From: a virus
Reading direction: 5' to 3' (one strand)
Length of the DNA stretch: 64,000 nt
IMG/VR virus record: IMGVR_UViG_3300001199_000005
Coordinates: 32,001-96,000 of that record
Part shown: positions 1 through 64,000 of the stretch, piece by piece
Numbering within the stretch: position 1 is the first letter of the stretch
How the letters are laid out: every line of letters begins with the position of its first letter
Notes under the pieces: generated by a model
The model's input: the letters and a program-made list of their open reading frames with translations, nothing else
Told to the model about the DNA's origin: nothing
Database searches by the model: none
Program-made: the position numbers and the translations under genes

Positions 1-806
1 TCTAAGTTATTTATTCTCCTTGCACCAACAGCATATTTAATATTATGCGGACGAGTGTAAAGATAACAAACTGTTTTAGTTTTATTAATTTCTACAAAGT
101 TTTTGTAGTGGTCATCAATAAAAATATCTAAACCTAATTCTGTGCATAGTTCTGCTTTATCAACAACTAATGAGTAAACAGGTTTACATGGAAATTTGTT
201 TTTAAATAACCAAAGTTCGGTTAGATGTGCAGGAATAGGCCTCGCTGTTATATAACAATGAGGTTCAAACTTTAGATTTTTATTTAGCGGCTTAATCTTT
301 GCCCAGAATTCATCATCCTTAGCTAATTCTGTCAGCCTATCCATAACCTTATAATCAAAGTTCCAATGATAGAATTCTGGGTCTAAGTTATATCTTTCGC
401 AGTAAGCTTCGCCAAAGTCTGCAAGAACTTCATCAATATCTAATCCCACTTTTCGTTGAGTTTCCCAAGGTTTCTTTCTATTATCCAATTCAGGATGACT
501 ATGATAGAATTCACCAAGCATCATTAGATTCGCAGCAATATGATGTATGTGCATTAAACCTGATTCTTCATCATAATCTTCATAACTTTCAATTGCAGTT
601 AAATGCCTTTTAGCAGATGCCAACACATCTTTAAATGGTAGCCCTTTTCTCCAATTGTCAGCACCACTTATTTCTTTTCCATCAACTACAACGGTATACT
701 TATTAGCACCATAAGTCATTACTTTTCCTAGGCCTTCAATAAAACCAGGCTCGACTAGGTCAAGTCTGGTTTTACCTTGGTTATATCTTAAGCCTAATTC
801 GCTCAT
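1..806 (-). CDS. dATP/dGTP diphosphohydrolase (DUF5664-like) fused to a HAD-family 5'(3')-deoxyribonucleotidase; 3'-truncated by the window edge
   Basis: Manual translation from ATG 806: MSELGLRYNQGKTRLDLV...YGANKY...DNWRKG...RHL...DEESGLMHIHH, then HAD motif LDIDEVLADF; frame open to position 1. Confidence 0.75.
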   Translation of the reverse strand, partial: MSELGLRYNQGKTRLDLVEPGFIEGLGKVMTYGANKYTVVVDGKEISGADNWRKGLPFKDVLASAKRHLTAIESYEDYDEESGLMHIHHIAANLMMLGEFYHSHPELDNRKKPWETQRKVGLDIDEVLADFGEAYCERYNLDPEFYHWNFDYKVMDRLTELAKDDEFWAKIKPLNKNLKFEPHCYITARPIPAHLTELWLFKNKFPCKPVYSLVVDKAELCTELGLDIFIDDHYKNFVEINKTKTVCYLYTRPHNIKYAVGARRINNL

Positions 807-2071
807 AGTTTTTTAAACCTATCAGTAACTAATTGCAACTTATCTTCAAAAGACACAGTAGTGTCTTGTTCATTAGGCAAAGTAATATTAAGTTCATCAA
901 GAACTTGTTGATAGCGTTTTACACTATAATCTAAACCTTGCATAAACATATTGACATACTCAAATTCTTCTATATTTAAGCCTTGAGCTTGATTAAACAG
1001 TTTGTCTGTAAATGGTATAGTAAATACATCTACTTCATCATCATTAAATGCTTTAAGCATTTCCATATTTTTAAATTCAGTGAATGGATAAAACTGGGTA
1101 GTCCTAATTTTGTGATAACCATCAATAGGTACAGCACAAATATCTTTTGGGTCAACTAAGCAACCAAGCATTGTATTACCAAAGCCGCTAAATGCAAAGT
1201 CTTTGCTACCAAGGTGCAAGCCCTTTGAGCAGGTATTTGATTGAACTCTATCTACTACTAGACTGCTTTCTTGAGCTACTTTACCTATTTGATAAGTAAA
1301 TGTACCTGTATGAGCATCGGTATAGGTTCTTGCTGTTTCGTCATTAAGTGGTAAACTCACTATTTTGTAATAGTTTTCAAGCAGACCAACACCACCTTCT
1401 AGACCTTCAAATATTGAACCGTCTTCCATTACTCGTAAACCTTCTAAGTTAGCACCTTTTGATAGTTTATTGTTAAGAGCATACAAAGTTCTACGTAAGA
1501 AAGGAAAGCTTCCTTTCTTAGTTAAATTAGCTGCACGGTATGCAACTAAATAACCATCTGGAGTAATCTTAATACCATTATTCTTACACCATTTAAAAAT
1601 ATTTAATCTTACTGCTGGAGTAGGATTAAGAAGTAAATTAGCCCAGAAATTAGTATAAGCTGATACTTCTTCTTCTGTACCTTCTAATAATTGTTCAGTA
1701 AGGTCAGCAGGAACTGCTATCTTAATTCCTTTGTAAATCAAATTATCATTAAGAACTGAATAAACTGGATATTTAACACAGAAATCAGTCAAGACCTTAT
1801 TCCAATCTTTAATTTTTCTAGTAGCTTCATCAATTTCAAGCTTATGTGCAGTAAGCTCTTTTCCTTCTATTGTGTGTTCTTGGAAAAACTTTTTAAGTCT
1901 TGGCCCATTATCTTCATCAGCTGTTGGACTTGTTTTGTCTATATCCGCTAGACTTAATTGTAGTGTGACAAAATCGTCCAGACTGAATGTGCCTGTAAGA
2001 TACGTATCGGAAGACTGTAACCATACAGTCACTATATGGTTAGTTCCGTCACTGAATGCTGTTGTTGTCAT
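803..2071 (-). CDS. rIIB: T4 RIIB-like protein
   Basis: ITPDGYLVAYR and TCSKGLH motifs; directly follows an rIIA-like gene. Confidence 0.75.
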   Translation of the reverse strand: MTTTAFSDGTNHIVTVWLQSSDTYLTGTFSLDDFVTLQLSLADIDKTSPTADEDNGPRLKKFFQEHTIEGKELTAHKLEIDEATRKIKDWNKVLTDFCVKYPVYSVLNDNLIYKGIKIAVPADLTEQLLEGTEEEVSAYTNFWANLLLNPTPAVRLNIFKWCKNNGIKITPDGYLVAYRAANLTKKGSFPFLRRTLYALNNKLSKGANLEGLRVMEDGSIFEGLEGGVGLLENYYKIVSLPLNDETARTYTDAHTGTFTYQIGKVAQESSLVVDRVQSNTCSKGLHLGSKDFAFSGFGNTMLGCLVDPKDICAVPIDGYHKIRTTQFYPFTEFKNMEMLKAFNDDEVDVFTIPFTDKLFNQAQGLNIEEFEYVNMFMQGLDYSVKRYQQVLDELNITLPNEQDTTVSFEDKLQLVTDRFKKL

Positions 2072-4056
2072 TTTATTAATGTAGTAACTTCTTTTATCAT
2101 TGTACTTAAATTTAATTTATATTGTTCTAATAAGGCATCCTCCATGTCTTTCTTTTCTTTTAGTACTTCTGCATCATCCTGAAAACAGTTAGCGAACGGG
2201 CTAATGTACGATACTTTTGATATTGTTTCTGTAAGTGCGCAGAACTTTATCTTTTCTAGAATGTTTGAAGACATACCAACTTCAACAAACTTGCTAGGTC
2301 GGGGACTTACATAACTATATTCTGCCTTTGTAATACCTAATCGAGCACTCATTCTTTTGTAGAGCTCTGCAGCTGTCGGGTGAACAGAATCTTTCTTATT
2401 ATAACAATAGTGGTGCTCATTTAGTTCTTGTATCTTGGCCTTATTATTGCCGATAAAGTAATCTATATGCTGTAGAGTATTTCTTAGTTTTAGAGTTGTA
2501 GATGCATCAGCAAGAACTATTATTTCTATATTTAATTCTTTAGGAACTGGTGTATACAAATCTTTTTCTGCATGTTTACACCAAAATGGATTCCTCCCTA
2601 TAAGAACTGACTCTAATTCTTGTTTAAAAGAACCATTTCCAGGACTATAGGTAATCATAGGGTCAACAGTTTTAACTACTGGTTTAACATAACCAGGAGC
2701 TTTTGATATTTTAGGTCCTTTTAAAGTATCATACTCTTCTTTATTTAAAAAGAATAAATTTGCTACCTCTTCAACTACTTTTACTTCTTTATCACTATAA
2801 GACATATTTGTTACAATTTCCAGAATATACTTAGATTTCATCAATGCATCTTTAGCTTTATAAAATTTAGTTGTAGAAGATTTAACTGCTGCTTTATCTA
2901 AATCATCGTAGTTCAGAGCATCAATACGCTTCCACACTTTCTCTCTATTTCTATAATTCTTAAATTCTAAACTATAGAATCTAAATGTATTAATTATAAT
3001 TTTCTGAACATCTGCTAACCTCATATCAAACTTAAGACTAATAGTGTTAACAACACTATCCATTTTAACTTGAATAGGATAATTATAGTAATTAATAGCC
3101 TTATTAAATAGACACATGTATAGTGCTCTATTTTCATCAGTTTCTAATACTTTTGTTCCTTTTTGTGTTAGTTCGTTAATACACAGCTTAGCTTTATTCT
3201 CTAAAGCTTGTTCCAGTTTCTTATCAGAAATAAGTTCTTCTCTGTTTGGAGTTACAGCCAGTTCTCCTATATCAAATTTTAATACTATATCTTTAATATA
3301 ATTTTTAAGCTGGTTGTAGCTTTTTGGTATTACAGAAGGGTTTGGATATAAAACAGGGCCAAGAGCTATTCCATAACTAGAATCTACTATATAAAAATTG
3401 TCAAACTCAATTACTTTTGGTAGTACTACTTTGAAGTTATTAAGTATCACTCCTTTAAACAAAGGTACTATACTGACAACAGTATCTTCTATATTTTGAA
3501 AGTGTTCTGGTTTAATAGGGATACTAACTTTAGTTCCATTACGCTTATCAGTAGGTATTGCACCTAATGGTAAAATTTCAGGAACTGTATTATTTACTAG
3601 TTGGTATCTATATTCAACACCATCATAAACAGATACAATGTCCATAAAGTTATTATAAGCTAGGGCAGAAAATCTACCAATACCGAAACCACCAACAGTA
3701 CTATTACTTCCTCTTTTACTGGAAGCCCCTAGACTTTTATAAAGAGTCTCTATTCTTTCAGGAGATAGACCTAAACCAAAGTCTTCTATGTCTATGTACC
3801 CTGCTGCTTTTATTCCTCTTTTTGTAACTACTACAGGGCTTTTTTCTAATATGCCGTCTAATGATTCGCCTAAGTGTTGTGCTTTCTCTATTACTGCATC
3901 CTGTGCATTACATATTAGTTCTCTCAAACATGATTGTAATGGCGAAGCATAAGTATTAATAAGGAGATTGAAGGCATGCGCTACATTAGCTGGGTCAATA
4001 GTGCATAATATTGAACTCTGTGCTTGAATTTCATTTACTTTATAATCAACTTTCAT
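2068..4056 (-). CDS. rIIA: T4 RIIA-like protein (N-terminal GHKL/HSP90-like ATPase)
   Basis: LRELICNAQDA, IEDFGLGLS, SSKR, GGFGIG, NGT and TPNRE motifs. Confidence 0.8.
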   Translation of the reverse strand: MKVDYKVNEIQAQSSILCTIDPANVAHAFNLLINTYASPLQSCLRELICNAQDAVIEKAQHLGESLDGILEKSPVVVTKRGIKAAGYIDIEDFGLGLSPERIETLYKSLGASSKRGSNSTVGGFGIGRFSALAYNNFMDIVSVYDGVEYRYQLVNNTVPEILPLGAIPTDKRNGTKVSIPIKPEHFQNIEDTVVSIVPLFKGVILNNFKVVLPKVIEFDNFYIVDSSYGIALGPVLYPNPSVIPKSYNQLKNYIKDIVLKFDIGELAVTPNREELISDKKLEQALENKAKLCINELTQKGTKVLETDENRALYMCLFNKAINYYNYPIQVKMDSVVNTISLKFDMRLADVQKIIINTFRFYSLEFKNYRNREKVWKRIDALNYDDLDKAAVKSSTTKFYKAKDALMKSKYILEIVTNMSYSDKEVKVVEEVANLFFLNKEEYDTLKGPKISKAPGYVKPVVKTVDPMITYSPGNGSFKQELESVLIGRNPFWCKHAEKDLYTPVPKELNIEIIVLADASTTLKLRNTLQHIDYFIGNNKAKIQELNEHHYCYNKKDSVHPTAAELYKRMSARLGITKAEYSYVSPRPSKFVEVGMSSNILEKIKFCALTETISKVSYISPFANCFQDDAEVLKEKKDMEDALLEQYKLNLSTMIKEVTTLIK

Positions 4057-4759
4057 TCCAAATTATTGGTCTTAGTTCCTTAGAAATAAGAAACTTATTT
4101 ATAGTACTAAAACATTTATTACCATTCCACTCTCTATTATTCCTTATTGCAAAAGCAGGATGTTCATTGAGAATCTTTAAATGTTTATTGGTGATTAACG
4201 ATTCTAAAGTTTGAGCTTCTGAACCTATCAATAACCAGGCTAAATGTTCTTTTTTGTTAAGTACTTCAATTGTATTCTTAATAAATATTTCCCAACCTAA
4301 ATCTTTGTGAGATAAAGGTCTATTCTCTTCAACTGTTAGTGAAGAATTCAGAAGTAGTACACCCTGTCTTGCCCAGCAAGATAAATCTGTATACTCTGAA
4401 GGTGGAAATAATCTTAAATCAAAATCTATATGTTCTAGTATCTTTGCTAAAGATGGAACAGTTCTTAAAATTTCTCTGTATTCATCACATTTTTTTCTAG
4501 TAGAAAATGCTAGTCCATCAGCAACTCCTGGTGATGAGTACGGGTCTTGTCCTATAATAACTACTTTAACTGATACTTCTGGGCATTCTTTGAAAGCTCT
4601 AAACATGTCAGGACCGCCTGGATATACATTTATTTGACTACGTCGACTCTTTATAAAAGATAGTAGTTTCTTCATGTACTCTTTATTGAATTCAGGTACA
4701 AGAGATTCCCAAACTCCTAACGACCTTGCTAGAGAACTATATAATTCTTCATCTGTCAT
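4046..4759 (-). CDS. ung: Uracil-DNA glycosylase, family 1
   Basis: GQDPY, ADGLAFS, WARQGVLLLN and HP motifs. Confidence 0.92.
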   Translation of the reverse strand: MTDEELYSSLARSLGVWESLVPEFNKEYMKKLLSFIKSRRSQINVYPGGPDMFRAFKECPEVSVKVVIIGQDPYSSPGVADGLAFSTRKKCDEYREILRTVPSLAKILEHIDFDLRLFPPSEYTDLSCWARQGVLLLNSSLTVEENRPLSHKDLGWEIFIKNTIEVLNKKEHLAWLLIGSEAQTLESLITNKHLKILNEHPAFAIRNNREWNGNKCFSTINKFLISKELRPIIWNES

Positions 4760-5769
4760 AGTATATACTTTTCAGGGCTGGTATAGCCATATACTTCACA
4801 AAAGGCGATACCTTTTAGTAGCCTTTGATATTCTGCATTACCGTATTCAATATATTTCTGAGGTATTTCAAAAAGTGCTGACCTATAAGGTTTTCTAGTT
4901 TCAACAACTATCATATTTAGTGTTAAACTATAATCATTGATATTTCTAAATTCTTTTCTAAGATACTCTACTAAATGAAAAGCGTAGAATGCCATCTGTC
5001 TGTAATGTTTTCTTGTAACAAACATTCCTGGATTTATTCTTGTTTCTCCACCAGGAATAGTAACTATCTTATTACCATAAGTTTCAAGAGGATAGCCTAA
5101 TGTTTTAAAATCATTTATTATAACCCTTTTGTATCTATGGTCAATGGACCAGTTATCTAACTTAGCTTTAGTTTTTAATTCTACTAATTTAGTCTTACCA
5201 CTATCGCCATTAATAGGTATTTCAAAAGTGTGGAAGTAAGCATCTTCTTTAAAAATGTCTACTGCTATTCCAGGATTCATAGCTTGAATACAGGTCCTAT
5301 TATTAAGTACTGATTCATAGCAACCTTTTATTTGTTCATATATATCTGGAGAAACTATAATAGCATCTTCTACAATTGGTGTATTAATATATGTCCATGC
5401 AGTTGCATTATCTTTAATCTTTTTTAACAAATCTTCATCAGCCATTTTAGCATAGTAATCAACTATTTTACAAGCACTTAATATCTTTGCATCAAGTTCT
5501 CTTTCCGAATTATCTAGCCTTACTTTGTCACAAACTTCTCCTAATTTTGCACTAGGTCTTGTAGCCTGTATAGTTGCAAACCTATTAAATTCTTCAAGCA
5601 CTGCATGCAATGCTGAACCTGTAACTAGTGCTTTACAGTACCCCGCGTACTCATCATATCCTTGTGCATATCTTTCTGGAGAACCATCTTCTTCTGGATT
5701 GAATAGCTTTAGTTTACTATTGCTAATAGCATCAATTGAGAAGTACTCTTTATCTTTTATTTTCATCAA
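4756..5769 (-). CDS. PD-(D/E)XK exonuclease (ExoVIII/DUF3799-like)
   Basis: YFSIDAISNS, GSALH, KAKLD...DFKT, QMAFY. Confidence 0.7.
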   Translation of the reverse strand: MMKIKDKEYFSIDAISNSKLKLFNPEEDGSPERYAQGYDEYAGYCKALVTGSALHAVLEEFNRFATIQATRPSAKLGEVCDKVRLDNSERELDAKILSACKIVDYYAKMADEDLLKKIKDNATAWTYINTPIVEDAIIVSPDIYEQIKGCYESVLNNRTCIQAMNPGIAVDIFKEDAYFHTFEIPINGDSGKTKLVELKTKAKLDNWSIDHRYKRVIINDFKTLGYPLETYGNKIVTIPGGETRINPGMFVTRKHYRQMAFYAFHLVEYLRKEFRNINDYSLTLNMIVVETRKPYRSALFEIPQKYIEYGNAEYQRLLKGIAFCEVYGYTSPEKYIL

Positions 5770-6214
5770 CTAACTTTTGAAAGTCCTGTTTAACAGCTAC
5801 TTGCTTACAGTAACTCTGAAATTTAGCATCAGAATATACGTGTTTCATCATGTTGACAGGCTTAGCCACTAAAGCAACATTTCCCTGTATATAACCTATT
5901 GAACTATCTATTCTGTCTAATGACATGTCATCATAATCTAATATTTGTTCTGTGTATTTACACCTCCTCCCACATCCATCGAGTAAACCTTGTAGGTATT
6001 CAATAGGTATAGTAAATTCTTTATCTCTATCTTCTGCAGATTTCTTAAACCTATTCCATAACTTAATATAATCAGGTTTAGAATGAGTGCATTTTTTGCA
6101 CTTAGTACCAGCATCATTAGCTTTCTTCCAAGATGCTTTACAACTATAATTTATTATATTGCCACAACCACATTGTCTATCATAAATTAATTTGACTTCT
6201 GGATTCTCGTTCAT
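5750..6214 (-). CDS. Free-standing HNH-like endonuclease
   Basis: CKYT...SLDRIDSSIGYIQGNV...VNMMK; N-terminal Cys clusters. Confidence 0.65.
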   Translation of the reverse strand: MNENPEVKLIYDRQCGCGNIINYSCKASWKKANDAGTKCKKCTHSKPDYIKLWNRFKKSAEDRDKEFTIPIEYLQGLLDGCGRRCKYTEQILDYDDMSLDRIDSSIGYIQGNVALVAKPVNMMKHVYSDAKFQSYCKQVAVKQDFQKLVDENKR

Positions 6215-7226
6215 ATCTAATAGCTTTACAGGATTTAGTCCTCAACTTGTTATCCTTTAAAAGTTGCAAGACTTTGTTTACTTCCTTCTTAGCGTCTTCA
6301 AATCCAAGCCCTTTGATTAAATCACTGATGTCTTTATATCCTTGATTCTTTCGGTAACTTGATATTGCAACACAAGCAAGTTGATATTCATTTCTTACCT
6401 TAATCATACTTAGTTTACCAGCAGTATCCCAATCATAATTGATAATAACATTAGTAAACCTAGATTTTAGGTTATGGACTAACTCAGCAGATAATCTATT
6501 AGACTCTCCTTGAGGGGCTATAGCCCATAAACCTAAAGCACGAAATGACATAACATCCTTCATAGACTTAGTAACTATAACTAAATCTCCTGTGTCAGGT
6601 AATTGCTTTAAGCCTTGAATTGTATCTGTATTGCATAAAAATCTAAGAGATTGTTTAGTTGGAAAGTAAATCTTCCATCTATTTGTTCCAAAATAATAAC
6701 CATAGATAGGCATTCTTGGACTAGTTGAATAATGTGGGTACATATCTTCTTGGTAATTAATCCAGACATGTTCGCATTTAAACACTTTATATAGTTCCAA
6801 AATATCTGGAGTAATTCCAAATTGCTTCCAGTAATTAAGGTCTTTAGTTTCCATAGTACCTAATGTTACCGAAATTTGTTTGTATTCTTTTTCAGTTGGT
6901 AGTGTAGGAATACTAGAAACTTCTGGAATCTTACCACCCTTCATATCTTGATAAATCTTCTTTAAAGCTTGACTATATGTAATACCAAACTTTTCCATTA
7001 CAATAGAGATGAAATTACCATTAAATCCATTTCCGAAATCTTTCATTCGAATCTCACCAGCAGTATTTAAATAAAGACTGCAAGTTGGATTATTATCAGT
7101 TCTCAATGGCGATTTAAATAAGCCTGACTGAATCGGCACTCTAAGATAATATTCTATAATAGCAGCTTCTCCAATCGAATCTTTTAAATACTGCTTTGTA
7201 ACTATTGGTGTACTTTCTATTTTCAT
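6180..7226 (-). CDS. DNA primase (crAss-like, TOPRIM)
   Basis: SPLRTDNNPTC...KDFG N-terminal domain; TKSMKDV, YDWD, KDISD. Confidence 0.8.
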   Translation of the reverse strand: MKIESTPIVTKQYLKDSIGEAAIIEYYLRVPIQSGLFKSPLRTDNNPTCSLYLNTAGEIRMKDFGNGFNGNFISIVMEKFGITYSQALKKIYQDMKGGKIPEVSSIPTLPTEKEYKQISVTLGTMETKDLNYWKQFGITPDILELYKVFKCEHVWINYQEDMYPHYSTSPRMPIYGYYFGTNRWKIYFPTKQSLRFLCNTDTIQGLKQLPDTGDLVIVTKSMKDVMSFRALGLWAIAPQGESNRLSAELVHNLKSRFTNVIINYDWDTAGKLSMIKVRNEYQLACVAISSYRKNQGYKDISDLIKGLGFEDAKKEVNKVLQLLKDNKLRTKSCKAIRYERESRSQINL

Positions 7227-7228
7227 AA

Positions 7229-7267
7229 TAAAAAAAAATAAGGGGAGAAGACTTAACCTCTCCCCTA
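7229..7267 (-). terminator. Intrinsic terminator
   Basis: AGGGGAGAGG/CTTCTCCCCT stem followed by a long T run on the - strand. Confidence 0.75.
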
Positions 7268-7279
7268 CTTTATGTTTTC

Positions 7280-7885
7280 TTATACTAAGTTTGCAATGTC
7301 AACTCCTGCGGCTACAGTAGCTTTTTCAATATCTGATGGTTTAGCTTTGGAAGCTTCTAGCACTTCAATACTCTTAGCTTCGTCGGCTGTAAGAATTAAG
7401 TTTTGCCCGAAGAACTTACCATCCTTTTTTAAATATAGTAGTCCGTTGTCACCAACGCCACTAACATATTTATTAATATCTACATATCCTGAACGAAGTT
7501 TAGTAATCTTCAAATCACCTGTTTTACCTTCAGCTGTTTTTAAGTAATTAAACATATCATCAAAAGATGAGAATTCATATTTGTTAGGTAAACCAACTCC
7601 TGATGTAATAACATTAATTCTTTGAATCAGTTGTTCAACAGCTGATGGTTTTTGCCCACCAGTTTCAAAAGCACCTCTTATTGTGTCTTTATCAGTTGGT
7701 TCCCATTCTGTAAGTTTGAATGAGCCGTTGGCATTTGTGAATATAATATTTACTATATTCTTTACTTCACCAGTATCTTTTATAGTTTTTTCTTCTTTGT
7801 TGACACTGATAACGACATTTTTGTGTAGACCTAAACCTAAATATGTTGATTTAGAGATGGTTGCTGGGTCGATTCCGAATTTCAT
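7280..7885 (-). CDS. Hypothetical protein, possibly ssDNA-binding
   Basis: 201-aa ORF between the AAA ATPase and primase genes; function inferred from position only. Confidence 0.5.
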   Translation of the reverse strand: MKFGIDPATISKSTYLGLGLHKNVVISVNKEEKTIKDTGEVKNIVNIIFTNANGSFKLTEWEPTDKDTIRGAFETGGQKPSAVEQLIQRINVITSGVGLPNKYEFSSFDDMFNYLKTAEGKTGDLKITKLRSGYVDINKYVSGVGDNGLLYLKKDGKFFGQNLILTADEAKSIEVLEASKAKPSDIEKATVAAGVDIANLV

Positions 7886-7947
7886 AGTTTTTTTCTTATT
7901 AAGAATTTAATTTATACTTAGTATGTTTTACTCTTAATAAAAATAAA

Positions 7948-8367
7948 CTAAGCTTGTATTTCGTCAACTACCTGAGTTAATTCAGTTTCTTTAACTGAAG
8001 CTTCCAAAGGTTTTGCAACGAATTTGTAAACAGGATTTTCTGAGTTTTCTACTAATTCAAGAGTGAATACAGTTCCTAAGTTGGTTACAATACTACGCTT
8101 TTCTCCTGAATATTGGAATGAATTAGATTTATTTATCTTAGCACCTAAAGTACCTTTTTCACCTAAAGTTCCCCTATTCACAACGAGAACTACATCATTG
8201 TTTTCTCTTACACCTACGAAGAATCTATTAGTTTCTTCGATTTTTGCACTATTCACAAATGATTGTGATAACTTGATACTGTTTTTATACACTTTTGCAT
8301 CAAAAGATTCTTCTGCAAGTTTTTGAGCTTTTTTAGTATTAGCTAGGATTTCATTAATAAGATTCAT
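7948..8367 (-). CDS. Hypothetical protein
   Basis: 139-aa ORF, operon-consistent. Confidence 0.6.
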   Translation of the reverse strand: MNLINEILANTKKAQKLAEESFDAKVYKNSIKLSQSFVNSAKIEETNRFFVGVRENNDVVLVVNRGTLGEKGTLGAKINKSNSFQYSGEKRSIVTNLGTVFTLELVENSENPVYKFVAKPLEASVKETELTQVVDEIQA

Positions 8368-8423
8368 AAGAATTTGATATATAAGTAAGAGTTTCTACAT
8401 GTGTTATACTTTATTTTTTTAAT

Positions 8424-9107
8424 TTAATTATCATATGCTTGGACGCATTCTAAAACATATCCTAAATCGTTAGGTATTTTTATATCTGGGAACATATCAG
8501 CAGGAGACTTACATGTGTCTGTACCTGATGATTGAGTTCTAAACCATTTCTTAACTACATTGCCTTCGATGGCGCCTTCGCCATAAAGAACAGTAGTGAA
8601 TAGTCCTTCAAGTACTACCTTTTCGTCAAGTAGTTTACCAATAGTCTTGAATTTCATACACATTTGACCACCATCAGCATACTCTTCTGCGTGACTTAGA
8701 ATAAATATAGTCAAATCAGGTCTTAGACTTCTAGCTGTTTCAAGTAAATCCCAAATCTGTTTAGCTAAATCTGTAAATTTATCGTAACCTTTAACTTTAG
8801 CATCATCCATAAATTTACCAGACATGATGTATTGAAAGTCATCAATAACAACAGCCTTAATACTTGGTTTGCCATCAATAGCAACAAGTAATTTAGCTAT
8901 TACTGCTGGGTCCCTAGTTGTAACATAGTTTTTTGACTCTGCATTATACAATTTTCTCCAACCTTTAAATGGTAAAGGTTTATCTATAGTATTAATTAAA
9001 TACGTTGTGGAAGGGTCTAAGCCTTTTATTCCTAATTTTTCGGATTTACCGATTGAGGAAGATTTACCCTGACCTGAAAGAGCAAGAACAGCAACGAGAT
9101 TAGCCAT
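8424..9107 (-). CDS. P-loop AAA ATPase (AAA_24/Sak4-like)
   Basis: Walker A SGQGKSSS, Walker B VVIDDFQY, IFILSH, KTIGKLLD. Confidence 0.8.
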   Translation of the reverse strand: MANLVAVLALSGQGKSSSIGKSEKLGIKGLDPSTTYLINTIDKPLPFKGWRKLYNAESKNYVTTRDPAVIAKLLVAIDGKPSIKAVVIDDFQYIMSGKFMDDAKVKGYDKFTDLAKQIWDLLETARSLRPDLTIFILSHAEEYADGGQMCMKFKTIGKLLDEKVVLEGLFTTVLYGEGAIEGNVVKKWFRTQSSGTDTCKSPADMFPDIKIPNDLGYVLECVQAYDN

Positions 9108-9139
9108 GTTTTCATATTGAAAAAACGTTAAGCTACTTA

Positions 9140-10120
9140 TTACCTAGAAGGTAATTCTGTTGTTGGATAATCCCAAATACGATTGTATTTGAGTTCATGT
9201 TTCTGTACTATAGTCCCAGTCCACCCATCCCTCTGTTTAAGCACTGAAAGTAGCATTAAATCATCTTCTTTTGTTGGGTCTAGCTTGGACTTACCTGTTG
9301 GTATCTTCTCAAAAAACTCTAAGCCATAGTAGCCAGGTCTGTGCATAGTAAGCACAATATCAGCACATTGCATAACAGAGTCAGCACCAAATATATCTGA
9401 AGCTACTACAAGACTTTTACCAATGTCTTCTCTACTTTTAGCAGCAGTTTCAATATTTCTATTTAACTGTGATAGAAATATAGTAATTGCACCAGTAGAG
9501 TTCTTCAACTCCATACCAGCCTTCATAAAACTAGTTATAAGTTCTTCTTCAGTTCTTTCTTTCGATTTACTAACTAACCTAGTATGGTCTACAACTACTA
9601 CAAATTGATAATCAGGATTATCCTTAATTATCTTATGTTTTCTAGCTGACCAAACATTAACGTTTTCAGTTATTTGGTTGAAATAAATTGGGTAATGGTC
9701 TAGTTCCTTAGATAAACTTAATAATCTTTCATAATACTCTTCTTCTAACGGAGTTTTGAAGTTAAGAATACTATTTACAGTCTTTTCTAATCCACTAGAA
9801 TACATTCTAAGAACATTTCTCCAACCAGGCATTTCCCAAGTATCAAACAGAACAATGACTTTATCTTTGTAGTAAGGATTAAGTATTGGGTCACAAAAAT
9901 CCTTAATATCTTGGATTATTCGTGCTGTCTTACCCTGACCTGACCTTGCTGCAATCACAACCTGCATTGACGGGTAGTACCCGCCTATGTTATCCTGTTC
10001 TTTTGGGGAAGATGTTAATAGAGGTTTTAAGTTACCAGCTCTTATTTGCTCAATGTACTTGTTGGTTTCTTTCGTTACCTCTGATATATGTCTGTAGCCT
10101 TCATATAAATTTGACAGCAT
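9140..10120 (-). CDS. DnaB-like replicative helicase
   Basis: AARSGQGKT, VVDH, LSQLNR, HRP, KQRDG. Confidence 0.85.
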   Translation of the reverse strand: MLSNLYEGYRHISEVTKETNKYIEQIRAGNLKPLLTSSPKEQDNIGGYYPSMQVVIAARSGQGKTARIIQDIKDFCDPILNPYYKDKVIVLFDTWEMPGWRNVLRMYSSGLEKTVNSILNFKTPLEEEYYERLLSLSKELDHYPIYFNQITENVNVWSARKHKIIKDNPDYQFVVVVDHTRLVSKSKERTEEELITSFMKAGMELKNSTGAITIFLSQLNRNIETAAKSREDIGKSLVVASDIFGADSVMQCADIVLTMHRPGYYGLEFFEKIPTGKSKLDPTKEDDLMLLSVLKQRDGWTGTIVQKHELKYNRIWDYPTTELPSR

Positions 10121-10670
10121 TTTGTTCCTCTTTGAAATTCTCCCACATCTTGTTCTTAATAAAATCTTCTATTGTGAAGTCGATTTGCTTTTGCTGTTTT
10201 GCTATTTCTAATCCTGCCATGACTTCTCTGTGTATTGGTAGTGAAAATCTAATTTGTTTCCCGTACCACAAAAAGAAATCTTCAAGGGAAGCGAATTCTT
10301 TACCTATTTTTCTGGTAAGCAATGCTCTACCATCTATTCTATAAGACCTTTCGATTGGGAAAGCATCCCATAATTCTTGACCATGAATCAAAGCTTCAAT
10401 AAAGAATTTTGATTTAAACTTCTTTGTTAGTTGTAGACTTTCGTAGAAGAAAGGTCCAGAGCTGTCAAATGGTTCTAGAATACCTAGTTCTGTGAGTTTA
10501 TTTAACCTTCCATAATTAATATGAATTTTACCATCACTAAACTCAAAGTATTTGTAGGCCAGTGCCATTTGGTTATATTCGTGTGAAATGTGCAATATTT
10601 CAATAAGGAAATAATCCTCAGCTTGTATGCCGAGTTTGCACATTATATCTAATTGTTTTTCGATAGTCAT
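10101..10670 (-). CDS. Hypothetical protein (replication module)
   Basis: 189-aa ORF overlapping the DnaB start. Confidence 0.6.
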   Translation of the reverse strand: MTIEKQLDIMCKLGIQAEDYFLIEILHISHEYNQMALAYKYFEFSDGKIHINYGRLNKLTELGILEPFDSSGPFFYESLQLTKKFKSKFFIEALIHGQELWDAFPIERSYRIDGRALLTRKIGKEFASLEDFFLWYGKQIRFSLPIHREVMAGLEIAKQQKQIDFTIEDFIKNKMWENFKEEQNAVKFI

Positions 10671-10699
10671 AAGTTCTAAGCTTTAAGAAAACAGAATAC

Positions 10700-11053
10700 T
10701 CAAAGGCGGATAATATAGCCCTCACCTTTTATAGTATTAATGAAACCTTCCTTATTGGTCGGTAACAAATATAGCTTAGTTGAACCTTGTAATCTTATTG
10801 TGTCTCCAAATTTTTCATGTATAAAAAATTCTATAACATCTTCATTCCTTTCGTAGATTCTTGGAACTAATGGTGTAGTTGCTTCATTGAAAGCTTCCAG
10901 AATAAATCTCTGTGTGATTAACCATACTTCAAAATCTCTAAGTGGGGAATAGTATTTAACTTCTGAATTTAATGTTTGTAAAACAAGCTTACCAGTATAG
11001 AATCTATAATCAAAGTAGTTATCCCAGAATATGCTGTTCGGTCTTATCAACAT
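10700..11053 (-). CDS. Hypothetical protein
   Basis: ORF 10700..11092; internal ATG 11053 gives a smaller overlap. Confidence 0.5.
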   Translation of the reverse strand: MLIRPNSIFWDNYFDYRFYTGKLVLQTLNSEVKYYSPLRDFEVWLITQRFILEAFNEATTPLVPRIYERNEDVIEFFIHEKFGDTIRLQGSTKLYLLPTNKEGFINTIKGEGYIIRL

Positions 11054-12469
11054 CGACGTCAAATCCTGAAATAAATTGCCTGAGTGTGACATTTTTTATG
11101 TATTTTGATTCTCCTTTTGTAGCTGCTCTATTCCAAGTTTCATCTTGAGTTCCTTCAAGGACTAAATTAATAACTAATTTACTTTCAATATCAGCTTCTA
11201 ATCTAATCCCTCTTCCTCTTCTCTGCTTTCTTTGAATGTGGGAAGAAGTTCCTGCTAATATAATCACTTGATTAATTCCTTTTATATCTGCACCAAGGTC
11301 TAGTGCTTTTACAGTATTTAATGCTGTTATCTCGCCACTAGTTAGTTTAGCTATAAGCTTCTTCTTCGTACTTTCAGCTAAAGTACCATGATAAACTGCA
11401 CCAGTTATTTTCTTAGCGGTTTCTTTTGATTGTGAAAAAGTAAGGGTCTTAGTAGTAGTGTGGTCAGTATTTGCCAATATAAAATTAGTGAGAGCTATCT
11501 TTGCAGGATGGTCATAACAGAATCCTATCCTAGCTCTCATTGCCCTTACACCCATAGCGGCATTTCTTCTTATCTCGTTGGGCGGTATATTAAGTTCTAA
11601 AGATTTATCATTAACATAAGTTGTATCCTTTAATCCTTTGAACATATCATCTAAATTGTAATCGAACATTGCAAAACACTTATTAAATGTTGCTTGATTC
11701 TTTTTATATTCAGTTAAATCAACAGGTATAAAAATATTATATTCAACAAAATCTGATACCCATTTATTCTTTAAAGCCTCTGCTAATGTAATTTTATCAA
11801 TAATAGGACAAATTGTTAGGAAGACTTCTTCCTTCATGTCTGGCCTATTTACTGTTGCAGTTAATCCCAATAACCATTTATAAGTTATTTGATTGAATAT
11901 CTCTTTTCTAGTGGTAGAGGCAAATGCATGAATTTCATCAATGATTAACAAATGTACATCATAGTTTTTCTTCAAAGCAGTATTTATTACAACAACTTCC
12001 ACACAACTATCAACCTCACTTTCCCATTGTTCTTTCAAATGAGTAGTAGGCACTAAGACTAAAATTTTGGAATCAGGTCTTTTCTCTAGCATTCTTTTAC
12101 ATATAGTGGTTGCTACACGAGTTTTCAATTTTGTTATCGCGTGGCTTTTTATCCACGCTTCAATACCTTTTTCTTAGATATTGTTCAGCATATATTTTCA
12201 TCCGTTCTGGACGACGAGCACTCTTGGAGAAATTATATTCTATCACTAGTTTCATTCTCTATGCGTTACGGTGACTAATACTGTTACATATTAATTTACC
12301 TCGGTGCTACCATTCCAGGCTTCCTCCGATTTTGCTCATTTCATATTCAACTTTCCAGCTGAATAGGGCAATCTTAATTACCAAATCCTGTTACAGCCTC
12401 AATAGTTCCAATACCTTTATTAGCTTTCCACTTATCTATACATAATTCTTGTCTTTCATTTCTCGTCAT
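11019..12469 (-). CDS. Superfamily 2 (DEAH) helicase, two exons: join(12380..12469, 11019..12125), 398 aa
   Basis: Exon 1 MTRNERQ...EAVTGFG joined to exon 2 KTRVA restores Walker A TGFGKT; DEIH, LTAT and QRRGR follow. Confidence 0.88.
12126..12379 (-). mobile_element. ORF-less group I intron (254 nt) in helicase Walker A
   Basis: Exon ends in U (GGU), intron ends in G, removal restores the frame; core-like GTAACGCATAG and AATATATGCTGAAC segments. Confidence 0.85.
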
Positions 12470-12696
12470 ATCAATTGTTCTACATCTATATAGACTTTTG
12501 GTAATTGATGTTCTTTTAAGAACTCTACTATTGCTTCCTCTAAGTTATCCATGATTACTTGCTCTTGCACTTTGACTTGAATATAAGGTAATTCAGTAGC
12601 ACTTACTTCAACACTAAAGAAGTCTTCATCATAGTAAATTCTAAGAAAAGCTCTGATTGCATCTCTTACTTGTATCATTTCTCCCAGTGTTCGCAA
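12466..12696 (-). CDS. Hypothetical protein
   Basis: Short acidic ORF coupled to neighbours by 4-bp overlaps. Confidence 0.55.
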   Translation of the reverse strand: MRTLGEMIQVRDAIRAFLRIYYDEDFFSVEVSATELPYIQVKVQEQVIMDNLEEAIVEFLKEHQLPKVYIDVEQLI

Positions 12697-15643
12697 ATCT
12701 TTGCATCAGCAACAGAAGGAATTTTATCTAAGAAGTAACCTAATGATTTAATCATAACTTCTTCTAGCTTAGCTCTAGCTTCTTCTGCATGAATTCTAGG
12801 CACTGAGCAAACAAGCTCATCATGTACTGATAAAACTATTCTTCCCCATCCCATCTTTTCAAAGTATTGAAACATCCAAATCATAGCTAGCTTACAAGCC
12901 TCTGCATTAGTTCCTTGAATAGGGGCATTAGCGGCTTCACCATAGTCATCCCCTTTAAAGAATCTTATTCTACCAAGTTTAGATGTTCTAAGATAGCAAC
13001 ACCATTCTTCATCTAAAAGTCTAGGCGTGTTGGCTAATTTAATACAACTATCTAAGTAAGCTGATAGTTCTGGAATTGCTTTGTCAATGGCGCTTGATAT
13101 AGCTTTCGACACTTGCTCCCTTTCATGTGCAGGTCTAAACATATTGATATATTTAGCAAGTACACCGTAGATACGTTTCCATCCACCCTTGTACAGTTTT
13201 GAAAATGTCACTGACTTATGAGTATCCCTAAAGTCTTGTGGAACTATATCTTTACCCTTTACTATAACAGTCTTTTTATTCTTACTAATTTCAAAAGTCT
13301 CATCACCAAGTATAACATTCATACTAACTGTGGCAAGTTCGCTGTGCATATCAGTTCCTTTTAGTAGAGAATCTGATATTAATTTATCTCCTGAGTAGTC
13401 GGCTGCGATTCTACAACGGTAACACGTTGGACTGTACCTTATTCCTGTCTCTGGGATTGTGCCGTCCAGTCTCTACACCTTCAACACTTTTTTTTAAAGC
13501 GAAGCTTGGCTCGGTATTAAAGAAGCATCCTTCACCGACTTTGACACATTTTTACACGTAGATTGCTCTACGAGGAGACCATCAAACTTCATCTTTTTGC
13601 TCTTAAGATAAAATTTGGCTTCCGAATAAATTGAATTATAAAAAGATTTTATTGAATTTTGCTCTGAAACTGTTACTATATAAATCCTATTTCTACCCTC
13701 TTTATTATAGCCATTTAATTTAGCACGAATATTTTGGGAGAGTAAAAAATTTACAATTTGGTTTGCAAACAACTCTGAACATGTAGCAATAGATACCCGT
13801 AAGTACTTATTAGATTTACTTCTTTGCATATATACACACCCGTCACCATCAAAAGCTCCTCTAATAAATGACCATGTCATTGGGATGCCTAGATTAAGTG
13901 TTAAAGATTTTCTCTTAGTTATTCCAAGAGACTCTAAAAATAAGTGTGTTTCTTTTTGCGTAAAAACTACTCTATACTGCTTTTTATCAGAATTTTTAGA
14001 TAAATAGTGAGTGATTTTAGTATTATAGCCTATAAAGACACAATATTGCTCTAAATGTTCTTTATGTATGGACGCTAATCCAATTCTAAAAGCATTTGAA
14101 GAAATATAGCCATCTGTTGCTAACATACCCAACCAATAATTTGTTGAGCTCGATTTTAAATCTATAAAAGGATTTGATTTTACCACACTATTACTTTCAG
14201 TAATAGTTCTGTGTTTTACATCCTTGGAGATTATTCTTCGTATTGAAGTGGGATAGGTATTATACAGACTAGCAATATGTCCATAACTTTTTCCACTATT
14301 ATACAAATCAATAAATAAATCTTTAAATTGTACTAATGACATAATATTTTTGTTATCCACAAATATACGTTATATCATTAAACATTCAATTATTGTTACA
14401 AATAAATCTCAGCACCCGACATATCTGCAGCCACAAACACCTCACCCTCATTATCAGGAATGAAACAGGCTCTTATCTCAGGTTTCTTAGGAATATTTTG
14501 CAGATTAACATCAGCAGAAGAAAGTCGACCTGTTTCAGTAAAGCATTGGGAATATCTTGAACATAAGAATCCATTCATATCCAAACTCTTCAAGAACTCT
14601 GTACCATAAGTGCTTATTAATTTACTATACTCTCGATAAACTAATAGCAGCTCTAGAAGCTCTTTTAAAGGACATTCAGGATGCTCATTCAAGTAAAGCT
14701 GAAGTGTATCTTCACCACTCGATGGTTTAAGGACTACTTTATTGTCCTTTCTTTCTTCCACCATAGGTAATGGTAGCTCAAGCCTTGTGAATAAATCAAG
14801 TATCTGGTCACTAGAAGCATAATTGATATTGCCCACATTCTTATTTTCAGTAATTTTAGAATCACCGAATAAAGAAGTTTGCTCTATCTTTACTTTAACT
14901 CTTTCTCTAGTATAGATACCACCCCTTATAGTAGGATATATTCTACTTAATCTAACTAATTCTTTATCCATTAACTTCTCTGTTTCGAAAAGTTTCTTGT
15001 CCCAAAAAGTAATTAACTTATTCCACGAATTTGTATCTATCTTAACACCTCTATAATTCATTTGAGCTATAATAGGTGCTAATGTATTTTCCATCCTAAT
15101 AATGTGCATCAGCTCTAACCTTTCAGCTTTAGCTAAAATAGCTTCTCGTAACTTAAACATATAGATAGTGTCTGCAGCAGCATAGTCCAACTGCTCTTTA
15201 GAGAAAACATCGGTAGGTTTCATGCCTATAAATGATTTCTGTAAGTGTTCTTTCTGTGTGCTATCCATCTTTATTCCAAGAAGTTTATCTAACACACTTG
15301 GCAAGCTTGCAGACAATTTTAGGAGTTTTAACTCACCTTTACTATTCTTTCTTAATTCTTTTTTACCGTTAGTCAAGATTTGAAATCCTAACATAGTGCA
15401 GAATACTTTAGGAAGTATTCCATACTCATGGTAAATAAAACCTAATTCAAACACAGCATTATGAGCAATAAGCTCACAACTATTATAAAAATCAATCCAT
15501 TCTTCTCTTGTGTGTTCAGCTGGTTTCTTTACTATCGTAGTTCCATCCTTATAAGTAATAGAAACTAATAATATTTTATCTACTTTTGGATTTAAACCTG
15601 AAGTTTCAAAATCTAATCCAACTAATTCTTCTTTATGTAGCAT
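12675..15643 (-). CDS. polA: DNA polymerase family A with 3'-5' exonuclease, two exons: join(14406..15643, 12675..13413), 658 aa
   Basis: Exo DFETSG, HNAVFE, YAAAD; TGRLSS; spliced motif A DMSGAEI-RIAAD; motif B KSVTFSKLY; motif C VHDEL. Confidence 0.9.
13494..14342 (-). CDS. Intron-encoded double-motif LAGLIDADG homing endonuclease
   Basis: YWLGMLATDG and FIRGAFDGDG; ATG 14342 preferred because TATATTTG overlaps the GTG at 14360. Confidence 0.88.
   Translation of the reverse strand: MSLVQFKDLFIDLYNSGKSYGHIASLYNTYPTSIRRIISKDVKHRTITESNSVVKSNPFIDLKSSSTNYWLGMLATDGYISSNAFRIGLASIHKEHLEQYCVFIGYNTKITHYLSKNSDKKQYRVVFTQKETHLFLESLGITKRKSLTLNLGIPMTWSFIRGAFDGDGCVYMQRSKSNKYLRVSIATCSELFANQIVNFLLSQNIRAKLNGYNKEGRNRIYIVTVSEQNSIKSFYNSIYSEAKFYLKSKKMKFDGLLVEQSTCKNVSKSVKDASLIPSQASL
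14360..14367 (-). promoter_or_regulatory. Bacteroidota-type -7 promoter element for the intron endonuclease
   Basis: TATATTTG matches TAnnTTTG. Confidence 0.5.
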
Positions 15644-16100
15644 AGTTTAAAGCACTAATACATTTTTGTAACGACCCAAGTTCTTTTAAGCAGCCTACAA
15701 ACTGCTTATTTTTAGGTAGGTCTAGTTCTTGATTTGTTATAATTACATAATATTTGTACTTAAATTCTGCTATATAGCTATGAATTTCTGCTTCTATTAT
15801 TTCATGCCTATCAGTTATCATATCTCCAGACCTATCAGTAAAGGTATCATCCAGATTAGGTGTAATACCAGAAGGTAAGTAATCTATACCTGCACTTATA
15901 AACCATTGGTCAAGCATCAAAGGCGATAATGTATCTTTAATCTTAGAAGCTACCACAACACTAGCTCCTGTTCTTTTCAAAAGTTCGTTGAAGACTCTTA
16001 CACATTCAGGGTCAGCATCATAATAAACATTATCATACTGATTTGGGTATGCTGTGATTAATGTATCCTCTAATAGGATTATTATAAGAGCCCCTTTTAA
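15633..16100 (-). CDS. Degenerate HAD (Swiss-Army-Knife-type)-like protein; no ATG/GTG/TTG before 15980
   Basis: Frame open from ~16109; DPECVRVFNELLKRTGASVVVAS, GITP and YYVII resemble HAD_SAK but the catalytic Asp motifs are lost. Confidence 0.45.
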   Translation of the reverse strand, partial: LKGALIIILLEDTLITAYPNQYDNVYYDADPECVRVFNELLKRTGASVVVASKIKDTLSPLMLDQWFISAGIDYLPSGITPNLDDTFTDRSGDMITDRHEIIEAEIHSYIAEFKYKYYVIITNQELDLPKNKQFVGCLKELGSLQKCISALNYAT

Positions 16101-17110
16101 AAAGGGTAACTATTTTGTACTGAAGCTTTCATTTTATCTTGTAAAGCTTTGTAAGGTATTACTCCTGAAGAACCTGCACTAGTTATTATATCTAATAATT
16201 CTTCTATTTCCTGTTTACTAAAATCTCTCCAATTCAAGGAGTTATTCCAAGGAATGAATCTATTATTTGGTAATTTGTACCTAGTTGAAGCTGCCCTTGT
16301 TGGGCCTAAATCTACTAATCTATTAGCATCAGCAACTTCAGCCAATATTCCTTTATCCTTATAGAAAGCTGCATCTAGGACCTGTACGTGCTCGCCAGCA
16401 ATTATGACTCCTTTAACATCTTCAATAGTTTGAGTAGTAGCAGAACCAGGTGGAGCAGTTGTACCTCGTCTTGGTCTTGTGCCGGCAGTACTACCAGCAA
16501 CAGCTAATGGTATAACTTTAGCAACCCCTTTAACTTTCTTGTAAATCTCCATACCAATAGCCATTATTGAAATGATAGGTGTTGACCAGATGTTACATAT
16601 AGCTAACATATCTCCAGCAGCATACTTTATATTTGAATGAGTTACTTTAAGTCCAAACCAACTTAACGGTGAGTAAATCTTAAAATCAACAGCTTCTCGT
16701 GATATAGTTGTATAACCTTTAGAATCCATCCATATTGCAAATATTACCGCACATATAGCTAGAATACCTATAAACATAAAGAAGGTAACTATAATCCCAG
16801 CAGTAACAAGCTTATAATTATTTGCACTAAGAACACCAACAAATGCCATAATGAAGAAGGAACTAAATAACATTTCAAAAGAACTAAATGGTAGAATTCT
16901 CATCATATTACCTAGTGTATCTCCTCCTATACTAACTGCTATTGTGTAGTTCTCGCTTATAATCTGCACTAGTTGAAATACAGAAAACAATAGTATAGAG
17001 TGTGAATGTATAAATTCAATCGGGTCTGCTTTATATTTAAAAGAGTAGTATGCTCCGACTATTACTCCACCCATTACTACTATACCAACTATTATTTGCC
17101 AAGCTGTCAT
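16097..17110 (-). CDS. Multi-pass membrane protein
   Basis: About five hydrophobic segments in the first 190 aa, then a soluble tail. Confidence 0.65.
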   Translation of the reverse strand: MTAWQIIVGIVVMGGVIVGAYYSFKYKADPIEFIHSHSILLFSVFQLVQIISENYTIAVSIGGDTLGNMMRILPFSSFEMLFSSFFIMAFVGVLSANNYKLVTAGIIVTFFMFIGILAICAVIFAIWMDSKGYTTISREAVDFKIYSPLSWFGLKVTHSNIKYAAGDMLAICNIWSTPIISIMAIGMEIYKKVKGVAKVIPLAVAGSTAGTRPRRGTTAPPGSATTQTIEDVKGVIIAGEHVQVLDAAFYKDKGILAEVADANRLVDLGPTRAASTRYKLPNNRFIPWNNSLNWRDFSKQEIEELLDIITSAGSSGVIPYKALQDKMKASVQNSYPF

Positions 17111-17907
17111 CCTTTAATTGCTTGCTCTAATCTATTTTTATTCTTTAACCATTTGTCTTTTAACTCAAGTTCGTAAGACATCATGTGTGGAATAAGGTTA
17201 GTGTATAATTCAACAAGTTGGAAGTTATCCATCATCTTGAAATCTGTTTTACCAGCAATTGATAATAAACTTTTTATAGATGCTAATGAGTACCCATACT
17301 TATCAACTGTCAATGGTTTTATAAATCTTAGTTTCTCTAAACAAGTTTTAGTGAAGAAATTGTTTCCATATTCTTTCTTTAACTCATTTATTTCATCATA
17401 AGTAAAGTAAACAGCTTCTCTTTGCAGAATCTTCTTTATGTCTAAATACTTAGGAACATGTGAATAATTCGGATTATCAAATGCATCTAAATCATTTACA
17501 TTAATATCTTCTATTGCTAGCATATTATAATTCAAATCTGAAAGGGACTTAGTATTTAAGTACTTAGCGCCTTCTTTTAAAGATTGAATCTCATTAAGCA
17601 ATTCTATATGGCTTAACTCTTCAAACTTATTCTGCTTAACAAAAATTACTAAGCCAATACTTCTTCTTAAATCTAGCAACTCTTCAATATGCCTATTATG
17701 ATTAAGGACCATATTATTACATAATTCCAACCAAGTTTTTAACTGCTCTTTACTAGCATTACCAAGTTTTATACTCTTGAAAACCTTTTCTTTTTTAGTT
17801 ATGGTTTTATTTTTACCATTAGAGTTTACAACTACTAATACTTCCCTCTCTGTAGGTACTTTCCATTCAACATTTTTCCAGTCTTCCATTATCAAAAATT
17901 GATGCAC
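17107..17907 (-). CDS. Hypothetical protein
   Basis: 266-aa ORF (start may be MEDWKN). Confidence 0.6.
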   Translation of the reverse strand: MHQFLIMEDWKNVEWKVPTEREVLVVVNSNGKNKTITKKEKVFKSIKLGNASKEQLKTWLELCNNMVLNHNRHIEELLDLRRSIGLVIFVKQNKFEELSHIELLNEIQSLKEGAKYLNTKSLSDLNYNMLAIEDINVNDLDAFDNPNYSHVPKYLDIKKILQREAVYFTYDEINELKKEYGNNFFTKTCLEKLRFIKPLTVDKYGYSLASIKSLLSIAGKTDFKMMDNFQLVELYTNLIPHMMSYELELKDKWLKNKNRLEQAIKG

Positions 17908-18196
17908 TTAATATAGTGCCTGTTCTTTTATCAAAGTATTTACTGGCTGGGTTAGGTAGATAATTTCCTTTCTCAGTTCTAATGAAGCTTTTTGGTTGGT
18001 ACACAAATGGGTCTCTTGGTGCAACTCTAGGAATAGATTTTGACATCTTATTCCATAATTCCAGACTATAGTACTTTAAATAATCCCGCTCTTCTTGAGT
18101 TATAGGGCCTTTACTGGAACTATTAGCATGGGATACTTTTGTTTCTACAATGATTCTTCTTGTTCTCATTGCGTTGTGTAATGATTTTTTACTCAT
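17867..18196 (-). CDS. Hypothetical protein
   Basis: 109-aa ORF, operon-consistent. Confidence 0.55.
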   Translation of the reverse strand: MSKKSLHNAMRTRRIIVETKVSHANSSSKGPITQEERDYLKYYSLELWNKMSKSIPRVAPRDPFVYQPKSFIRTEKGNYLPNPASKYFDKRTGTILSASIFDNGRLEKC

Positions 18197-18507
18197 AATG
18201 TATTTTTATATGCTTCGTTTACTGCATTTATTATACTAGGGTCAAATAGAATTGGGTCAATAATGACATCAATATGACCTATGGTTGTAACATTATTTAG
18301 TTTTGCGTATGAAGTCCGCACTAAGGAAGGATGGGTAACTTTCACAAGATTATGTAGCCCCACTGTGGTATGCGACGTTATAGGAAATACTAACCAATTA
18401 TAAGGTAACCCTGCTGTATTATTAAACTGTTTTGTAACAATGTAATATACCTTCTTTGCTCCTTCCTCATTACCTCTTGGAATAATTATCAAGTTTCCTA
18501 CTTTCAT
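18193..18507 (-). CDS. PemK/MazF-like protein
   Basis: 104 aa; IVTKQFNN...VFPITS...SYAKLNNVTTI...INAVNEAY pattern resembles the PemK fold. Confidence 0.55.
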   Translation of the reverse strand: MKVGNLIIIPRGNEEGAKKVYYIVTKQFNNTAGLPYNWLVFPITSHTTVGLHNLVKVTHPSLVRTSYAKLNNVTTIGHIDVIIDPILFDPSIINAVNEAYKNTL

Positions 18508-18508
18508 A

Positions 18509-18691
18509 TTAAAAACCTTGAATTAGTTGATTTTCATAAGCCCATCTTTCCAGAAGTCTTTTTGGAGTATCACCAGTATGCCTGGCTTGCTCTTTTTTTC
18601 TTGCTGTTTCCAACCATTCTGGAAATTCTTTCTTACCCTCAAGACTTTTAATTGCTTTGATTGGGTCGATTAAATACTGCTCTATACTCAT
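18509..18691 (-). CDS. Small hypothetical protein (possible antitoxin partner)
   Basis: 60-aa ORF ending 1 bp before the PemK-like start. Confidence 0.4.
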   Translation of the reverse strand: MSIEQYLIDPIKAIKSLEGKKEFPEWLETARKKEQARHTGDTPKRLLERWAYENQLIQGF

Positions 18692-19284
18692 TTTGTTAAT
18701 AAATAAATAGTTATTATAGTTAATACTGCGGATATTATCTTAAAAATTACTAGAGTTGTTTTGGTGTCCCTAAACTTTTCCATTAATTCTTCATGCATTC
18801 TTGCTTTCAGGTCCATCTCCTTATTTACAGCTATCTTTAGTCTAGACATGTTATTTAAGAAAGAATTAAAGGTTATCTGAGCTAATCTATAACCTGCAAA
18901 CCAATAATGTTCTCCGTTTCTATCATTTTGTCTTAGATACTTGAAGTATTCTAAAATACCTTTGCCAGTAATTTCGTCTATTTCTTTGAACATCTCTTTT
19001 ACATCTTCATCTGACAACTCAAACATTTGTTGAATGTCATCATCGCTTTCATGTTTGTCCAAGACTATTGTTATGGACTCTTCAGACATTAAATACTCGT
19101 TAGGACCAATGCCCTGCTTTAGATTAAAATCTCTTATTAATCTTTTACCTGTTTCAATGTTGTTTCCTGTGAAACTAAGTATATCTCCATCGGTTGATTT
19201 ATACTTTTCTCCCCCTGAGTATACTCTAACAATATCATTTAAAGTGATATATTGTCTATTCTTTCTTAGCCCTAGTGTTATCAT
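18688..19284 (-). CDS. Hypothetical protein with C-terminal membrane anchor
   Basis: 198 aa, hydrophobic C-terminus. Confidence 0.6.
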   Translation of the reverse strand: MITLGLRKNRQYITLNDIVRVYSGGEKYKSTDGDILSFTGNNIETGKRLIRDFNLKQGIGPNEYLMSEESITIVLDKHESDDDIQQMFELSDEDVKEMFKEIDEITGKGILEYFKYLRQNDRNGEHYWFAGYRLAQITFNSFLNNMSRLKIAVNKEMDLKARMHEELMEKFRDTKTTLVIFKIISAVLTIITIYLLTK

Positions 19285-19353
19285 TCTTTAGGATTTTTCC
19301 CGGCTTAGGTTTATAAACCAATATAAACCAAATCATTGCGTATAGTGTGGCAG

Positions 19354-19602
19354 CTAGTAAACCGCCGTAAATAAATATATTAACCATATCAAACAATAAA
19401 TTAAATTTAATAATATACTTACTGCTATAAATATAAATTTATAGAAAAAAACTTTTATCTGTTGTAATAACATAACACATGGCACCACTAAAATAAATGA
19501 TGTTACATAAGTTATATCTAAACTTATTACAAGACCCTGCAATAGTAATGATATTGTTACTATAGACATAACGGTATAATCCCTATTAGCTAGCTTTTGC
19601 AA
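19354..19602 (-). CDS. Small membrane protein
   Basis: Highly hydrophobic ORF; start uncertain. Confidence 0.4.
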   Translation of the reverse strand: MQKLANRDYTVMSIVTISLLLQGLVISLDITYVTSFILVVPCVMLLQQIKVFFYKFIFIAVSILLNLIYCLIWLIYLFTAVY

Positions 19603-19712
19603 ATGTAATCTTTTTAAATTTCTTTGAATTTCTTTTTAACCAAGATTCTGTTTTAACCAATGTATACCCATTAGCTCTTAAAATACTATCAAGTTCGAAA
19701 ATTGATAATGCC

Positions 19713-19955
19713 CTACCCTCTACTATTATTTGATGGGGAGTTAATTGACTCATATCGTTGAATGTTTAGTCTATTTTCTTTACTTAATTCTCTAGCCAAG
19801 TTCTCCACATAACTATAAGTCTTACTATGTATTGTCGCTAACTTTCTAAAAGAGAACTTATACAGAAGTAAATCTCGTATTAGTGCTTCTCTTAGTATTC
19901 TACTATGATTCGTTTGAATAGGCATACAGACAGCATTCAATATCTGTAGGTTCAA
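19713..19955 (-). CDS. Hypothetical protein
   Basis: Short ORF; start uncertain. Confidence 0.35.
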   Translation of the reverse strand: MNLQILNAVCMPIQTNHSRILREALIRDLLLYKFSFRKLATIHSKTYSYVENLARELSKENRLNIQRYESINSPSNNSRG

Positions 19956-20325
19956 ATATATTACAAATTACTTTATAATATTGTTCCCAATCTCCCCCAG
20001 CTAATCCACAGCCTATAAATACAGGCATGGCGATAGACTTTGGCTTAAGCGCTACAATAGCGTACATACACTTCTTAAACCATTCTAATCTTGGTTCTTT
20101 ATCTGATTTTCCAGGATAATCCTGTGCATAGGCATTAATTATTCTACCATGAACTGATATTTCTCCAGGAATACGTTTGAAGTTGGAATCTATATAGGTA
20201 TTAGCTTCTGGAAAAACTTTGAATATTTGATTAGCAAGACCTGATGAATGATAACTTCTGCAATTACATTGATGTATGATGTAATCTTCTTTTGCTTTTA
20301 ATATATCACCGTTTATTTGTAACAT
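19903..20325 (-). CDS. Macro-domain ADP-ribose hydrolase (Poa1p/DarG-like)
   Basis: GDIL, IIHQCNC, GLANQI, IINAYAQ, IGCGLAGGDW. Confidence 0.85.
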   Translation of the reverse strand: MLQINGDILKAKEDYIIHQCNCRSYHSSGLANQIFKVFPEANTYIDSNFKRIPGEISVHGRIINAYAQDYPGKSDKEPRLEWFKKCMYAIVALKPKSIAMPVFIGCGLAGGDWEQYYKVICNIFEPTDIECCLYAYSNES

Positions 20326-20582
20326 GTTTTAAAGTTATAGTTAATTGTATCTCTTCCTACAATAGAATATCCTGTACTAATAATAGTATCAGCTTTATAC
20401 TCTAACCATAATGACAGGCTATGCCCTTTATCATGGAAATGAACTGAATTCTCATACTCCACATAAAACAAATCAGGTGCTGGTACTTTATAGACCAACA
20501 CCTGATTAGAAAATTCAACCTGTAATTGACAGCCATAACTTGGGCATATTACAGCCCAAGCTATAAGCAGTTCCTGTATCAT
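20313..20582 (-). CDS. Hypothetical protein
   Basis: 89-aa ORF coupled to neighbours. Confidence 0.5.
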   Translation of the reverse strand: MIQELLIAWAVICPSYGCQLQVEFSNQVLVYKVPAPDLFYVEYENSVHFHDKGHSLSLWLEYKADTIISTGYSIVGRDTINYNFKTCYK

Positions 20583-22381
20583 ATATTGAATTTTTCTACA
20601 ACAACTTTTACTTCGTCGTAGGCATTATTTCTATATGAAATATCTAACGCTGTATAAGGATTAAGAATATCCCAATCTTTTACATTCATAACTAGTTTGG
20701 TAATGTTCTCCACTTGACCAGGAACAAAAATAAGTCCAGGAACTTCTTTGAAATCTCTTACATCCCTGTTTTGTCCAACATCCATCAAGACAACAAGTTC
20801 TGGTCTGTAGCCAACTTCTACCTCCATAATCTTCATGGCTGCGTCAAATGAACGAACCACGTCACGCTCATTATTAAAGTTACCATCACTGATTAATAAC
20901 CAGATTGGATATGAACTAAGTAGTTCTCTAATACTATCCCTTTCAGCAAGACTGGCTGTTTTCATTATACCGTGTATAGCTTCGCCAATAGAAGCTAAAT
21001 TAGTACCATTCCCAGTTTGAATAGCTGATAAGAAACCACTTAACTGCTTATAGTTCTCCAACAAAGACTTTCTTTTATCTACCAACGGCTGTTTTGCTGC
21101 TTGCACAGCTTCACCAAATCTAGTAGCTTTCTTGTCAACGTAGGAAATATATCTAGCCTTATCAGAAAATGTCCAGAATCCTGAATCAGTTTCGGTCTTT
21201 AGCAGAACAATGGTAAGTAAAAACTTAGCAACATCAATAGGCTTAATGGAGCCACTAGAACCACCATACATAGAGCCACTATCATCAACAAACACCATTA
21301 CTTTATCAGTACCTAGCTTAACAGTCTTCAAATACTCTTCAGCAGCAAGAGCGTCCACAGTTTCAGTTCTTAAAGCTTCTAGTATTGTTTTTGTATTATA
21401 TACACCACGACTAACTTTAGCTTCTTTCTCTAATTGCTTTAAGTTGATTTGGTCGGTCAAAGATAACTCTTTGCCTTCGTTATCAGCTTTAAAATCTCGT
21501 AGTGTTTGATTGCTTTTCTCTTTCGATTCTTGCCATTCTTTGAAAATGTCAATCATAGGAGTATCTACAATCTTCCATAATTCAGGCTGTTTAACTATTC
21601 TATTATAGACTCGTTTTCTAGCACCACCAGTAAGGTGGTCAAGCCAAGTCAAGAAGTCTTGTTTAGTAAACTTAAGTATTTCCTTAGTAGAAAACATTAC
21701 TGACTCTAACTGCTTGTTATGTTCTTTCTTAAACTCTTCGGCACCGATATACCTAGTATTCTTAGGATAATATTTAATATCCCAATTCATTACTGAACTA
21801 AGCTCAATAGCGAACTTATGTTTTAGTCTTTGAGCGGTGACAGAGGCCTTTGACCTAGCTACTTTGATAGTCTTATCTTTTAACTTCCTCTTAGGCTTTG
21901 AATGAGGAAGTACTAACTGTTTAGCAGCTATTACTCTTCTCATAGGATTGCCCTTAACCCAAGCAGCGAATATTTTTGCCTGTGTAGCTAAATCATAGAT
22001 ATTGTTTCTATCTGTGGTTACATAGTATAGCTCTGATAATGAGGTGAACTCAATCAATACACGTACTATTGCTTCCAAGAATTCAGGTTTGTCTATAAAT
22101 TTAACAAATATCCAGTTAAATATTACTTGTCCTGACTTTCTATTAGCGTAACCACCAATAGTTCTTTGACTTTTCGCATAAATCCAATGCTGTCTATTTG
22201 TAATTGCAATACATTCTGCTAGTAATACAAAGAACAATTGTTTGTGCTCTTTAGTAGTACATTCATGCCAAGCATTAGTAATATCTGATTCTGAAATCAA
22301 ATCTTTACCTATTGCGTTTGATAATACCAGTAGTGCTGGTTTGTTATCAAAAGGGGTCTTTTTTTGAGTTAGTGTTACCAT
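20579..22381 (-). CDS. TROVE/Ro60-like (DUF2828-type) protein with C-terminal vWA domain
   Basis: 600 aa; basic helical N-terminus with RTIGGYANR; MIDAS VDDSGSM, TFS, GNGTN, LISDGNF; lies downstream of Y-RNA-like genes. Confidence 0.7.
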   Translation of the reverse strand: MVTLTQKKTPFDNKPALLVLSNAIGKDLISESDITNAWHECTTKEHKQLFFVLLAECIAITNRQHWIYAKSQRTIGGYANRKSGQVIFNWIFVKFIDKPEFLEAIVRVLIEFTSLSELYYVTTDRNNIYDLATQAKIFAAWVKGNPMRRVIAAKQLVLPHSKPKRKLKDKTIKVARSKASVTAQRLKHKFAIELSSVMNWDIKYYPKNTRYIGAEEFKKEHNKQLESVMFSTKEILKFTKQDFLTWLDHLTGGARKRVYNRIVKQPELWKIVDTPMIDIFKEWQESKEKSNQTLRDFKADNEGKELSLTDQINLKQLEKEAKVSRGVYNTKTILEALRTETVDALAAEEYLKTVKLGTDKVMVFVDDSGSMYGGSSGSIKPIDVAKFLLTIVLLKTETDSGFWTFSDKARYISYVDKKATRFGEAVQAAKQPLVDKRKSLLENYKQLSGFLSAIQTGNGTNLASIGEAIHGIMKTASLAERDSIRELLSSYPIWLLISDGNFNNERDVVRSFDAAMKIMEVEVGYRPELVVLMDVGQNRDVRDFKEVPGLIFVPGQVENITKLVMNVKDWDILNPYTALDISYRNNAYDEVKVVVEKFNI

Positions 22382-22597
22382 ATTTTCCTATTGTTAAATG
22401 TAAATGTACTTGATTTTTCTGAAGAGTCTGTACTCTGCTGAGTCACTTTCTCATTAAGGAGTTCAACAAACTTACTAAAAGATATTTTTTCTCTGTGAAG
22501 TTGGTTAAACCAATCTCTTACTTGAGCTACTATAAAAATTTTTTTCATTCTAATATATTATAAATATTGTCTACTTGAAATCCAGCAGCCTTACAAA

Positions 22598-22906
22598 TCA
22601 TTTTTTTTCAAGTTTTGGATTATGAAATATTTTAACTGATTCAGCAAGTGCATCTATAAGTTCGTCTTCTCTAAATTTTAGCAAAGTTGTGCTTACATTG
22701 ACAAGCTTCCAGAACTTTGCATTAATATCGTATATAGAAGGTTTCTCAATTAAATATAATCTACATTGATAAAATACTTGAGTACCTGCATAACAGGTAT
22801 TAGTTTCTACATCCATTACTTCTAATAATTGGAATGAATCTTCCTCAAAGACAAGGTGTTTCTTTTGTACTAAATCACCTATTGAATACTTGGTTTTAAT
22901 GTCCAT
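22598..22906 (-). CDS. Hypothetical protein
   Basis: 102 aa, MDIKTKYSIGD-type phage N-terminus. Confidence 0.6.
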   Translation of the reverse strand: MDIKTKYSIGDLVQKKHLVFEEDSFQLLEVMDVETNTCYAGTQVFYQCRLYLIEKPSIYDINAKFWKLVNVSTTLLKFREDELIDALAESVKIFHNPKLEKK

Positions 22907-22920
22907 ATTTTTATTTTAGA

Positions 22921-22960
22921 TAAAAAAAAATAAGCCTGCCGTTTTTACTTCAGCAGGCTA
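22921..22960 (-). terminator. Intrinsic terminator ending the small-RNA array
   Basis: AGCCTGC/GCAGGCT stem followed by a T9 run. Confidence 0.75.
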
Positions 22961-22968
22961 TGTAAGAA

Positions 22969-23061
22969 GACATACTATAAGGCGGATTCGAACCGCTTTC
23001 TTCTGATTTCAAGTCGGACGCTATACCAAAATAGCAGCTGTTAATGAGTTGTGAGTATGTC
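22969..23061 (-). ncRNA. Array unit H: closing stem + CACAAC + D arm, Ser(UGA)-type anticodon arm and T arm; no acceptor stem
   Basis: GACATACT/AGTATGTC; TCCGA-CTTGAAA-TCAGA; GCGG-TTCGAAT-CCGC. Confidence 0.75.
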
Positions 23062-23070
23062 AAAGGCTGA

Positions 23071-23125
23071 AGCTTACTATTATTTTAAACGGACTGTTAT
23101 TTTTTTGTATAGTTGTAAGTAAGCT
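23071..23125 (-). ncRNA. Array unit G: minimal unit with no clear tRNA part
   Basis: AGCTTACT/AGTAAGCT + TACAAC; A-rich insert with weak AAC-AGTCC-GTT hairpin. Confidence 0.65.
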
Positions 23126-23156
23126 GAGTATCTATAATTTTTTTTAGTCTAGGAAA

Positions 23157-23222
23157 AGAATTCTATATTGGTCAATTTAAAAGGTTGATGCTCTACCGAG
23201 CGGGTAAAGTTGTAAGAATTCT
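23157..23222 (-). ncRNA. Array unit F: D-like hairpin + Lys(UUU) anticodon arm
   Basis: AGAATTCT/AGAATTCT + TACAAC; GCTC-GGTA-GAGC; TCAAC-CTTTTAA-ATTGA. Confidence 0.75.
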
Positions 23223-23231
23223 AAAGAAGTA

Positions 23232-23293
23232 AGCATACCATATTGGTCAATTTAGCAGATTGGTGCCCGAAGGCTCTAAGTTGTAGGTATGCT
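23232..23293 (-). ncRNA. Array unit E: UUCG hairpin + Ser(GCU) anticodon arm
   Basis: AGCATACC/GGTATGCT + TACAAC; GCC-TTCG-GGC; CAAT-CTGCTAA-ATTG. Confidence 0.75.
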
Positions 23294-23324
23294 GAATATC
23301 TATTATTTGAAATAGTCTAAGTAA

Positions 23325-23380
23325 GACATGCTTTTTGTTTGGCAACATTATCAGTGTTTATTTTTAGTTGTAAGCATATC
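23325..23380 (-). ncRNA. Array unit D: isolated Ile(GAU) anticodon arm
   Basis: GATATGCT/AGCATGTC (one U-G pair) + TACAAC; AACA-CTGATAA-TGTT. Confidence 0.75.
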
Positions 23381-23394
23381 GAAAGTCTTGAATA

Positions 23395-23461
23395 AGAACA
23401 CTATAGTTGTCAAAAACCAAAATTTGATGCCCGAATAGGCGTTTTTAGTTGTGAGTGTTCT
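23395..23461 (-). ncRNA. Array unit C: small hairpin + probable Gln(UUG) anticodon arm
   Basis: AGAACACT/AGTGTTCT + CACAAC; GCC-TATTCG-GGC; TCAAA-TTTTGGTT-TTTGA (8-nt loop, register ambiguous). Confidence 0.7.
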
Positions 23462-23473
23462 GAATGTCTGAAA

Positions 23474-23569
23474 GAAGTACTATAATTTAAACACCCAAGG
23501 ATTTCTCCTGCAGAGTATTATTGGAATCGAACCAATTTTAACCATTTTGTTAATGATTGTAAGTACTTC
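23474..23569 (-). ncRNA. Array unit B: T arm followed by a capped acceptor-like stem
   Basis: GAAGTACT/AGTACTTC + TACAAT; ATTGG-TTCGATT-CCAAT; ATACTC...GGGTGT enclosing AGGA-GAAA-TCCT. Confidence 0.7.
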
Positions 23570-23583
23570 AATATGTCTTGAAA

Positions 23584-23697
23584 AGAATACTATTATCCTG
23601 CTTTCGCAGTCTATACAGGAGTTGAACCCGTTACTGATTGATTATAAGTCAATTGCTCTACCAGATGAGCTAATAATTAATGAGTTGTAAGTATTCT
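23584..23697 (-). ncRNA. Array unit A: D arm, Ile(UAU) anticodon arm, T arm and GAAA hairpin; no acceptor stem
   Basis: AGAATACT/AGTATTCT + TACAAC; GCTC-ATCTGGTA-GAGC; ATTGA-CTTATAA-TCAAT; ACGGG-TTCAACT-CCTGT; CTGC-GAAA-GCAG. Confidence 0.78.
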
Positions 23698-23703
23698 GTT
23701 TTG

Positions 23704-23802
23704 TGCGGAAAACTGGGGTCGAACCAGTAGAACATATTTCGCTTTAGTTTGTCGAGGTCTAAAGCCTTTGAAATACTGCTTTGCCAATTTGCATATTTCC
23801 AC
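23704..23802 (-). ncRNA. tRNA-like RNA (Leu-like body) with greatly extended anticodon arm
   Basis: Acceptor GTGGAAA/TTTCCGC + A; D arm TGC-AAATTGGCAAA-GCA; T arm ACTGG-TTCGACC-CCAGT; anticodon arm GTATTTC/GAAATAT + GCTTTAG/CTAAAGC. Confidence 0.7.
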
Positions 23803-23808
23803 ATTTTT

Positions 23809-23852
23809 AAAAAGACCTGCCGTGTTTCAATATCCTTCGACACGGCAGGTTT
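23809..23852 (-). terminator. Intrinsic terminator after the YrlA-like RNA
   Basis: ACCTGCCGTGT/ACACGGCAGGT 11-bp stem + CTTTTT. Confidence 0.75.
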
Positions 23853-23854
23853 GT

Positions 23855-24000
23855 GCAGCGCATCTTTTAGAAAGTTTAATGCTGATGTATCCAAACGTTC
23901 TACCATTTAAACTACTCACCCTTGTTGTTATTGTTTTTGAGGGCAAGAGGGGGCTCGAACCCCTAATTTTTTGGAGGTCTGACTTTCTATATGCAACTGC
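23855..24000 (-). ncRNA. Circularly permuted tRNA-like RNA on a long bulged stem (YrlA-type Y RNA architecture)
   Basis: Order: long stem 5' strand, T arm AGGGG-TTCGAGC-CCCCT, loop-closed acceptor CTTGCCC/GGGTGAG, D arm GTTT-AAATGGTA-GAAC, long stem 3' strand. Confidence 0.8.
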
Positions 24001-24088
24001 TGATAAAGAATAAGCTAAGGCTATCGTTCAACACTAACTACGACAATTTAAACGTTAGGGTGAAGTTTAGACTGAAGCTTAAACGGTC

Positions 24089-24889
24089 TTAAATCTTACC
24101 TCGATGGAGATAAGAAAATATTTTGTTTGCTGTCATTTCTGATTCAACTGCTACAACATCATTAGCAACTTTTAATGCTTCTATAACTGCTGTTAATAAT
24201 CGTGAACGACGAGCAAGGATTTCTGCTCTTTGTGTATGTGTGTATTCTCCTGAAAAACGTTGATGTGAGTAATCACCAAGTTCCAAAGTATTATCTTTTG
24301 TAGCCACCATTGGAGTATACTTAGTGCTAGCATTCTCAATTTTACCAATATTAGGGTCTGGTAAAATGTATTGCTCTTTCACAGTAGTCTTGGTAGTACC
24401 AGTACGTAAAGGAGTTTCGTAGACTGCTCTTGAAGAATACATCTCATTAGTAGTTGGGGCCCAAATCTCATCATCATTACGTACTGGAATATTCTCGTAC
24501 AACTCCTTTAAAGTGCCATTTTCCAACAGTGATTTCAAACGAAGTAACTCTAATGATGAGAATTCACCAAACAATTCTCCATCTACCTCTAACTTTGCCC
24601 TTACTATGCCTTTAGCATTAGTTGCTTCTTGTGCAAATAAAGCATTAATATAATCAGCAGAAGTCCTTTCTAGGAAGTCTAACTTTTCTGCCACAGTTGT
24701 TACTACCAACTTGTTAGAACGCTCGCTTGGAACATCCATAGTTCCTGGTTTTGGCTCGTAACTCTTGCGTTCCCCCTTGAAAGCACCTTGAGAACTTTTA
24801 AAGAACTTTACATAATCTGTAATCATTCCTTTAAATATTGTCGAAAGGTGGTCTGTTTTGGCTAACAGAGTGTTTAACTTTAAGTTCAT
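24089..24889 (-). CDS. Conserved-looking hypothetical protein directly upstream of the YrlA-like RNA
   Basis: 266-aa ORF with its own promoter motif. Confidence 0.7.
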   Translation of the reverse strand: MNLKLNTLLAKTDHLSTIFKGMITDYVKFFKSSQGAFKGERKSYEPKPGTMDVPSERSNKLVVTTVAEKLDFLERTSADYINALFAQEATNAKGIVRAKLEVDGELFGEFSSLELLRLKSLLENGTLKELYENIPVRNDDEIWAPTTNEMYSSRAVYETPLRTGTTKTTVKEQYILPDPNIGKIENASTKYTPMVATKDNTLELGDYSHQRFSGEYTHTQRAEILARRSRLLTAVIEALKVANDVVAVESEMTANKIFSYLHRGKI

Positions 24890-24939
24890 TTTTTGAAGTT
24901 TATAATTCTTATACTTATGTTTAGAACCTAACGATAGGA

Positions 24940-24969
24940 CAAAGTTAGTAATTATTGCTAATATACCAA
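24940..24969 (-). promoter_or_regulatory. Bacteroidota-type promoter
   Basis: TTG-N19-TAACTTTG about 50 bp upstream of the 24889 start. Confidence 0.6.
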
Positions 24970-24986
24970 CTAAGTCCTAGTTTTTT

Positions 24987-25418
24987 TTATTGGTTGATAT
25001 AGCTCTCCAACTCTTTGATACGTGTTTGGCGAGCTTCTGTGTTAGTAGTAAGCTCCAATGTTTTCAAAGTATCTAATTCAGCCTTCATTTCAGCTTTCGC
25101 TTTGGCTGCTTTCGCTTTATTAGCTACTTCAAGCGCTTCGTTATACTTATACTTAATCAGACCTTCTAGCAATATTTTCCAGGTCGCTGATGTTGAATTT
25201 GGGCTTGTTGGTTTTTCTTGTAGACCGGCTAGGAAACTTGAACGGCTTTCCTTTGCAATATGCTCATTTAAGCGAGACAAAATTGTATCCAAGTGTTCTA
25301 CGGACAAATCCAGCAGCTGCCAAGGTGTCACAGCTGAAGATAAATTCTTTAAAGTTGTTCCTTGTGGTAATGTGGCTCCCGCTATTGATAGGGAGAAGAA
25401 TGCTTCTGCTAAGTTCAT
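24987..25418 (-). CDS. Hypothetical coiled-coil protein
   Basis: 143 aa, Ala/Lys-rich C-terminal helix. Confidence 0.6.
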   Translation of the reverse strand: MNLAEAFFSLSIAGATLPQGTTLKNLSSAVTPWQLLDLSVEHLDTILSRLNEHIAKESRSSFLAGLQEKPTSPNSTSATWKILLEGLIKYKYNEALEVANKAKAAKAKAEMKAELDTLKTLELTTNTEARQTRIKELESYINQ

Positions 25419-25420
25419 TA

Positions 25421-25720
25421 TTAAGTTGATTTAAAGTTATTAATTGAGATAAAATACTCTATTGCGGAATGTGTCAATATGAACATTCCTAAATCTTGCC
25501 TTACAAATGTTTTTGAATAGTAAGGATTATGCAGGCTCAACGAAAGTTGGTTGTATAACCAAGGTAAATGATTCTTGATTAATAACACTACTTTAGCGTA
25601 CTTAATTTTCTTAGCGCCTTTCATGTAAGCTAACCATTGTTCAGCTGATATGTTAGAACAATTACATTTTAAAGTTATACCGTTAGTATCAGCTAAATCA
25701 AGTAATTCTTCTTTACTCAT
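25421..25720 (-). CDS. Hypothetical protein
   Basis: ORF 25421..25771; ATGA overlap favours a start at 25720. Confidence 0.55.
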   Translation of the reverse strand: MSKEELLDLADTNGITLKCNCSNISAEQWLAYMKGAKKIKYAKVVLLIKNHLPWLYNQLSLSLHNPYYSKTFVRQDLGMFILTHSAIEYFISINNFKST

Positions 25721-26169
25721 GCTTGTAGTTTTATTTTTTCCATAACAACATCTGTTAACAATTCTCTGCAAATGTCCGCAGTTTCCTTTTGGGAGGTGGC
25801 ATAGTCGGCATCAGCGGCATAGGTGGCATAGGCGGCGGAGGCGGCGGCATCAGCGGCATAGGCGGCGGCATGGGCGGCATAGGCGGCGGCACTAGACAGC
25901 TCTTCATCGCCTATTTCTCCGTTCCCGTACCTTTCGCAAGCTATCAACGCATGTATGGACGCGTTATCCGCCATCTGGTGTTTAACAGTTGCGGCACACC
26001 TGCCCGCGGTCTTGACAATGAGCCGCTTGTCTATCGACAATTTGCTCGCAAACCACAGCATCCAGTCGCCTCTGCGGCAACTACACCAAGCATGTTTAAA
26101 AGAAGGCTGCTCATTATACCATTCTAATCCATCTTCACATGGGCCATATTTTGTTATATCAAATGTCAT
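25717..26169 (-). CDS. Hypothetical protein with AAAYAA low-complexity tract
   Basis: CRRGDWMLW motif and Ala-rich repeat; locally high GC. Confidence 0.65.
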   Translation of the reverse strand: MTFDITKYGPCEDGLEWYNEQPSFKHAWCSCRRGDWMLWFASKLSIDKRLIVKTAGRCAATVKHQMADNASIHALIACERYGNGEIGDEELSSAAAYAAHAAAYAADAAASAAYATYAADADYATSQKETADICRELLTDVVMEKIKLQA

Positions 26170-26423
26170 TTCTTTTCTAAGTTATGTAATCTCCAATGTG
26201 TTACGATTGTATCTTTGCCTAAAGCTCTTAAGCTTTCTAATTTAGAATCGTGGGAAAAAAGAATTAATTTTTCTTTATAATACACTTTAAGTGCATAATC
26301 TCCCCAAATGGTTCTGTTGTACTCGATTAAGTAATCACCTTGCTTTTCTTTAGTTGTTCTAAAATAAATACTAAGCAGGTATATTATAAAACCAAGTATT
26401 AAAGCTATTATTATTGTTACCAT
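26166..26423 (-). CDS. Hypothetical protein with N-terminal membrane segment
   Basis: 85 aa. Confidence 0.55.
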   Translation of the reverse strand: MVTIIIALILGFIIYLLSIYFRTTKEKQGDYLIEYNRTIWGDYALKVYYKEKLILFSHDSKLESLRALGKDTIVTHWRLHNLEKK

Positions 26424-26662
26424 TTTTCAACTTTTAGCACTCTTTTATCTAAACAATGTCCTAAAGTTAATCCTTCTGTTAAAAGATTGCTTACTGTAAC
26501 TTCTGGTAATGTCCCATTGTCATATAATCTCTTCTCCCAAACTTGTAGATGTCTGTCCATATAAAATATGACAAACTTAAACAGTTCCATAGCACCATCA
26601 AACTTATAATTGTTTGTTACTGTGCCAGCTAAAGAGCTAACAGTTTCAGTTATTTTGTACAT
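26417..26662 (-). CDS. Hypothetical protein
   Basis: 81 aa. Confidence 0.55.
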   Translation of the reverse strand: MYKITETVSSLAGTVTNNYKFDGAMELFKFVIFYMDRHLQVWEKRLYDNGTLPEVTVSNLLTEGLTLGHCLDKRVLKVEKW

Positions 26663-26823
26663 CTTTATAAATTAAAAGCGCAAGTCCAAAGTCAGATACT
26701 GCTAGTATTATGTAAACAATAGCTAAATCAATTCCTTTGAAGTAATTGAAGTCTAAAGTATATAAGGACATTAATACTGATGGTCCGAATATACAACAAA
26801 ATATTTTTAGTAATTTCATAATT

Positions 26824-26857
26824 AAAAGAACTCCTCCTGAGTAACATCAGGAGGAGG
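26824..26857 (-). terminator. Intrinsic terminator
   Basis: CTCCTCCTGA/TCAGGAGGAG stem + TTCTTTT after the 302-aa gene. Confidence 0.75.
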
Positions 26858-26865
26858 TTTTGTTT

Positions 26866-27774
26866 TTAAGCTGCGACTTTCGATTTCTTTTCTTTTTTCG
26901 TTTTCTTTGCTTGTGGTTCAACCACATCAGCAACAACAGGGTTTTCAATTTCGCGTGGCTCTGTTACAATGATAGCAGTAACAGATTCAACAATTTCGAA
27001 TTCAGCATCTTCAGCTTGAGGTTCTGTTGACTCTGTAACTATAGGCACAACTTCAGGAACAACTTCGACAATTGTTTTCGCCTTGATAGAATCCATAATG
27101 TCTTTTACCAATTTGTGTGGCTCTGCTTTCGCTTTAGCTGCAACTTCGACTATATGTTTTGCAGTTGCAACTGTTTCTGCTTTGATAGCCTCTTTTAGCG
27201 CATACTCAATTTTCCTGCGGTTGTTGTCTGCCGCCCTACCCATGTCTGTAAGAGTATAACCCGCTTCTTGCGCCCTTAACTTTCTGCTAATCTCTTCTTT
27301 TTTGTCAAAAGATTTGATGGCAAATTCCAATTTAGCGCTTTCGTATAAGAAGCGTTCGTAAAGTTGTGGCAAAGAATAATCGGCAAAACCAGCGGATTTT
27401 GGCAAATCTTTATAGGAAGTTCTATCGAAATGAAATTCCAACGACCCTTCACAAATAGATTCGAAATACTGCTGAGTTTCTACCGAAGCAATAGTTTCGA
27501 AGGACAGTTCAACTAATTGTTGTTCTAAGATTTTTTTGTCGCCCGCTTCGTGATTCTTTCCTCTGAGAATTATACCGGCAAGATTGGCAGTATACTTCTT
27601 TCTGTACGTATCCAATCTTTGGATGTTGTCAGAATACTGTTTTACTTTGCCTGCTTCGGCACGTTCCTCATCTGTGATAAGTCCTGCTTTCACAGTGATT
27701 TGTTTGTTGGCGCTGTTGAAATCGGCTAAAATTGCAATCAATTCTGCTGATGATAAGTTCTGTAGATTTTTCAT
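26866..27774 (-). CDS. Hypothetical protein (helical, acidic/basic tail)
   Basis: 302-aa ORF. Confidence 0.7.
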   Translation of the reverse strand: MKNLQNLSSAELIAILADFNSANKQITVKAGLITDEERAEAGKVKQYSDNIQRLDTYRKKYTANLAGIILRGKNHEAGDKKILEQQLVELSFETIASVETQQYFESICEGSLEFHFDRTSYKDLPKSAGFADYSLPQLYERFLYESAKLEFAIKSFDKKEEISRKLRAQEAGYTLTDMGRAADNNRRKIEYALKEAIKAETVATAKHIVEVAAKAKAEPHKLVKDIMDSIKAKTIVEVVPEVVPIVTESTEPQAEDAEFEIVESVTAIIVTEPREIENPVVADVVEPQAKKTKKEKKSKVAA

Positions 27775-27784
27775 TTGTTTTTAA

Positions 27785-28573
27785 TTAAGAGTTGAGAAAA
27801 TTATTTAATGATAAAACATGATTCTTCAGGTTATCAATCTTATTGTAGTTATTCAGGTATGCTTTGTTAAGCACTTCTTCTAACAAAATAATTGCGAACC
27901 TTATCTCAGTAAAGTGTTTTAAAATATACTTTACATTTCTGGATTGCAGGATAATATTATTTTTCCTCCAATGATGGTAGATGTCTTCTACCCCTTTGAT
28001 TGAATAGTGATTTAACACATCTTCAATTTTGTAATCTACGCCTTGATATTCTATCAAGTAAATATAAAAGTCTGGTCTAAGAACACTAAGCATCTTTCTT
28101 TCATGTGCGCCTGTAATTCTTATGTCGTCAAGAACAATTACTGTTCTTCCCCTTAATAAATTGGTATCAATGTATAGTTCATCATTCTTAATAAGCTCGG
28201 TTCTTTCATCTAAATCCATACTACAATAAGGCTCGTTATGCCTAATTATTCTATGTACTTTAGTTAGATGTATCCTTTGCTTATAGAAAGTAGCTAATCT
28301 TTGAACGATAAATTCAGATAACACAAAGATTGGATTTGCTAGATTATCAGAACTGCCAGCCACTATAACAATTTCTTCATCTGTGGTTATAATACTTATA
28401 ACATAATTAGCAAATTCTTCTGCGAGCTTTTTAGTAGCTGTTATTACTCCATACTTATATTGACTATAAAGAGTGAGAATTAATTCATCTACTTCTCTTA
28501 TGTCTTTAAAGTTATGAAGGGCTAAAGTGCTGGCATGTTCTTGTATGTGATTTCTGTAATCTTCTCTCCCCAT
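27785..28573 (-). CDS. Phosphoribosyltransferase-like protein
   Basis: PRPP-binding-type motif VIVLDDIRITGAHE; YSQYKYG. Confidence 0.72.
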   Translation of the reverse strand: MGREDYRNHIQEHASTLALHNFKDIREVDELILTLYSQYKYGVITATKKLAEEFANYVISIITTDEEIVIVAGSSDNLANPIFVLSEFIVQRLATFYKQRIHLTKVHRIIRHNEPYCSMDLDERTELIKNDELYIDTNLLRGRTVIVLDDIRITGAHERKMLSVLRPDFYIYLIEYQGVDYKIEDVLNHYSIKGVEDIYHHWRKNNIILQSRNVKYILKHFTEIRFAIILLEEVLNKAYLNNYNKIDNLKNHVLSLNNFLNS

Positions 28574-30972
28574 TCTTTTTCAAAGTAAGTCTTCAATTGT
28601 TCAGCTGTATCACAGTAGATTTTAATACTGTTATTCTGCAAGATAGCAAAACGTGCATTAAGCTCTATTCTGTATTGATGTGTTGAATCTTTGACTGTGA
28701 CATTTACATTCCACGGTGGATTAAGATTACTAAACTCTACCTTCATACTCTTCCCAAATTTCAATCTTAGCGCTAATCTTCTTCATGGTTAAGGTGATTA
28801 CATGTGATATACCTTCTTCTTCCAACAAATTCTGATATTGTTCAAGCAATTTACTATATTCAATATATTCATCCTCCGATTCTATTGGCAAAGATTTGGG
28901 TAAGCCAAAAGTTATCTTACATTTGTTTAAGTCATCTGTAAAATTTCTCAATAACTTTAGTTCAATACCAACTAGACGAAAATCAGAAAGAGTTAGTGTT
29001 CCATTATTGAATATATACCAACTTAATCCTTGCTCTGTATATGTTTCCGCAAAGACTATACATTCGTCAACAGTTAATATTTCTTGAACACCGTTGAAAT
29101 TGTCTCTGTATAACCACTCACCGTGGCTATTAAAGCCTACCGCTAAGGGTAGGCCTTTATATGGTTTTAACTTCATGGTTTTTCCGCGAGCATTGCTAAG
29201 AGTTCGCTAAAATCAAGGTCAATTTTGGGAATTTCTGGTCTGGTGTTAACTCCTACTTTAAAAAAGGTCAGAGCAATTTCTTTATCACCGTTTAAATGTG
29301 GTAATAACTTTTCAATTACTTCGCTATTTTTAACTTCATCATATACTACTAAAATTTCTGAGAGTTTTTCAAAAATCTCATCATTTCTTTCTTTGCTAAT
29401 ACCTAAAGCAGCATTTAAAGAATCTTTAGTGTGGTCAATAGGTGTCTCTGTTTGAACAACTCCAGGAATATTCAAACCTATTCCAACTGCTACTAATTTT
29501 TCAGCGTCTTCTAACGAGTCGCATTTGAATGTTATTCTGTGCATAATCTTTTTATATTGTAAACTTGTTTGTTGTACTAACATAGTTGGCAATGAGTTTA
29601 GCCAACGTTACAAACTTCTTGATTGAGAAGTCTTCCGAAGATACTGTATGAGTAACGACATTGTCTGCTAGCCTGCTGCTAGCAATTTTTACGCCTTTAC
29701 TTCTACAAAATTGGTCATTATCACTACATCTTGCAGCGCTAAAATTAATGGTTTTACCATCAACTGACTCTTTAGCCACAACTGTAGCTCTGTTTTTGAC
29801 CGTATGCGGGGAATGAAATATGTACATCATTAATAGATTTTTTTAAGTTCTCTGGACGCTTTGCAGATTGCTGCATCCGCTTTGATTTGAATTCTTCTGT
29901 TTATAATCCTTTGTACAAGATTAGCTAATGCTCGTAAGCATTTGACTTCTTCTTGTTCCGTCTTACAACTATTATAAGATTTCTTTAGTTGCTTCTTCTC
30001 TGCTAATAACTGAAGCAATTCGCTGTCGGTTACTTTCTCTGGTTTTGTTGTTGTGCTCATATTCCTTCAAATTTGATATTCTGATGTTTACAAAGCCTTC
30101 TAACAGCTTTCTCATACAAACCTACTCTATTTGGGCCACTGTAAGTATTCAGTATTTCCCAAATCTTATTCTCAAGAAACCACTTTGCGTAAGCTTCTGA
30201 AATAACTGTGACGGGTGCATTCAATTCAATCTCAAGGTTTGAACCTTTTACTTTAATTGAACTTGGACTACACCATTTCTTAAATTGTTCAGGCTTCCAC
30301 CCGACAATTATCCAAGAGTCTTCTATTATTTGCATATCTTGTTGTATAAATAAACGAATGTTTTAATTATAGTACACCTGTCCCGCTGAATCTGTTTTTT
30401 CTTTAAACAGCACTATACGTTCATAAAATTGTTGGTACGACTTTGATGTATCTATACTTTCTGATTTTGGAAAGTGGTTGAACGGGTCCATAAAGTCGTG
30501 TGCCCAATAACTTACTTTTTGTATTATTGGAGTTAAAGGTCTAACGTCGTAGTATCCTTTTATTTGCTTTTCAACTTTGGTTATATAATAAGTCTTATAA
30601 TAACATTCGTTAAGCTTAACAATTGTATATATTACTCTGTCTAAATTAATCCAACCAAGTATTTCTACTTCTTGGTCTATAGGTAGACTTATGAAACACA
30701 TTTGTTCTATTATGTGCTTCGACAGATTAATAACCTTTAATTCAACTTTTGCTTCCATTTTGATATGTTTAAAATGTTATAAGTTCTAAACGTACAGACC
30801 ACCAATAGACTTGGTAGAAAAAACTTGGGTAAAATATCCACCATACATGTGGTGATATTTTAACGGTGTACCACTGATATGGTAATGTCAATGCATTACC
30901 AAGCCATATGCTTACGGCAAACCACAAATTCAAAATCATAATTCCTGCTGTAAATACAAATACGTAGTTCAT
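28522..30972 (-). CDS. Run of small hypothetical proteins (28522-28764, 28730-29176, 29173-29592, 29552-29830, 29830-30060, 30057-30335, 30363-30758, 30769-30972)
   Basis: Abutting or overlapping same-strand ORFs; no recognisable motifs. Confidence 0.55.
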
Positions 30973-31069
30973 TGTCTTTCCTGTTTAAGGTTTTTAATTC
31001 TGAAGTTCTATTTAGTAATAAAAAAAAATAGTGAATACAAATACAAAAACTATGGTTCGATACCAAGGG

Positions 31070-31152
31070 TCCCGTTGAAGGGACTCGAACCCTCACGACT
31101 TTCGTCAAGGGTTTTTAAGACTCTCATGTGCTACCAATTTCATCACAACGAG
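31070..31152 (-). tRNA. tRNA-Leu(UAA)
   Basis: CTCGTTG/CAACGGG acceptor, loop CTTAAAA, long variable arm, GAGGG-TTCGAGT-CCCTT. Confidence 0.9.
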
Positions 31153-31158
31153 ATATTG

Positions 31159-31242
31159 TACCTTTAGAGAGATTCCAACTCTCAATTCCTCTCGGAAAAC
31201 GGGGTCTAAATCCGTTGCGTTTTGCAGTTTCGCCATAAAGGT
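31159..31242 (-). tRNA. tRNA-Leu(UAG)
   Basis: ACCTTTA/TAAAGGT acceptor, loop TTTAGAC, long variable arm, T loop TTGGAAT. Confidence 0.85.
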
Positions 31243-31245
31243 GTG

Positions 31246-31323
31246 TAGTGTCTTTGAGATTTAAACTCAATTTTATTTAGTAACTAAGAAATCAATAGTC
31301 AGTATAGTAAAGGTTGAACTTAC
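31246..31323 (-). pseudogene. Two tRNA 3'-half remnants (T arm + acceptor strand)
   Basis: GTAAG-TTCAACC-TTTAC and TTGAG-TTTAAAT-CTCAA without D or anticodon arms, next to the HNH gene. Confidence 0.4.
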
Positions 31324-31334
31324 ATGCTATATTT

Positions 31335-31985
31335 TTAAAATTTTGATTTTATCCATTTCCTAATAGCATTGTCTGATACTCCATATTTTCTGCCAGTTCC
31401 ACAATATCCTAAATGTGATACATCATCCAATAATATTTCTAAAGCAGGTCTAATTGTTTTTCTACTAGATATTAAATAACTTTTTCTTAGTTCGGTGAGT
31501 TCTTTTGTAGTTTTCTTTTTAGCTTTTTCTTTTCTATTATTTTCCCTATCTTTTTTTGTTTTCAGCGAATGACAGTTTGGACAAAGTATTTGTAAATTTT
31601 TAAGGGAATTATCTAAATGGTTAGAATTTATATGGTCTAATTCTAATGGTATTTTTTCACTACACCATGTACTTAGTCCACAAAGTTCACATTCATCTTT
31701 TTTATAACCCTCGTTAATTAATCTTTTTCTTAACCCGCTACTAGCAATACCCCTTTTTCCAGATAAATAATCATCAATTGGGTATTTAAGTCCTTTAGGT
31801 TTTGAATTAAATGGTTTGCTACCAGTAAAATGTGTGTTGTCTATATTAAAAAACATACTTACTTTTTTAATATGTGATTGTGAACCGCCTCTTGTAGATA
31901 GATTTAATTTTCTACACACCTCAGACCAGTTATAACTACTTTTTACGATTAATTCGAGTTCTTCTTTTTTGTATTTAGTTTTCAT
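31335..31985 (-). CDS. HNH homing endonuclease inside the tRNA cluster
   Basis: CELCG...LELDHINSNHLDNSLKNLQILCPNCH. Confidence 0.88.
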   Translation of the reverse strand: MKTKYKKEELELIVKSSYNWSEVCRKLNLSTRGGSQSHIKKVSMFFNIDNTHFTGSKPFNSKPKGLKYPIDDYLSGKRGIASSGLRKRLINEGYKKDECELCGLSTWCSEKIPLELDHINSNHLDNSLKNLQILCPNCHSLKTKKDRENNRKEKAKKKTTKELTELRKSYLISSRKTIRPALEILLDDVSHLGYCGTGRKYGVSDNAIRKWIKSKF

Positions 31986-31997
31986 TGTAATTTTTAG

Positions 31998-32069
31998 TAG
32001 CGTATGAGAATTTCGAAATCTCGTCCTCCTGGCCCCAAACCAGGTAATCTTCCTCTGATATAATACGCT
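31998..32069 (-). tRNA. tRNA-Pro(UGG)
   Basis: AGCGTAT/ATACGCT; CCTGG-TTTGGGG-CCAGG; T loop TTCGAAA. Confidence 0.85.
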
Positions 32070-32079
32070 ATATCTTGTG

Positions 32080-32151
32080 TGTGCCTAATCAGGGATGAAC
32101 TGACAACTACCTGTTCCACAAACAGGGGCTTTACATTAAGCTATAGACACC
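32080..32151 (-). tRNA. tRNA-His(GUG)
   Basis: G-1 + GTGTCTA/TAGGCAC; CCTGT-TTGTGGA-ACAGG. Confidence 0.85.
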
Positions 32152-32169
32152 ATATAACAAAAACTATTG

Positions 32170-32242
32170 CGTTCAAGGTGGGTATCGAGCCCACTATCCT
32201 TAGTTTAACAAACTACCGCTGTACCATACTAGCTTCTCGAAC
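32170..32242 (-). tRNA. tRNA-Asn(GUU)
   Basis: GTTCGAG/CTTGAAC + G73; loop TTGTTAA. Confidence 0.85.
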
Positions 32243-32250
32243 AGGCATAT

Positions 32251-32287
32251 AAACAAACAGCCCAACCTAGTTAAAGATTGGGCTGTT
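32251..32287 (-). terminator. Attenuator terminator upstream of the Asn/His/Pro/Leu tRNAs
   Basis: AACAGCCCAATCT/AGGTTGGGCTGTT stem + TGTTT. Confidence 0.75.
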
Positions 32288-32312
32288 ATGAATTACTAAT
32301 ACAATTGCAATA

Positions 32313-32378
32313 TCATCCCACCCAATCTGATTGGTTATTAAGATGTTGCGGTTGTAAGAGAGAATTTATAAATTGCAT
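32313..32378 (-). CDS. Putative attenuator leader peptide MQFINSLLQPQHLNNQSDWVG
   Basis: 21-codon ORF rich in Gln/Asn/Leu with Pro and His; its 3' end is complementary to the terminator 5' arm. Confidence 0.72.
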   Translation of the reverse strand: MQFINSLLQPQHLNNQSDWVG

Positions 32379-32393
32379 TTGTTTTTGTTTAGT

Positions 32394-33086
32394 TTATTTG
32401 GTTGCAGGGGTTGGATTTGAACCAACGTATCCTTTTGGGATAGCCAGCTTATGAGACTGGTGAACTAGGCCTCTATTCGACCCTGCTATATTTACAGATA
32501 TTAATTTATTATCGTATTCCCAGTGATGATTAGGACAAAGAGCTATCAAATTATCAATATGATTAATAACACTTATTAAGGTATCATTTGAAAACTCAGA
32601 TACTGCTTTTATATGAGCAATCTCAACGTGCTTATCGTATCCACAGATGTTACATTTCTTTTCTTTTAAAGATTCTTCAAAATTTAAACAAGCATCTTTT
32701 CTTATCATAGTTCTAGCTGTTTGCCAATTTTTAGAATTTTCAAATTGAAATCCCTTTGTTCTATCCCCTACAACTCTTTTTATCTTTTTGCATTTTTTAT
32801 TGCAAAACAAACTTGCGGTTGACTCAAAAACTGTACTACAATTTTTACATTGCTTTGGTTTCGATTTCCTTTTTGGACTGTTTTTATTATTAAGTTTAGC
32901 GGCGCAAGAACGAGAACAAAATTTATTAATTCTATTTTTGTAATCTATTTTCTTATTACATAACTCACATCTTTTTGGATTATTGTTGTATTTTGTTTCA
33001 TTCTCTATAAGTTTGTGCTTATTTTGACATGATACATCACAGAATTTATTTTTAACTTCCTTCTTACAACAAAGACATTTATTCAC
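32394..33086 (-). CDS. HNH homing endonuclease with Cys-rich repeats; ORF runs through the tRNA(CAU)
   Basis: CNICG...EIAHI...NLIALCPNHH. Confidence 0.85.
   Translation of the reverse strand: MNKCLCCKKEVKNKFCDVSCQNKHKLIENETKYNNNPKRCELCNKKIDYKNRINKFCSRSCAAKLNNKNSPKRKSKPKQCKNCSTVFESTASLFCNKKCKKIKRVVGDRTKGFQFENSKNWQTARTMIRKDACLNFEESLKEKKCNICGYDKHVEIAHIKAVSEFSNDTLISVINHIDNLIALCPNHHWEYDNKLISVNIAGSNRGLVHQSHKLAIPKGYVGSNPTPATK
32399..32487 (-). tRNA. tRNA with CAU anticodon (Met/fMet or Ile2), unusual long variable arm
   Basis: A1:A72 mismatch, CCAGT-CTCATAA-GCTGG, variable stem TATCC-CAAAA-GGATA, encoded CCA. Confidence 0.8.
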
Positions 33087-33156
33087 AGCTAGTATATTAT
33101 GCCGTAAATTTAATACATAAAAATTTAACTTCCAAATATGAAATATTTGTAATTAG

Positions 33157-33227
33157 CACACCGTAGAAGAATCGAACTCCTATCGTTAAGGTTGGAACTT
33201 AACATGCTACCATTGCAACAACAGTGT
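33157..33227 (-). tRNA. tRNA-Trp(CCA)
   Basis: ACACTGT/ACGGTGT + G73; TTAAG-TTCCAAC-CTTAA. Confidence 0.8.
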
Positions 33228-33232
33228 ATTTG

Positions 33233-33322
33233 TGGGTGTAGAAGGAATCAAACCTCCGACGATTCTTTACGAATTTTGAATTTACAGTCCAATGCAGCCT
33301 AATCAACAGCTGTCGTACACCC
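33233..33322 (-). tRNA. tRNA-Tyr(GUA)
   Basis: GGGTGTA/TACACCC + A; loop CTGTAAA; long variable arm. Confidence 0.85.
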
Positions 33323-33329
33323 GTGTTAG

Positions 33330-33417
33330 TAGAGGGTAGGAGATTCCAACTCCTGATACGCTATTAACGTATTGCTTATTTTCAAGATAAGTTCTTCGTG
33401 ACATCCAGACACCCTCT
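33330..33417 (-). tRNA. tRNA-Ser(UGA)
   Basis: AGAGGGT/ACCCTCT; CTTAT-CTTGAAA-ATAAG; long variable arm. Confidence 0.82.
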
Positions 33418-33421
33418 ATTT

Positions 33422-33509
33422 TGGCGGAGAAAGTAGCATTCGAAACTAATTCCTTTCAGAACACATTGTTTAGCAAACGAGTTTAAGCAACCTGCCTAAT
33501 TCATTCTCC
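33422..33509 (-). tRNA. tRNA-Ser(GCU)
   Basis: GGAGAA/TTCTCC + GCCA; loop TTGCTAA; long variable arm; weak anticodon stem. Confidence 0.75.
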
Positions 33510-33513
33510 TTAT

Positions 33514-33551
33514 AAAACAAAAACACCTTCCTATTTACATAAGAAGGTGTT
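33514..33551 (-). terminator. Attenuator terminator upstream of the Ser/Ser/Tyr/Trp tRNAs
   Basis: AACACCTTCTTAT-GTAA-ATAGGAAGGTGTT + TTTGTTTT. Confidence 0.8.
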
Positions 33552-33572
33552 AGATTTTGTTTATACAATATT

Positions 33573-33632
33573 CTAGCAACCTTCTCGAAGAAAGTACCAC
33601 GAACTAGAATAAGTATAAGTAGTTGTTTTCAT
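33573..33632 (-). CDS. Putative attenuator leader peptide MKTTTYTYSSSWYFLREGC
   Basis: 19-codon ORF with a run of Thr/Tyr/Ser/Trp codons; its AGAAGGT is complementary to terminator ACCTTCT. Confidence 0.75.
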   Translation of the reverse strand: MKTTTYTYSSSWYFLREGC

Positions 33633-33650
33633 TTTAGCTTAATTTATTTG

Positions 33651-33682
33651 CAAATATAATTTGCTTAAGCTATACTTCCAAA
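33651..33682 (-). promoter_or_regulatory. Bacteroidota consensus promoter for the leader/tRNA operon
   Basis: TTTG-N20-TATATTTG, 18 bp upstream of the leader ATG. Confidence 0.75.
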
Positions 33683-33684
33683 AG

Positions 33685-33921
33685 TTACCACATTTTTCTT
33701 GAACCACCACCACGACATTCGTGGTCGTTCCAAGCTCTTTTGAATGTGGCCCCTGGTTCCAGGATACGTGTTTGTTCATGCGGGCCAGCATGTGTACAGG
33801 CATCTCCCATTCTTCTTTCTGCACGTCTATGTTTACGTGACTTTAAGAATGGAGACGAAATGCTTACTCCACGATTAATTCTTCTTTGACTCCTTTTCGA
33901 GTCTGGACTTGGATTTTTCAT
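33685..33921 (-). CDS. Small basic hypothetical protein
   Basis: Arg-rich ORF; internal ATG chosen. Confidence 0.45.
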   Translation of the reverse strand: MKNPSPDSKRSQRRINRGVSISSPFLKSRKHRRAERRMGDACTHAGPHEQTRILEPGATFKRAWNDHECRGGGSRKMW

Positions 33922-34254
33922 ATTGCGAGATTTGTTTAATGATTTCTGACATTTCAATTAAGTGCTTAACCTTCTCATCGTTAGTCCTACACATCTTATA
34001 GGTATCGAAATACCTTTTTTCTTCCTTCTTCAGTTGTTGTATATCCATATTTTAGTTTATGGTTTTACTTTTTTGAAAATTTAGCACCCTCTTCTTTTAG
34101 TGTAAGTAGGGTCATGTAAGGTACGACTAAAGAGCTTTTAGGTTTTTAAACCAATTTGTCCTGTCCTTCGTCTTGTGATTATCAGGCTTCACTTCCTTAC
34201 GTTCTGCTGAGAACTCATTAGTATTGTAGCTGCAAAGTTAAGCTCTTTATTTGG

Positions 34255-34690
34255 TCCGCATTCCTTTCTCAAGGGAACAACACTTCTATCATTACTGAAT
34301 ATTCTTTACCTGCTTTACCTAAACGGTTGTTTATACAAAAGGTTCTGTACTAACTTCTTCACACTTACGCTTTTAACGCTTAATGCTTATAGCTTTCCTC
34401 CAAGCCAGTTCTCCTTAATCCTAGGAAGGTGGTCTGTCGATGGTCAGCACTATCAAGTCTAGGCTAATTACTCCTAGTTTGGTATAGAATATGCCCTGTC
34501 AATTCAAAGCTAGTATTTTTATACCTGTCAAGAGGCGGCCATCTGTAAGGATGTTCCTTTGATAAGTATGGGAATCAATGTTTAACCCAAGGTCTTTATT
34601 TATATTTGCAGTTTTCTATCCAGGTCCTAACTGGGTCAGTGTTGGAATATTTTCACAGCTTGCAGCTATGATAGGGATTGACAATAGAAA
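34255..34690 (-). ncRNA. Candidate large structured ncRNA (~430 nt)
   Basis: ORF-free; nested long-range helices CTATCATAGCTG/CAGTAATGATAG and AATATTC/GAATATT; 3' hairpin TCC-CTTGAGAAA-GGA. Confidence 0.55.
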
Positions 34691-34701
34691 TAGGATACGT
34701 T

Positions 34702-36185
34702 TCATAGATTTATTTTTTTAAGTTTAATGACGGAATCTTTTTTAAACAGAATTTGAAATTCTGTTTCTATGTAGTCTGTTGCTTCAAGCTCGTAAGCAGT
34801 GAAGCCTATTTTCTCGAACTCCTTTATGTCTTCTTTGGAAAAGGCCATAAGGAGTTGGTCTAAAGATTTGTAAGCAAAGTAATATGGTCTGATTTCTTTA
34901 TAACTCATTTCACGTATCTTGGGGTCTTCAAACCTATTTGGAAATGCAGGGCTTGAATGCCTATATCTAATAGAAGCTTGATTTGGGTGCGTACTCAATA
35001 TATCAACACCGTCTACTACAGAGTTAAATGGACCTATTCCTGTCTGATTGTGCTCTATTCTGTATGCAGTAATTGGACTAGATATTAACCGCAGCGTTAT
35101 AGAATTAATTTTTGCATGAACAAATCGGAACATTTCCTGCCAGCGTATTAACTGTTCCATGATAGAATTACTTTTGGGTCTATATTTAACTTTAAATAAA
35201 GCTTCTTCGCAAGTTCAATGTTAAGCTTGCGTTTACCTTTCAGGAATTTACAATGATTGACAACTAATCCTGTAATAGGACAAGTCAATCTGTTAGTGTT
35301 GATTAGGCCAATCCAATGATGCTTACGAAGAGATATTTTTTCCATTGTTTTACACTCTTCGATGAACTCTAGCAGAGTCAGGAATTCTAGTGGGACGTAG
35401 TTACCCATCTAATTTAACCGGCTCAACCTTTTTGACTAAGGATTCAAAATAAATCTCTAAAAGGTCTTCGGTGGATACACCGGCACATTCACCAGCAAAG
35501 TCAAACCATTCGTCTTGGTTAAACTTATTCTGGTAATACTTTCCTGTGGTCCATTGCATGAACGCACTAATTTCTTTCCTGCTCATTTATTGTGATTATT
35601 ATGTTGTTATCATCTTTACAATCTACTGTAAAATATTTATTGTCGGATATAAATACGTCGTATATTAAATCATATTTATCTTCACCCCATTTTGAAAATA
35701 GAATTCTATACCCATCTTCAAAAGTTTTAAGGTTAATGCTATTAATAACACGCATCTTATCTACACCTAAATACATTACAGGCGGTTTACCATGCTCAGA
35801 TAGTCCCCAAGAACATTCTTTATTATCTTTTCTAAAGACGTAGTCAATTGGGTTATAGCTGCTTAGAAATATGCTTTCATAATCCTCTATTTCCTTTTTA
35901 CCACAGTGCTCTAAACAGGTTCTCTTGAACCCTTTGTCTACTAGATACTGTTGAAATCCGGGCAGTTTAGTTGTTTCCATTAATTTGTTTTATATTTGAA
36001 TTGCTTGGGTTGGTAACAACATCATCACTGTTACCTACATATACTAGTCTGCTATCGGAATCAGACGGCTCTTCGTCTAAAGGGACCATTTCGGTGTACT
36101 CAATACCATTAATGAAGTGGGGTGCTATTCCTAAGTGCGTCAAGATTCCCTTCTGGTTAACTGAGTGATAAAATTTTTTTAACAT
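34702..36185 (-). CDS. Run of small hypothetical proteins (34702-35160, 35148-35408, 35401-35586, 35567-35980, 35967-36185)
   Basis: Overlapping same-strand ORFs; 35148-35408 ends in a HigA-like HTH fragment KGKRKLNIELAKKLYLKLNIDP. Confidence 0.55.
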
Positions 36186-36552
36186 GTGGTATGGTAATAT
36201 GCTGATAATCTACACAAACAATTTTATTCTTCTTAATACCCAGGTTGCGGTCATGGCAATCTGGAACAATACTTAAGTTATAAAATTCTTGCAGTTGGTT
36301 AACTGTACAAACACCGACTTTTGGTATATACTCTGATACTAGTATCCTATCATTAAATAGACTTAAATATGGTTTAGCAAACCAACCAAGATACTGCGGA
36401 ACATCTCTCTGTACTCTTCTGTAGTTAAGAAGTTCTGCTCTATTGTTAGCACCATCATAGAATTTGTCTATTTTAATGACAAACAATTTACAGACAATGA
36501 CATCTCTATATGAGCCGCTTTTGCAAAGCAGCAACTTTAGTAGTTTAATCAT
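36157..36552 (-). CDS. Minimal protein-kinase-like protein
   Basis: VIKI, NRAEL, DCHDRNLG, VCVDY. Confidence 0.55.
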   Translation of the reverse strand: MIKLLKLLLCKSGSYRDVIVCKLFVIKIDKFYDGANNRAELLNYRRVQRDVPQYLGWFAKPYLSLFNDRILVSEYIPKVGVCTVNQLQEFYNLSIVPDCHDRNLGIKKNKIVCVDYQHITIPHVKKILSLS

Positions 36553-36849
36553 TTAGTAGTCTATTATGTCTTCGTGACTTCCGATGATACCGCCACAATC
36601 ATGTAAGAATAATGCAAAATCATGTGTGCCAAAGCGCACATCGTCTTGAAAGACGAGGACAATTTTGTTATCCAGGATTTGCATTATCTCCGTATTATCG
36701 GTGATATAATCGTAGACTTGTCTAGGGACTTTTAATCCCCGTATGCGTGCTGTTTCATATGGGTAGTACCCAATAAGGGTAAAACCGTCTAGTTTGATGG
36801 GAGTTTCGAGCTCTCTAAAGCTCTTGGCTCTTTTTGTTTTCTCTGCCAT
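36553..36849 (-). CDS. Hypothetical protein
   Basis: 98 aa. Confidence 0.55.
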   Translation of the reverse strand: MAEKTKRAKSFRELETPIKLDGFTLIGYYPYETARIRGLKVPRQVYDYITDNTEIMQILDNKIVLVFQDDVRFGTHDFALFLHDCGGIIGSHEDIIDY

Positions 36850-36858
36850 ATTAATTTT

Positions 36859-37080
36859 TTAATTAAAACCAGTTATCCAATCTCTCATCTGGCGCTCAGT
36901 TGAGAGAAAACCGCTGAATAATAATATTGCACCTAATTGTAAAGCGGAATGCCCTTGTGTTTCAGGATGTTTATTCATGTCACTTAGAAAACTTGCGAAT
37001 GCTTCGCTTGTATTACCAGCATCCACATATTCCAACGCTCTCTGTTTGCACCATTCAAGGTGTTCTTTTCTTGTTGCCAT
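36859..37080 (-). CDS. Hypothetical protein
   Basis: 73 aa, EHLEWCKQRALEY. Confidence 0.6.
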   Translation of the reverse strand: MATRKEHLEWCKQRALEYVDAGNTSEAFASFLSDMNKHPETQGHSALQLGAILLFSGFLSTERQMRDWITGFN

Positions 37081-37249
37081 GTTGAATCAATTTAAATATT
37101 TTTCAGGTATATCTAAATAACCCCACTGTATATGAATAAAAGGAAGTATAAGGTTATGTGTTATTCCTGAAATTTCATGTATATCTGTGGAATAAATAAC
37201 CTTCCAGTACCCAAGTCCAATTATTAAACGAGGGTCAAATTTAAATGTC

Positions 37250-37507
37250 TTAAGTCTCTTTGTCATTTTTCATTAGGGGTTTAGGTAATGGTTGCCAATG
37301 TGTGGCTAAGAAATGGTGTGATACACTGCTTGAGGGGCTACTCATTAGACGTTTACCGTCGTAAGACATAGCTAGTGCTATTTTAGCACCGTTTTCATCA
37401 CCATCTGGAAAGTACCCTATTACAAGTGTTTCTATCGGCGGCATCTTCTTAGTGACGGGTATCCATCTACTGAAGAGAGAGGCGATAAAGTTTATTATCT
37501 TCTTCAT
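37250..37507 (-). CDS. DUF551-like phage protein
   Basis: WIPVTKKMP...THWQPLPKP. Confidence 0.75.
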   Translation of the reverse strand: MKKIINFIASLFSRWIPVTKKMPPIETLVIGYFPDGDENGAKIALAMSYDGKRLMSSPSSSVSHHFLATHWQPLPKPLMKNDKET

Positions 37508-38088
37508 GTCCGAAATTAGTGGTTATGTTTTATAAAAAGCTTTACGAAATTCCACAATAGGGTCTAAATTGTTATCTATTGCGTACCAGATGACTTCAAT
37601 CGTATCATCTATATCTATGCCTTTAATCTCTGCTATTGAGATTAGTAGCAATGCTACTAAAGTATTCATAATTTAGTTGTCTAGTTTTACTATGATTTAA
37701 ATTGTGATATTAAAAACAGTCTTTGTATTAGTAAATGAAATAGCCGCAGTGCATAACACCACGGTTATCTGATTAACCAATTAACATATCTTTAACCCTA
37801 ATGGGTAATTAGTTCAAAACAAAATCCGCCACCGCTAACCAAGCATAAGCTGGTTCAATCGAGCGATGACGGATTGTTTCTCGGCAGCAGCATGGTACAT
37901 GCATCATGGGCTCTAAGGCCATAGGTGTAAACTGCGTGCGGAGGTTTTTGGGCCCTTGTACTTCGGGACCTTTTTTACTGGCTTGTATTACTAATGCGAC
38001 GCCAGATTTTTTCATTCAATGCGCATAGACCAGATTCACCGAGGCTCAACAAAGTTAAGTCACGGCATAAGGTTCTGATTTACCTTCG

Positions 38089-38161
38089 TGCAACATACAG
38101 GGTTCGAACCTGTGACCCTCTCATTAAGAGTGAGATACTCTACCAACTGAGCTAATGTTGC
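38089..38161 (-). tRNA. tRNA-Lys(CUU)
   Basis: Canonical cloverleaf; TCTCA-CTCTTAA-TGAGA. Confidence 0.92.
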
Positions 38162-38266
38162 TTGAGGGCGTTACCCTCGTTTCTTTTTGTTTGTCAGCCG
38201 TATACTCTAATTACTTACCCATTTATGTAAAAACAATGTAAGTATACAATCATCATCAGGTATTTT

Positions 38267-38341
38267 GCCGCAGCTAAGGGAATCGAACCCATAGTAACCA
38301 ACCCAAGACTCTTAGACTTTCGTAGCATCTTGTAGCTGCGG
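38267..38341 (-). ncRNA. tRNA-like RNA or pseudo-tRNA
   Basis: 9-bp CCGCAGCTA/TAGCTGCGG stem and GGG-TTCGATT-CCC T arm; no canonical D or anticodon arm. Confidence 0.5.
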
Positions 38342-38391
38342 GTTTGTTTGTGTACTTTAAAATGTTAGGCTGCCACTTCACTAGCTCCGAC

Positions 38392-38739
38392 TTACCCAGT
38401 CCCAGAGCTACAAAGATTATCATATCTTACAGGGTATACATACTTTTTCCCCGGCACTTCAACATAACTATGAAAGCCATCTGTGTCTTTTATAAAACAC
38501 ACTACTTTGGACTTGTTATGTTTCTGTGGGAATAGTCGTGATTCTGTATCGAATTCGATAAATAGCTCGTCTTGAAGTACGAGTTCAAAATCGTTTTCAA
38601 ATTCCTCTACAGGGTAATTTTTTCCCGTATTGGCTACTACGCAACTATCGTTTTTACTAACGATAACTCCTACAATGAGGAGATTTGTTCTGTGTTGCCC
38701 GTCAACATGGACAAGCTGCTTTTCTTTTGTCTTTATCAT
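38392..38739 (-). CDS. Hypothetical protein
   Basis: 115 aa. Confidence 0.55.
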   Translation of the reverse strand: MIKTKEKQLVHVDGQHRTNLLIVGVIVSKNDSCVVANTGKNYPVEEFENDFELVLQDELFIEFDTESRLFPQKHNKSKVVCFIKDTDGFHSYVEVPGKKYVYPVRYDNLCSSGTG

Positions 38740-38761
38740 TTTTTTTTAGTTTGGTTAAATT

Positions 38762-38797
38762 AAAAAAGCTGGCATGGTTGTACAGTCCACGCCAGCC
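38762..38797 (-). terminator. Intrinsic terminator
   Basis: GCTGGCGTGG/CCATGCCAGC + T6. Confidence 0.65.
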
Positions 38798-39323
38798 ACA
38801 TTCTGCCTTATAATGGTGACTAGTCCACTCAATGGGACTACATTACAACTACCCCCTGCTTTTGGATAAATGGGTCTAACCAACCCTGGCATTTGTTGTG
38901 GGTATATTTCAACCCGGTTTTTGGGCTTTCGCCCGTTCTAAAATAAAAAACAAGGAAGTACCCGAAGGTAGAAGCTCTTCCTTGTTTATGAGGTCCTTAT
39001 GCGTTGACCTATTAAGGTCAACCGCTCGACCAGGAATGTGCTGCCCTGCACTAGCGTAGAACAAAAGGAGTACCGTAAAGGTAAGAGAATCTCCTTTGTT
39101 TAAAGTCAGGCTGGCCCGTAATATTTTATTACAGCATCGGCGGCCTGTGGTTTTTGTGCTCTCCTACACACGATGGGGACAGTAGCGAGTGCCAAATAAT
39201 GTGGCTCCGCTTTTTTGAGTTTTTCCCCGTGCTTTCCAGCATGCTCGGCTTAGGCTTTATTTATACTCATGCCACCGACTATATGGGTTTATGAGTTATC
39301 CTGGGGTTTTACTCCAGGATATT

Positions 39324-39554
39324 TTAGGTAAAGATTACAAGTGGTTCATCTTGTTCCAGAATTACAACATTGATATACCCGTTATCACCAGATAGGTTCA
39401 TGTTATATTCCGACAAAGTTGCACCATACGCTTCAATTTCATTTGTTGCATGTGACCACCATGCTTGTTGTGAAACCCAGGAACAAGCTTCCTGAAAATT
39501 GTTGTGGTTAAACACTACTGTTGCATGTAACCACCCTGAAAATACTAGTATCAT
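39324..39554 (-). CDS. Hypothetical protein
   Basis: 76 aa. Confidence 0.5.
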   Translation of the reverse strand: MILVFSGWLHATVVFNHNNFQEACSWVSQQAWWSHATNEIEAYGATLSEYNMNLSGDNGYINVVILEQDEPLVIFT

Positions 39555-39674
39555 ATATAATGGTTAATGTTAGTACTATTATGTAGAGATTAAACTACAA
39601 TACTGTAAAATTTCTAGTTTTTACATTCATGCAACTGTGTTTTTCACACCCAGCATTATATTGTAGTTTTAAAG

Positions 39675-39860
39675 TTAAACTTTTGGTCGTTGTTTGCGCA
39701 CGGGCTGTACGTTGTGGAAGCCTTTTTGTAAGATTCCATTGCCCTCTTTGTTCCAAATGTGGCTGCCATCTGGTCGTGTCTTGTGCGCCAAGCCCATTGC
39801 GTTCAAAATGTCCATGTTTGGCTTTTGAGTGCGCCTGCTTCTTCTTTGTGATGCTTTCAT
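39675..39860 (-). CDS. Small basic hypothetical protein
   Basis: 61 aa after an A-rich leader. Confidence 0.5.
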   Translation of the reverse strand: MKASQRRSRRTQKPNMDILNAMGLAHKTRPDGSHIWNKEGNGILQKGFHNVQPVRKQRPKV

Positions 39861-40001
39861 TGTTGTTTTCAGTTGATTTTGAGTTGATTTTTATTTATTC
39901 TTCAAGACTGTAGCGAATATTTGATGTGTTGGTATGAAAATTTTTAGCTTTTTACCACTTTCACTTGTTTTATTGTGATACCCTTGTGGCAAGGGAAGAA
40001 C

Positions 40002-40292
40002 TTAGCGCTTGGTTACTTCATAAGTGAAGATGCCAGTGGCAAATTCACGTGTTTGGTCGCAAGACAACTCTTTACCACGCATCTCTGCGGGAATATCAAG
40101 CTGGACCTCGGTTACACTGGCGCAATGACAGGCCAAGTGCATTGGCAATACGCCTAGCACATGCTTATTGTCAAGTACAGTCGCGTCTACAACGTGTTGC
40201 AATACAATTCCCCAAGTGTATCCTTCTTGCGAAAGATATTCGAGGAGTCCACTATGGCGTGACACTACTATATCTACAAATTTTGTTTCCAT
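40002..40292 (-). CDS. Csx16/VVA1548-like small Rossmann-fold protein
   Basis: VVSRHSGLLEYL...HV...VLGVLPMHLA...RGKELS; start taken at METKF. Confidence 0.6.
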   Translation of the reverse strand: METKFVDIVVSRHSGLLEYLSQEGYTWGIVLQHVVDATVLDNKHVLGVLPMHLACHCASVTEVQLDIPAEMRGKELSCDQTREFATGIFTYEVTKR

Positions 40293-40797
40293 CACATTCT
40301 GGCATTTTAATGGGTTAGCCTTCCCGTTTAGTTTTAGTGCTCTTTCTATTAAGCCCAGCATCAGGGCACCACAGTCATCAGAAACTATTTATTTTTACGT
40401 GCTGTGGACACGACATACTTAGTATGCGAAAAATAAGCCCCATTGTACACTTGCCTTATTACAGGCTGGGCTTTTTATTTATCCTCGTCGTGCATACGAG
40501 GTTTTCCATCCGCTCAGTATAGAGGTTCTTCGACCTCATCTACTAACTCAATATAGCCTAATCGAAGGCCTTTATCGAGTTCAGCAAGACTCTTTTGAGT
40601 CCAAGCCTCTGGACGAGACTGAACATCAGCAGGAGTCTGCTGGTCGCGGATTGCCCTATAGACCCACTCTACTGAGTGGTCTTCTGGGCGTCGTAATCCT
40701 TTCGCCATATAGATTAATGTTAGGAAGCCGGTTGTCCAGTTATCAGATATTGCGATTGCAATAGCAAGATTCGAACTCACATCTCTCCCTAACATTG

Positions 40798-40871
40798 TCT
40801 TCCCTACAAGATTCGAACTTGTAACCTACTGCTTAGAAAGCAGACGCTCTATCCAGTTGAGCTAAGGGAAG
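40798..40871 (-). tRNA. tRNA-Arg(UCU)
   Basis: CTTCCCT/AGGGAAG; loop TTTCTAA; T loop TTCGAAT. Confidence 0.9.
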
Positions 40872-40966
40872 ATGTTGGTGCTCCGTTTGAAGACTTTACA
40901 CATTTGCAAGGTGTGCTACCTCTTTTCTCTCTTAGTCAGACTAAGAGAGTAGGGCAAAGTTATGCC

Positions 40967-41551
40967 CTATTTGCTGACCGAGTCTAACCTGACTCGGTGC
41001 ATAATCCTACTGACTGGGTAGGTCAGCAATGTCGCAGGATTGAATCCTGCAGCATACATCTCTAACCAGTCTTTGGTTGTCAACTCACGTCCTTGAACGT
41101 GAACATGGCAACCGTGTAGGACTATGTTCCAGTGCGGAGCGTACTGGTCCACTAGCTCCTGATAGGAGCCTGTAGCAATACGCTTCCGCCCTTCGACAGC
41201 GAACCAGACCAGCAGCTTGGGAGCTTCCAAGTCCAACTTTTGTTGGAGTTCTTGGCGTTGCTCTGCAGCCAGAACCAATTGCTGAGTGCGAGTCAGCTTT
41301 TGGTCCTGTTTGCTGGTCTGGTTCAATCCCAGACTAATAAGCATATATATTTGTTTTATGTGGACTATCTCAATCACCACATCGTATTCCCCATGATTAC
41401 GGATTTTGCCGTATGGGAACTTATCTGTCGTCCAGACAGGAATGCTTTTATGTCGCTTAGGATTATTAACGACAACCCCTAACACAGTATGCAGATTCAA
41501 TATGAGTGCTGCATAAACTAAGCTGTGCTTTTTACTACCATGTAGGGACAC
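40967..41551 (-). CDS. Hypothetical protein (true start probably MLISLG near 41344)
   Basis: Long ORF in the early region. Confidence 0.5.
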   Translation of the reverse strand: MSLHGSKKHSLVYAALILNLHTVLGVVVNNPKRHKSIPVWTTDKFPYGKIRNHGEYDVVIEIVHIKQIYMLISLGLNQTSKQDQKLTRTQQLVLAAEQRQELQQKLDLEAPKLLVWFAVEGRKRIATGSYQELVDQYAPHWNIVLHGCHVHVQGRELTTKDWLEMYAAGFNPATLLTYPVSRIMHRVRLDSVSK

Positions 41552-41877
41552 CTTTCGGCGTTTGTTTTTAGTGGGTTTCCCCTCCTTTCACGGCTTTAAC
41601 GTGCAACCTTCTTTCAACCTGCTATTTCAAGGTGTCTGTCATTAGTTGGCGCATCCACTCTTTTGAAGTGAATGGGTAGTACCTTTTAACTAGAGGTTAC
41701 TAGGAGAGATTGGAGATACTCCAAGAACGATTTGCTCCTTTCTCAAGGGAGCTGTGGAACCCCGAAGGGTCTACTATTTAAGCATAGTTGCTTCCCGTCA
41801 TTCAGGATATGATACATGCACCTTTGCAGTGCAGTGTTCACGTAAGGATATGACTTCCTGATACGTGATTATTTCGA

Positions 41878-42126
41878 TTAGCACCCAGCCCGCTCCCTTT
41901 GAGCGTTTAATTGCTCAAGGGTGATGGTGTGCGGTACCTTTCCGCAATTGTACTTGTAGTACATTATTGCGAATTTTTTAATGTTGGATAACGTCCTGTC
42001 AGGGACGATTCCAACGAAAATAGATACATACTTTTTCAAGTATGTATCGTGCCCCAATTGTATTGGGGCTTTTTCAAGTTTTAGAGCGTTCAACAACGCT
42101 CTAAAAATAACTATGTTCTGTTCCAT
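41878..42126 (-). CDS. Hypothetical protein
   Basis: 82 aa. Confidence 0.5.
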   Translation of the reverse strand: MEQNIVIFRALLNALKLEKAPIQLGHDTYLKKYVSIFVGIVPDRTLSNIKKFAIMYYKYNCGKVPHTITLEQLNAQRERAGC

Positions 42127-42867
42127 ATATATAAATTATAAGTTAAACCACCTTACTACATTTCGGGTGGTAGTATTTGTTAGTTTTTCACGTTTTTAAA
42201 CGCACTAATACTCATTTCAAGATGAGATATAAGCCACATAAAAACGCATAAAACTTTCAGGGATTCTCACCCTAATACCCAGTGCTGTACCTTGTTAAAG
42301 GGAAGCGCACCATTCTCTTTCATCTCGATAGGGATTTCTATCTTGACTAATGTCGACTCACGACAATGACGAATCACCAATGCGTCCATTGGTTTGGATG
42401 GAGTAAGAAGCGCTCTAAGAACCTCCATCCCGCTGCGTTTGGATTCTACCATTGGGAAACCCCACAATGGTCGCAGTCTTTGTTCCTTCTCTGGTGTGGA
42501 GAAATCCACACTTCAATTTCGGGTTAGAACAAAACCCTTTGGGTTTTTCTTTCTTTTGTTTGTCATGGCGGTATTTGTTTTAAATCCATGTTTTTGGGGT
42601 TGGTTAGACCTTCCACGACAAACTGAGAAAAATGGATAGCTCTTGCGAGTTTTACAGTACCCTTGCGCTGATTACGTCAGCCTATACTCTTTCGAGCGGT
42701 ACACCCATACGGATTTTAAAGTGTTTACTCACTTGGGAAAAAAATTGGGGAAAAAGCAGGCGTATCGGCCATGTAGCTCTAAAGCTATCGGCTAGTCCGC
42801 CTTAAAAAAAAGGGAAAGGATTGATGGTCAGAGAGTTAGCTCTCTGAATCAATCCTTTTTTGCCCTA

Positions 42868-43335
42868 TTACCTTGCTTGCTTCACCTTCGGTGCTGCTTC
42901 TTCAATATCCACCACCAATGGATTTGGTGGTACGTCTTTTTTAGCTTTAGCTTTAGTTTTCGCAATTTTCGGCAACTCCTTGCCGAACCTTGCCCAAAAC
43001 TCTTCCTCGGTTGGGACAACAGACAAGAAAGTTGTAATGTCTTTTGTTTCGATAGTGGCTCTAATATACTCTACAATCCTTACTTGTCGGGTCATTTTGC
43101 GACCCCCCTTCTTCCCTTCAACCCAAACAGGGGTTAGTAACCCTGTAATTTTAATCCCGTGGTCTAACTTAGTCGGGTCATTGTAGTTTGGCTGCGAAAT
43201 GCCCTCGTTTGTGCAAGTGGGCTGTATAGCCCGCTTGAAACAGTATTGCCCTGATGAAATGCGTCCGAAGGTCGCATTAGATTCAATAACTTTGTCATTA
43301 GGGATTGTTGTTCCCTGAAATGTCCATTTTTCCAT
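42868..43335 (-). CDS. Hypothetical protein, first gene of the leftward arm
   Basis: 155 aa; followed by a hairpin + T run at 42804-42860. Confidence 0.6.
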   Translation of the reverse strand: MEKWTFQGTTIPNDKVIESNATFGRISSGQYCFKRAIQPTCTNEGISQPNYNDPTKLDHGIKITGLLTPVWVEGKKGGRKMTRQVRIVEYIRATIETKDITTFLSVVPTEEEFWARFGKELPKIAKTKAKAKKDVPPNPLVVDIEEAAPKVKQAR

Positions 43336-43725
43336 AACTTTTGCTCGGTTGTTCGATACCGAAAAACGTTTTTTTATGTATTTATAGTACCGTTTATGGG
43401 GGGGTATACGTTATCATGCACTCTCCCTCAAAATATACATATAATTTTTTTTTGGAAAAAAAAAATTTAATAGGTTATATTCTCTCCTTCAGAATACAGA
43501 ACTAAAAATTTTTTTATAAATTTTTTTCAGTCTAAGTCTTTCTATGGCTAAAGACTGACATCTTTTTAATGGCAGGAATAGACAGATGGAAAATTACTCA
43601 CTACTAGATTATATTAAGAAATGATTACTAATAACACATAGAAGGAATCACTTTCTAAAATAAGTAAAAAAACAGTGTTTCCTGCAAGCATAGGCACATT
43701 TTTAAGGTTTTTGATAATAGTCCTT

Positions 43726-43788
43726 ATACTACACCATGGGGTATCCCATACTACACCCTGTAGTATAACGTACCACACCCTGTAGTAT
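43726..43788. repeat. Three iteron-like 19-bp repeats at 22-bp period
   Basis: ATACTACACCATGGGGTAT, ATACTACACCCTGTAGTAT, GTACCACACCCTGTAGTAT at 43726, 43748, 43770. Confidence 0.8.
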
Positions 43789-43841
43789 AGCTTTATTTAT
43801 ACTATTAAATAATAGTATTAGGATATATGGTTTTTATACTA

Positions 43842-43849
43842 TATATTTG
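43842..43849 (+). promoter_or_regulatory. Bacteroidota-type -7 element for the rightward arm
   Basis: TATATTTG 18 bp before ATG 43868. Confidence 0.55.
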
Positions 43850-43867
43850 TAGTATAAATCAAACATT

Positions 43868-44326
43868 ATGAATGTAAATAAAATAATATCAGAAGAAAAA
43901 GTTAATATAGAAACAGGAGAACTATCTGTTCACCATAAGACAATTTCATACACACTAAAAAAAGAGCCTGAATTTGCCAAGCTTTACTTTAAAGATATTT
44001 GTAATTTACAGCTATTAAGTTCATCATGTCATTTAGTATTTTGGCAGATAGCAGAAATAATGGACTATAAAACTAATGAGGTTGTATTAGTAAAATCTAT
44101 AAAGGATAAGATAGCAACAAAACTTAAATGTAGTATTAAACTGGTTGAAAAGTGTGTGGACGAGCTTTATAGAAAAGAATTTCTATTTAGAACCGAGCGT
44201 TCTACTTACGTAGTTAACCCAAATTATATTTGTAAAGGTACTTGGGCAGATGTTGAAAAGATAAAAATGGAAATAGTATACACAGAAAAGGGTAGAGATA
44301 TAGTAACAACTTTTGAATCTAAATGA
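43868..44326 (+). CDS. RepL-like winged-HTH replication/DNA-binding protein
   Basis: VNIETGE, EPEFAKLY, HTH region, YVVNPNYICKG. Confidence 0.65.
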   Translation: MNVNKIISEEKVNIETGELSVHHKTISYTLKKEPEFAKLYFKDICNLQLLSSSCHLVFWQIAEIMDYKTNEVVLVKSIKDKIATKLKCSIKLVEKCVDELYRKEFLFRTERSTYVVNPNYICKGTWADVEKIKMEIVYTEKGRDIVTTFESK

Positions 44327-44967
44327 TTTATTTAATAACTAATAGAGAAAAAGGAATCTGTAAGATTGGGTTTAGCAATAACCCAGAAAAAAGATTATTA
44401 CAATTACAAACCGGCAATCCATATAAATTAACCTTAGAGTGTACTATAGACGGCTCTATAGATTTGGAAAGAGAGTTACACGAGCAATTTAAAAGTTTAA
44501 GTTTAGTTGGGGAATGGTTTAATTTTACTAAGGAAATTAAAGAATATTTTAGTATAACGGATTCAGCGAACTATATGGTCTTTATAGATAGTGTTGGGCA
44601 GTTCTTTGATATTAAGGCAGCAATAGATTATAAAGTATTAGCAAAATTATGTAGTATTACAGAATGGAATACTGGAGAGGTTAGAGTGTCTACATCCCTT
44701 AGACAAAAGTGGTGTAACGAATTACAAACATCTAATCAGAATTTAAGTAACTCACTTAGTAGGTTAAGTAAGTTAAAAATGATAGATGGTGAGAAAGGGA
44801 CTTATATTATTAATCCAGCTATATTTTGGAAAGGGGAAGCACAGAAGAGGGACGAGCTATTAAAGACTCAATCTTTACAGATTAAGTTTGAGTTTACACC
44901 TAGAGATAAAACAAATTCAAAGCAAAAAGAAAAACAGTGGGCAAAGGGTTCCTTTAATAATATATGA
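44323..44967 (+). CDS. GIY-YIG (T5orf172/Mug113-like) nuclease fused to a RepL-like HTH
   Basis: IYLI...KIGFSNNPEKRLLQLQTGNP...GEWF; C-terminal YIINPAIFWKG. Confidence 0.75.
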   Translation: MIYLITNREKGICKIGFSNNPEKRLLQLQTGNPYKLTLECTIDGSIDLERELHEQFKSLSLVGEWFNFTKEIKEYFSITDSANYMVFIDSVGQFFDIKAAIDYKVLAKLCSITEWNTGEVRVSTSLRQKWCNELQTSNQNLSNSLSRLSKLKMIDGEKGTYIINPAIFWKGEAQKRDELLKTQSLQIKFEFTPRDKTNSKQKEKQWAKGSFNNI

Positions 44968-44985
44968 TTTATCTAATAACAAACT

Positions 44986-46481
44986 GTGAGAAAAGAAACT
45001 GAAATGTCTAAAGAAATAGAAAGAGTGTTCATAGAAGTTCTTGACGACATCTATGACTTAGCTACAAAGATAAAGGCAAGGATTATTGCCCTTGATGATG
45101 CAGAACCAGGACCACTAGACCCTAGTCTTAGAATTAAGATTTTATTTGAGTACAGCACACATTATGAACTTAGAGAAATTCATAGTATGATTTTTGGTCA
45201 TAATGATAAAAATATTTTGTATTATCATAAACTTTATGAAGATTACATTGAAATTAAACTAGATTCAAGATTTAATGTGAAATGAGTGACAAATTAAAAC
45301 AATACCCAGACATACTAACTGTGCTTATTAATAGAGAAGAACTCGTAGAAAGATTATATTCTGAAGACCCAGAATTGATTAGAGAATCTACAAAGTATTT
45401 AAAAGATAACACACCGCCAGATTTTGTATACCACCATTTGAATACTATTATTTGTAAAAAAACAGCCTATGTTACAGTTTATAAGAAGAATCTCACTGTG
45501 CGTGGTAATGGCACTTTTGAGTTGTAATGCACCCTCTAGGTTAACATTCAAACCTAAAGAAGACGGTAGATTGATTATTATAGAGAATGCTAAGGTATTT
45601 ATTAGCTTTAACGGCTCTTCTCTAGGGATAATCTACATAAACGGAGTGCCTGTAGATTATATGATTAATGATGGAATTTTATATATAATAAGAAGAAACC
45701 ATGATAAAAAAATTAGGAACGCCACTCAATACTAGTGGCTATTTAAGAGGATTAATTCCCGACAACTGGTCAGAAGTAGTGTATGAAGATACAACAGGAT
45801 ACTCTATTAGAGTTAGGGCTAAAAACCAGGCAAGTTCATCTGATTGGGAAAGGATAAAGAAGAATATTAAAGATGAGTTTGAAGATAATTTTAAAGATAT
45901 AGTGTCTATTCTTCCTAACGGTTTAGATTTTATAGTTTATTTAAAGAAAGCTTTATGAAATTTGTACTTACTTCTACAGGTCTTGCACAACATAAGAAAT
46001 TAAGGAAAACTAATGTAACCCTAGAGGATGATGTAAAGAATGCTTGGTATAAAGGTATTTCAATAGAAAAAGCTTATGGTAAATACAGAACAATACTTAC
46101 TCCTTTGAGGTTAGAGAATATTCATCCAAGGATACACCAAGGTTATTTATTTATGTTTGCTCATATATATCCAGAAGTAATATTTATTAATGTATATAAG
46201 CTGCCCAAGACATTAAGATGAGGTCATCAGCACATAATGATTATTATTGGTTAGTATTAAGGATACTTGAGAGGCATATTAATATTACAGCTGAAAAACT
46301 GCACGAGCTGTTCAAACACATTAGAGGGTTAGAAACAACTACAAGAATGAATACTGAAGAGTTTTCTATTTATGTAGAGAGTATTATAGATGCAGGAGTA
46401 AATATTTTCAAAATAGACGCAAAGGAATTCGATGAACCAGAGGACAAAGGGACACAACTACGAAAGAGAAATCGTAAATGA
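44986..46481 (+). CDS. Run of small hypothetical proteins (44986-45285, 45282-45527, 45469-45735, 45701-45958, 45955-46221, 46218-46481)
   Basis: Overlapping same-strand ORFs; the last is NinB-like in pattern (LHELFK...TTRMNTEEFSIY). Confidence 0.55.
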
Positions 46482-46785
46482 ACTGAATGAGAAGGGGTAT
46501 CATACTGTAACTAGTAGACTTATGTCTAAGTTTATGGATGATAATAAGGTTGATGTAATAGACCATCCAGAAGCTGTTAAGAAAATACCTCATCATATAC
46601 AATGTAAGTCAACAGGTATTAAACCAGCTTACGAAAAGATTATTAAAGAGTTCAAGCTAAAAGATAGACCGTTAGTTATCTTTCATAAGTACACTAAAAA
46701 ACAAGCAGTTAAGCACACCTCACAAGGAGAGTTTGTGATTATGTCCAAAGAAACTTACTATAAAATGTTAGAGCAATGCCAATAA
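46432..46785 (+). CDS. Holliday junction resolvase-like PD-(D/E)XK nuclease
   Basis: KGHNYEREI...VD...IQCK. Confidence 0.65.
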   Translation: MNQRTKGHNYEREIVNELNEKGYHTVTSRLMSKFMDDNKVDVIDHPEAVKKIPHHIQCKSTGIKPAYEKIIKEFKLKDRPLVIFHKYTKKQAVKHTSQGEFVIMSKETYYKMLEQCQ

Positions 46786-47624
46786 ATCCAGAGACTTACG
46801 ATATATTAGTAGGCAATATAGCGTATAATGATGAAGTTCACGTTTATTGGGATTTAATGACAGATGAAAGATACACTTCAGTAACAACATTAATAGGTAG
46901 ATATAAAAAACCATTTGATGGCGATTTCTGGTCTGATTATAAAGCAATTGAAGAACTGCTAGAAGAATTCTTTAAACAATACAGAGGAGGATTTGCATCT
47001 TTTGAATTAATGATTAAAGATTTCAAGTCTAAACTTAAACCAGGCTCTAAGGACCATCTTAGATTTATCGCCATTAAAACAGCTCTTCTACAACAATGGG
47101 ATTTTACTAGAGACCAATCTTGTGTTAGAGGAACTGCTTTTCATAAAGCAAAAGAAGATTTCTGGAAATCTAAAGACTATCACTTTACTCAAGGTGGTTT
47201 TTATGATACAGCAAAAACTAATTTGATTATTGACCCAGCAGACGGTATATATTCTGAATTACTTCTATATAACCATGAGTATAAACTTGCAGGTCAAGCT
47301 GATTTAGTTCTTAAGAAAGGAGGAAAGATAATCATTAGAGATTATAAGACTAACAAAGAATTGAAGTTAAAGTCTTACTATAATAGGAAGACAGATAAAT
47401 ATGATATGATGTTAGGACCACTTTCTAACGTACAAGATTGTAACTACCAACATTATGTCGTACAATTGTCAACATATGCTTGGATGATTCAACAACTTGG
47501 AGATTATGAGATAGAAGGATTATACCTAGACCATTTCGACCATAAAGGAAATTATACAGAATATAAAGTTCCATATAAGAAAGACACAGTAATAAGAATG
47601 TTAAACGATTTTAAAGCACAGTAA
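46776..47624 (+). CDS. PD-(D/E)XK exonuclease
   Basis: YTSVTT, RGTAFH, LAGQADL...DYKTN, QLSTY. Confidence 0.8.
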   Translation: MPINPETYDILVGNIAYNDEVHVYWDLMTDERYTSVTTLIGRYKKPFDGDFWSDYKAIEELLEEFFKQYRGGFASFELMIKDFKSKLKPGSKDHLRFIAIKTALLQQWDFTRDQSCVRGTAFHKAKEDFWKSKDYHFTQGGFYDTAKTNLIIDPADGIYSELLLYNHEYKLAGQADLVLKKGGKIIIRDYKTNKELKLKSYYNRKTDKYDMMLGPLSNVQDCNYQHYVVQLSTYAWMIQQLGDYEIEGLYLDHFDHKGNYTEYKVPYKKDTVIRMLNDFKAQ

Positions 47625-47647
47625 ATAAAGATTACTGATAAAACATA

Positions 47648-48952
47648 ATGACAAGAGTAGAACAATTATTATCAGATATACGTGCGCTGCTTGAATACAC
47701 TAATAAAGGAGAAGGGGGTTTAGCCGACCTGTTAGCGGAGTTAAAATTAAAGGCTGACCTTACTGAAACACAGCCAGTAAGTGCTACATCGTTACCTCTT
47801 CCTACAGGGGCATCTACAGCAGTATTACAGACTACTGGTAATACTTCTTTATCGTCAATTGATACTAGATTAACTGATGGAACACAAAAATCTGTAGTTC
47901 GTGGAGGTGCTAAAGGTATTACTATACCAGCAGATGTTACATCAACGGCACAATCAGCGGACAGACAAGCTTTGGATGTTCAAATAAGAACTTCCACAGG
48001 TGCAGTTGTAGATAGTTTTGGTGGAGGAGGAGGTAGTGGTACACAGTACAATGATGGAGACGCCAGGGGGACAGCTACAGGAACGTTAGTTATGGGTGAT
48101 GATGGTGTTAGTATACAATCGATAAAAGTTGATACTAATGGCGTTGTAGCTATTCAAGATAATGGAGACTCTATTACAATAGATAACACAGCAATAACTA
48201 GTATAGATGATAAAATTATTACTGATGATGACGACGGTATAGTAAGCGCTGACCAAACAGTACCTTTAACTATGGCAGTTCTATATGCAGAGGGTGATGG
48301 TGCTAATGTCAGATTATCAACAGACTATACTCCAGAAAGAAGATTAAAGGTGCAATTAGACTCCGTACCTTTAGCTCCAGATGCAGCAACGGAGACTACA
48401 TTAAGCGCAATAAATACAAAAACTCCTGCTCTTGGTCAAACAGTAATGGCGAATAGTACACCTGTTACCATTGCGAGTAACCAAACAGCTTTACCCGTTA
48501 CAGATAATGGGGGAAGTCTGACAGTAGATACACCGCAACTACCTGCTGCTTTGGTGGGTGGTAGATTAGATAGTAATATCGGTTCTTGGTTAGGTTCGAC
48601 TACACCAACAGTTGGTCAAAAAGATGAAGTCAGTAGTATTCCTGTCACAACAGCTCAAAATCAAACAGGGCAATCTGTTGAATTTGGTAATACTCAGAGT
48701 ACAACAACTGTTGTGGGAAGTGCCATAAGTGTATTAATAAAAGCAGCAAGTACAACAAGAAAAGAAATTATAATACGAAACGATACGAACAAAAAAATGT
48801 TCATTTGTTTTTTCACACCAGCAACAACAGCTACACCAATCTTTTTAAACAAAGATGAGATTTGGGTAGAGGATAGATGGCAAGGTGCTATTTACGCAAT
48901 TTGGGAAACAGGGGTCACTGGAAATTCTTATATAACAGAAGTTTATGAGTAG
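47648..48952 (+). CDS. Probable virion fibre/decoration protein
   Basis: Thr/Gly/Ala-rich low-complexity repeats (LPLPTGAST, PVTIASNQ, TDNGGSLTVD). Confidence 0.55.
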   Translation: MTRVEQLLSDIRALLEYTNKGEGGLADLLAELKLKADLTETQPVSATSLPLPTGASTAVLQTTGNTSLSSIDTRLTDGTQKSVVRGGAKGITIPADVTSTAQSADRQALDVQIRTSTGAVVDSFGGGGGSGTQYNDGDARGTATGTLVMGDDGVSIQSIKVDTNGVVAIQDNGDSITIDNTAITSIDDKIITDDDDGIVSADQTVPLTMAVLYAEGDGANVRLSTDYTPERRLKVQLDSVPLAPDAATETTLSAINTKTPALGQTVMANSTPVTIASNQTALPVTDNGGSLTVDTPQLPAALVGGRLDSNIGSWLGSTTPTVGQKDEVSSIPVTTAQNQTGQSVEFGNTQSTTTVVGSAISVLIKAASTTRKEIIIRNDTNKKMFICFFTPATTATPIFLNKDEIWVEDRWQGAIYAIWETGVTGNSYITEVYE

Positions 48953-49325
48953 AAAAATAGCAGTCATAGGAATTGTTACTGGAGGCACATCTTATGCAAG
49001 TACAGCAATAACAGAAATAAATCTTACAGGTAATACAAATAATTTAGTAATACCTGGATTAGATTCTTTTTCATTAGTGGAGATGACTTCTGATGGTAAT
49101 TTTAATTTGACAGGGATTGCTGTCCCAGACCCAGAAATAGCTTATGAGCTTAAAGTATTCAACAATGGAGTTAATAACATCATAATAAAAAATCAAAGCG
49201 CAAGTAGTACGGCTCAAAATAGGTTCTCTAATGGTGGGGATATAACCATGCAACCCGAAGAGGGATTTGTTATTATTTACAGACCAACAGTTCAACGATG
49301 GAGTTGCGCTGGTAAAAACATTTAA
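48945..49325 (+). CDS. Hypothetical structural (beta-rich) protein
   Basis: 126 aa, NLTGI...NRF...QRW. Confidence 0.5.
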   Translation: MSRKIAVIGIVTGGTSYASTAITEINLTGNTNNLVIPGLDSFSLVEMTSDGNFNLTGIAVPDPEIAYELKVFNNGVNNIIIKNQSASSTAQNRFSNGGDITMQPEEGFVIIYRPTVQRWSCAGKNI

Positions 49326-49328
49326 TCT

Positions 49329-49982
49329 ATGAAAAAACTTTGGGTAGAAAATATAACCAACGGTGCGGTAGAGTATTCTGAAAACCACACAGAAAACGGG
49401 AATACTTGGGATGATAAAAGTGGAGATGCTCCTTCTTGGTTAAATTACGGGAAAGGTGTTGTGGACATATTGACAATAACTAGAAAAATGGAAGCGTTAT
49501 TGATACTGGAAGCCAACCCCAATTACCCAACAATAGATTTTTCAGGGTACTTTTCGATGAGCAATGAAAAACAGCTTATAATGTGCGAGTATTTCATGGC
49601 CCCGTATGCTTTACGGTTAAGCACGACCAACTGGTCCGAAGCTAAAGATTTTGACGCGTGGGACAGATATGTAGATAAGACGCAAGGACTCAGTCACCAC
49701 GAAGAAACTTTTTTAGGAAGGGCGCTTGTAGTGGAGAACATGCGGAAACACTTATCACACAAAGTAAGGACAGAGAGTTTATCGGTGGCGCAAGCTCACC
49801 AATTTTATAGGGACGTACATACATTCACAGATTGGTACATTAGGGCGGCTTGTCCAGACTTTTACCAGTGGTTGACCAACGAGGCGGGCAGTATTTACGC
49901 ATTGCTTGGGTTCGAGCAAACTTCTTACTGGTCACAAGAATTAGAAGACGAATTAAAAACTATATATAATCACGAAGAATAA
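49329..49982 (+). CDS. Hypothetical protein
   Basis: 217 aa. Confidence 0.6.
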   Translation: MKKLWVENITNGAVEYSENHTENGNTWDDKSGDAPSWLNYGKGVVDILTITRKMEALLILEANPNYPTIDFSGYFSMSNEKQLIMCEYFMAPYALRLSTTNWSEAKDFDAWDRYVDKTQGLSHHEETFLGRALVVENMRKHLSHKVRTESLSVAQAHQFYRDVHTFTDWYIRAACPDFYQWLTNEAGSIYALLGFEQTSYWSQELEDELKTIYNHEE

Positions 49983-49984
49983 CT

Positions 49985-51568
49985 ATGTTAATACCTAAAG
50001 CACAAAATGGAAAGAGATTATTTCCAAAGTATCAACAAAATGGTAATCTTGATGAAATATTTTATAAGGGTAAATATGGTAATACTGAACCAAACACTAA
50101 TGAGGGAGATATTATATTAAGTTCTTTATATTATAAATTCCCAAAATTAAAATCATTTGGGAAAACAGTAGTTAAGAAAGATACTACTTTTAGACCTGAT
50201 TTAGAGGGATATGGTAATATAGAGTATTTCGACCCAGAACAAGATAGTGTTTGGTATTCAGAAACAAAATCTTATGCACACCCTAAAAAAGGTTTTAGTG
50301 GGATAATATATAACCAAAATGTTAAAGACCCATACGCAGCTGTTTTTTTAGACTTAGTATCTCACGGTAAGAGTTCTGATTCAGAATTTATGAGATTAAA
50401 AAAAGAGTTTAGAAAAGCAACTGAAAAAACTAGGCAGGATGATGCTGAGTACTTTTATAAAAAAGACCTAAAAGAAGGCTTTGCTATAGATGGCAAAGAG
50501 CGCTGGCTGAATAATTATTATGATGGTTTGTTAAGAGCTTCAATATATCCAAATTTGCCCGCAGAATATATAAATAAAAATTCTGAATATTATATTGAAT
50601 ACGATGGTTTAAGTGATGAAAGTAAACAACTAGGTGTACAAATTATGAATTATTTAAAGAACTCAGACGAGTCTGAATTAGATAAAAGCTACAAACAAAA
50701 GATGTTAAAAACAACTAATAAACATAAAAATGGAGGTTCGCTTATTCCTAAATTTCAGAACAGTGGTAAAATTCCATCATTTGTAACTAAGCCGAAAAAC
50801 CATATTGAAGAACAAATGAAAAAGGATTGGTTAAAGAGAAATCCTGAGCAGGCTGTTAAATTAGGTGAGTACATGAAAACACTCCCTGAAATTATAATAT
50901 ATGACTCCAAAGATGATTATACTAGCCAGCAGCTTTCCACAATGTCGCCCAAACATAGAGAGTTATGGTATAAATATGGTAAGCCAACTATAGTACCATT
51001 TCAAATAAATACCAGCAATCCTTATGAATATATAGCTGCACAATATAGTCCAGAAGATAATACTTTAAAGTTACCATTATATAATTTACCAATAAGAGAA
51101 GTGCAGGATAAATTAGATGTGGCTGAAAAGAGATATAAAGAATTAGGCGACTATATATATAAATCTTATGACAATAGTCACACAATACCTGATATAGTAT
51201 GGAATGAACGTGAGAAATTGAGCGAATTAATTCATTCTCTTTTACAACTTAAAAGAATACAAAGACCTAAAGATGCTGATTTTTTAGCAGAGTTAAGCCA
51301 TGCGTATCAATATAATGCTCCTGGGATAAAAGGCAAAAGATTTATAGACCTCTTAAATTTGGAGGGCAAAAAGAGACTAGTACAATATAAAAATCAAAAA
51401 GAATTTCAAGATTATGAATATGATACTCCAGGTACAAGAGAATACGAAGCACATAAAATTATTCAACCTTGGTTATTGAAAGAATCTTTTAAACCTATCC
51501 AATTAGGGCCTTCATATTATATACCCATCCAAAAATTTGGAGGAATATTAACACCGAAACATAAATGA
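49985..51568 (+). CDS. Modular protein carrying LIPKxQxG motifs
   Basis: Motif at N-terminus, middle and C-terminus; AELSHAYQ...EYEAH zincin-like remnant. Confidence 0.6.
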   Translation: MLIPKAQNGKRLFPKYQQNGNLDEIFYKGKYGNTEPNTNEGDIILSSLYYKFPKLKSFGKTVVKKDTTFRPDLEGYGNIEYFDPEQDSVWYSETKSYAHPKKGFSGIIYNQNVKDPYAAVFLDLVSHGKSSDSEFMRLKKEFRKATEKTRQDDAEYFYKKDLKEGFAIDGKERWLNNYYDGLLRASIYPNLPAEYINKNSEYYIEYDGLSDESKQLGVQIMNYLKNSDESELDKSYKQKMLKTTNKHKNGGSLIPKFQNSGKIPSFVTKPKNHIEEQMKKDWLKRNPEQAVKLGEYMKTLPEIIIYDSKDDYTSQQLSTMSPKHRELWYKYGKPTIVPFQINTSNPYEYIAAQYSPEDNTLKLPLYNLPIREVQDKLDVAEKRYKELGDYIYKSYDNSHTIPDIVWNEREKLSELIHSLLQLKRIQRPKDADFLAELSHAYQYNAPGIKGKRFIDLLNLEGKKRLVQYKNQKEFQDYEYDTPGTREYEAHKIIQPWLLKESFKPIQLGPSYYIPIQKFGGILTPKHK

Positions 51569-53859
51569 AAATACCAGAAAAATATAATATAGACGGAGAG
51601 GAAATACTTTTCTTTGGCAACTCATCTAGCTCTATGGATGTCAAATTCAATAGAGTAGCTAAGATTGCTAGTAACTATGATGAGATAGTTGCTAAAATGC
51701 ATAAAATCATTAATGATAATAGTAGCTTCCCATCTAACAAAGATTACTGTTCAGCAGTAGCAGTTCTTCTAATAGTTAAAACAGGTATAAGAGTTGGCAA
51801 TGAAGATTCAGCGGAAGGTTACATGACAGTACCACATCCAGAATCTAAGATTAAACCTGTATTCGTAAAAACTTATGGTCTTACAACTCTTCTTCCAGAA
51901 CATATTCAAGTGGAAAATGGTAAAGTTAAATTCGACTTTGTCGGTAAGAAGCATGTGCAGAATACTTTTGAAATACCAGAAGACCTTAGCAAACTAGTCA
52001 TTAAGGTTCTTCAGAATAGATACTCGCCAGTATTTAATCTTACAGATTCTGAATTAACTTCTTTTGTAAAACGAGAAACTTCGCCATATTTGTCAACTAA
52101 AGACTTCAGGACTTTTAGAGCTAATGTTTATGGTTATAGATTTATAAAAACACTTCCTAAACCAACTACAAAGAAGGAACAAAAAGATGGTATTAATCTT
52201 ACTGCTGAATATGTTTCTATGCTTTTGAATAATACTCCTGGAGTAGTCAAAACATCTTACTTAGACCCTAATTTATTTACTTATATGCTTGGACCAGAAA
52301 TAGTTACAAAAAGAATGGGGGGTACACTTATACCTATACATCACCAAAACGGAAAAATTAATAATATGATATTAATAAAAAAACAAGACAGCCTATTAAT
52401 ACCTAAAAATCAAGAGGGTGGGATTCTACAAAATCCGCTTTATTTAGAGCATTTAAAAAGAAATCCTATACTACAAGGTGTAATTAAAGAAAAAACAGAA
52501 CAATCTATTCTTAAGGAAAAACAACTTGAGTTAGAAAAAATGGCAGATGCTCAACCAGTAACCCCTTATACCAATAAAAATATAGAATATATTGCGCAGG
52601 GGTTATTTAATAGGGATTTATACCCTTTTCACAGTGCAGGTTCTATAAATAACCCATTGAATATAGGAAATACTTTATTTTCTTTCCCTGAAAAATTATA
52701 TGGTAGTAATGCAAAAAATCGTTCTCTTGAATATTCATATAGAATGCGAGAAGAAGCAGCCAAAAAATTGTGGAAAAAACTATACGGTACCGAGTTAAAT
52801 GATAATGACTTAAAAAATATTTTAAAAGTTTACGAAAATACCAAAGACAATTATGACCAGTTTGGGCGTGATAGGGATAATACTAATCTTGACATCAATC
52901 TATCAGGTGCTTACCTATATAAACAAGGAGGTATTCTTATACCTAAATTCCAGAATAGTGGTAAATTAAAAAAAGAAGGAAGATTCAAATTTAATGACTC
53001 TTTATACAGATTTGAACCTAATGATAATAGCTTATATATTATTGCGGATAATAAAGAAGTTAAACTAAATGATACTGAAAAACTAAAAGTTCTAAAAGAA
53101 GCTGCAAATAAGGATTTGTTAAAAGGAGAGTTCGCAGCGCCTTTATCTATACACTATACAGAACTGCAACAAAAATACAATACAGAGCAGGCAGCTGCCA
53201 GTGAAAAATCTTCAGCAGAATTAATAACTAAAAAGAATGCAAAAATAGTAGAAGCTGAAAAACGTTTAAAAGAGCAGAAAGAATTAGATAGACAAAGTGA
53301 TGAAGCACTTAAACTTCTATTGGAGCAAGAAGCTAAAAAAAATACTAAAGTAGAAGAGAAGCAAGTAGCACAGCCTACTACTCACAACTTTAAACTAGCT
53401 GGTGATAAAACTTGGGAGTACAGAGCTATTATTGACAAAGACGGTAAAAAGAAGATAGAAGCTGCAAAAACAGGCACTAATAAATGGTTAGATATAACTA
53501 ATAATAAAGTAGCTCAAGAGATTATTGCTGCAAGTATAAACGATGATGATAGAAAAGTCCTTAAAATGGATAAACCTAAAGTTCTTTCAGAAGAAGCTAA
53601 AAAAGTAGTTAAAGGTTCAGAAGATAAAAAGCCAGTAGATAGATTAACACATAAAGAAGATAGAATTTATACTATTGGAAATGAACAAGCTTCTGAGAAA
53701 GATATGAGTAAAGAAGAACTTAAAAAGTTTAAAGCTTATTCAGATAAACTTAAAGAGATTAAAGAACAACCTGAAAAAATAGTGAAGGGTGGAAGTAAAT
53801 CAAGAGAGGAGGGTTTCTTTAATAGAAAAGAAAGGGATAGACCATTATACAAAAACTGA
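51565..53859 (+). CDS. DNA topoisomerase IB catalytic domain fused to LIPKxQxG-delimited modules
   Basis: GIRVGNE, YGLTTL, FDFVGKK, KDFRT, NTPGVVKTSY (catalytic Tyr) in the first ~245 aa. Confidence 0.8.
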   Translation: MKIPEKYNIDGEEILFFGNSSSSMDVKFNRVAKIASNYDEIVAKMHKIINDNSSFPSNKDYCSAVAVLLIVKTGIRVGNEDSAEGYMTVPHPESKIKPVFVKTYGLTTLLPEHIQVENGKVKFDFVGKKHVQNTFEIPEDLSKLVIKVLQNRYSPVFNLTDSELTSFVKRETSPYLSTKDFRTFRANVYGYRFIKTLPKPTTKKEQKDGINLTAEYVSMLLNNTPGVVKTSYLDPNLFTYMLGPEIVTKRMGGTLIPIHHQNGKINNMILIKKQDSLLIPKNQEGGILQNPLYLEHLKRNPILQGVIKEKTEQSILKEKQLELEKMADAQPVTPYTNKNIEYIAQGLFNRDLYPFHSAGSINNPLNIGNTLFSFPEKLYGSNAKNRSLEYSYRMREEAAKKLWKKLYGTELNDNDLKNILKVYENTKDNYDQFGRDRDNTNLDINLSGAYLYKQGGILIPKFQNSGKLKKEGRFKFNDSLYRFEPNDNSLYIIADNKEVKLNDTEKLKVLKEAANKDLLKGEFAAPLSIHYTELQQKYNTEQAAASEKSSAELITKKNAKIVEAEKRLKEQKELDRQSDEALKLLLEQEAKKNTKVEEKQVAQPTTHNFKLAGDKTWEYRAIIDKDGKKKIEAAKTGTNKWLDITNNKVAQEIIAASINDDDRKVLKMDKPKVLSEEAKKVVKGSEDKKPVDRLTHKEDRIYTIGNEQASEKDMSKEELKKFKAYSDKLKEIKEQPEKIVKGGSKSREEGFFNRKERDRPLYKN

Positions 53860-53873
53860 AATATTAAAAAATA

Positions 53874-54884
53874 ATGTTAATACCTAATAGTAATGCAAGT
53901 AAAATGGGGTTAAAGACTAGAGAAAAGAATGGAATCTGGGCTCTTAATAATAGTGATAAACTAAATAACACTGATTTTAAATCCTGGGTTGCCCAATTTA
54001 ATAATCTAGGACAGGCTAATTTATTCACTTATTATGAAGAATGGCTTAAAAAGGGGAAACCTAAAGGTAAAGATAAGCCTATTGTTCTTGATTCATATTT
54101 AAAGTTAGGTGGGAAACTAATTCCAAAACATCAGCAGGGCAGACCTATTCTATATAATAGACCTATTGCTGAATATACAGGTAAGCCTGTTGAAAGTCTT
54201 ATTTATACTGATGCTATGCTAAAAGGAGCAACACCAGAACAGTTAGAAGCTTATGAAATTTTAGGTAAAGCAGATTCACAATGCTCCAAATCTTCAGGAT
54301 TAGGTTGTGAAAAAGCATGGAATAAACTAAGAGCTATAGGATTATATGCACCAGATAGTTATGAATCCTTTAAAAAATCAATGAATGCTAAACAGATTTC
54401 ATTAGGCAATAAGCCAACAATTAACTGGGAAACAGGACAAGTAATTGATACTGAACAGTTTGATGCAGAGACAGATTCTTGGAACATTCTTGGTAAAGGA
54501 AAGCAACTTGGTTGGGAGATACATGATATTGGTTCTAAAGATTTTGATAAAACTAAATTTTTAGAAGCTTTAAAAAACTTACCAATAGGCGCAACATTAC
54601 ATAGTGGCTCTTATAGCGATTCTTCTAAACAAACATTAAACCAAAAAGAAGGCTTTTCAAATGTTTCTCATACTATGAGAGTAGTGGGTTTTTCAGAAAG
54701 AGGTAATCCTGTTTATTATGATTTCGGAACTTTAAAGGAATTGACTTTAGATGATTACGATGTAAAGAGAATTAGAGCAATAGCTATTCCAACTGAATTT
54801 AAAGATTATACTTATAGAAATTTATTAAATTATCAACCCACGATGGCTAGGAAAAAAGGTGGAAGCTTAATACCAAAAAAATAG
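53874..54884 (+). CDS. Modular protein carrying GGxLIPK motifs
   Basis: LKLGGKLIPKHQQG and terminal KKGGSLIPKK. Confidence 0.6.
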   Translation: MLIPNSNASKMGLKTREKNGIWALNNSDKLNNTDFKSWVAQFNNLGQANLFTYYEEWLKKGKPKGKDKPIVLDSYLKLGGKLIPKHQQGRPILYNRPIAEYTGKPVESLIYTDAMLKGATPEQLEAYEILGKADSQCSKSSGLGCEKAWNKLRAIGLYAPDSYESFKKSMNAKQISLGNKPTINWETGQVIDTEQFDAETDSWNILGKGKQLGWEIHDIGSKDFDKTKFLEALKNLPIGATLHSGSYSDSSKQTLNQKEGFSNVSHTMRVVGFSERGNPVYYDFGTLKELTLDDYDVKRIRAIAIPTEFKDYTYRNLLNYQPTMARKKGGSLIPKK

Positions 54885-55745
54885 ATGAAACAAATACTAA
54901 GTTTATCAGGAGGGGCTACTAAGTTCATAGGACTAGTAGGTGCAGCACAAGGAGTAATATCAGCTGGATATAAACCAACTGATATAATAGGTGTATCATC
55001 AGGAGCTATTGCTTCTGTACCAGCAGCTATGGGGCTATGGCTACAAGCAGCTAATAAGGGATTACATTTAACTTTAGATGACATATTCTCAATAGTTCCT
55101 GTAAATGAAGATGGAGGATATACATGGCAAGCTATTTATAGATTGATTACAGGTAAGAATAGTTTAGGTAAACAAAGAATACAAGAATTAGTTTCAGAAG
55201 TTATATCAGAAGAGCTTTTCTCAGACTATGTTTTAGGCGATTATCCAACTTGTTGGGCAGCAACAGTTTGTATGGAAACAGCAGAATTAGTAGTTTGGAA
55301 TTTGAAAGAGCAGAGCTATCAAAGATACTTAGATATAGTTGCAGCTTCAGCTGCTATACCTATTGCAACAGAAGGGATAGTAATAGATGGATATACTTAC
55401 TTTGATGGTGGGCTTCGTGAACATGCAGCTAGCTCCTACTTATTGTCACCAGGAGTAAATAAATGTGTGACAATTTACTCAAGACCAGAAGACCCTTTTT
55501 GTAAATCAACAAATTGGAATAGAAACTTATTATCAGTTCATAAGAGAACATTAGACATTTTACAAGGAGAATTATCAATTTCTGATGCTATAATTGAAAA
55601 TCTTACTTGTAAAGCGTATGGAATTGAACTTTTTCAAGTATATTTGCCTAGAGTATTAGAATCACTCTACGATGTAGACAAAGAAAGACTCAAGAAACTA
55701 TATGAAATTAGTTATAAATTAGGAACAAATTATGCAGCTATCTAA
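54885..55745 (+). CDS. Patatin-like phospholipase
   Basis: LSGGATK, GVSSG, ASAAIP, DGG. Confidence 0.88.
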   Translation: MKQILSLSGGATKFIGLVGAAQGVISAGYKPTDIIGVSSGAIASVPAAMGLWLQAANKGLHLTLDDIFSIVPVNEDGGYTWQAIYRLITGKNSLGKQRIQELVSEVISEELFSDYVLGDYPTCWAATVCMETAELVVWNLKEQSYQRYLDIVAASAAIPIATEGIVIDGYTYFDGGLREHAASSYLLSPGVNKCVTIYSRPEDPFCKSTNWNRNLLSVHKRTLDILQGELSISDAIIENLTCKAYGIELFQVYLPRVLESLYDVDKERLKKLYEISYKLGTNYAAI

Positions 55746-56226
55746 GAACTTAACACTTGTCGAAGCAACTAAAAGTCAAACAGCAGTTAGACTAGGCATT
55801 GATAATCAACCAAATAAAGAACAATTGTCTAAGATGATTGTTACTGCTTCGAAGATATTTCAAAGAATTAGAGATTACTTCGGCAGACCAATAGGAGTAT
55901 CTTCATTCTTTAGATGTCCTGAATTAAACAAAGCAATAGGTGGTTCTGCTACTTCTTCTCACTGTAACGGAGAGGCTATTGATATAGATGCTGATATGTT
56001 TGGTGGACTAACTAATACACAAATTTTCAACTATATTAAAGATAAATTGGAATTTGACCAATTGATTGCTGAATTTAAACAAGGTTCTGAACCTGCTTGG
56101 ATACACGCTTCTTACAGAGAAGGTAACAATAGGAAACAAATTCTTATTGCTATGATTGTCGGTGGTAAGACTGTCTATAAACCTTATTCAGAAAAAGAGT
56201 ACAAAGATTACTATGGACAAGTTTGA
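55732..56226 (+). CDS. Peptidase M15A endolysin
   Basis: SFFRCPELNKAIGG, SSHCNGEAID, WIHAS. Confidence 0.88.
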   Translation: MQLSKNLTLVEATKSQTAVRLGIDNQPNKEQLSKMIVTASKIFQRIRDYFGRPIGVSSFFRCPELNKAIGGSATSSHCNGEAIDIDADMFGGLTNTQIFNYIKDKLEFDQLIAEFKQGSEPAWIHASYREGNNRKQILIAMIVGGKTVYKPYSEKEYKDYYGQV

Positions 56227-56467
56227 GAAACTAAGACAAATTACTAAAGGTCATGTCTTAGAATTATTAAATCAAGAAGAACAACTACATAAAGAGAGAA
56301 TAGGCATTTGTAAAGGCTGTCCTTTATGGAAGGAAACAAAAATAGGTCCAATATGTGACCCAGAAAAGTCAATAAAGTATAATAATGAAGAAGTATTTGG
56401 CTGTGGTTGCAGATTAGAAGCCAAGACCAGATTACAAGAAGCAGAATGTATAGTTAAAAAATGGTAA
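56213..56467 (+). CDS. Small Cys-rich protein
   Basis: ICKGCP...GCGCRLEAK...C..KW; start taken at MDKFEK. Confidence 0.6.
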   Translation: MDKFEKLRQITKGHVLELLNQEEQLHKERIGICKGCPLWKETKIGPICDPEKSIKYNNEEVFGCGCRLEAKTRLQEAECIVKKW

Positions 56468-56473
56468 AAAAAA

Positions 56474-56848
56474 ATGGATAATACTGCACAAGATATTGTT
56501 GATATTAAGATAGTAGACGATACTATACCTGAGTCCAAACAAAAGAATTTGTTTCCTCTATTCGATAGAATAGTTCTTATTGCTAAACCAAACCCTTATA
56601 TCCCGAAAAAGACAAAGAGTGGTATTCATAAAGTTGAAACCTTTAGAAATTCATCAACAAACGAAACAGTTAAGATAGAGGCAAGTACAATATTTGCTGA
56701 AGTTGTGGAGATAGGCCCTTCAGTTACTCAAGTTGCTATAGGTGACGAAGTGATTATAAATAGACATGCAGGAATTGCAGTAGATTTTTATGAAGGGCAT
56801 TTCGTAATAATTCACGAAGGAGATGTAATACTTAAAATAACAGAATAA
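56474..56848 (+). CDS. groES: GroES-like co-chaperonin
   Basis: PLFDRIV, TKSGI, EVVEIGP, VAIGDEV, IHEGDVI. Confidence 0.8.
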   Translation: MDNTAQDIVDIKIVDDTIPESKQKNLFPLFDRIVLIAKPNPYIPKKTKSGIHKVETFRNSSTNETVKIEASTIFAEVVEIGPSVTQVAIGDEVIINRHAGIAVDFYEGHFVIIHEGDVILKITE

Positions 56849-57063
56849 TGGACGGATATTTTAATCCAGGTGAAATAGTAACAATTAGGCAAGAGCTACA
56901 ATTTAAACCTATTATGTATGTTTATAGAGTAGATAAACTAGTGTTAGGGCCCAGTATGGAAAAAACAAAAGGGAATTTAATTGGCATTAGATGCAGATGG
57001 TTTTCTGCTGATTTAGTCCTGCAAGAAGCTTCTTTTTCTACAAAAGATTTAGTACACGTATAA
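56848..57063 (+). CDS. Hypothetical protein (YodC/DUF2158-like)
   Basis: FNPGEIV...PIMYV...CRWF...FSTKDL. Confidence 0.55.
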   Translation: MDGYFNPGEIVTIRQELQFKPIMYVYRVDKLVLGPSMEKTKGNLIGIRCRWFSADLVLQEASFSTKDLVHV

Positions 57064-57064
57064 T

Positions 57065-57634
57065 ATGGATTTTTTAGAATATAGCCTTGATACTGGTATT
57101 ACCATAAAAGATTCTAATTATTTATTAGTGGCTGAGTTTAATGCTCTAGGCGCTGTTGAACGTAATAAATCTAAAGATGATAAAACTGGTACTAAGAGAT
57201 ATAGAATGTTGAAAGAACTAACATATATTTATATGCTAGAGCATTATAAATCGCCTTTTAGTAAAAGCCCGTTAAAGGATAGAGAAGAAGGTGCATTAGC
57301 TGCTATTGAGCACTTACCAGGATTTTTTGAACTTGATGAGGCTGTTGAAGCTGCGAGGAAGAAGTTCGTAGAACTTCAGGATACCAAGTCTTTACAACTA
57401 CTTAAAGCTGCCTATTACGCTGTTGACCAGGTAATAGGCTACTTTACTAAATTAGATTTGTCTAAATTAGATACTTTTAATAAACCTATATACAATGCTA
57501 AAGATGTTATAACAAACATTGCTAATTCTAGTAAACTTATTGATGGTTTACAACAACTTGAAGATAGAGTTAAACAAGACTTATCTGTTAAATCAAGTTT
57601 GCGTTCAGATGCAGAAGGAGGATTTTTTGATTGA
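57065..57634 (+). CDS. Conserved-looking protein preceding the terminase (possible small terminase)
   Basis: Position and TTGA coupling with terL. Confidence 0.5.
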   Translation: MDFLEYSLDTGITIKDSNYLLVAEFNALGAVERNKSKDDKTGTKRYRMLKELTYIYMLEHYKSPFSKSPLKDREEGALAAIEHLPGFFELDEAVEAARKKFVELQDTKSLQLLKAAYYAVDQVIGYFTKLDLSKLDTFNKPIYNAKDVITNIANSSKLIDGLQQLEDRVKQDLSVKSSLRSDAEGGFFD

Positions 57635-59739
57635 AGAAGATTAAATGGGATGTTACTGGAAAGAAAATTAAGTACTTTGACCCGGAGTTGTCTTATGAGA
57701 TAACCGGATACCGTCCTATTGCCCAAGATAAAAAGTTCAACCCGGATTGGTTCAGAGAAGCTGCTATTGAAAAGGATAAGACTGGTAAGTACACTCCACT
57801 GATTCGGAATACTGTGTCTTGGGGAAAGTTTTGGATAGAAGAAAGAAGAAGATGTATAGACGGTTACGAGGTTAATGGTTATAGAATTACTGGACATCAT
57901 TACTTTTTTCTAAATTATTATCCAATACCTTCTATTATTGAAGTCAATGGCAAGAAAAGAAGAGAAGTAACATTTCCTAGATTTATTGACGTTCAGTACG
58001 AATACTTCCACTATTTAGATTTATGCACTCATTTAAATAAGGACGCTTGCCTATTAAAAGCCCGTGGTCTAGGTTTCTCGCATATAGCAGCTGCTATTGG
58101 TGTAAATATTTATAACCATACAAGGGATTCAAGGTCTATGTTTACTGCCTTTGATGAGGATTACTTAATTAAGGAAGGCGTGCTATCTAAAGCTTGGGAA
58201 GCTTTAGATTACTTAAACCAAGGAACTGATGGCGCATTTAAACATTTACGTCAAAAAATAAATTCTAATTTCCATAAAAGAGCATCTAAAGTAGATAAAT
58301 CTGGTGAAGAACTAAACTCTTCTTGGAAATCAGAAATTATAGGTCAAGTTGTGGATGAACCTAGAAAGCTTAGAGGAGCTCGTTGCGAAGTCGTATTCTT
58401 TGAAGAAGGAGGTGTTTATAGAAATTTAATTGATGCTTTTATTAAGGCAGAAGCTTTAGTTGAAGTACTCGGCGATAAGTTTGGGCTAAGAGTTGTTTGG
58501 GGTACTGGTGGTGAAGGTGGTGCTTTTATCGAAGGTTTAGAGAAAATATATCTATCACCCGAAAGTTATAATATATTACCTCTAAGACATAACCATACTA
58601 CAACTAAAGAATATGTTTACACTTCATTCTTTATACCAGCTTATAGAATGGTGGCTGAGTTCATGGATTATAGAGGTATAACAGATGAAATAAAAGCCAG
58701 AGAATATTATGATGCTAAGAGAATTACATATAAAAATAAACCACTTGACTTGGCTATGCACGTTGCTGAGTATTGTTATACGGCGGAAGAAGCTCTTTCA
58801 CAAAGAGGAAATACAATATTTAATAAAGCTAAGCTGCTAGCTCAAGAAGTAGAAGTAAAAATTAATAAAACTACACCTGCTCCTGAAGTTGGTAGGCTCG
58901 AATGGGAATATATTGATAATACTAAAAAGGTAAAAGGCGTTAAGTTTATACCAGACCCTTCTGGAAAAGTACTCATTGTAGAACACCCACTCAAAGAAAA
59001 CGGTGCGTCAGTTGAGAATCTATATGTGTCTGGTATTGACTCTATTGATGCGGGTGCAGAAGCTACTGTTGTAGGTGATGACGGTTCTAAGTTTTGTCAA
59101 GTAGTTAAAAAAAGAACCTACGGGTTAAGTGGAGATAAGTATGTTTGTCTTTACTTAGATAGACCTGACGACGAAAGGGACTGTTATGATACATCATTAA
59201 AGATACTACATTATTACTCTTGTTTAGCTAACCTAGAAGATACAAAACGCTCAATAATTGGCTATTTTAGAGATAGGGGGCAATATTGGAGATTGATTAA
59301 AAGACCAACTATTGCTACCGCAAGCGCTGAAGCAAAGCAGCGTTCTAATTTAATTGGTACACCAGGCTCAACTAAAATTATACATCATCAGAATGACTTA
59401 ACGAAGGCTTATGTTGAAGATTTCTCTCAAAATATATATTTTGAGATAATGTTACAACAATTACTTAACTATTCCTTTGAAAATAAGTCAAAATTCGATA
59501 TAGTTGCAGCTATGGGTATGGCTGAGATATATGATGAAGACATTACCGGTGTTACACCCATACCTTCAACTAAACTTGATGATGAATGGGTTGATGTTGG
59601 GTACTATACAGATTCTAGTGGAATTAGAAGATACGGACCAATTCCAAAAAATCTTAATATTCATAATTTATCAAAAAGTCCAGAAGCACCGATTAAATTT
59701 GTAGACTTATTAGAAAATAAAATCGAATATGAATGGTAG
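57631..59739 (+). CDS. terL: Terminase large subunit (crAss-like)
   Basis: ITGHHYFFLNY, Walker A KARGLGFS, Walker B FFEEGG, GTGG, nuclease GIDSID, FDIV. Confidence 0.9.
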   Translation: MKKIKWDVTGKKIKYFDPELSYEITGYRPIAQDKKFNPDWFREAAIEKDKTGKYTPLIRNTVSWGKFWIEERRRCIDGYEVNGYRITGHHYFFLNYYPIPSIIEVNGKKRREVTFPRFIDVQYEYFHYLDLCTHLNKDACLLKARGLGFSHIAAAIGVNIYNHTRDSRSMFTAFDEDYLIKEGVLSKAWEALDYLNQGTDGAFKHLRQKINSNFHKRASKVDKSGEELNSSWKSEIIGQVVDEPRKLRGARCEVVFFEEGGVYRNLIDAFIKAEALVEVLGDKFGLRVVWGTGGEGGAFIEGLEKIYLSPESYNILPLRHNHTTTKEYVYTSFFIPAYRMVAEFMDYRGITDEIKAREYYDAKRITYKNKPLDLAMHVAEYCYTAEEALSQRGNTIFNKAKLLAQEVEVKINKTTPAPEVGRLEWEYIDNTKKVKGVKFIPDPSGKVLIVEHPLKENGASVENLYVSGIDSIDAGAEATVVGDDGSKFCQVVKKRTYGLSGDKYVCLYLDRPDDERDCYDTSLKILHYYSCLANLEDTKRSIIGYFRDRGQYWRLIKRPTIATASAEAKQRSNLIGTPGSTKIIHHQNDLTKAYVEDFSQNIYFEIMLQQLLNYSFENKSKFDIVAAMGMAEIYDEDITGVTPIPSTKLDDEWVDVGYYTDSSGIRRYGPIPKNLNIHNLSKSPEAPIKFVDLLENKIEYEW

Positions 59740-60059
59740 AAATTGAAGAAGCTTTAGCAGAACTGTATTTAAAAACATTAGGGTATGTACCTGAAATAAA
59801 GATTGACCATAAAGAATATGTAGTCGAAGGTTATTCTTATTTCAATACAAAGTTATTTTATACATTGTATACTGATAGACCAATTTCATCTGCACAACAA
59901 ATAGAAGGTACAGATTTAGAAGTTACTAGACCTATTTATATTGAAAGATTATTAGAAGATGTGCAAGAAAGAGCTCTTCAATTCATAAGGACACTACCAA
60001 TTCAAAAAATAAATGAACTTACTACCAATATAATTGGTGATACCACAAAATTAAGATGA
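59733..60059 (+). CDS. Hypothetical protein
   Basis: 108 aa between terL and portal. Confidence 0.6.
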   Translation: MVEIEEALAELYLKTLGYVPEIKIDHKEYVVEGYSYFNTKLFYTLYTDRPISSAQQIEGTDLEVTRPIYIERLLEDVQERALQFIRTLPIQKINELTTNIIGDTTKLR

Positions 60060-62323
60060 TTCGTCGAACCATACCAAAATTAGAAATATCAGACTTAGTG
60101 CCTGAAAAAGATAAAATGAACCCAGACTATTTAATGGCTGTGGCAGATTATCATATTAATAATTATAGAGAGCAAAAAACTGATTTAGAAACTACGTATA
60201 ATTACTATAATGGAATTTTAGATAAAGAACGTTATAAGTATTTAGAAAATAACTACGGTATCGGTAATCCCGCTTCAATAGAATTTGTTCCTTTGATTCG
60301 AAAACATGTAGACGCTTTAATAGGTGAATTACTGAGGGAACCAATTGACCCGCGTATTACTTGTAGCAATCGTGAGGCGTTAGATTTCATAGAAAACGAA
60401 AAAAAGATTCAAATTCTTGACCAATATATTGAGCTAATTACAAAGCAGTTCAAGGAAAATATGGAGAGCTTGAAGCATGGAAAAAAAGCAAAAGAATTAC
60501 TTACCGTAGAACAACTGGCAAAAATAGGTAAAGATATAGAGACAACCTGGAAGTCTTCTTTAGAAATTTCAGCTCAATACTTACTAGAATATTTTAAACA
60601 AAGCAGAGATTTAGGTCTTAGAGATAAACTAAAGACTATGTTCTTTGACCTCCTTGTTTCAGGCTCTTGTTATTATAGGGTATATGTAGCACATTTAGGC
60701 GAAGACCCTATTCTTGAAGTAGTTAACCCCCTCGATATTTTTTATTCTAAGAACACAAATAAGACTTTTTTACGTGAATGCTCATCAGTAGTCCATAGAA
60801 CTTACCTCACTAGACAAGAAATTCTTAATAGGTATGGACATCAAATGACTGAGGAAGAAAAACTATTGCTTTTTGGTAATGAGATAGCAGTAACATCAGG
60901 CGTAGCTAGATTTACAGTAAATAAAACGTCAAGAGAAGGGAGCTATTTAGTATCAAATCTTGGTACTACTGTTGACGATTTTAGACCTGGGTATTTAGGT
61001 GATAACGAATATATCGAAGTTAACCATGTTGAATTCATGGCTAACAATAAAGTAATTCTTGAATCGCCAGATGAAGGTACAGTTAAATCCAAAACTAAAA
61101 ATAATAAAGAAAGATATAGATTAGACAGATATGAGGTAACTAAAATAGGTGCATATTACTACGTAAATATGGGTAAATCAAATTATATCACAAGGCCTCT
61201 TGATAAACCATATATGGCATACTTAAGCTATAATGGTATATCAGTTACTGATAGAAACGGTTTTCCATTCTCTCTTGTAACATCGTTAATGCATCTACAA
61301 GATAAATTTAATTTACTTCATTTTTATAGGGATAACATGATAGCGAATGCTAACATACCAGGCCCAATCATAGACGTGGCGGCAATGCCGACATTTTTAG
61401 GTAAATCAGCTTCAGAGAGATTATTAAAATGGCAAGGATATGCCAAGAATGGTCTATACCTAATCAATTCGGCACAACAAGGCCAATCACATATCAATAC
61501 AATATATGGTGGTATGCAGGCTACAATGGATGCGGAAGCATTAGCTGCTATAAACGGCACAATACAATTAATTGAACAAACAGCATCATCTATTACAGGA
61601 GTTTTCAGAGAAAGACTAGGTGGTATAGAGCAAAAGGATGCAGTCACTAATGTAAAAGTGGGTATTGACCAATCTTATATTGTTACTAAACCTTTATTTA
61701 TCCTTATGGATGAGATAAAGAGAGAATTATTAACAGATTTACTTAATATTGGTAAAACTACGTATAAGAAAGGCAAGAAAGGCTCGATTCTTTTAGGCGG
61801 GATGCAAAAAATATTCCAAATTGAACCAACATCTTTCCAACTTGCAGATTATGATGTCCATATTGTTGAATCTGGAGAGTTACTAAAAGAAATGTCTACA
61901 ATAGAAGCTATTACGATGGAACTTGTAAAAGCACAATCTGTTGATATAGATGTAGTTCTTACAATTCTTGGCTCTAAATCACTTACAGAAGTTAAAAACA
62001 AACTATCAGATAAACTGAAAGAAGACAAGAATAATAACATTAAGCAACTAATTCAACAAGCGGAACAATTAGAAGCTGAACTTAAGAAAGCACAATCTGA
62101 ATTAAATTCAATTGACAATAGTAAAGTAGCTAATGATAAGGCAAGACTAGACCTTGACAGGCAAAGACTCGAAATGGAGCATAAGTCCAAAACAAGGGAG
62201 TTGGAATTAAAAGAAAGAATAGAGAATCAGAAAATAAATGAAATAAGTAAGAGGACAGAAATAGAAAAACTTGAAGCTCTATATAGTAAAACTGCAACTG
62301 AAGTTGAAAATTTAGATATATGA
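60056..62323 (+). CDS. Portal protein (crAss-like)
   Basis: 755 aa after terL; YNYYNG, PLIRKHVDALIGE, ITGVFRERLG, C-terminal coiled coil. Confidence 0.85.
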   Translation: MIRRTIPKLEISDLVPEKDKMNPDYLMAVADYHINNYREQKTDLETTYNYYNGILDKERYKYLENNYGIGNPASIEFVPLIRKHVDALIGELLREPIDPRITCSNREALDFIENEKKIQILDQYIELITKQFKENMESLKHGKKAKELLTVEQLAKIGKDIETTWKSSLEISAQYLLEYFKQSRDLGLRDKLKTMFFDLLVSGSCYYRVYVAHLGEDPILEVVNPLDIFYSKNTNKTFLRECSSVVHRTYLTRQEILNRYGHQMTEEEKLLLFGNEIAVTSGVARFTVNKTSREGSYLVSNLGTTVDDFRPGYLGDNEYIEVNHVEFMANNKVILESPDEGTVKSKTKNNKERYRLDRYEVTKIGAYYYVNMGKSNYITRPLDKPYMAYLSYNGISVTDRNGFPFSLVTSLMHLQDKFNLLHFYRDNMIANANIPGPIIDVAAMPTFLGKSASERLLKWQGYAKNGLYLINSAQQGQSHINTIYGGMQATMDAEALAAINGTIQLIEQTASSITGVFRERLGGIEQKDAVTNVKVGIDQSYIVTKPLFILMDEIKRELLTDLLNIGKTTYKKGKKGSILLGGMQKIFQIEPTSFQLADYDVHIVESGELLKEMSTIEAITMELVKAQSVDIDVVLTILGSKSLTEVKNKLSDKLKEDKNNNIKQLIQQAEQLEAELKKAQSELNSIDNSKVANDKARLDLDRQRLEMEHKSKTRELELKERIENQKINEISKRTEIEKLEALYSKTATEVENLDI

Positions 62324-62610
62324 GAGTTGTCAAAGTAGGTGATATAGAAGTTAAAGTACCAAAAAGGTATCAAGATAAGGTAAAAGCTGAGAAGTTAATA
62401 TCTAAATTGAGAAAAGGAGAGGAAATCCCTGAAAAACCTAAGACTATAAGGGAAAATAATATGCTAATACCTATACAAATTGACAAAAAAACAACGTATT
62501 TTGTAAGAGAATCCAAACTATATACAAATAAATGGCTTCAATACTTCGCTAACGAAGAAGAATTAGAAGCCTACATACTAAAATATAAAAACGAAAATGG
62601 CATTAATTAA
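62320..62610 (+). CDS. Hypothetical protein
   Basis: 96 aa. Confidence 0.55.
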   Translation: MRVVKVGDIEVKVPKRYQDKVKAEKLISKLRKGEEIPEKPKTIRENNMLIPIQIDKKTTYFVRESKLYTNKWLQYFANEEELEAYILKYKNENGIN

Positions 62611-63343
62611 TATAAGCGAGTTAGAGTGGGAAATTGAAACATGCAGTACTGTAGAAATAGATGATACAGTAGCTTCGGCAGGATATGTAACTGTATTTGA
62701 TAACCCAGTAAAAAAACTAGTAGTATTTAGAAACTTCTTCGGAGCATCAGAAGAACTACAACGAGAGGTGTTCTTTGAATCAGATTTAACTGAATTAGCT
62801 GCTAATACATGGACACAAGCAGTTGAAAAGGATAGTTGGTATTCAGTTTATTTATTTATTCTAGATACAACACCTGATGTTGATTCACCAGCAACAATAA
62901 ATGTTGGAGAAATAGTATACTTTGGCGGGATAATAGGAAATTTCTATGTAGCGTTAACAAAAGATGCTGGAACAAACCCTCTTACTCCAGAGCAAGAGGA
63001 TTGGGCTATTGCAACTGCTGAAGATTGGGCTAACTTTTATACTTTATTATTTACAGTAGAAGCAGTTTATGCCTTTACTAAAATACCTGATTTTGGTTAT
63101 GTAGATGAAAAAATTGATTGCCATGCATTAGATTGTGAAAGAGATGCGTTTATTGCAGTACCATGTGATTGTAAATGTGATAGTAAAGCTGTAAGAACTG
63201 GTATTGATTTCTGGATGCAAATATTTCAATATTATGAAGCAGCACAAATAAGATGGGCAGAGAATAATACTTCTGCATTCCAAAAACTTATTGAGTCTGC
63301 AGAAAGAATTTGTTCATGTGGTACAACTAACTGTAATTGCTAA
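62597..63343 (+). CDS. Acidic structural-type protein with Cys-rich C-terminus
   Basis: 248 aa ending CSCGTTNCNC. Confidence 0.55.
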   Translation: MALINISELEWEIETCSTVEIDDTVASAGYVTVFDNPVKKLVVFRNFFGASEELQREVFFESDLTELAANTWTQAVEKDSWYSVYLFILDTTPDVDSPATINVGEIVYFGGIIGNFYVALTKDAGTNPLTPEQEDWAIATAEDWANFYTLLFTVEAVYAFTKIPDFGYVDEKIDCHALDCERDAFIAVPCDCKCDSKAVRTGIDFWMQIFQYYEAAQIRWAENNTSAFQKLIESAERICSCGTTNCNC

Positions 63344-64000
63344 TGGCTAGTACATATCCATATTCACCAATATACACATATCTATTACTACTAAAAATAC
63401 GAGCTGTCCTAGTTTCAGTTACAGAGAAAGCTGCATTATATCAAAGTATAGGCAACACTACTCTAGCAGATAGTTATTTTTATAAAGCTGCGTATCTAAC
63501 AGGTGTTATAAGATGTTTTAATACCTATACAGGGCTGACCAGAGAAGATTTAATAAAGATTGTAGATTGTGCTATTAATATAACAGGTGTTGAAGAAAGC
63601 ACATTATGGGTAGATATTAAAGACTATTTAGTAATCAACCCACCACCAATTCCTTTACCAGATGCACCAGTTCTTTCTATTAGCCTAGAAATGGTTGGTA
63701 CTCAACCAGTTAGGAGATTATCTTGGACTCAAAGTATATCAGGTGAGCAGCAACCAATTCAAAACTTTATATTATATAGAAGTATAGACGGTGCAGCATT
63801 TACTACAATAAATCCATCTATATTACCAACTGCGACTGCTTTTGATGACTACTCAATGTCACAAGGGCTTGAATATCAATACTATTTAGTTGCAAAAGAT
63901 ATAGCTTTACAGTTATCGCCTGACTCTAATATAGTAAGCTTAACAGTAACATCTCTAAGTTTCGATATTGGCTCGGCTGCGACAAATTTTAAATTTAATT
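63343..64000 (+). CDS. Structural protein with fibronectin-III-like domain; truncated by the window edge
   Basis: Manual translation: PDAPVLS...ELSWT...FILYRS...YQYYLVAKD...SPDSN. Confidence 0.6.
   Translation, partial: MASTYPYSPIYTYLLLLKIRAVLVSVTEKAALYQSIGNTTLADSYFYKAAYLTGVIRCFNTYTGLTREDLIKIVDCAINITGVEESTLWVDIKDYLVINPPPIPLPDAPVLSISLEMVGTQPVRRLSWTQSISGEQQPIQNFILYRSIDGAAFTTINPSILPTATAFDDYSMSQGLEYQYYLVAKDIALQLSPDSNIVSLTVTSLSFDIGSAATNFKFN

Follow-up and report, generated by a model that had tools for sequence, protein, structure and literature searches.

A putative leader-peptide attenuator ahead of a tRNA gene block in an uncultured 153-kb phage

A minus-strand tRNA block of an uncultured phage (a record of 152,878 bp, ~153 kb), arranged Asn-His-Pro-[HNH]-Leu-Leu, lies behind a short unit, designated E2, that is probably a ribosome-mediated (leader-peptide) transcription attenuator gating the block. 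We favor this assignment because the antiterminator of E2 is specific, because ribosome position is predicted to decide between its alternative structures, and because its core recurs with codon-matched leaders in other phages. Attenuation had been proposed in a preliminary description of this DNA, and that proposal is partly supported, on evidence other than the match between leader codons and tRNAs. The basis in hand consists of sequence elements, mutually exclusive pairings, their statistics and their recurrence in other phages, from which we infer that the leader is translated, that transcription terminates at the hairpin and that the unit responds to tRNA supply.

Why phages carry tRNA genes, and how these are used, is a standing question. 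The usual answers are compensation for codon usage and substitution for host tRNAs lost to degradation or cleavage as infection proceeds. If the present reading is true, the phage would measure the decoding speed of specific codons and make the matching tRNAs on demand, a feedback loop that, according to our full-text literature searches, is undescribed for tRNA genes in any organism.

Results

Organization of the tRNA block

Coordinates refer to the window, the 64,000-nucleotide stretch analysed here (positions 32,001 to 96,000 of IMG/VR record IMGVR_UViG_3300001199_000005), and are collected in Table 1. The gene order given in the preliminary description, tRNA-Asn, His, Pro(UGG), an HNH gene, Leu(UAG) and Leu(UAA), was borne out by ARAGORN and Rfam, with the call of tRNA-Asn(GUU) coming from Rfam and from ARAGORN at a relaxed threshold. 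The upstream boundary of E2 is the CCA end of a tRNA with anticodon CAU, 20 nt ahead of the leader ATG. The HNH ORF 33086-32394 in the ORF list, whose HNH_2 domain spans residues 145-199, runs into this tRNA, whose sequence supplies its final 31 codons. The tRNA cluster is interrupted by two HNH genes. The phage's tRNA-Lys and tRNA-Arg, which lie upstream, have no leader/terminator unit, and for the 600-aa ORF adjoining a Y-RNA-like region Pfam gave no confirmation of a Ro/TROVE domain.

Table 1. Positions of the elements of E2, of the tRNA block behind it and of the sister unit E1
Feature	Position	Strand	Basis or detail
Sister unit E1, ahead of tRNA Ser, Ser, Tyr, Trp	33522..33682	-	
E1 Bacteroidota-type promoter, TTTG-N20-TATATTTG	33682-33651	-	
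E1 leader, MKTTTYTYSSSWYFLREGC	33632-33573	-	
E1 terminator (T1)	33551-33522	-	
tRNA with anticodon CAU	32399..32487	-	89 nt, long variable arm; ARAGORN; Rfam 42.4 bits
E2 leader ORF, MQFINSLLQPQHLNNQSDWVG	32313..32378	-	21 codons + TGA; translation, ORF list
Candidate control codons 7-16 (Leu Leu Gln Pro Gln His Leu Asn Asn Gln)	32331..32360	-	
Segment 1, CCAAT	32330..32334	-	5' side of small anti-antiterminator hairpin
Segment 2, AGATTGGGT	32320..32328	-	leader codons 17-20
Intrinsic terminator hairpin (T2)	32256..32287	-	13 bp, 6-nt loop, -20.3 kcal/mol
U-rich tail, TGTTTATAT	32247..32255	-	
tRNA-Asn(GUU), first gene of the putatively gated block	32170..32242	-	Rfam 41.3 bits; ARAGORN -ps90
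tRNA-His(GUG)	32079..32150	-	ARAGORN + Rfam
tRNA-Pro(UGG)	31997..32069	-	ARAGORN + Rfam
HNH homing-endonuclease gene, inserted 11 nt past tRNA-Pro	31335..31985	-	confirmed
tRNA-Trp-like fragment	31303..31329	-	likeness to D/anticodon arm of the phage's tRNA-Trp
tRNA-Leu(UAG)	31158..31242	-	ARAGORN + Rfam
tRNA-Leu(UAA), final gene of the putatively gated block	31067..31153	-	ARAGORN + Rfam

No promoter was found ahead of E2 or between its terminator and tRNA-Asn, and neither a TAnnTTTG box nor a phage-type box precedes the E2 leader; the only Bacteroidota-type promoter motif in this region lies ahead of E1. A scan for sigma-70 promoters is uninformative here, the DNA being AT-rich. The U-rich tail ends 4 nt ahead of the tRNA-Asn gene, and the TTTGTTT motif (32257-32251) ends 8 nt ahead of it; without a promoter of their own the downstream tRNAs therefore depend on read-through of the terminator. 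The missing promoter and the start of the unit 20 nt past a tRNA are features of E2 that the preliminary description had overlooked.

Alternative pairings of the E2 leader

The preliminary description had placed a terminator after the leader ORF, a leader stretch complementary to the 5' arm of that terminator, and a CCAAT able to pair with the same stretch, and our folding analysis recovered each of these. The terminator is a 13-bp hairpin followed by a U-rich tail (32287-32247), with a stem core of CCCAATC/GGTTGGG; the TTTGTTT motif begins in the last two stem bases and is invariant across all six aligned units. The complementary stretch covers 8-9 nt near the end of the ORF: segment 2 (AGATTGGGT) and the terminator 5' arm (GCCCAATCT) can form eight Watson-Crick pairs and one G-U pair. 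Its two partners are mutually exclusive, such that segment 2 pairs either backwards with segment 1 (CCAAT, 32334-32330; the 1:2 hairpin) or forwards with the terminator 5' arm (the antiterminator, -13.8 kcal/mol). Segment 1 is also the apex of a longer leader hairpin of -14.9 kcal/mol. The resulting energies (1:2, -14.9; 2:3, -13.8; 3:4, -20.3 kcal/mol) are ordered much as in the E. coli trp leader, and the E2 spacer of about 156-158 nt is strongly structured, with two hairpins and a folding z of -4.4.

Shuffling was used to evaluate this complementarity. The antiterminator duplex of -13.8 kcal/mol was equalled by 0.45-1.2% of dinucleotide shuffles. Among the ten strong minus-strand terminators on this arm, an upstream partner for the 5' arm exceeded shuffles only for T2, the E2 terminator (fraction 0.012), and T1, the terminator of the sister unit E1 (0.008), while the eight control terminators gave fractions of 0.18-0.90; a larger test with 2000 shuffles on T2 alone gave 0.0045. 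Overall, the switch complementarity of E2 is not due to chance and is specific to the two tRNA-proximal terminators.

Folding under a 28-nt ribosome mask related these structures to ribosome position. With the A site at codons 2-13 the antiterminator was ~75% formed, falling to 0.59 at codon 14, to 0.28 at codon 15 and to at most 0.23 from codon 16 to the stop, which places the expected switch at codons 14-16. A ribosome stalled at the adjacent Asn codons 14-15 would already cover part of segment 2. Under the same mask E1 behaves like E2, switching exactly where its Tyr/Ser/Trp run ends. The earlier characterization of E2 as unrelated in sequence to the first attenuator and identical to it in logic was right.

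Leader codons and the tRNA set

The translation confirmed the leader ORF at 32378-32313 together with the core codons that had been described for it. Its start context, with a putative ATG at 32378, is A-rich and free of a Shine-Dalgarno sequence, like those of this phage's own genes, of which only 6% carry such a motif. Seven of the ten control codons 7-16 are cognate to downstream tRNAs; the remaining three are Gln codons, for which the phage has no tRNA, and Gln CAA is the commonest codon of the whole leader, with four copies.

The preliminary description had stressed this codon match, which permutation-type tests found to be weak when taken alone; the attenuator reading holds on other evidence. 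Over the whole ORF, 8 of 20 residues match the tRNA set under lenient scoring and 6 of 20 under strict scoring, and 17-21% of the 622 small ORFs in the genome match equally well. The best 10-codon window of the leader is equalled by 27 of the 622 (4%), and the E2 tRNA set ranks 291 or 652 among the 4845 possible four-residue sets for its leader. Taken alone, the match is marginal and not above chance (p about 0.04-0.15).

Recurrence in other phages

In LR756501.1, a 735-kb phage, four tRNA super-clusters each lie behind a promoter, a leader and a terminator, and the leaders draw on the amino acids that the following tRNAs carry (E/M/Q/I; L; W/H/F/K/S; R/P/A/T/V/G). E2 has the same switch core as these units, GATTGGGTG followed by a CCCAATC...TTGGG stem and a TTTGTTT tail, and its segment 2 aligns with the GATTGGGTG of the Leu unit. 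When arms were defined automatically for the four LR756501.1 units, the definition was poor for three of them, and the usable result, that for L008, stood at 0.2% of shuffles. A search pattern built on this core (GATTGG(GTG), a 28-58-nt spacer, the CCCAATC stem and the TTTGTTT tail), which carried no ORF or tRNA information, found 23 further viral or metagenome loci. Because the pattern was derived from E2 and LR756501.1, the core is common to these 23 loci by construction, and the independent observations among them are the ORFs and tRNAs only. An ATG ORF of 19-47 codons occurs in all 23, ending 2-29 nt beyond the point where segment 2 begins (in E2 this distance is 15 nt). In every locus with sufficient sequence past the unit, the tRNAs correspond to the leader. 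In most units with the GATTGG/CCCAATC core, the first tRNA lies 8-40 nt past the tail.

Pairings of leaders with tRNA sets were compared across units. For a 14-unit matrix, 0 of 200,000 random pairings reached the true pairing, and for a 6-unit matrix 2 of 720 did. For the E2 leader, its own tRNA set was the best of the 6 and the third best of the 14. A promoter-like box is present in 23/23 loci and in all four LR756501.1 units, and none of the 23 has an upstream tRNA ahead of the leader; the layout of E2, promoterless and starting 20 nt past a tRNA, is absent from all of these. Bacteroides phage DAC20 has no leader ahead of its Gln-Met-Leu tRNAs, and the design is therefore not universal.

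The phage itself has no close relatives in the collections searched. By blastn against GenBank phages, only the HNH and tRNA pieces gave matches, and the exact patterns of the E2 tRNA-Asn and of its terminator gave none. For a neighboring 131-aa protein, neither viral contigs nor a collection of 5.8 billion proteins yielded a relative; the PRTase neighbor has only a 29%-identical relative, and the portal protein has one relative at 33%.

A missing tRNA-Gln and a tRNA fragment

From the four Gln codons, the preliminary description had predicted a lost tRNA-Gln, and had nominated tRNA remnants at 31246-31323, beside the HNH insertion, as candidates. The whole 152,878-bp record lacks a tRNA-Gln by ARAGORN, relaxed ARAGORN and RF00005 at E up to 1. 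In the related Gln/Pro-leader units L016, L018 and L034, tRNA-Gln follows tRNA-Pro, the position occupied here by the HNH gene, which makes it plausible that a tRNA-Gln was once present in the E2 block and has since been lost. The nominated remnants fared less well: a tRNA fragment is real, but its origin from tRNA-Gln is not supported. At 31329-31303, agreement with the D/anticodon arm of the tRNA-Trp that this phage encodes extends to 25 of 29 positions (0/2000 shuffles), the spacer past the HNH gene has no tRNA match at E up to 10, and it is unlike the 17 phage tRNA-Gln sequences compared; we thus rejected the tRNA-Gln identity in favor of a tRNA-Trp-like one. Rearrangements associated with HNH genes probably cost E2 both a promoter of its own and a tRNA-Gln gene.

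Discussion

Proposed mechanism

A leader with a switchable stop ahead of tRNA genes suggests that these tRNAs are probably made only when the corresponding codons are read slowly. Transcripts from upstream would carry the 21-codon leader into E2. Undelayed ribosomes would reach the last codons and the stop and cover segment 2 (32328-32320), in which case the 13-bp terminator would form and RNA polymerase would halt in the U-rich tail before tRNA-Asn. A ribosome stalled on the Leu, Gln, Pro or His codons among codons 7-14, with Asn predicted to be less effective, would leave segment 2 free to pair with the terminator 5' arm, and polymerase would read into the tRNA genes. The phage would thereby make the gated tRNAs when matching codons are decoded slowly, with E2 acting as a second gate in series behind E1.

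Alternative explanations

One alternative to an attenuator is a simple intrinsic terminator, closing the HNH and tRNA(CAU) transcription unit or partly insulating the downstream tRNAs, with the ORF and its codons being chance. The hairpin does resemble others of the genome (e.g. 20507-20471), ~55% of random 115-nt stretches contain an ORF of at least 12 codons, the codon match alone is not significant and leaves Gln without a matching tRNA, and E2 has no promoter of its own. Against it, an upstream partner for the 5' arm was found for T1 and T2 and for 0/8 controls, the promoterless tRNAs start 4 nt past the U-rich tail and depend on read-through, and the core recurs with codon-matched leaders in 27 other units; we consider this explanation improbable. 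Quite improbable, too, is the case of a relic, in which E2 descends from the attenuator family, had its promoter and tRNA-Gln removed by HNH-associated rearrangements, and now serves only as a constitutive partial terminator. Consistent with decay, no other unit both starts 20 nt past a tRNA and is promoterless, Gln, the most frequent leader residue, has no tRNA, a tRNA fragment lies beside the HNH gene, and two HNH genes interrupt the cluster. The working parts argue otherwise: ORF, segment 2, 13-bp stem and tail are all intact, five cognate tRNAs remain behind the unit, and transcripts are able to arrive from the E1 promoter.

The structured spacer could also be a stable small RNA or a 3'-trailer RNA of tRNA(CAU), about 150 nt long, released by tRNA processing with its 3' end at the terminator and with a function unrelated to the ORF. 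It starts right past a tRNA 3' end, forms two strong hairpins (z = -4.4) and closes with a terminator, and the tRNA cluster of phage T4 carries small stable RNAs too. No Rfam family matches at threshold, however, and such an RNA would not account for the 2:3 complementarity, for where the stop codon lies or for the family-wide matches of leaders to tRNAs; we regard it as very improbable. The alternative pairing is significant with or without regard to the ORF, and segment 2 is followed by GGGTGG, vaguely T-box-like, both of which would suit a ribosome-free switch in which a protein or an RNA, e.g. uncharged tRNA, stabilizes one of the two structures. Against this, no T-box, PyrR or other cis-regulatory family matches at threshold, a T-box leader would not fit within the 156-nt spacer, and in every family member the ORF ends just past segment 2 and its residues track the tRNAs; a switch of this kind seems extremely improbable.

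Relation to known systems

As a proposed leader-peptide attenuator, E2 is closest in design to those of the amino-acid biosynthesis operons of enterobacteria (trpL, hisL, leuL, thrL, pheL and ilvL), to which the predicted Bacteroid-trp leader adds a Bacteroidota member. Like these, E2 combines a short putative leader ORF carrying a run of candidate control codons with an intrinsic terminator, and a segment at the end of the leader can pair backwards or with the terminator 5' arm, with ribosome position predicted to decide. Control would be multivalent, involving several amino acids, as in the ilv and thr leaders. Unlike biosynthetic attenuators, E2 is phage-encoded, stands inside an operon without its own promoter, and would gate tRNA genes rather than enzymes, so that slow decoding would be answered by making the decoder itself. 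Searches with curated leader families (His_leader, Trp_leader, Leu_leader, Thr_leader, Bacteroid-trp and others) returned no match to the 158-nt spacer at E up to 10; E2 is proposed to work like these families, yet it is not a member of them.

In T-box riboswitches, which precede amino-acid and aminoacyl-tRNA synthetase genes, tRNA status likewise governs the choice between terminator and antiterminator, as proposed for E2. In contrast, a T-box contacts uncharged tRNA itself, by means of a specifier loop and the conserved T-box sequence, within a leader of 200-300 nt and without translation. Neither a Stem I, a specifier loop or a T-box sequence nor a match to RF00230 was found in the ~156-nt E2 spacer.

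The tRNA regions of phages T4 and T5 are clusters set amid homing endonuclease genes, small ORFs, promoters and terminators, and the cluster described here is likewise interspersed with homing endonuclease genes. To our knowledge, the T4 and T5 regions have not been reported to contain a codon-matched leader coupled to an antiterminator, and full-text literature searches found none; nor did they find a published account of leader-peptide attenuation for tRNA genes. The tRNA-cluster attenuators of huge uncultured phages, represented by LR756501.1 and by IMG viral and metagenome contigs, are, as far as we found, unpublished. With the LR756501.1-type units E2 shares the core layout and a leader stop shortly past segment 2. 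Whereas those units have their own promoter and a full match of leader to tRNAs, E2 is promoterless, lies directly behind a tRNA, and heads a block with Leu, Pro, His and Asn tRNAs and none for its commonest codon, Gln.

Implications

A wider, joint reading would connect these observations, and we regard it as unlikely to hold in full. Loss of host tRNAs, e.g. through anticodon nucleases or host shut-off, would induce the phage tRNA genes, with E1 as the first and E2 as the second of two checkpoints in series. A leader codon lacking its tRNA, Gln in the present case, would be a fossil of a lost tRNA gene, and leaders would therefore record the ancestral tRNA set; the GATTGG/CCCAATC core, present in phages of 150 to 735 kb, would be a mobile regulatory cassette that spreads with tRNA blocks. 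If E2 is an attenuator as favored here, its leader offers a reading of which tRNAs a cluster once contained, and the core is a sequence signature by which metagenomes can be searched for similar units. E2 is probably also an example of erosion by homing endonucleases, with its promoter lost, a tRNA-Gln missing and a tRNA fragment left behind. The genome that carries it is about five times smaller than those of the LR756501.1-type huge phages, and E2 extends the design from these to a 153-kb phage.

Layout of the tRNA region

The phage record (152,878 bp in IMG/VR, estimated completeness 85%, overall GC 33%) carries rIIA and portal genes; the window spans its bases 32001-96000. A Shine-Dalgarno motif is found in only 6% of its genes and A-rich sequence precedes start codons instead, a pattern known from Bacteroidota. 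The minus strand carries all genes from ~43,300 down to 1. Within its tRNA region lie two putative attenuator units, E1 ahead of the Ser/Tyr/Trp tRNAs and E2, the unit under study, ahead of the Asn-His-Pro-Leu-Leu block. Every feature listed for E2 in the preliminary description was found at its position. The E2 hairpin (T2) ranks among the strongest terminator-like hairpins of the phage genome, and folding of the 158-nt spacer (z = -4.4) gives two structures, the terminator and a long, imperfectly paired leader hairpin; an Rfam search placed E2 in none of the curated leader families or the T-box family. The first tRNA behind it, tRNA-Asn(GUU), scores 41.3 bits in Rfam and is called by ARAGORN at a relaxed threshold, not by default.

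Features of the tRNA region and of the ORF-free stretch at 22970-23990
Feature	Position	Strand	Remark
E1 promoter, TTTG-N20-TATATTTG	33682-33651	-	first element of the region
E1 leader ORF, 19 codons	33632-33573	-	follows the promoter
Hairpin T1	33551-33522	-	follows the E1 leader ORF
Doubtful long-arm tRNA, GCU loop	33510-33426	-	directly after T1
tRNA-Ser(UGA), tRNA-Tyr, tRNA-Trp	after 33426	-	in this order, before first HNH gene
First HNH gene	33086-32394	-	last 31 codons are the 89-nt tRNA
tRNA, anticodon CAU, 89 nt	32487-32399	-	inside 3' end of first HNH gene
Spacer with E2 leader and terminator, about 156-158 nt	between tRNA(CAU) and tRNA-Asn	-
E2 leader ORF	32378-32313	-	translates to MQFINSLLQPQHLNNQSDWVG
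E2 hairpin (T2)	32287-32256	-	13 pairs, -20.3 kcal/mol, tail TGTTTATAT
tRNA-Asn, tRNA-His, tRNA-Pro	after E2 spacer	-	in this order
Second HNH gene	31985-31335	-	after tRNA-Pro
Spacer, 92 nt	between second HNH gene and tRNA-Leu(UAG)	-
tRNA-Leu(UAG), tRNA-Leu(UAA)	after 92-nt spacer	-	end of the region
YrlA (Y-RNA-like) match, weak	23988-23866	-	within ORF-free stretch
Terminators flanking ORF-free stretch	23849-23816; 22959-22933	-
tRNA-like element	23675-23612	-	47 bits, anticodon loop UAU, incomplete acceptor stem
tRNA-like element	23038-22973	-	28.7 bits
CTTACAACT-type motif, about eight repeats	within 22970-23990	-

A predicted antiterminator switch in E2 and E1

The switch pairing of E2 is more than chance. 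The stretch AGATTGGGT, within codons 17-20, forms a duplex with the terminator 5' arm at -13.8 kcal/mol; when the 111 nt upstream were dinucleotide-shuffled, 0.45% of the shuffles attained this energy. Repeated on ten strong terminators from the minus strand of this arm, the test gave 0.012 for T2, 0.008 for T1 and 0.18-0.90 for the other eight. The two units follow the same logic, as the preliminary description had said. In each, the terminator stem is copied by a small hairpin with a loop of 3 nt, the 3' strand of this small hairpin is the leader-end stretch able to pair with the terminator arm (segment 2) and lies within the final ORF codons, the stop follows one or two codons later, and candidate control codons sit immediately 5' of the small hairpin.

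Ribosome occupancy was modelled with a 28-nt mask on the emerging RNA, folded as far as the terminator loop. For E2 the antiterminator was ~75% formed with A-site codons 2-13, falling to 0.59 at codon 14, 0.28 at codon 15 and at most 0.23 from codon 16 to the stop, which leaves the adjacent Asn codons 14-15 at the margin of the effective stalling zone. The E1 antiterminator was open at codons 2-12 and closed from codon 14, the end of the Tyr/Ser/Trp run. Both folds thus predict that a ribosome finishing the leader would block the antiterminator, while one stalled in the control run would not.

Codon match and alternative readings

Five downstream tRNAs read 8/20 E2 leader codons (6/20 under strict wobble). 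Of the 622 small ORFs in all frames of the phage genome (ATG start, 15-30 codons), 17% do as well under the first count and 21.5% under strict wobble; by itself, the leader-codon match is not more than chance. The best 10-codon window (7 matches) is equalled by 27/622 small ORFs, and the true four-residue set ranks 291/4845 against the gene background and 652/4845 against the small-ORF background. No phage tRNA exists for Gln CAA, which with four copies is the commonest leader codon. The E1 residue set fares far better (rank 10/1140), with Tyr/Ser/Trp in 7/8 consecutive codons, reached by 1/622 small ORFs.

Two main alternatives to a working attenuator are to be weighed. A plain terminator behind a chance ORF would fit a codon match of this level; set beside the switch pairing of T1 and T2, we regard it as unlikely. 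Slightly less probable still is a relic of a tRNA attenuator, a reading favoured by the four Gln codons that lack a tRNA and opposed by the intact switch. E2 probably functions as a leader-peptide attenuator that controls the Asn-His-Pro-Leu-Leu tRNA genes, with translation, termination and tRNA responsiveness all inferred. The observation behind the preliminary description is confirmed and its interpretation supported in part. The proposed mechanism is that of classical leader-peptide attenuators, and the three pairing energies (-14.9, -13.8 and -20.3 kcal/mol) follow the order seen for the trp leader of E. coli. The target differs: tRNA genes would be new, as leader-peptide attenuation of such genes is not described in the full-text literature searched, whose coverage stops short of older T4/T5 work.

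Related units in other phages

The public 735-kb phage record LR756501.1 holds 66 tRNAs by Rfam in blocks sorted by amino acid. Four of its super-clusters each lie behind one hairpin with a TTTTGTTTT tail and, upstream of it, a promoter-like box and leader ORF. Leader MNFRIINMIQEQMQQIQNLIGGTISY precedes Glu, Met, Gln and Ile tRNAs; MNNILHINLLNSLCLLGIKLIG five Leu tRNAs; MLQTSKHSKHFSSSSKWF... Trp, His, Phe, Lys and Ser tRNAs; and ...FTPAPAVAFRRGTGTGTGTCVPAG... Arg, Pro, Ala, Thr, Val and Gly tRNAs. When these leaders, E1 and E2 were matched to the six tRNA sets, the true pairing was equalled by 2/720 pairings, and the best-scoring set for E2 was its own.

Tail-anchored alignment revealed that E2 and the Leu and Glu/Met/Gln/Ile units have in common GATTGGGTG (segment 2), a CCCAATC...TTGGG stem and an invariant TTTGTTT tail. 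A core-only pattern (GATTGG, 28-58 nt, CCCAATC, 6-12 nt, TTGGGNTNTTTGTTT), with ORFs and tRNAs unspecified, matched 5 viral and 18 metagenome loci, which share the core by construction. All 23 have an ATG ORF of 19-47 codons ending 2-29 nt past the segment 2 start (15 nt in E2), and leader-matching tRNAs lie downstream at loci with sufficient 3' sequence, such as MKNIQNIQPQPIQRPQKGWIG... before Pro, Pro, Gln, Gln, Ile and Arg tRNAs or MENLRNINNNNININNDDLYIMLYDWV before Met, Tyr, Leu, Ile, Arg, Asp and Asn tRNAs. Leader families are kept across contigs, with substitutions sparing control residues. For 14 units, several closely related to each other and scored with background frequencies from this phage, the true pairing was reached by 0/200,000 random pairings; E2 (-log10 P = 1.39, rank 3/14) lies at the weak end, close to three other members. 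By architecture and switch core, E2 is a member of a phage tRNA-attenuator family verified here in public data.

Promoter, tRNA-Gln and HNH genes

All 23 pattern loci have a promoter-like box 25-60 nt upstream of the ATG (GAAAAAANTGACATTTTTT...TAATATATA or TTTG...TAnnTTTG), the four LR756501.1 units have the same kind of box, and a tRNA upstream of the leader occurs in 0/23. The E2 ATG lies 20 nt past the CCA end of tRNA(CAU), and no promoter motif was found ahead of it or between terminator and tRNA-Asn; transcripts must therefore reach E2 from the E1 promoter or the HNH gene, and E2 would act as a second gate in series. A GAAAAAANTGACATTTTTT-N(5-8)-TAATATATA box, 25-40 nt before the leader ATG, occurs in most huge-phage units (LR756501.1 L005-L010; L012-L034), and TTTG...TAnnTTTG instead in a minority of these and in E1.

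The preliminary description had also proposed a lost tRNA-Gln, with candidate remnants at 31246-31323. No tRNA-Gln was found in the whole record, and in three loci with related, Gln/Pro-containing leaders (L016, L018, L034) tRNA-Gln genes follow tRNA-Pro genes, where the second HNH gene begins in E2, 11 nt past tRNA-Pro; loss of tRNA-Gln at that spot is thus a reasonable inference. The proposed remnant is not Gln. Rfam found no tRNA in the post-HNH spacer (E up to 10), and similarity of that spacer to 17 phage tRNA-Gln sequences was at shuffle level. Just downstream of the HNH gene, 31329-31303 (-) matches the D/anticodon arm of the phage's tRNA-Trp at 25/29 positions (0/2000 shuffles) with two 1-nt deletions, one within the anticodon, which suggests that a tRNA was partly destroyed or copied in a rearrangement associated with HNH.

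Other tRNA-like elements

The tRNA(CAU) (minus strand) is of type II shape, with a long variable arm; its acceptor end shows a mismatch of A1 with A72, then A73 and a CCA that is encoded in the gene. Met, Ile2 and a Ser/Leu-like mis-decoder are candidate identities. In the ORF that overlaps it, the HNH_2 domain stops at aa 199, exactly where this tRNA starts, and the stop codon comes 15 nt ahead of the ATG of the E2 leader. A ~90-nt tRNA(CAU) also occurs in LR756501.1 (171564-171653). The degenerate long-arm gene after T1 (anticodon loop TTGCTAA by eye; GCU, Ser) is called Thr(CGU) by ARAGORN at the lowest threshold only, has no Rfam call, and is perhaps a tRNA-Ser that is in decay or has diverged strongly.

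Next to the ORF-free stretch with its tRNA-like elements, gene 20579-22381 encodes a 600-aa product that matches PHROG 850 'RNA-binding protein' and no Pfam family. Between 38000 and 42000, G+C climbs to 40-45% versus 32-35% elsewhere, and this stretch may be of foreign origin. It surrounds a lone, canonical-looking tRNA-Lys(CUU) and tRNA-Arg(UCU) (66-71 bits), at which no leader/terminator unit was found. Upstream of tRNA-Lys, 38268-38343 (-) carries a stem like that of an acceptor arm, with all 7 bp paired (GCAGCTA/TAGCTGC), as well as a GGGTTCGATTCCC T-arm, without normal D or anticodon arms; it scores 13.4 bits against RF00005 and has a short tmRNA 3'-end match.

Follow-up and report, generated by a model that had tools for sequence, protein, structure and literature searches.

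Two leader-peptide attenuators in series may gate the main tRNA operon of a crAss-like phage

Two paralogous leaders stand in series in the main tRNA operon of a large phage, and our preferred reading, to which we give a somewhat better than even chance, is that both are ribosome-mediated (leader-peptide) attenuators that gate the operon. The sequence feature itself is real and non-random. Since the codons of the leaders largely match the tRNAs encoded downstream, the phage probably makes those tRNAs only when the codons are read slowly. We infer that the leaders are translated, that their translation is coupled to termination, and that a physiological condition acts as the trigger; one can only speculate that this trigger is an anticodon-nuclease defense or starvation.

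RESULTS

The phage and its tRNA genes

The window (the whole 64-kb stretch of DNA that was analyzed) belongs to IMG/VR record IMGVR_UViG_3300001199_000005, which is 152,878 bp long and has an estimated completeness of 85%. Its large terminase shares 46% identity with that of an unannotated human-gut phage scaffold and about 30% with those of crAss-like phages of Bacteroides, and the record also codes for a portal protein, RIIA/RIIB homologues, and a DNA polymerase. Because of these identities and genes, the source is regarded as a large and distant member of the crAss-like phages that probably infects Bacteroidota. Stop-codon reassignment was weighed, because relatives carry suppressor tRNAs, and was rejected: default ARAGORN found no suppressor tRNA, and long open reading frames (ORFs) are intact under code 11. 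A single weak call of a TAA-reading tRNA appeared at 23703-23794 with the ARAGORN threshold at 85%.

All elements described below, that is, the promoter match, both leaders, the terminators, and the tRNA genes, are carried by the minus strand (Table 1). The first-pass annotation had placed four tRNA genes, Ser(GCU), Ser(UGA), Tyr, and Trp, behind the first leader. The Tyr and Trp genes are solid, whereas the two serine genes are less secure. The Ser(UGA) gene is a weak call, not matched by the Rfam tRNA model at E ≤ 10, and it aligns in register with the Ser tRNAs of relatives. The Ser(GCU)-like gene is degenerate. It has 6 of 7 acceptor-stem pairs, a canonical T arm, G73, and a variable arm, and it stands in register with the Ser(GCU) tRNAs of relatives with the anticodon loop UUGCUAA; of the 5 pairs of an anticodon stem only 3 are present, and shuffled sequences fold just as well. 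No tool calls a tRNA-Ser at this locus, which is absent from the Rfam tRNA model matches (E ≤ 10) and from the default ARAGORN output and is called by ARAGORN only at the 80% threshold, with a poor fold.

Two HNH endonuclease genes interrupt the remainder of the array. The end of the first (33086..32394) overlaps tRNA-Met(CAU), and the second, an insertion (31985..31335), separates tRNA-Pro from the two Leu tRNAs. The lack of a tRNA for Thr codons, which had been reported for the window, extends to the whole record: neither tRNA-Thr nor tRNA-Gln was found in these 152,878 bp (about 85% of the genome), even when the thresholds were relaxed.

Table 1. Positions of the promoter match, leader elements, and tRNA genes, numbered as in the window
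Feature	Coordinates	Strand	Basis or detail
Bacteroidota-type promoter match, TTTG-N20-TAnnTTTG	33651..33682	minus	Consensus search
5' motif CAAATAAAYTAARC, 14 nt	33637..33650	minus	Common to both leaders
Leader ORF 1, 19 sense codons plus TAG	33573..33632	minus	Reading frame (ATG 33632, TAG 33573)
Extended 1:2 hairpin, leader 1	33561..33618	minus	Folds
Antiterminator span, leader 1	33542..33585	minus	Region 2 (33585-33579) pairs with region 3 (33548-33542), terminator 5' arm
Intrinsic terminator 1 (13-bp stem, GTAA loop, T-run)	33511..33551	minus	Hairpin scan and folds
Degenerate tRNA-Ser(GCU)-like gene, CCA encoded	33423..33510	minus	Alignment with relatives' tRNAs
tRNA-Ser(UGA), weak call	33329..33417	minus	ARAGORN, lowered thresholds only
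tRNA-Tyr(GUA), solid	33232..33322	minus	tRNA search
tRNA-Trp(CCA), solid	33156..33227	minus	tRNA search
tRNA-Met(CAU), 3' end abuts leader 2	32399..32487	minus	tRNA search
Second copy of 5' motif CAAATAAAYTAARC	32387..32400	minus	Motif search
Leader ORF 2, 21 codons plus TGA	32313..32378	minus	Reading frame
Pairing segments, leader 2	32275..32334	minus	Region 1, 32334-32329; region 2, 32328-32321; region 3, 32282-32275
Intrinsic terminator 2 (13-bp stem, 6 G-C pairs, T-rich tail)	32246..32287	minus	Hairpin scan and folds
tRNA-Asn(GUU)	32169..32242	minus	tRNA search
tRNA-His(GUG)	32079..32150	minus	tRNA search
tRNA-Pro(UGG)	31997..32069	minus	tRNA search
tRNA-Leu(UAG) and tRNA-Leu(UAA)	31067..31242	minus	tRNA search

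Leader 1 combines a promoter match, a short ORF, and alternative hairpins

The promoter, the 19-codon ORF, and the strong terminator described in the first-pass annotation are all present at the positions listed in Table 1. The promoter match follows the Bacteroides consensus TTTG-N20-TAnnTTTG (quoted in PMC7366714) and would imply a transcript start about 12 nt ahead of the ATG. This consensus occurs four times in the window compared to 1.8 times expected by chance, which is no overall enrichment; what counts is the position of the match before leader 1. Between the promoter match and the ORF lies an A-rich stretch of 12 nt. The ORF begins with four Thr codons, and its codons 8 to 13 read TAT TCT AGT TCG TGG TAC. 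The sequence context of its ATG is at the median among the starts of the long ORFs of the phage and at the 96.8th percentile of all ATGs.

The three mutually exclusive pairings that had been proposed for leader 1 all form in folds. First, the tip of the 1:2 hairpin pairs 33595-33589 with 33585-33579, and in its extended form this hairpin takes in the latter half of the ORF together with its stop codon. Second, region 2 can pair instead with the 5' arm of the terminator (2:3, the antiterminator). Third, the terminator itself can form (3:4, 33551..33522). The stop codon is located one codon past region 2. The tRNA-type genes start 2 bases past the hairpin and T-run, and the gap from terminator to first tRNA is about 11 to 13 nt at both leaders, an interval too short to hold a promoter.

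A second leader keeps the layout with different sequences

A second leader with the same layout was found 1.2 kb downstream of leader 1 (32400..32246), ahead of the Asn/His/Pro tRNAs and then the Leu/Leu tRNAs. It starts directly after the CCA end of tRNA-Met(CAU). Its ORF contains four Gln codons, and codons 10 to 15 are CCG CAA CAT CTT AAT AAC. Region 2, which is 8 nt long, is a perfect complement of segment 3 in the 5' arm of the terminator and also pairs with the 6 nt immediately upstream (region 1), and the stop codon is two codons past region 2. The 13-bp terminator (32287..32256) is separated by 13 bases from tRNA-Asn(GUU). The ATG context ranks at the 94.8th percentile of all ATGs. Both leader ATGs fall at the 44th to 54th percentile of the long-ORF starts, in start contexts typical for genes of this phage.

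The 14-nt motif CAAATAAAYTAARC has only two occurrences in the 153-kb genome, one per leader, and further elements shared in the alignment are a spacer motif of 9 nt and the sequences flanking the terminator. Neither the ORFs nor any of the four pairing segments are alike in the two leaders, and yet 1:2, 2:3, and 3:4 are kept in both. The leaders are related: either one element was duplicated with a concerted change of all four segments, or the design arose twice. Both histories indicate selection on the alternative pairings.

The full pattern exceeds chance, and the codons largely match the tRNAs

These hairpins could instead be ordinary terminators, insulators, or RNA-processing hairpins that regulate nothing, with ORFs and complementarity that arose by chance or through local duplication of a hairpin. 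A tandem hairpin duplicate automatically yields 1:2, 2:3, and 3:4 complementarity, chance alone provides an 8-bp complement upstream of about 20% of the terminator-like hairpins of this genome, and no conservation is seen beyond this genome. Several observations nevertheless make this explanation unlikely. First, a hairpin was counted as showing the full pattern if an upstream segment formed at least 8 contiguous pairs with the 5' arm, if a 1:2 hairpin lay next to it, and if an ATG ORF no shorter than 12 codons ended no more than 15 nt after region 2. Among the 46 terminator-like hairpins on both strands of the genome this pattern was found at the two leaders only, and it was absent from all hairpins in the tRNA regions of relatives, where looser cut-offs were used (0 of 118 plus 0 of 23, i.e., 0 of 141). 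The pattern is thus present at 2 of 2 tRNA-preceding terminators in this genome compared to 0 of 185 other terminator-like hairpins in the genome and its relatives. Second, every pairing is kept although the two copies have different pairing segments. Third, the match of codons to downstream tRNAs has low P values in both leaders, with the Leu tRNAs of leader 2 not counted (see below). Finally, there is no promoter between terminator and tRNA, so a strong terminator that acted constitutively would silence the tRNAs.

Shuffling gave a similar picture. When the 107 nt upstream of each terminator were shuffled in 5,000 trials per leader, the structure alone was recovered in 7 trials for leader 1 and 6 for leader 2, and the structure together with the ORF geometry in none of the 5,000 for either.

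The match between codons and tRNAs was assessed separately. A run of six codons made up entirely of Ser, Tyr, and Trp occurs in leader 1 only among the 622 ATG ORFs of 15 to 30 codons in the genome (P ~0.0016). If the degenerate Ser(GCU)-like gene is not counted, five of the six codons are matched (P ~0.005). The claim that these codons are exactly the ones read by the four downstream tRNAs is weakened by two of the tRNAs being weak or degenerate. In leader 2, four of codons 10 to 15 are Asn, His, or Pro codons (P 0.02 to 0.03); inclusion of the Leu tRNAs raises the match to five of six, which is not significant (P 0.09 to 0.11). Ranked by codon match among 153 small ORFs located within 110 nt upstream of tRNA clusters in the genome and its relatives, the leaders came first and third. 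The codons left unmatched are the four Thr codons of leader 1 and the four Gln codons of leader 2, for which the record has no cognate tRNA.

Folding models place the matched codons where a stalled ribosome would matter

Both leaders fold much more stably than dinucleotide shuffles of themselves, with z scores of -4.96 (leader 1) and -4.88 (leader 2) and with 0 of 200 shuffles as good. The helix energies of 1:2, 2:3, and 3:4 are -16.5, -13.6, and -16.8 kcal/mol in leader 1 and about -15, -19.8, and -20.5 kcal/mol in leader 2, which in these models are balanced as in classical attenuators. In the equilibrium fold of the full leader, the terminator always forms, which is also true of classical attenuators, and the antiterminator never does. 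This means that any switch must be kinetic, and the folds were therefore redone on transcripts that end before region 4 emerges, with the bases from -15 to +12 around the first base of the A site held single-stranded to represent the ribosome.

In these footprint folds of leader 1, a ribosome whose A site is at any of codons 3 to 12 leaves the 2:3 antiterminator as the predicted minimum-energy fold (-13.6 kcal/mol); the antiterminator is weak at codon 13 and gone from codon 14 to the stop. The Ser/Tyr/Trp run at codons 8 to 13 is, in the model, the last set of positions at which a stall still frees region 2. For leader 2, the antiterminator is the predicted minimum-energy fold (-19.8 kcal/mol) with the A site at codons 1 to 13, partial at codon 14, weak at codon 15, and gone from codon 16, so that the two Asn codons would lie at or just beyond the permissive stall limit.

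It is conceivable that the switch is real and is run by something other than translation of the leader, such as an antitermination protein of the phage or host, a change of RNA polymerase in the course of infection, or folding kinetics alone, with the ORFs being incidental. The hairpins and T-runs ahead of tRNAs in relatives lack a leader ORF, so that no such ORF is needed for a hairpin of this sort to work; in crAss-like phages more than one RNA polymerase is in use; and the Thr and Gln codons are unmatched. This explanation, which we hold to be just as unlikely as that of plain hairpins, leaves two things unaccounted for. One is the presence of well-contexted ATG ORFs that end one or two codons past region 2, a geometry never reached in the shuffles. 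The other is the placement of cognate codons at the last permissive stall positions.

Searches for known elements and a stand-alone RNA

No match to the His, Leu, Thr, or Trp leader families of Rfam or to the T-box was obtained at E ≤ 10, and a T-box reading was rejected on that ground. The PyrR binding site family scored 30 bits compared to a threshold of 54; this subthreshold score is due only to the hairpin-terminator layout, and the family was discarded.

The layout also invites comparison with a small RNA gene. Each copy could be a stand-alone small RNA of about 130 nt or a dual-function RNA that encodes a micropeptide, the second copy being the 3' trailer of tRNA-Met, with the tRNAs expressed in some other way. 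An intrinsic terminator placed about 130 nt behind a promoter is the arrangement expected of a canonical small RNA gene, and both RNAs are highly structured. It is the least probable of the explanations considered: no Rfam family matches, no other promoter for the tRNAs is visible, and a small RNA predicts neither the match between codons and tRNAs nor where the stop codon should lie with respect to region 2.

Relatives carry hairpins ahead of tRNAs

Homologues of the region were sought in several ways, and no close relative was found. A blastn search gave no DNA match of the region among GenBank phages, and a BLAST search of the tRNAs against GenBank phages gave only three matches. For the 78-amino-acid protein encoded next to the region on the upstream side, no homologue was found in IMG/VR or in a set of 5.8 billion proteins. 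A 24-mer of tRNA-Tyr pointed to no close relative in IMG/VR, and none of the 77 matches of CAAATAAAYTAARC in IMG/VR is followed by a tRNA within 600 nt.

Relatives were reached by terminase alignment, which yielded 36 large IMG/VR genomes whose large terminase subunit (TerL) is 40 to 46% identical. Of these, 26 carry tRNAs (1 to 34 each), to which one GenBank scaffold with tRNAs was added, and several of the tRNA-carrying relatives have suppressor tRNAs. The expectation that leader codons would track the tRNA sets of related phages was not borne out, since no leader of this kind was present in any of the 27 tRNA-carrying relatives (26 from IMG/VR and 1 from GenBank), all of which are distant (TerL 40 to 48% identical). 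Ten of the tRNAs in these relatives have a hairpin and T-run within 45 nt upstream, several of them GNRA-capped with a conserved loop, and these hairpins show no leader ORF and no 1:2 or 2:3 pairings. The comparison shows only that terminator-like hairpins ahead of tRNAs are common in the group and that two of them have acquired leaders in the lineage of this phage.

Some candidate analogues were set aside. Leader DNA compared with the 36 relatives gave noise only, the match in one genome (G027) lying inside a gene start. In another relative (G005), a Ser-rich small ORF precedes tRNA-Ser(UGA); the Ser codons it contains differ from those that this tRNA reads, and a sister genome lacks the insert. 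Tenacibaculum phage PTm1, taken as an outside test case, has no tRNAs. Phage T5 offers one suggestive case that is geometrically different.

DISCUSSION

The proposed mechanism runs as follows. Transcription would initiate at the promoter (33682..33651), and a ribosome would load on the A-rich 5' end and translate the 19-codon leader. A ribosome that reached the stop codon without pausing would cover region 2, or 1:2 would re-form, and in either case the terminator would form and transcription would end before the tRNAs. If it stalls at the Tyr, Ser, or Trp codons (codons 6 and 8 to 13), region 1 would be masked and region 2 left free. Free region 2 would then pair with the 5' arm of the terminator once that arm is made, no terminator would form, and the polymerase would read into the Ser-like, Ser, Tyr, and Trp genes. 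Leader 2 would repeat the test, with Leu, Pro, His, and Asn codons before the Asn/His/Pro and Leu/Leu tRNAs. The net effect would be a feedback loop in which slow decoding of a set of codons leads to production of the tRNAs that read them.

The view of leader 1 as a trp/his-type attenuator, put forward in the first-pass annotation, gains from the geometry, the balanced energies, the start context, the placement of the codons, and the paralogous leader 2; it is weakened by the unmatched Thr and Gln codons and by the weak Ser tRNAs. Beyond the attenuators themselves, the chances seem about even that they form a tRNA-supply homeostat, in which serial codon-matched attenuators switch on blocks of phage tRNAs only upon slow decoding. 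Slow decoding could arise because host tRNAs are scarce for the codon usage of the phage or because an anticodon nuclease has cut them.

Why and when phages express the tRNAs they carry is an open question, with compensation for codon usage on one side and escape from tRNA-cleaving defenses on the other. If attenuation is confirmed, the supply of phage tRNAs would be demand-driven, textbook leader-peptide attenuation would reach from enzyme operons to RNA genes, and a virus would possess a direct sensor of decoding. The element is compact (about 130 nt), and its leader codons could predict which tRNAs the phage treats as limiting in its host.

The suggestion that attenuation of tRNA genes had not been described agrees with our search of the full-text literature, which was incomplete in coverage and yielded no description of tRNA genes, phage or cellular, being controlled by leader-peptide attenuation. 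What would be new here is the extension of leader-peptide attenuation to tRNA (RNA) genes, of which this would be the first known case.

Four known arrangements invite comparison. First, the hairpins of related crAss-like phages are similar in that a strong hairpin and T-run stand 4 to 14 nt ahead of a tRNA, several being GNRA-capped like terminator 1. They differ in that the spacers are often too short for a leader (66 to 79 nt) and in having no ORF and no combined 2:3 and 1:2 complementarity. Second, T-box riboswitches likewise alternate between terminator and antiterminator according to the state of a particular tRNA; they differ in binding the uncharged tRNA directly, without translation, and in controlling synthetase or amino acid genes. 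Third, in the pheST operon of Escherichia coli, the pheM leader brings about leader-peptide attenuation of the cognate aminoacyl-tRNA synthetase. There, too, attenuation acts on a gene of the translation apparatus, but the product is a protein enzyme and one amino acid is involved, compared to tRNAs as products and three or four amino acids per leader in the phage. Finally, the attenuators of amino acid operons (trpL, hisL, leuL, thrL, pheL, and ilv) consist of a short ORF, mutually exclusive 1:2, 2:3, and 3:4 pairings, and an intrinsic terminator, and the thr and ilv leaders each sense several amino acids. The phage leaders resemble these enterobacterial leaders in the clustering of control codons just before region 1, in a stop codon that adjoins region 2, and in the number of amino acids per leader. 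Unlike them, the phage leaders precede tRNAs rather than enzymes, belong to a phage (probably of Bacteroidota) and lack a Shine-Dalgarno sequence, and would form two attenuators in series in one operon, where they would monitor decoding capacity and act back on the tRNA pool itself.

tRNA genes and hairpins in the relatives

Most of the relatives (L085 to L104 and L004, sequence records of distant crAss-like genomes) encode 20 to 34 tRNAs, whereas the studied genome encodes only ~12. The relatives' sets include suppressor tRNAs with the anticodon CUA or UUA and, as judged from these anticodons, imply that stop codons would be reassigned in those genomes. In the studied genome, no suppressor tRNA was found at default thresholds; at the 85% threshold, ARAGORN gave a weak "Stop" call with anticodon UUA at 23703-23794, along with weak tRNA calls at 20703-20795, 22776-22855, and 37311-37396. 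A tRNA-like element and a T-arm-like fragment were also seen (see the table); the former has an acceptor stem and a T arm and was named "Leu(AAG)" by relaxed ARAGORN only.

A family of long hairpins precedes tRNAs in L004 (MT835539.1, 4100-7100), L087, L088, and L094. Their GNRA-capped loops are conserved, for example, CTCGTGAGAG and GTCTGTGAAGATA, their stems covary, and one 23-nt hairpin is present in two identical copies in MT835539.1. These hairpins may serve in punctuation, processing, or termination. Terminator 1 of the window (33522-33551) has an A-rich tract on its upstream side and a T-run on its downstream side and can therefore be read as a terminator in both directions.

The insert in relative G005 contains an ORF of 12 codons, four of which encode Ser, and a GC-rich hairpin with a T-run 11 nt upstream of tRNA-Ser(UGA). 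These Ser codons are TCC, AGT, and AGC, the anticodon UGA reads other ones, and the insert is missing from the sister genome G007.

Features in and near tRNA genes of the window, relative G005, and phage T5
Feature	Position	Strand	Context
HNH homing-endonuclease gene 1	window 31335-31985	-	inserted amid tRNA genes
HNH homing-endonuclease gene 2	window 32394-33086	-	inserted amid tRNA genes
tRNA-like element	window 38267-38340	-	adjoins tRNA-Lys(CUU) upstream
T-arm-like fragment	window 40740-40796	-	directly after tRNA-Arg(UCU)
region of the 153-nt insert	L085 6080-6256	+	G005, between tRNA-Trp and tRNA-Ser(UGA)
T5.072, 91-aa ORF	L193 (AY543070) 15618-15893; record 35617-35892	-	just upstream of tRNA-Tyr/Glu/Trp/Phe block

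Comparison with phage T5

T5.072 carries a 14-residue patch in which 10 residues are Trp, Glu, Tyr, or Phe (P of ~0.006, a rough estimate corrected for 14 tRNA-adjacent ORFs). The stretch from this ORF to the tRNA block holds a terminator as well as P14a, an annotated promoter, so T5.072 lacks the attenuator geometry. T5.070 (42 aa, 6 Cys), which sits before tRNA-Cys, looks like a zinc ribbon.

RIIA- and RIIB-like genes lie at 803-4056 (minus strand) of the window in this crAss-like phage genome (PHROG matches, E values of 7e-44 and 7e-23). The frame of the second HNH gene continues across tRNA-Met(CAU), and its stop codon lies at 32394. Like the two HNH genes of the window, those of phage T5 are scattered in its tRNA region.
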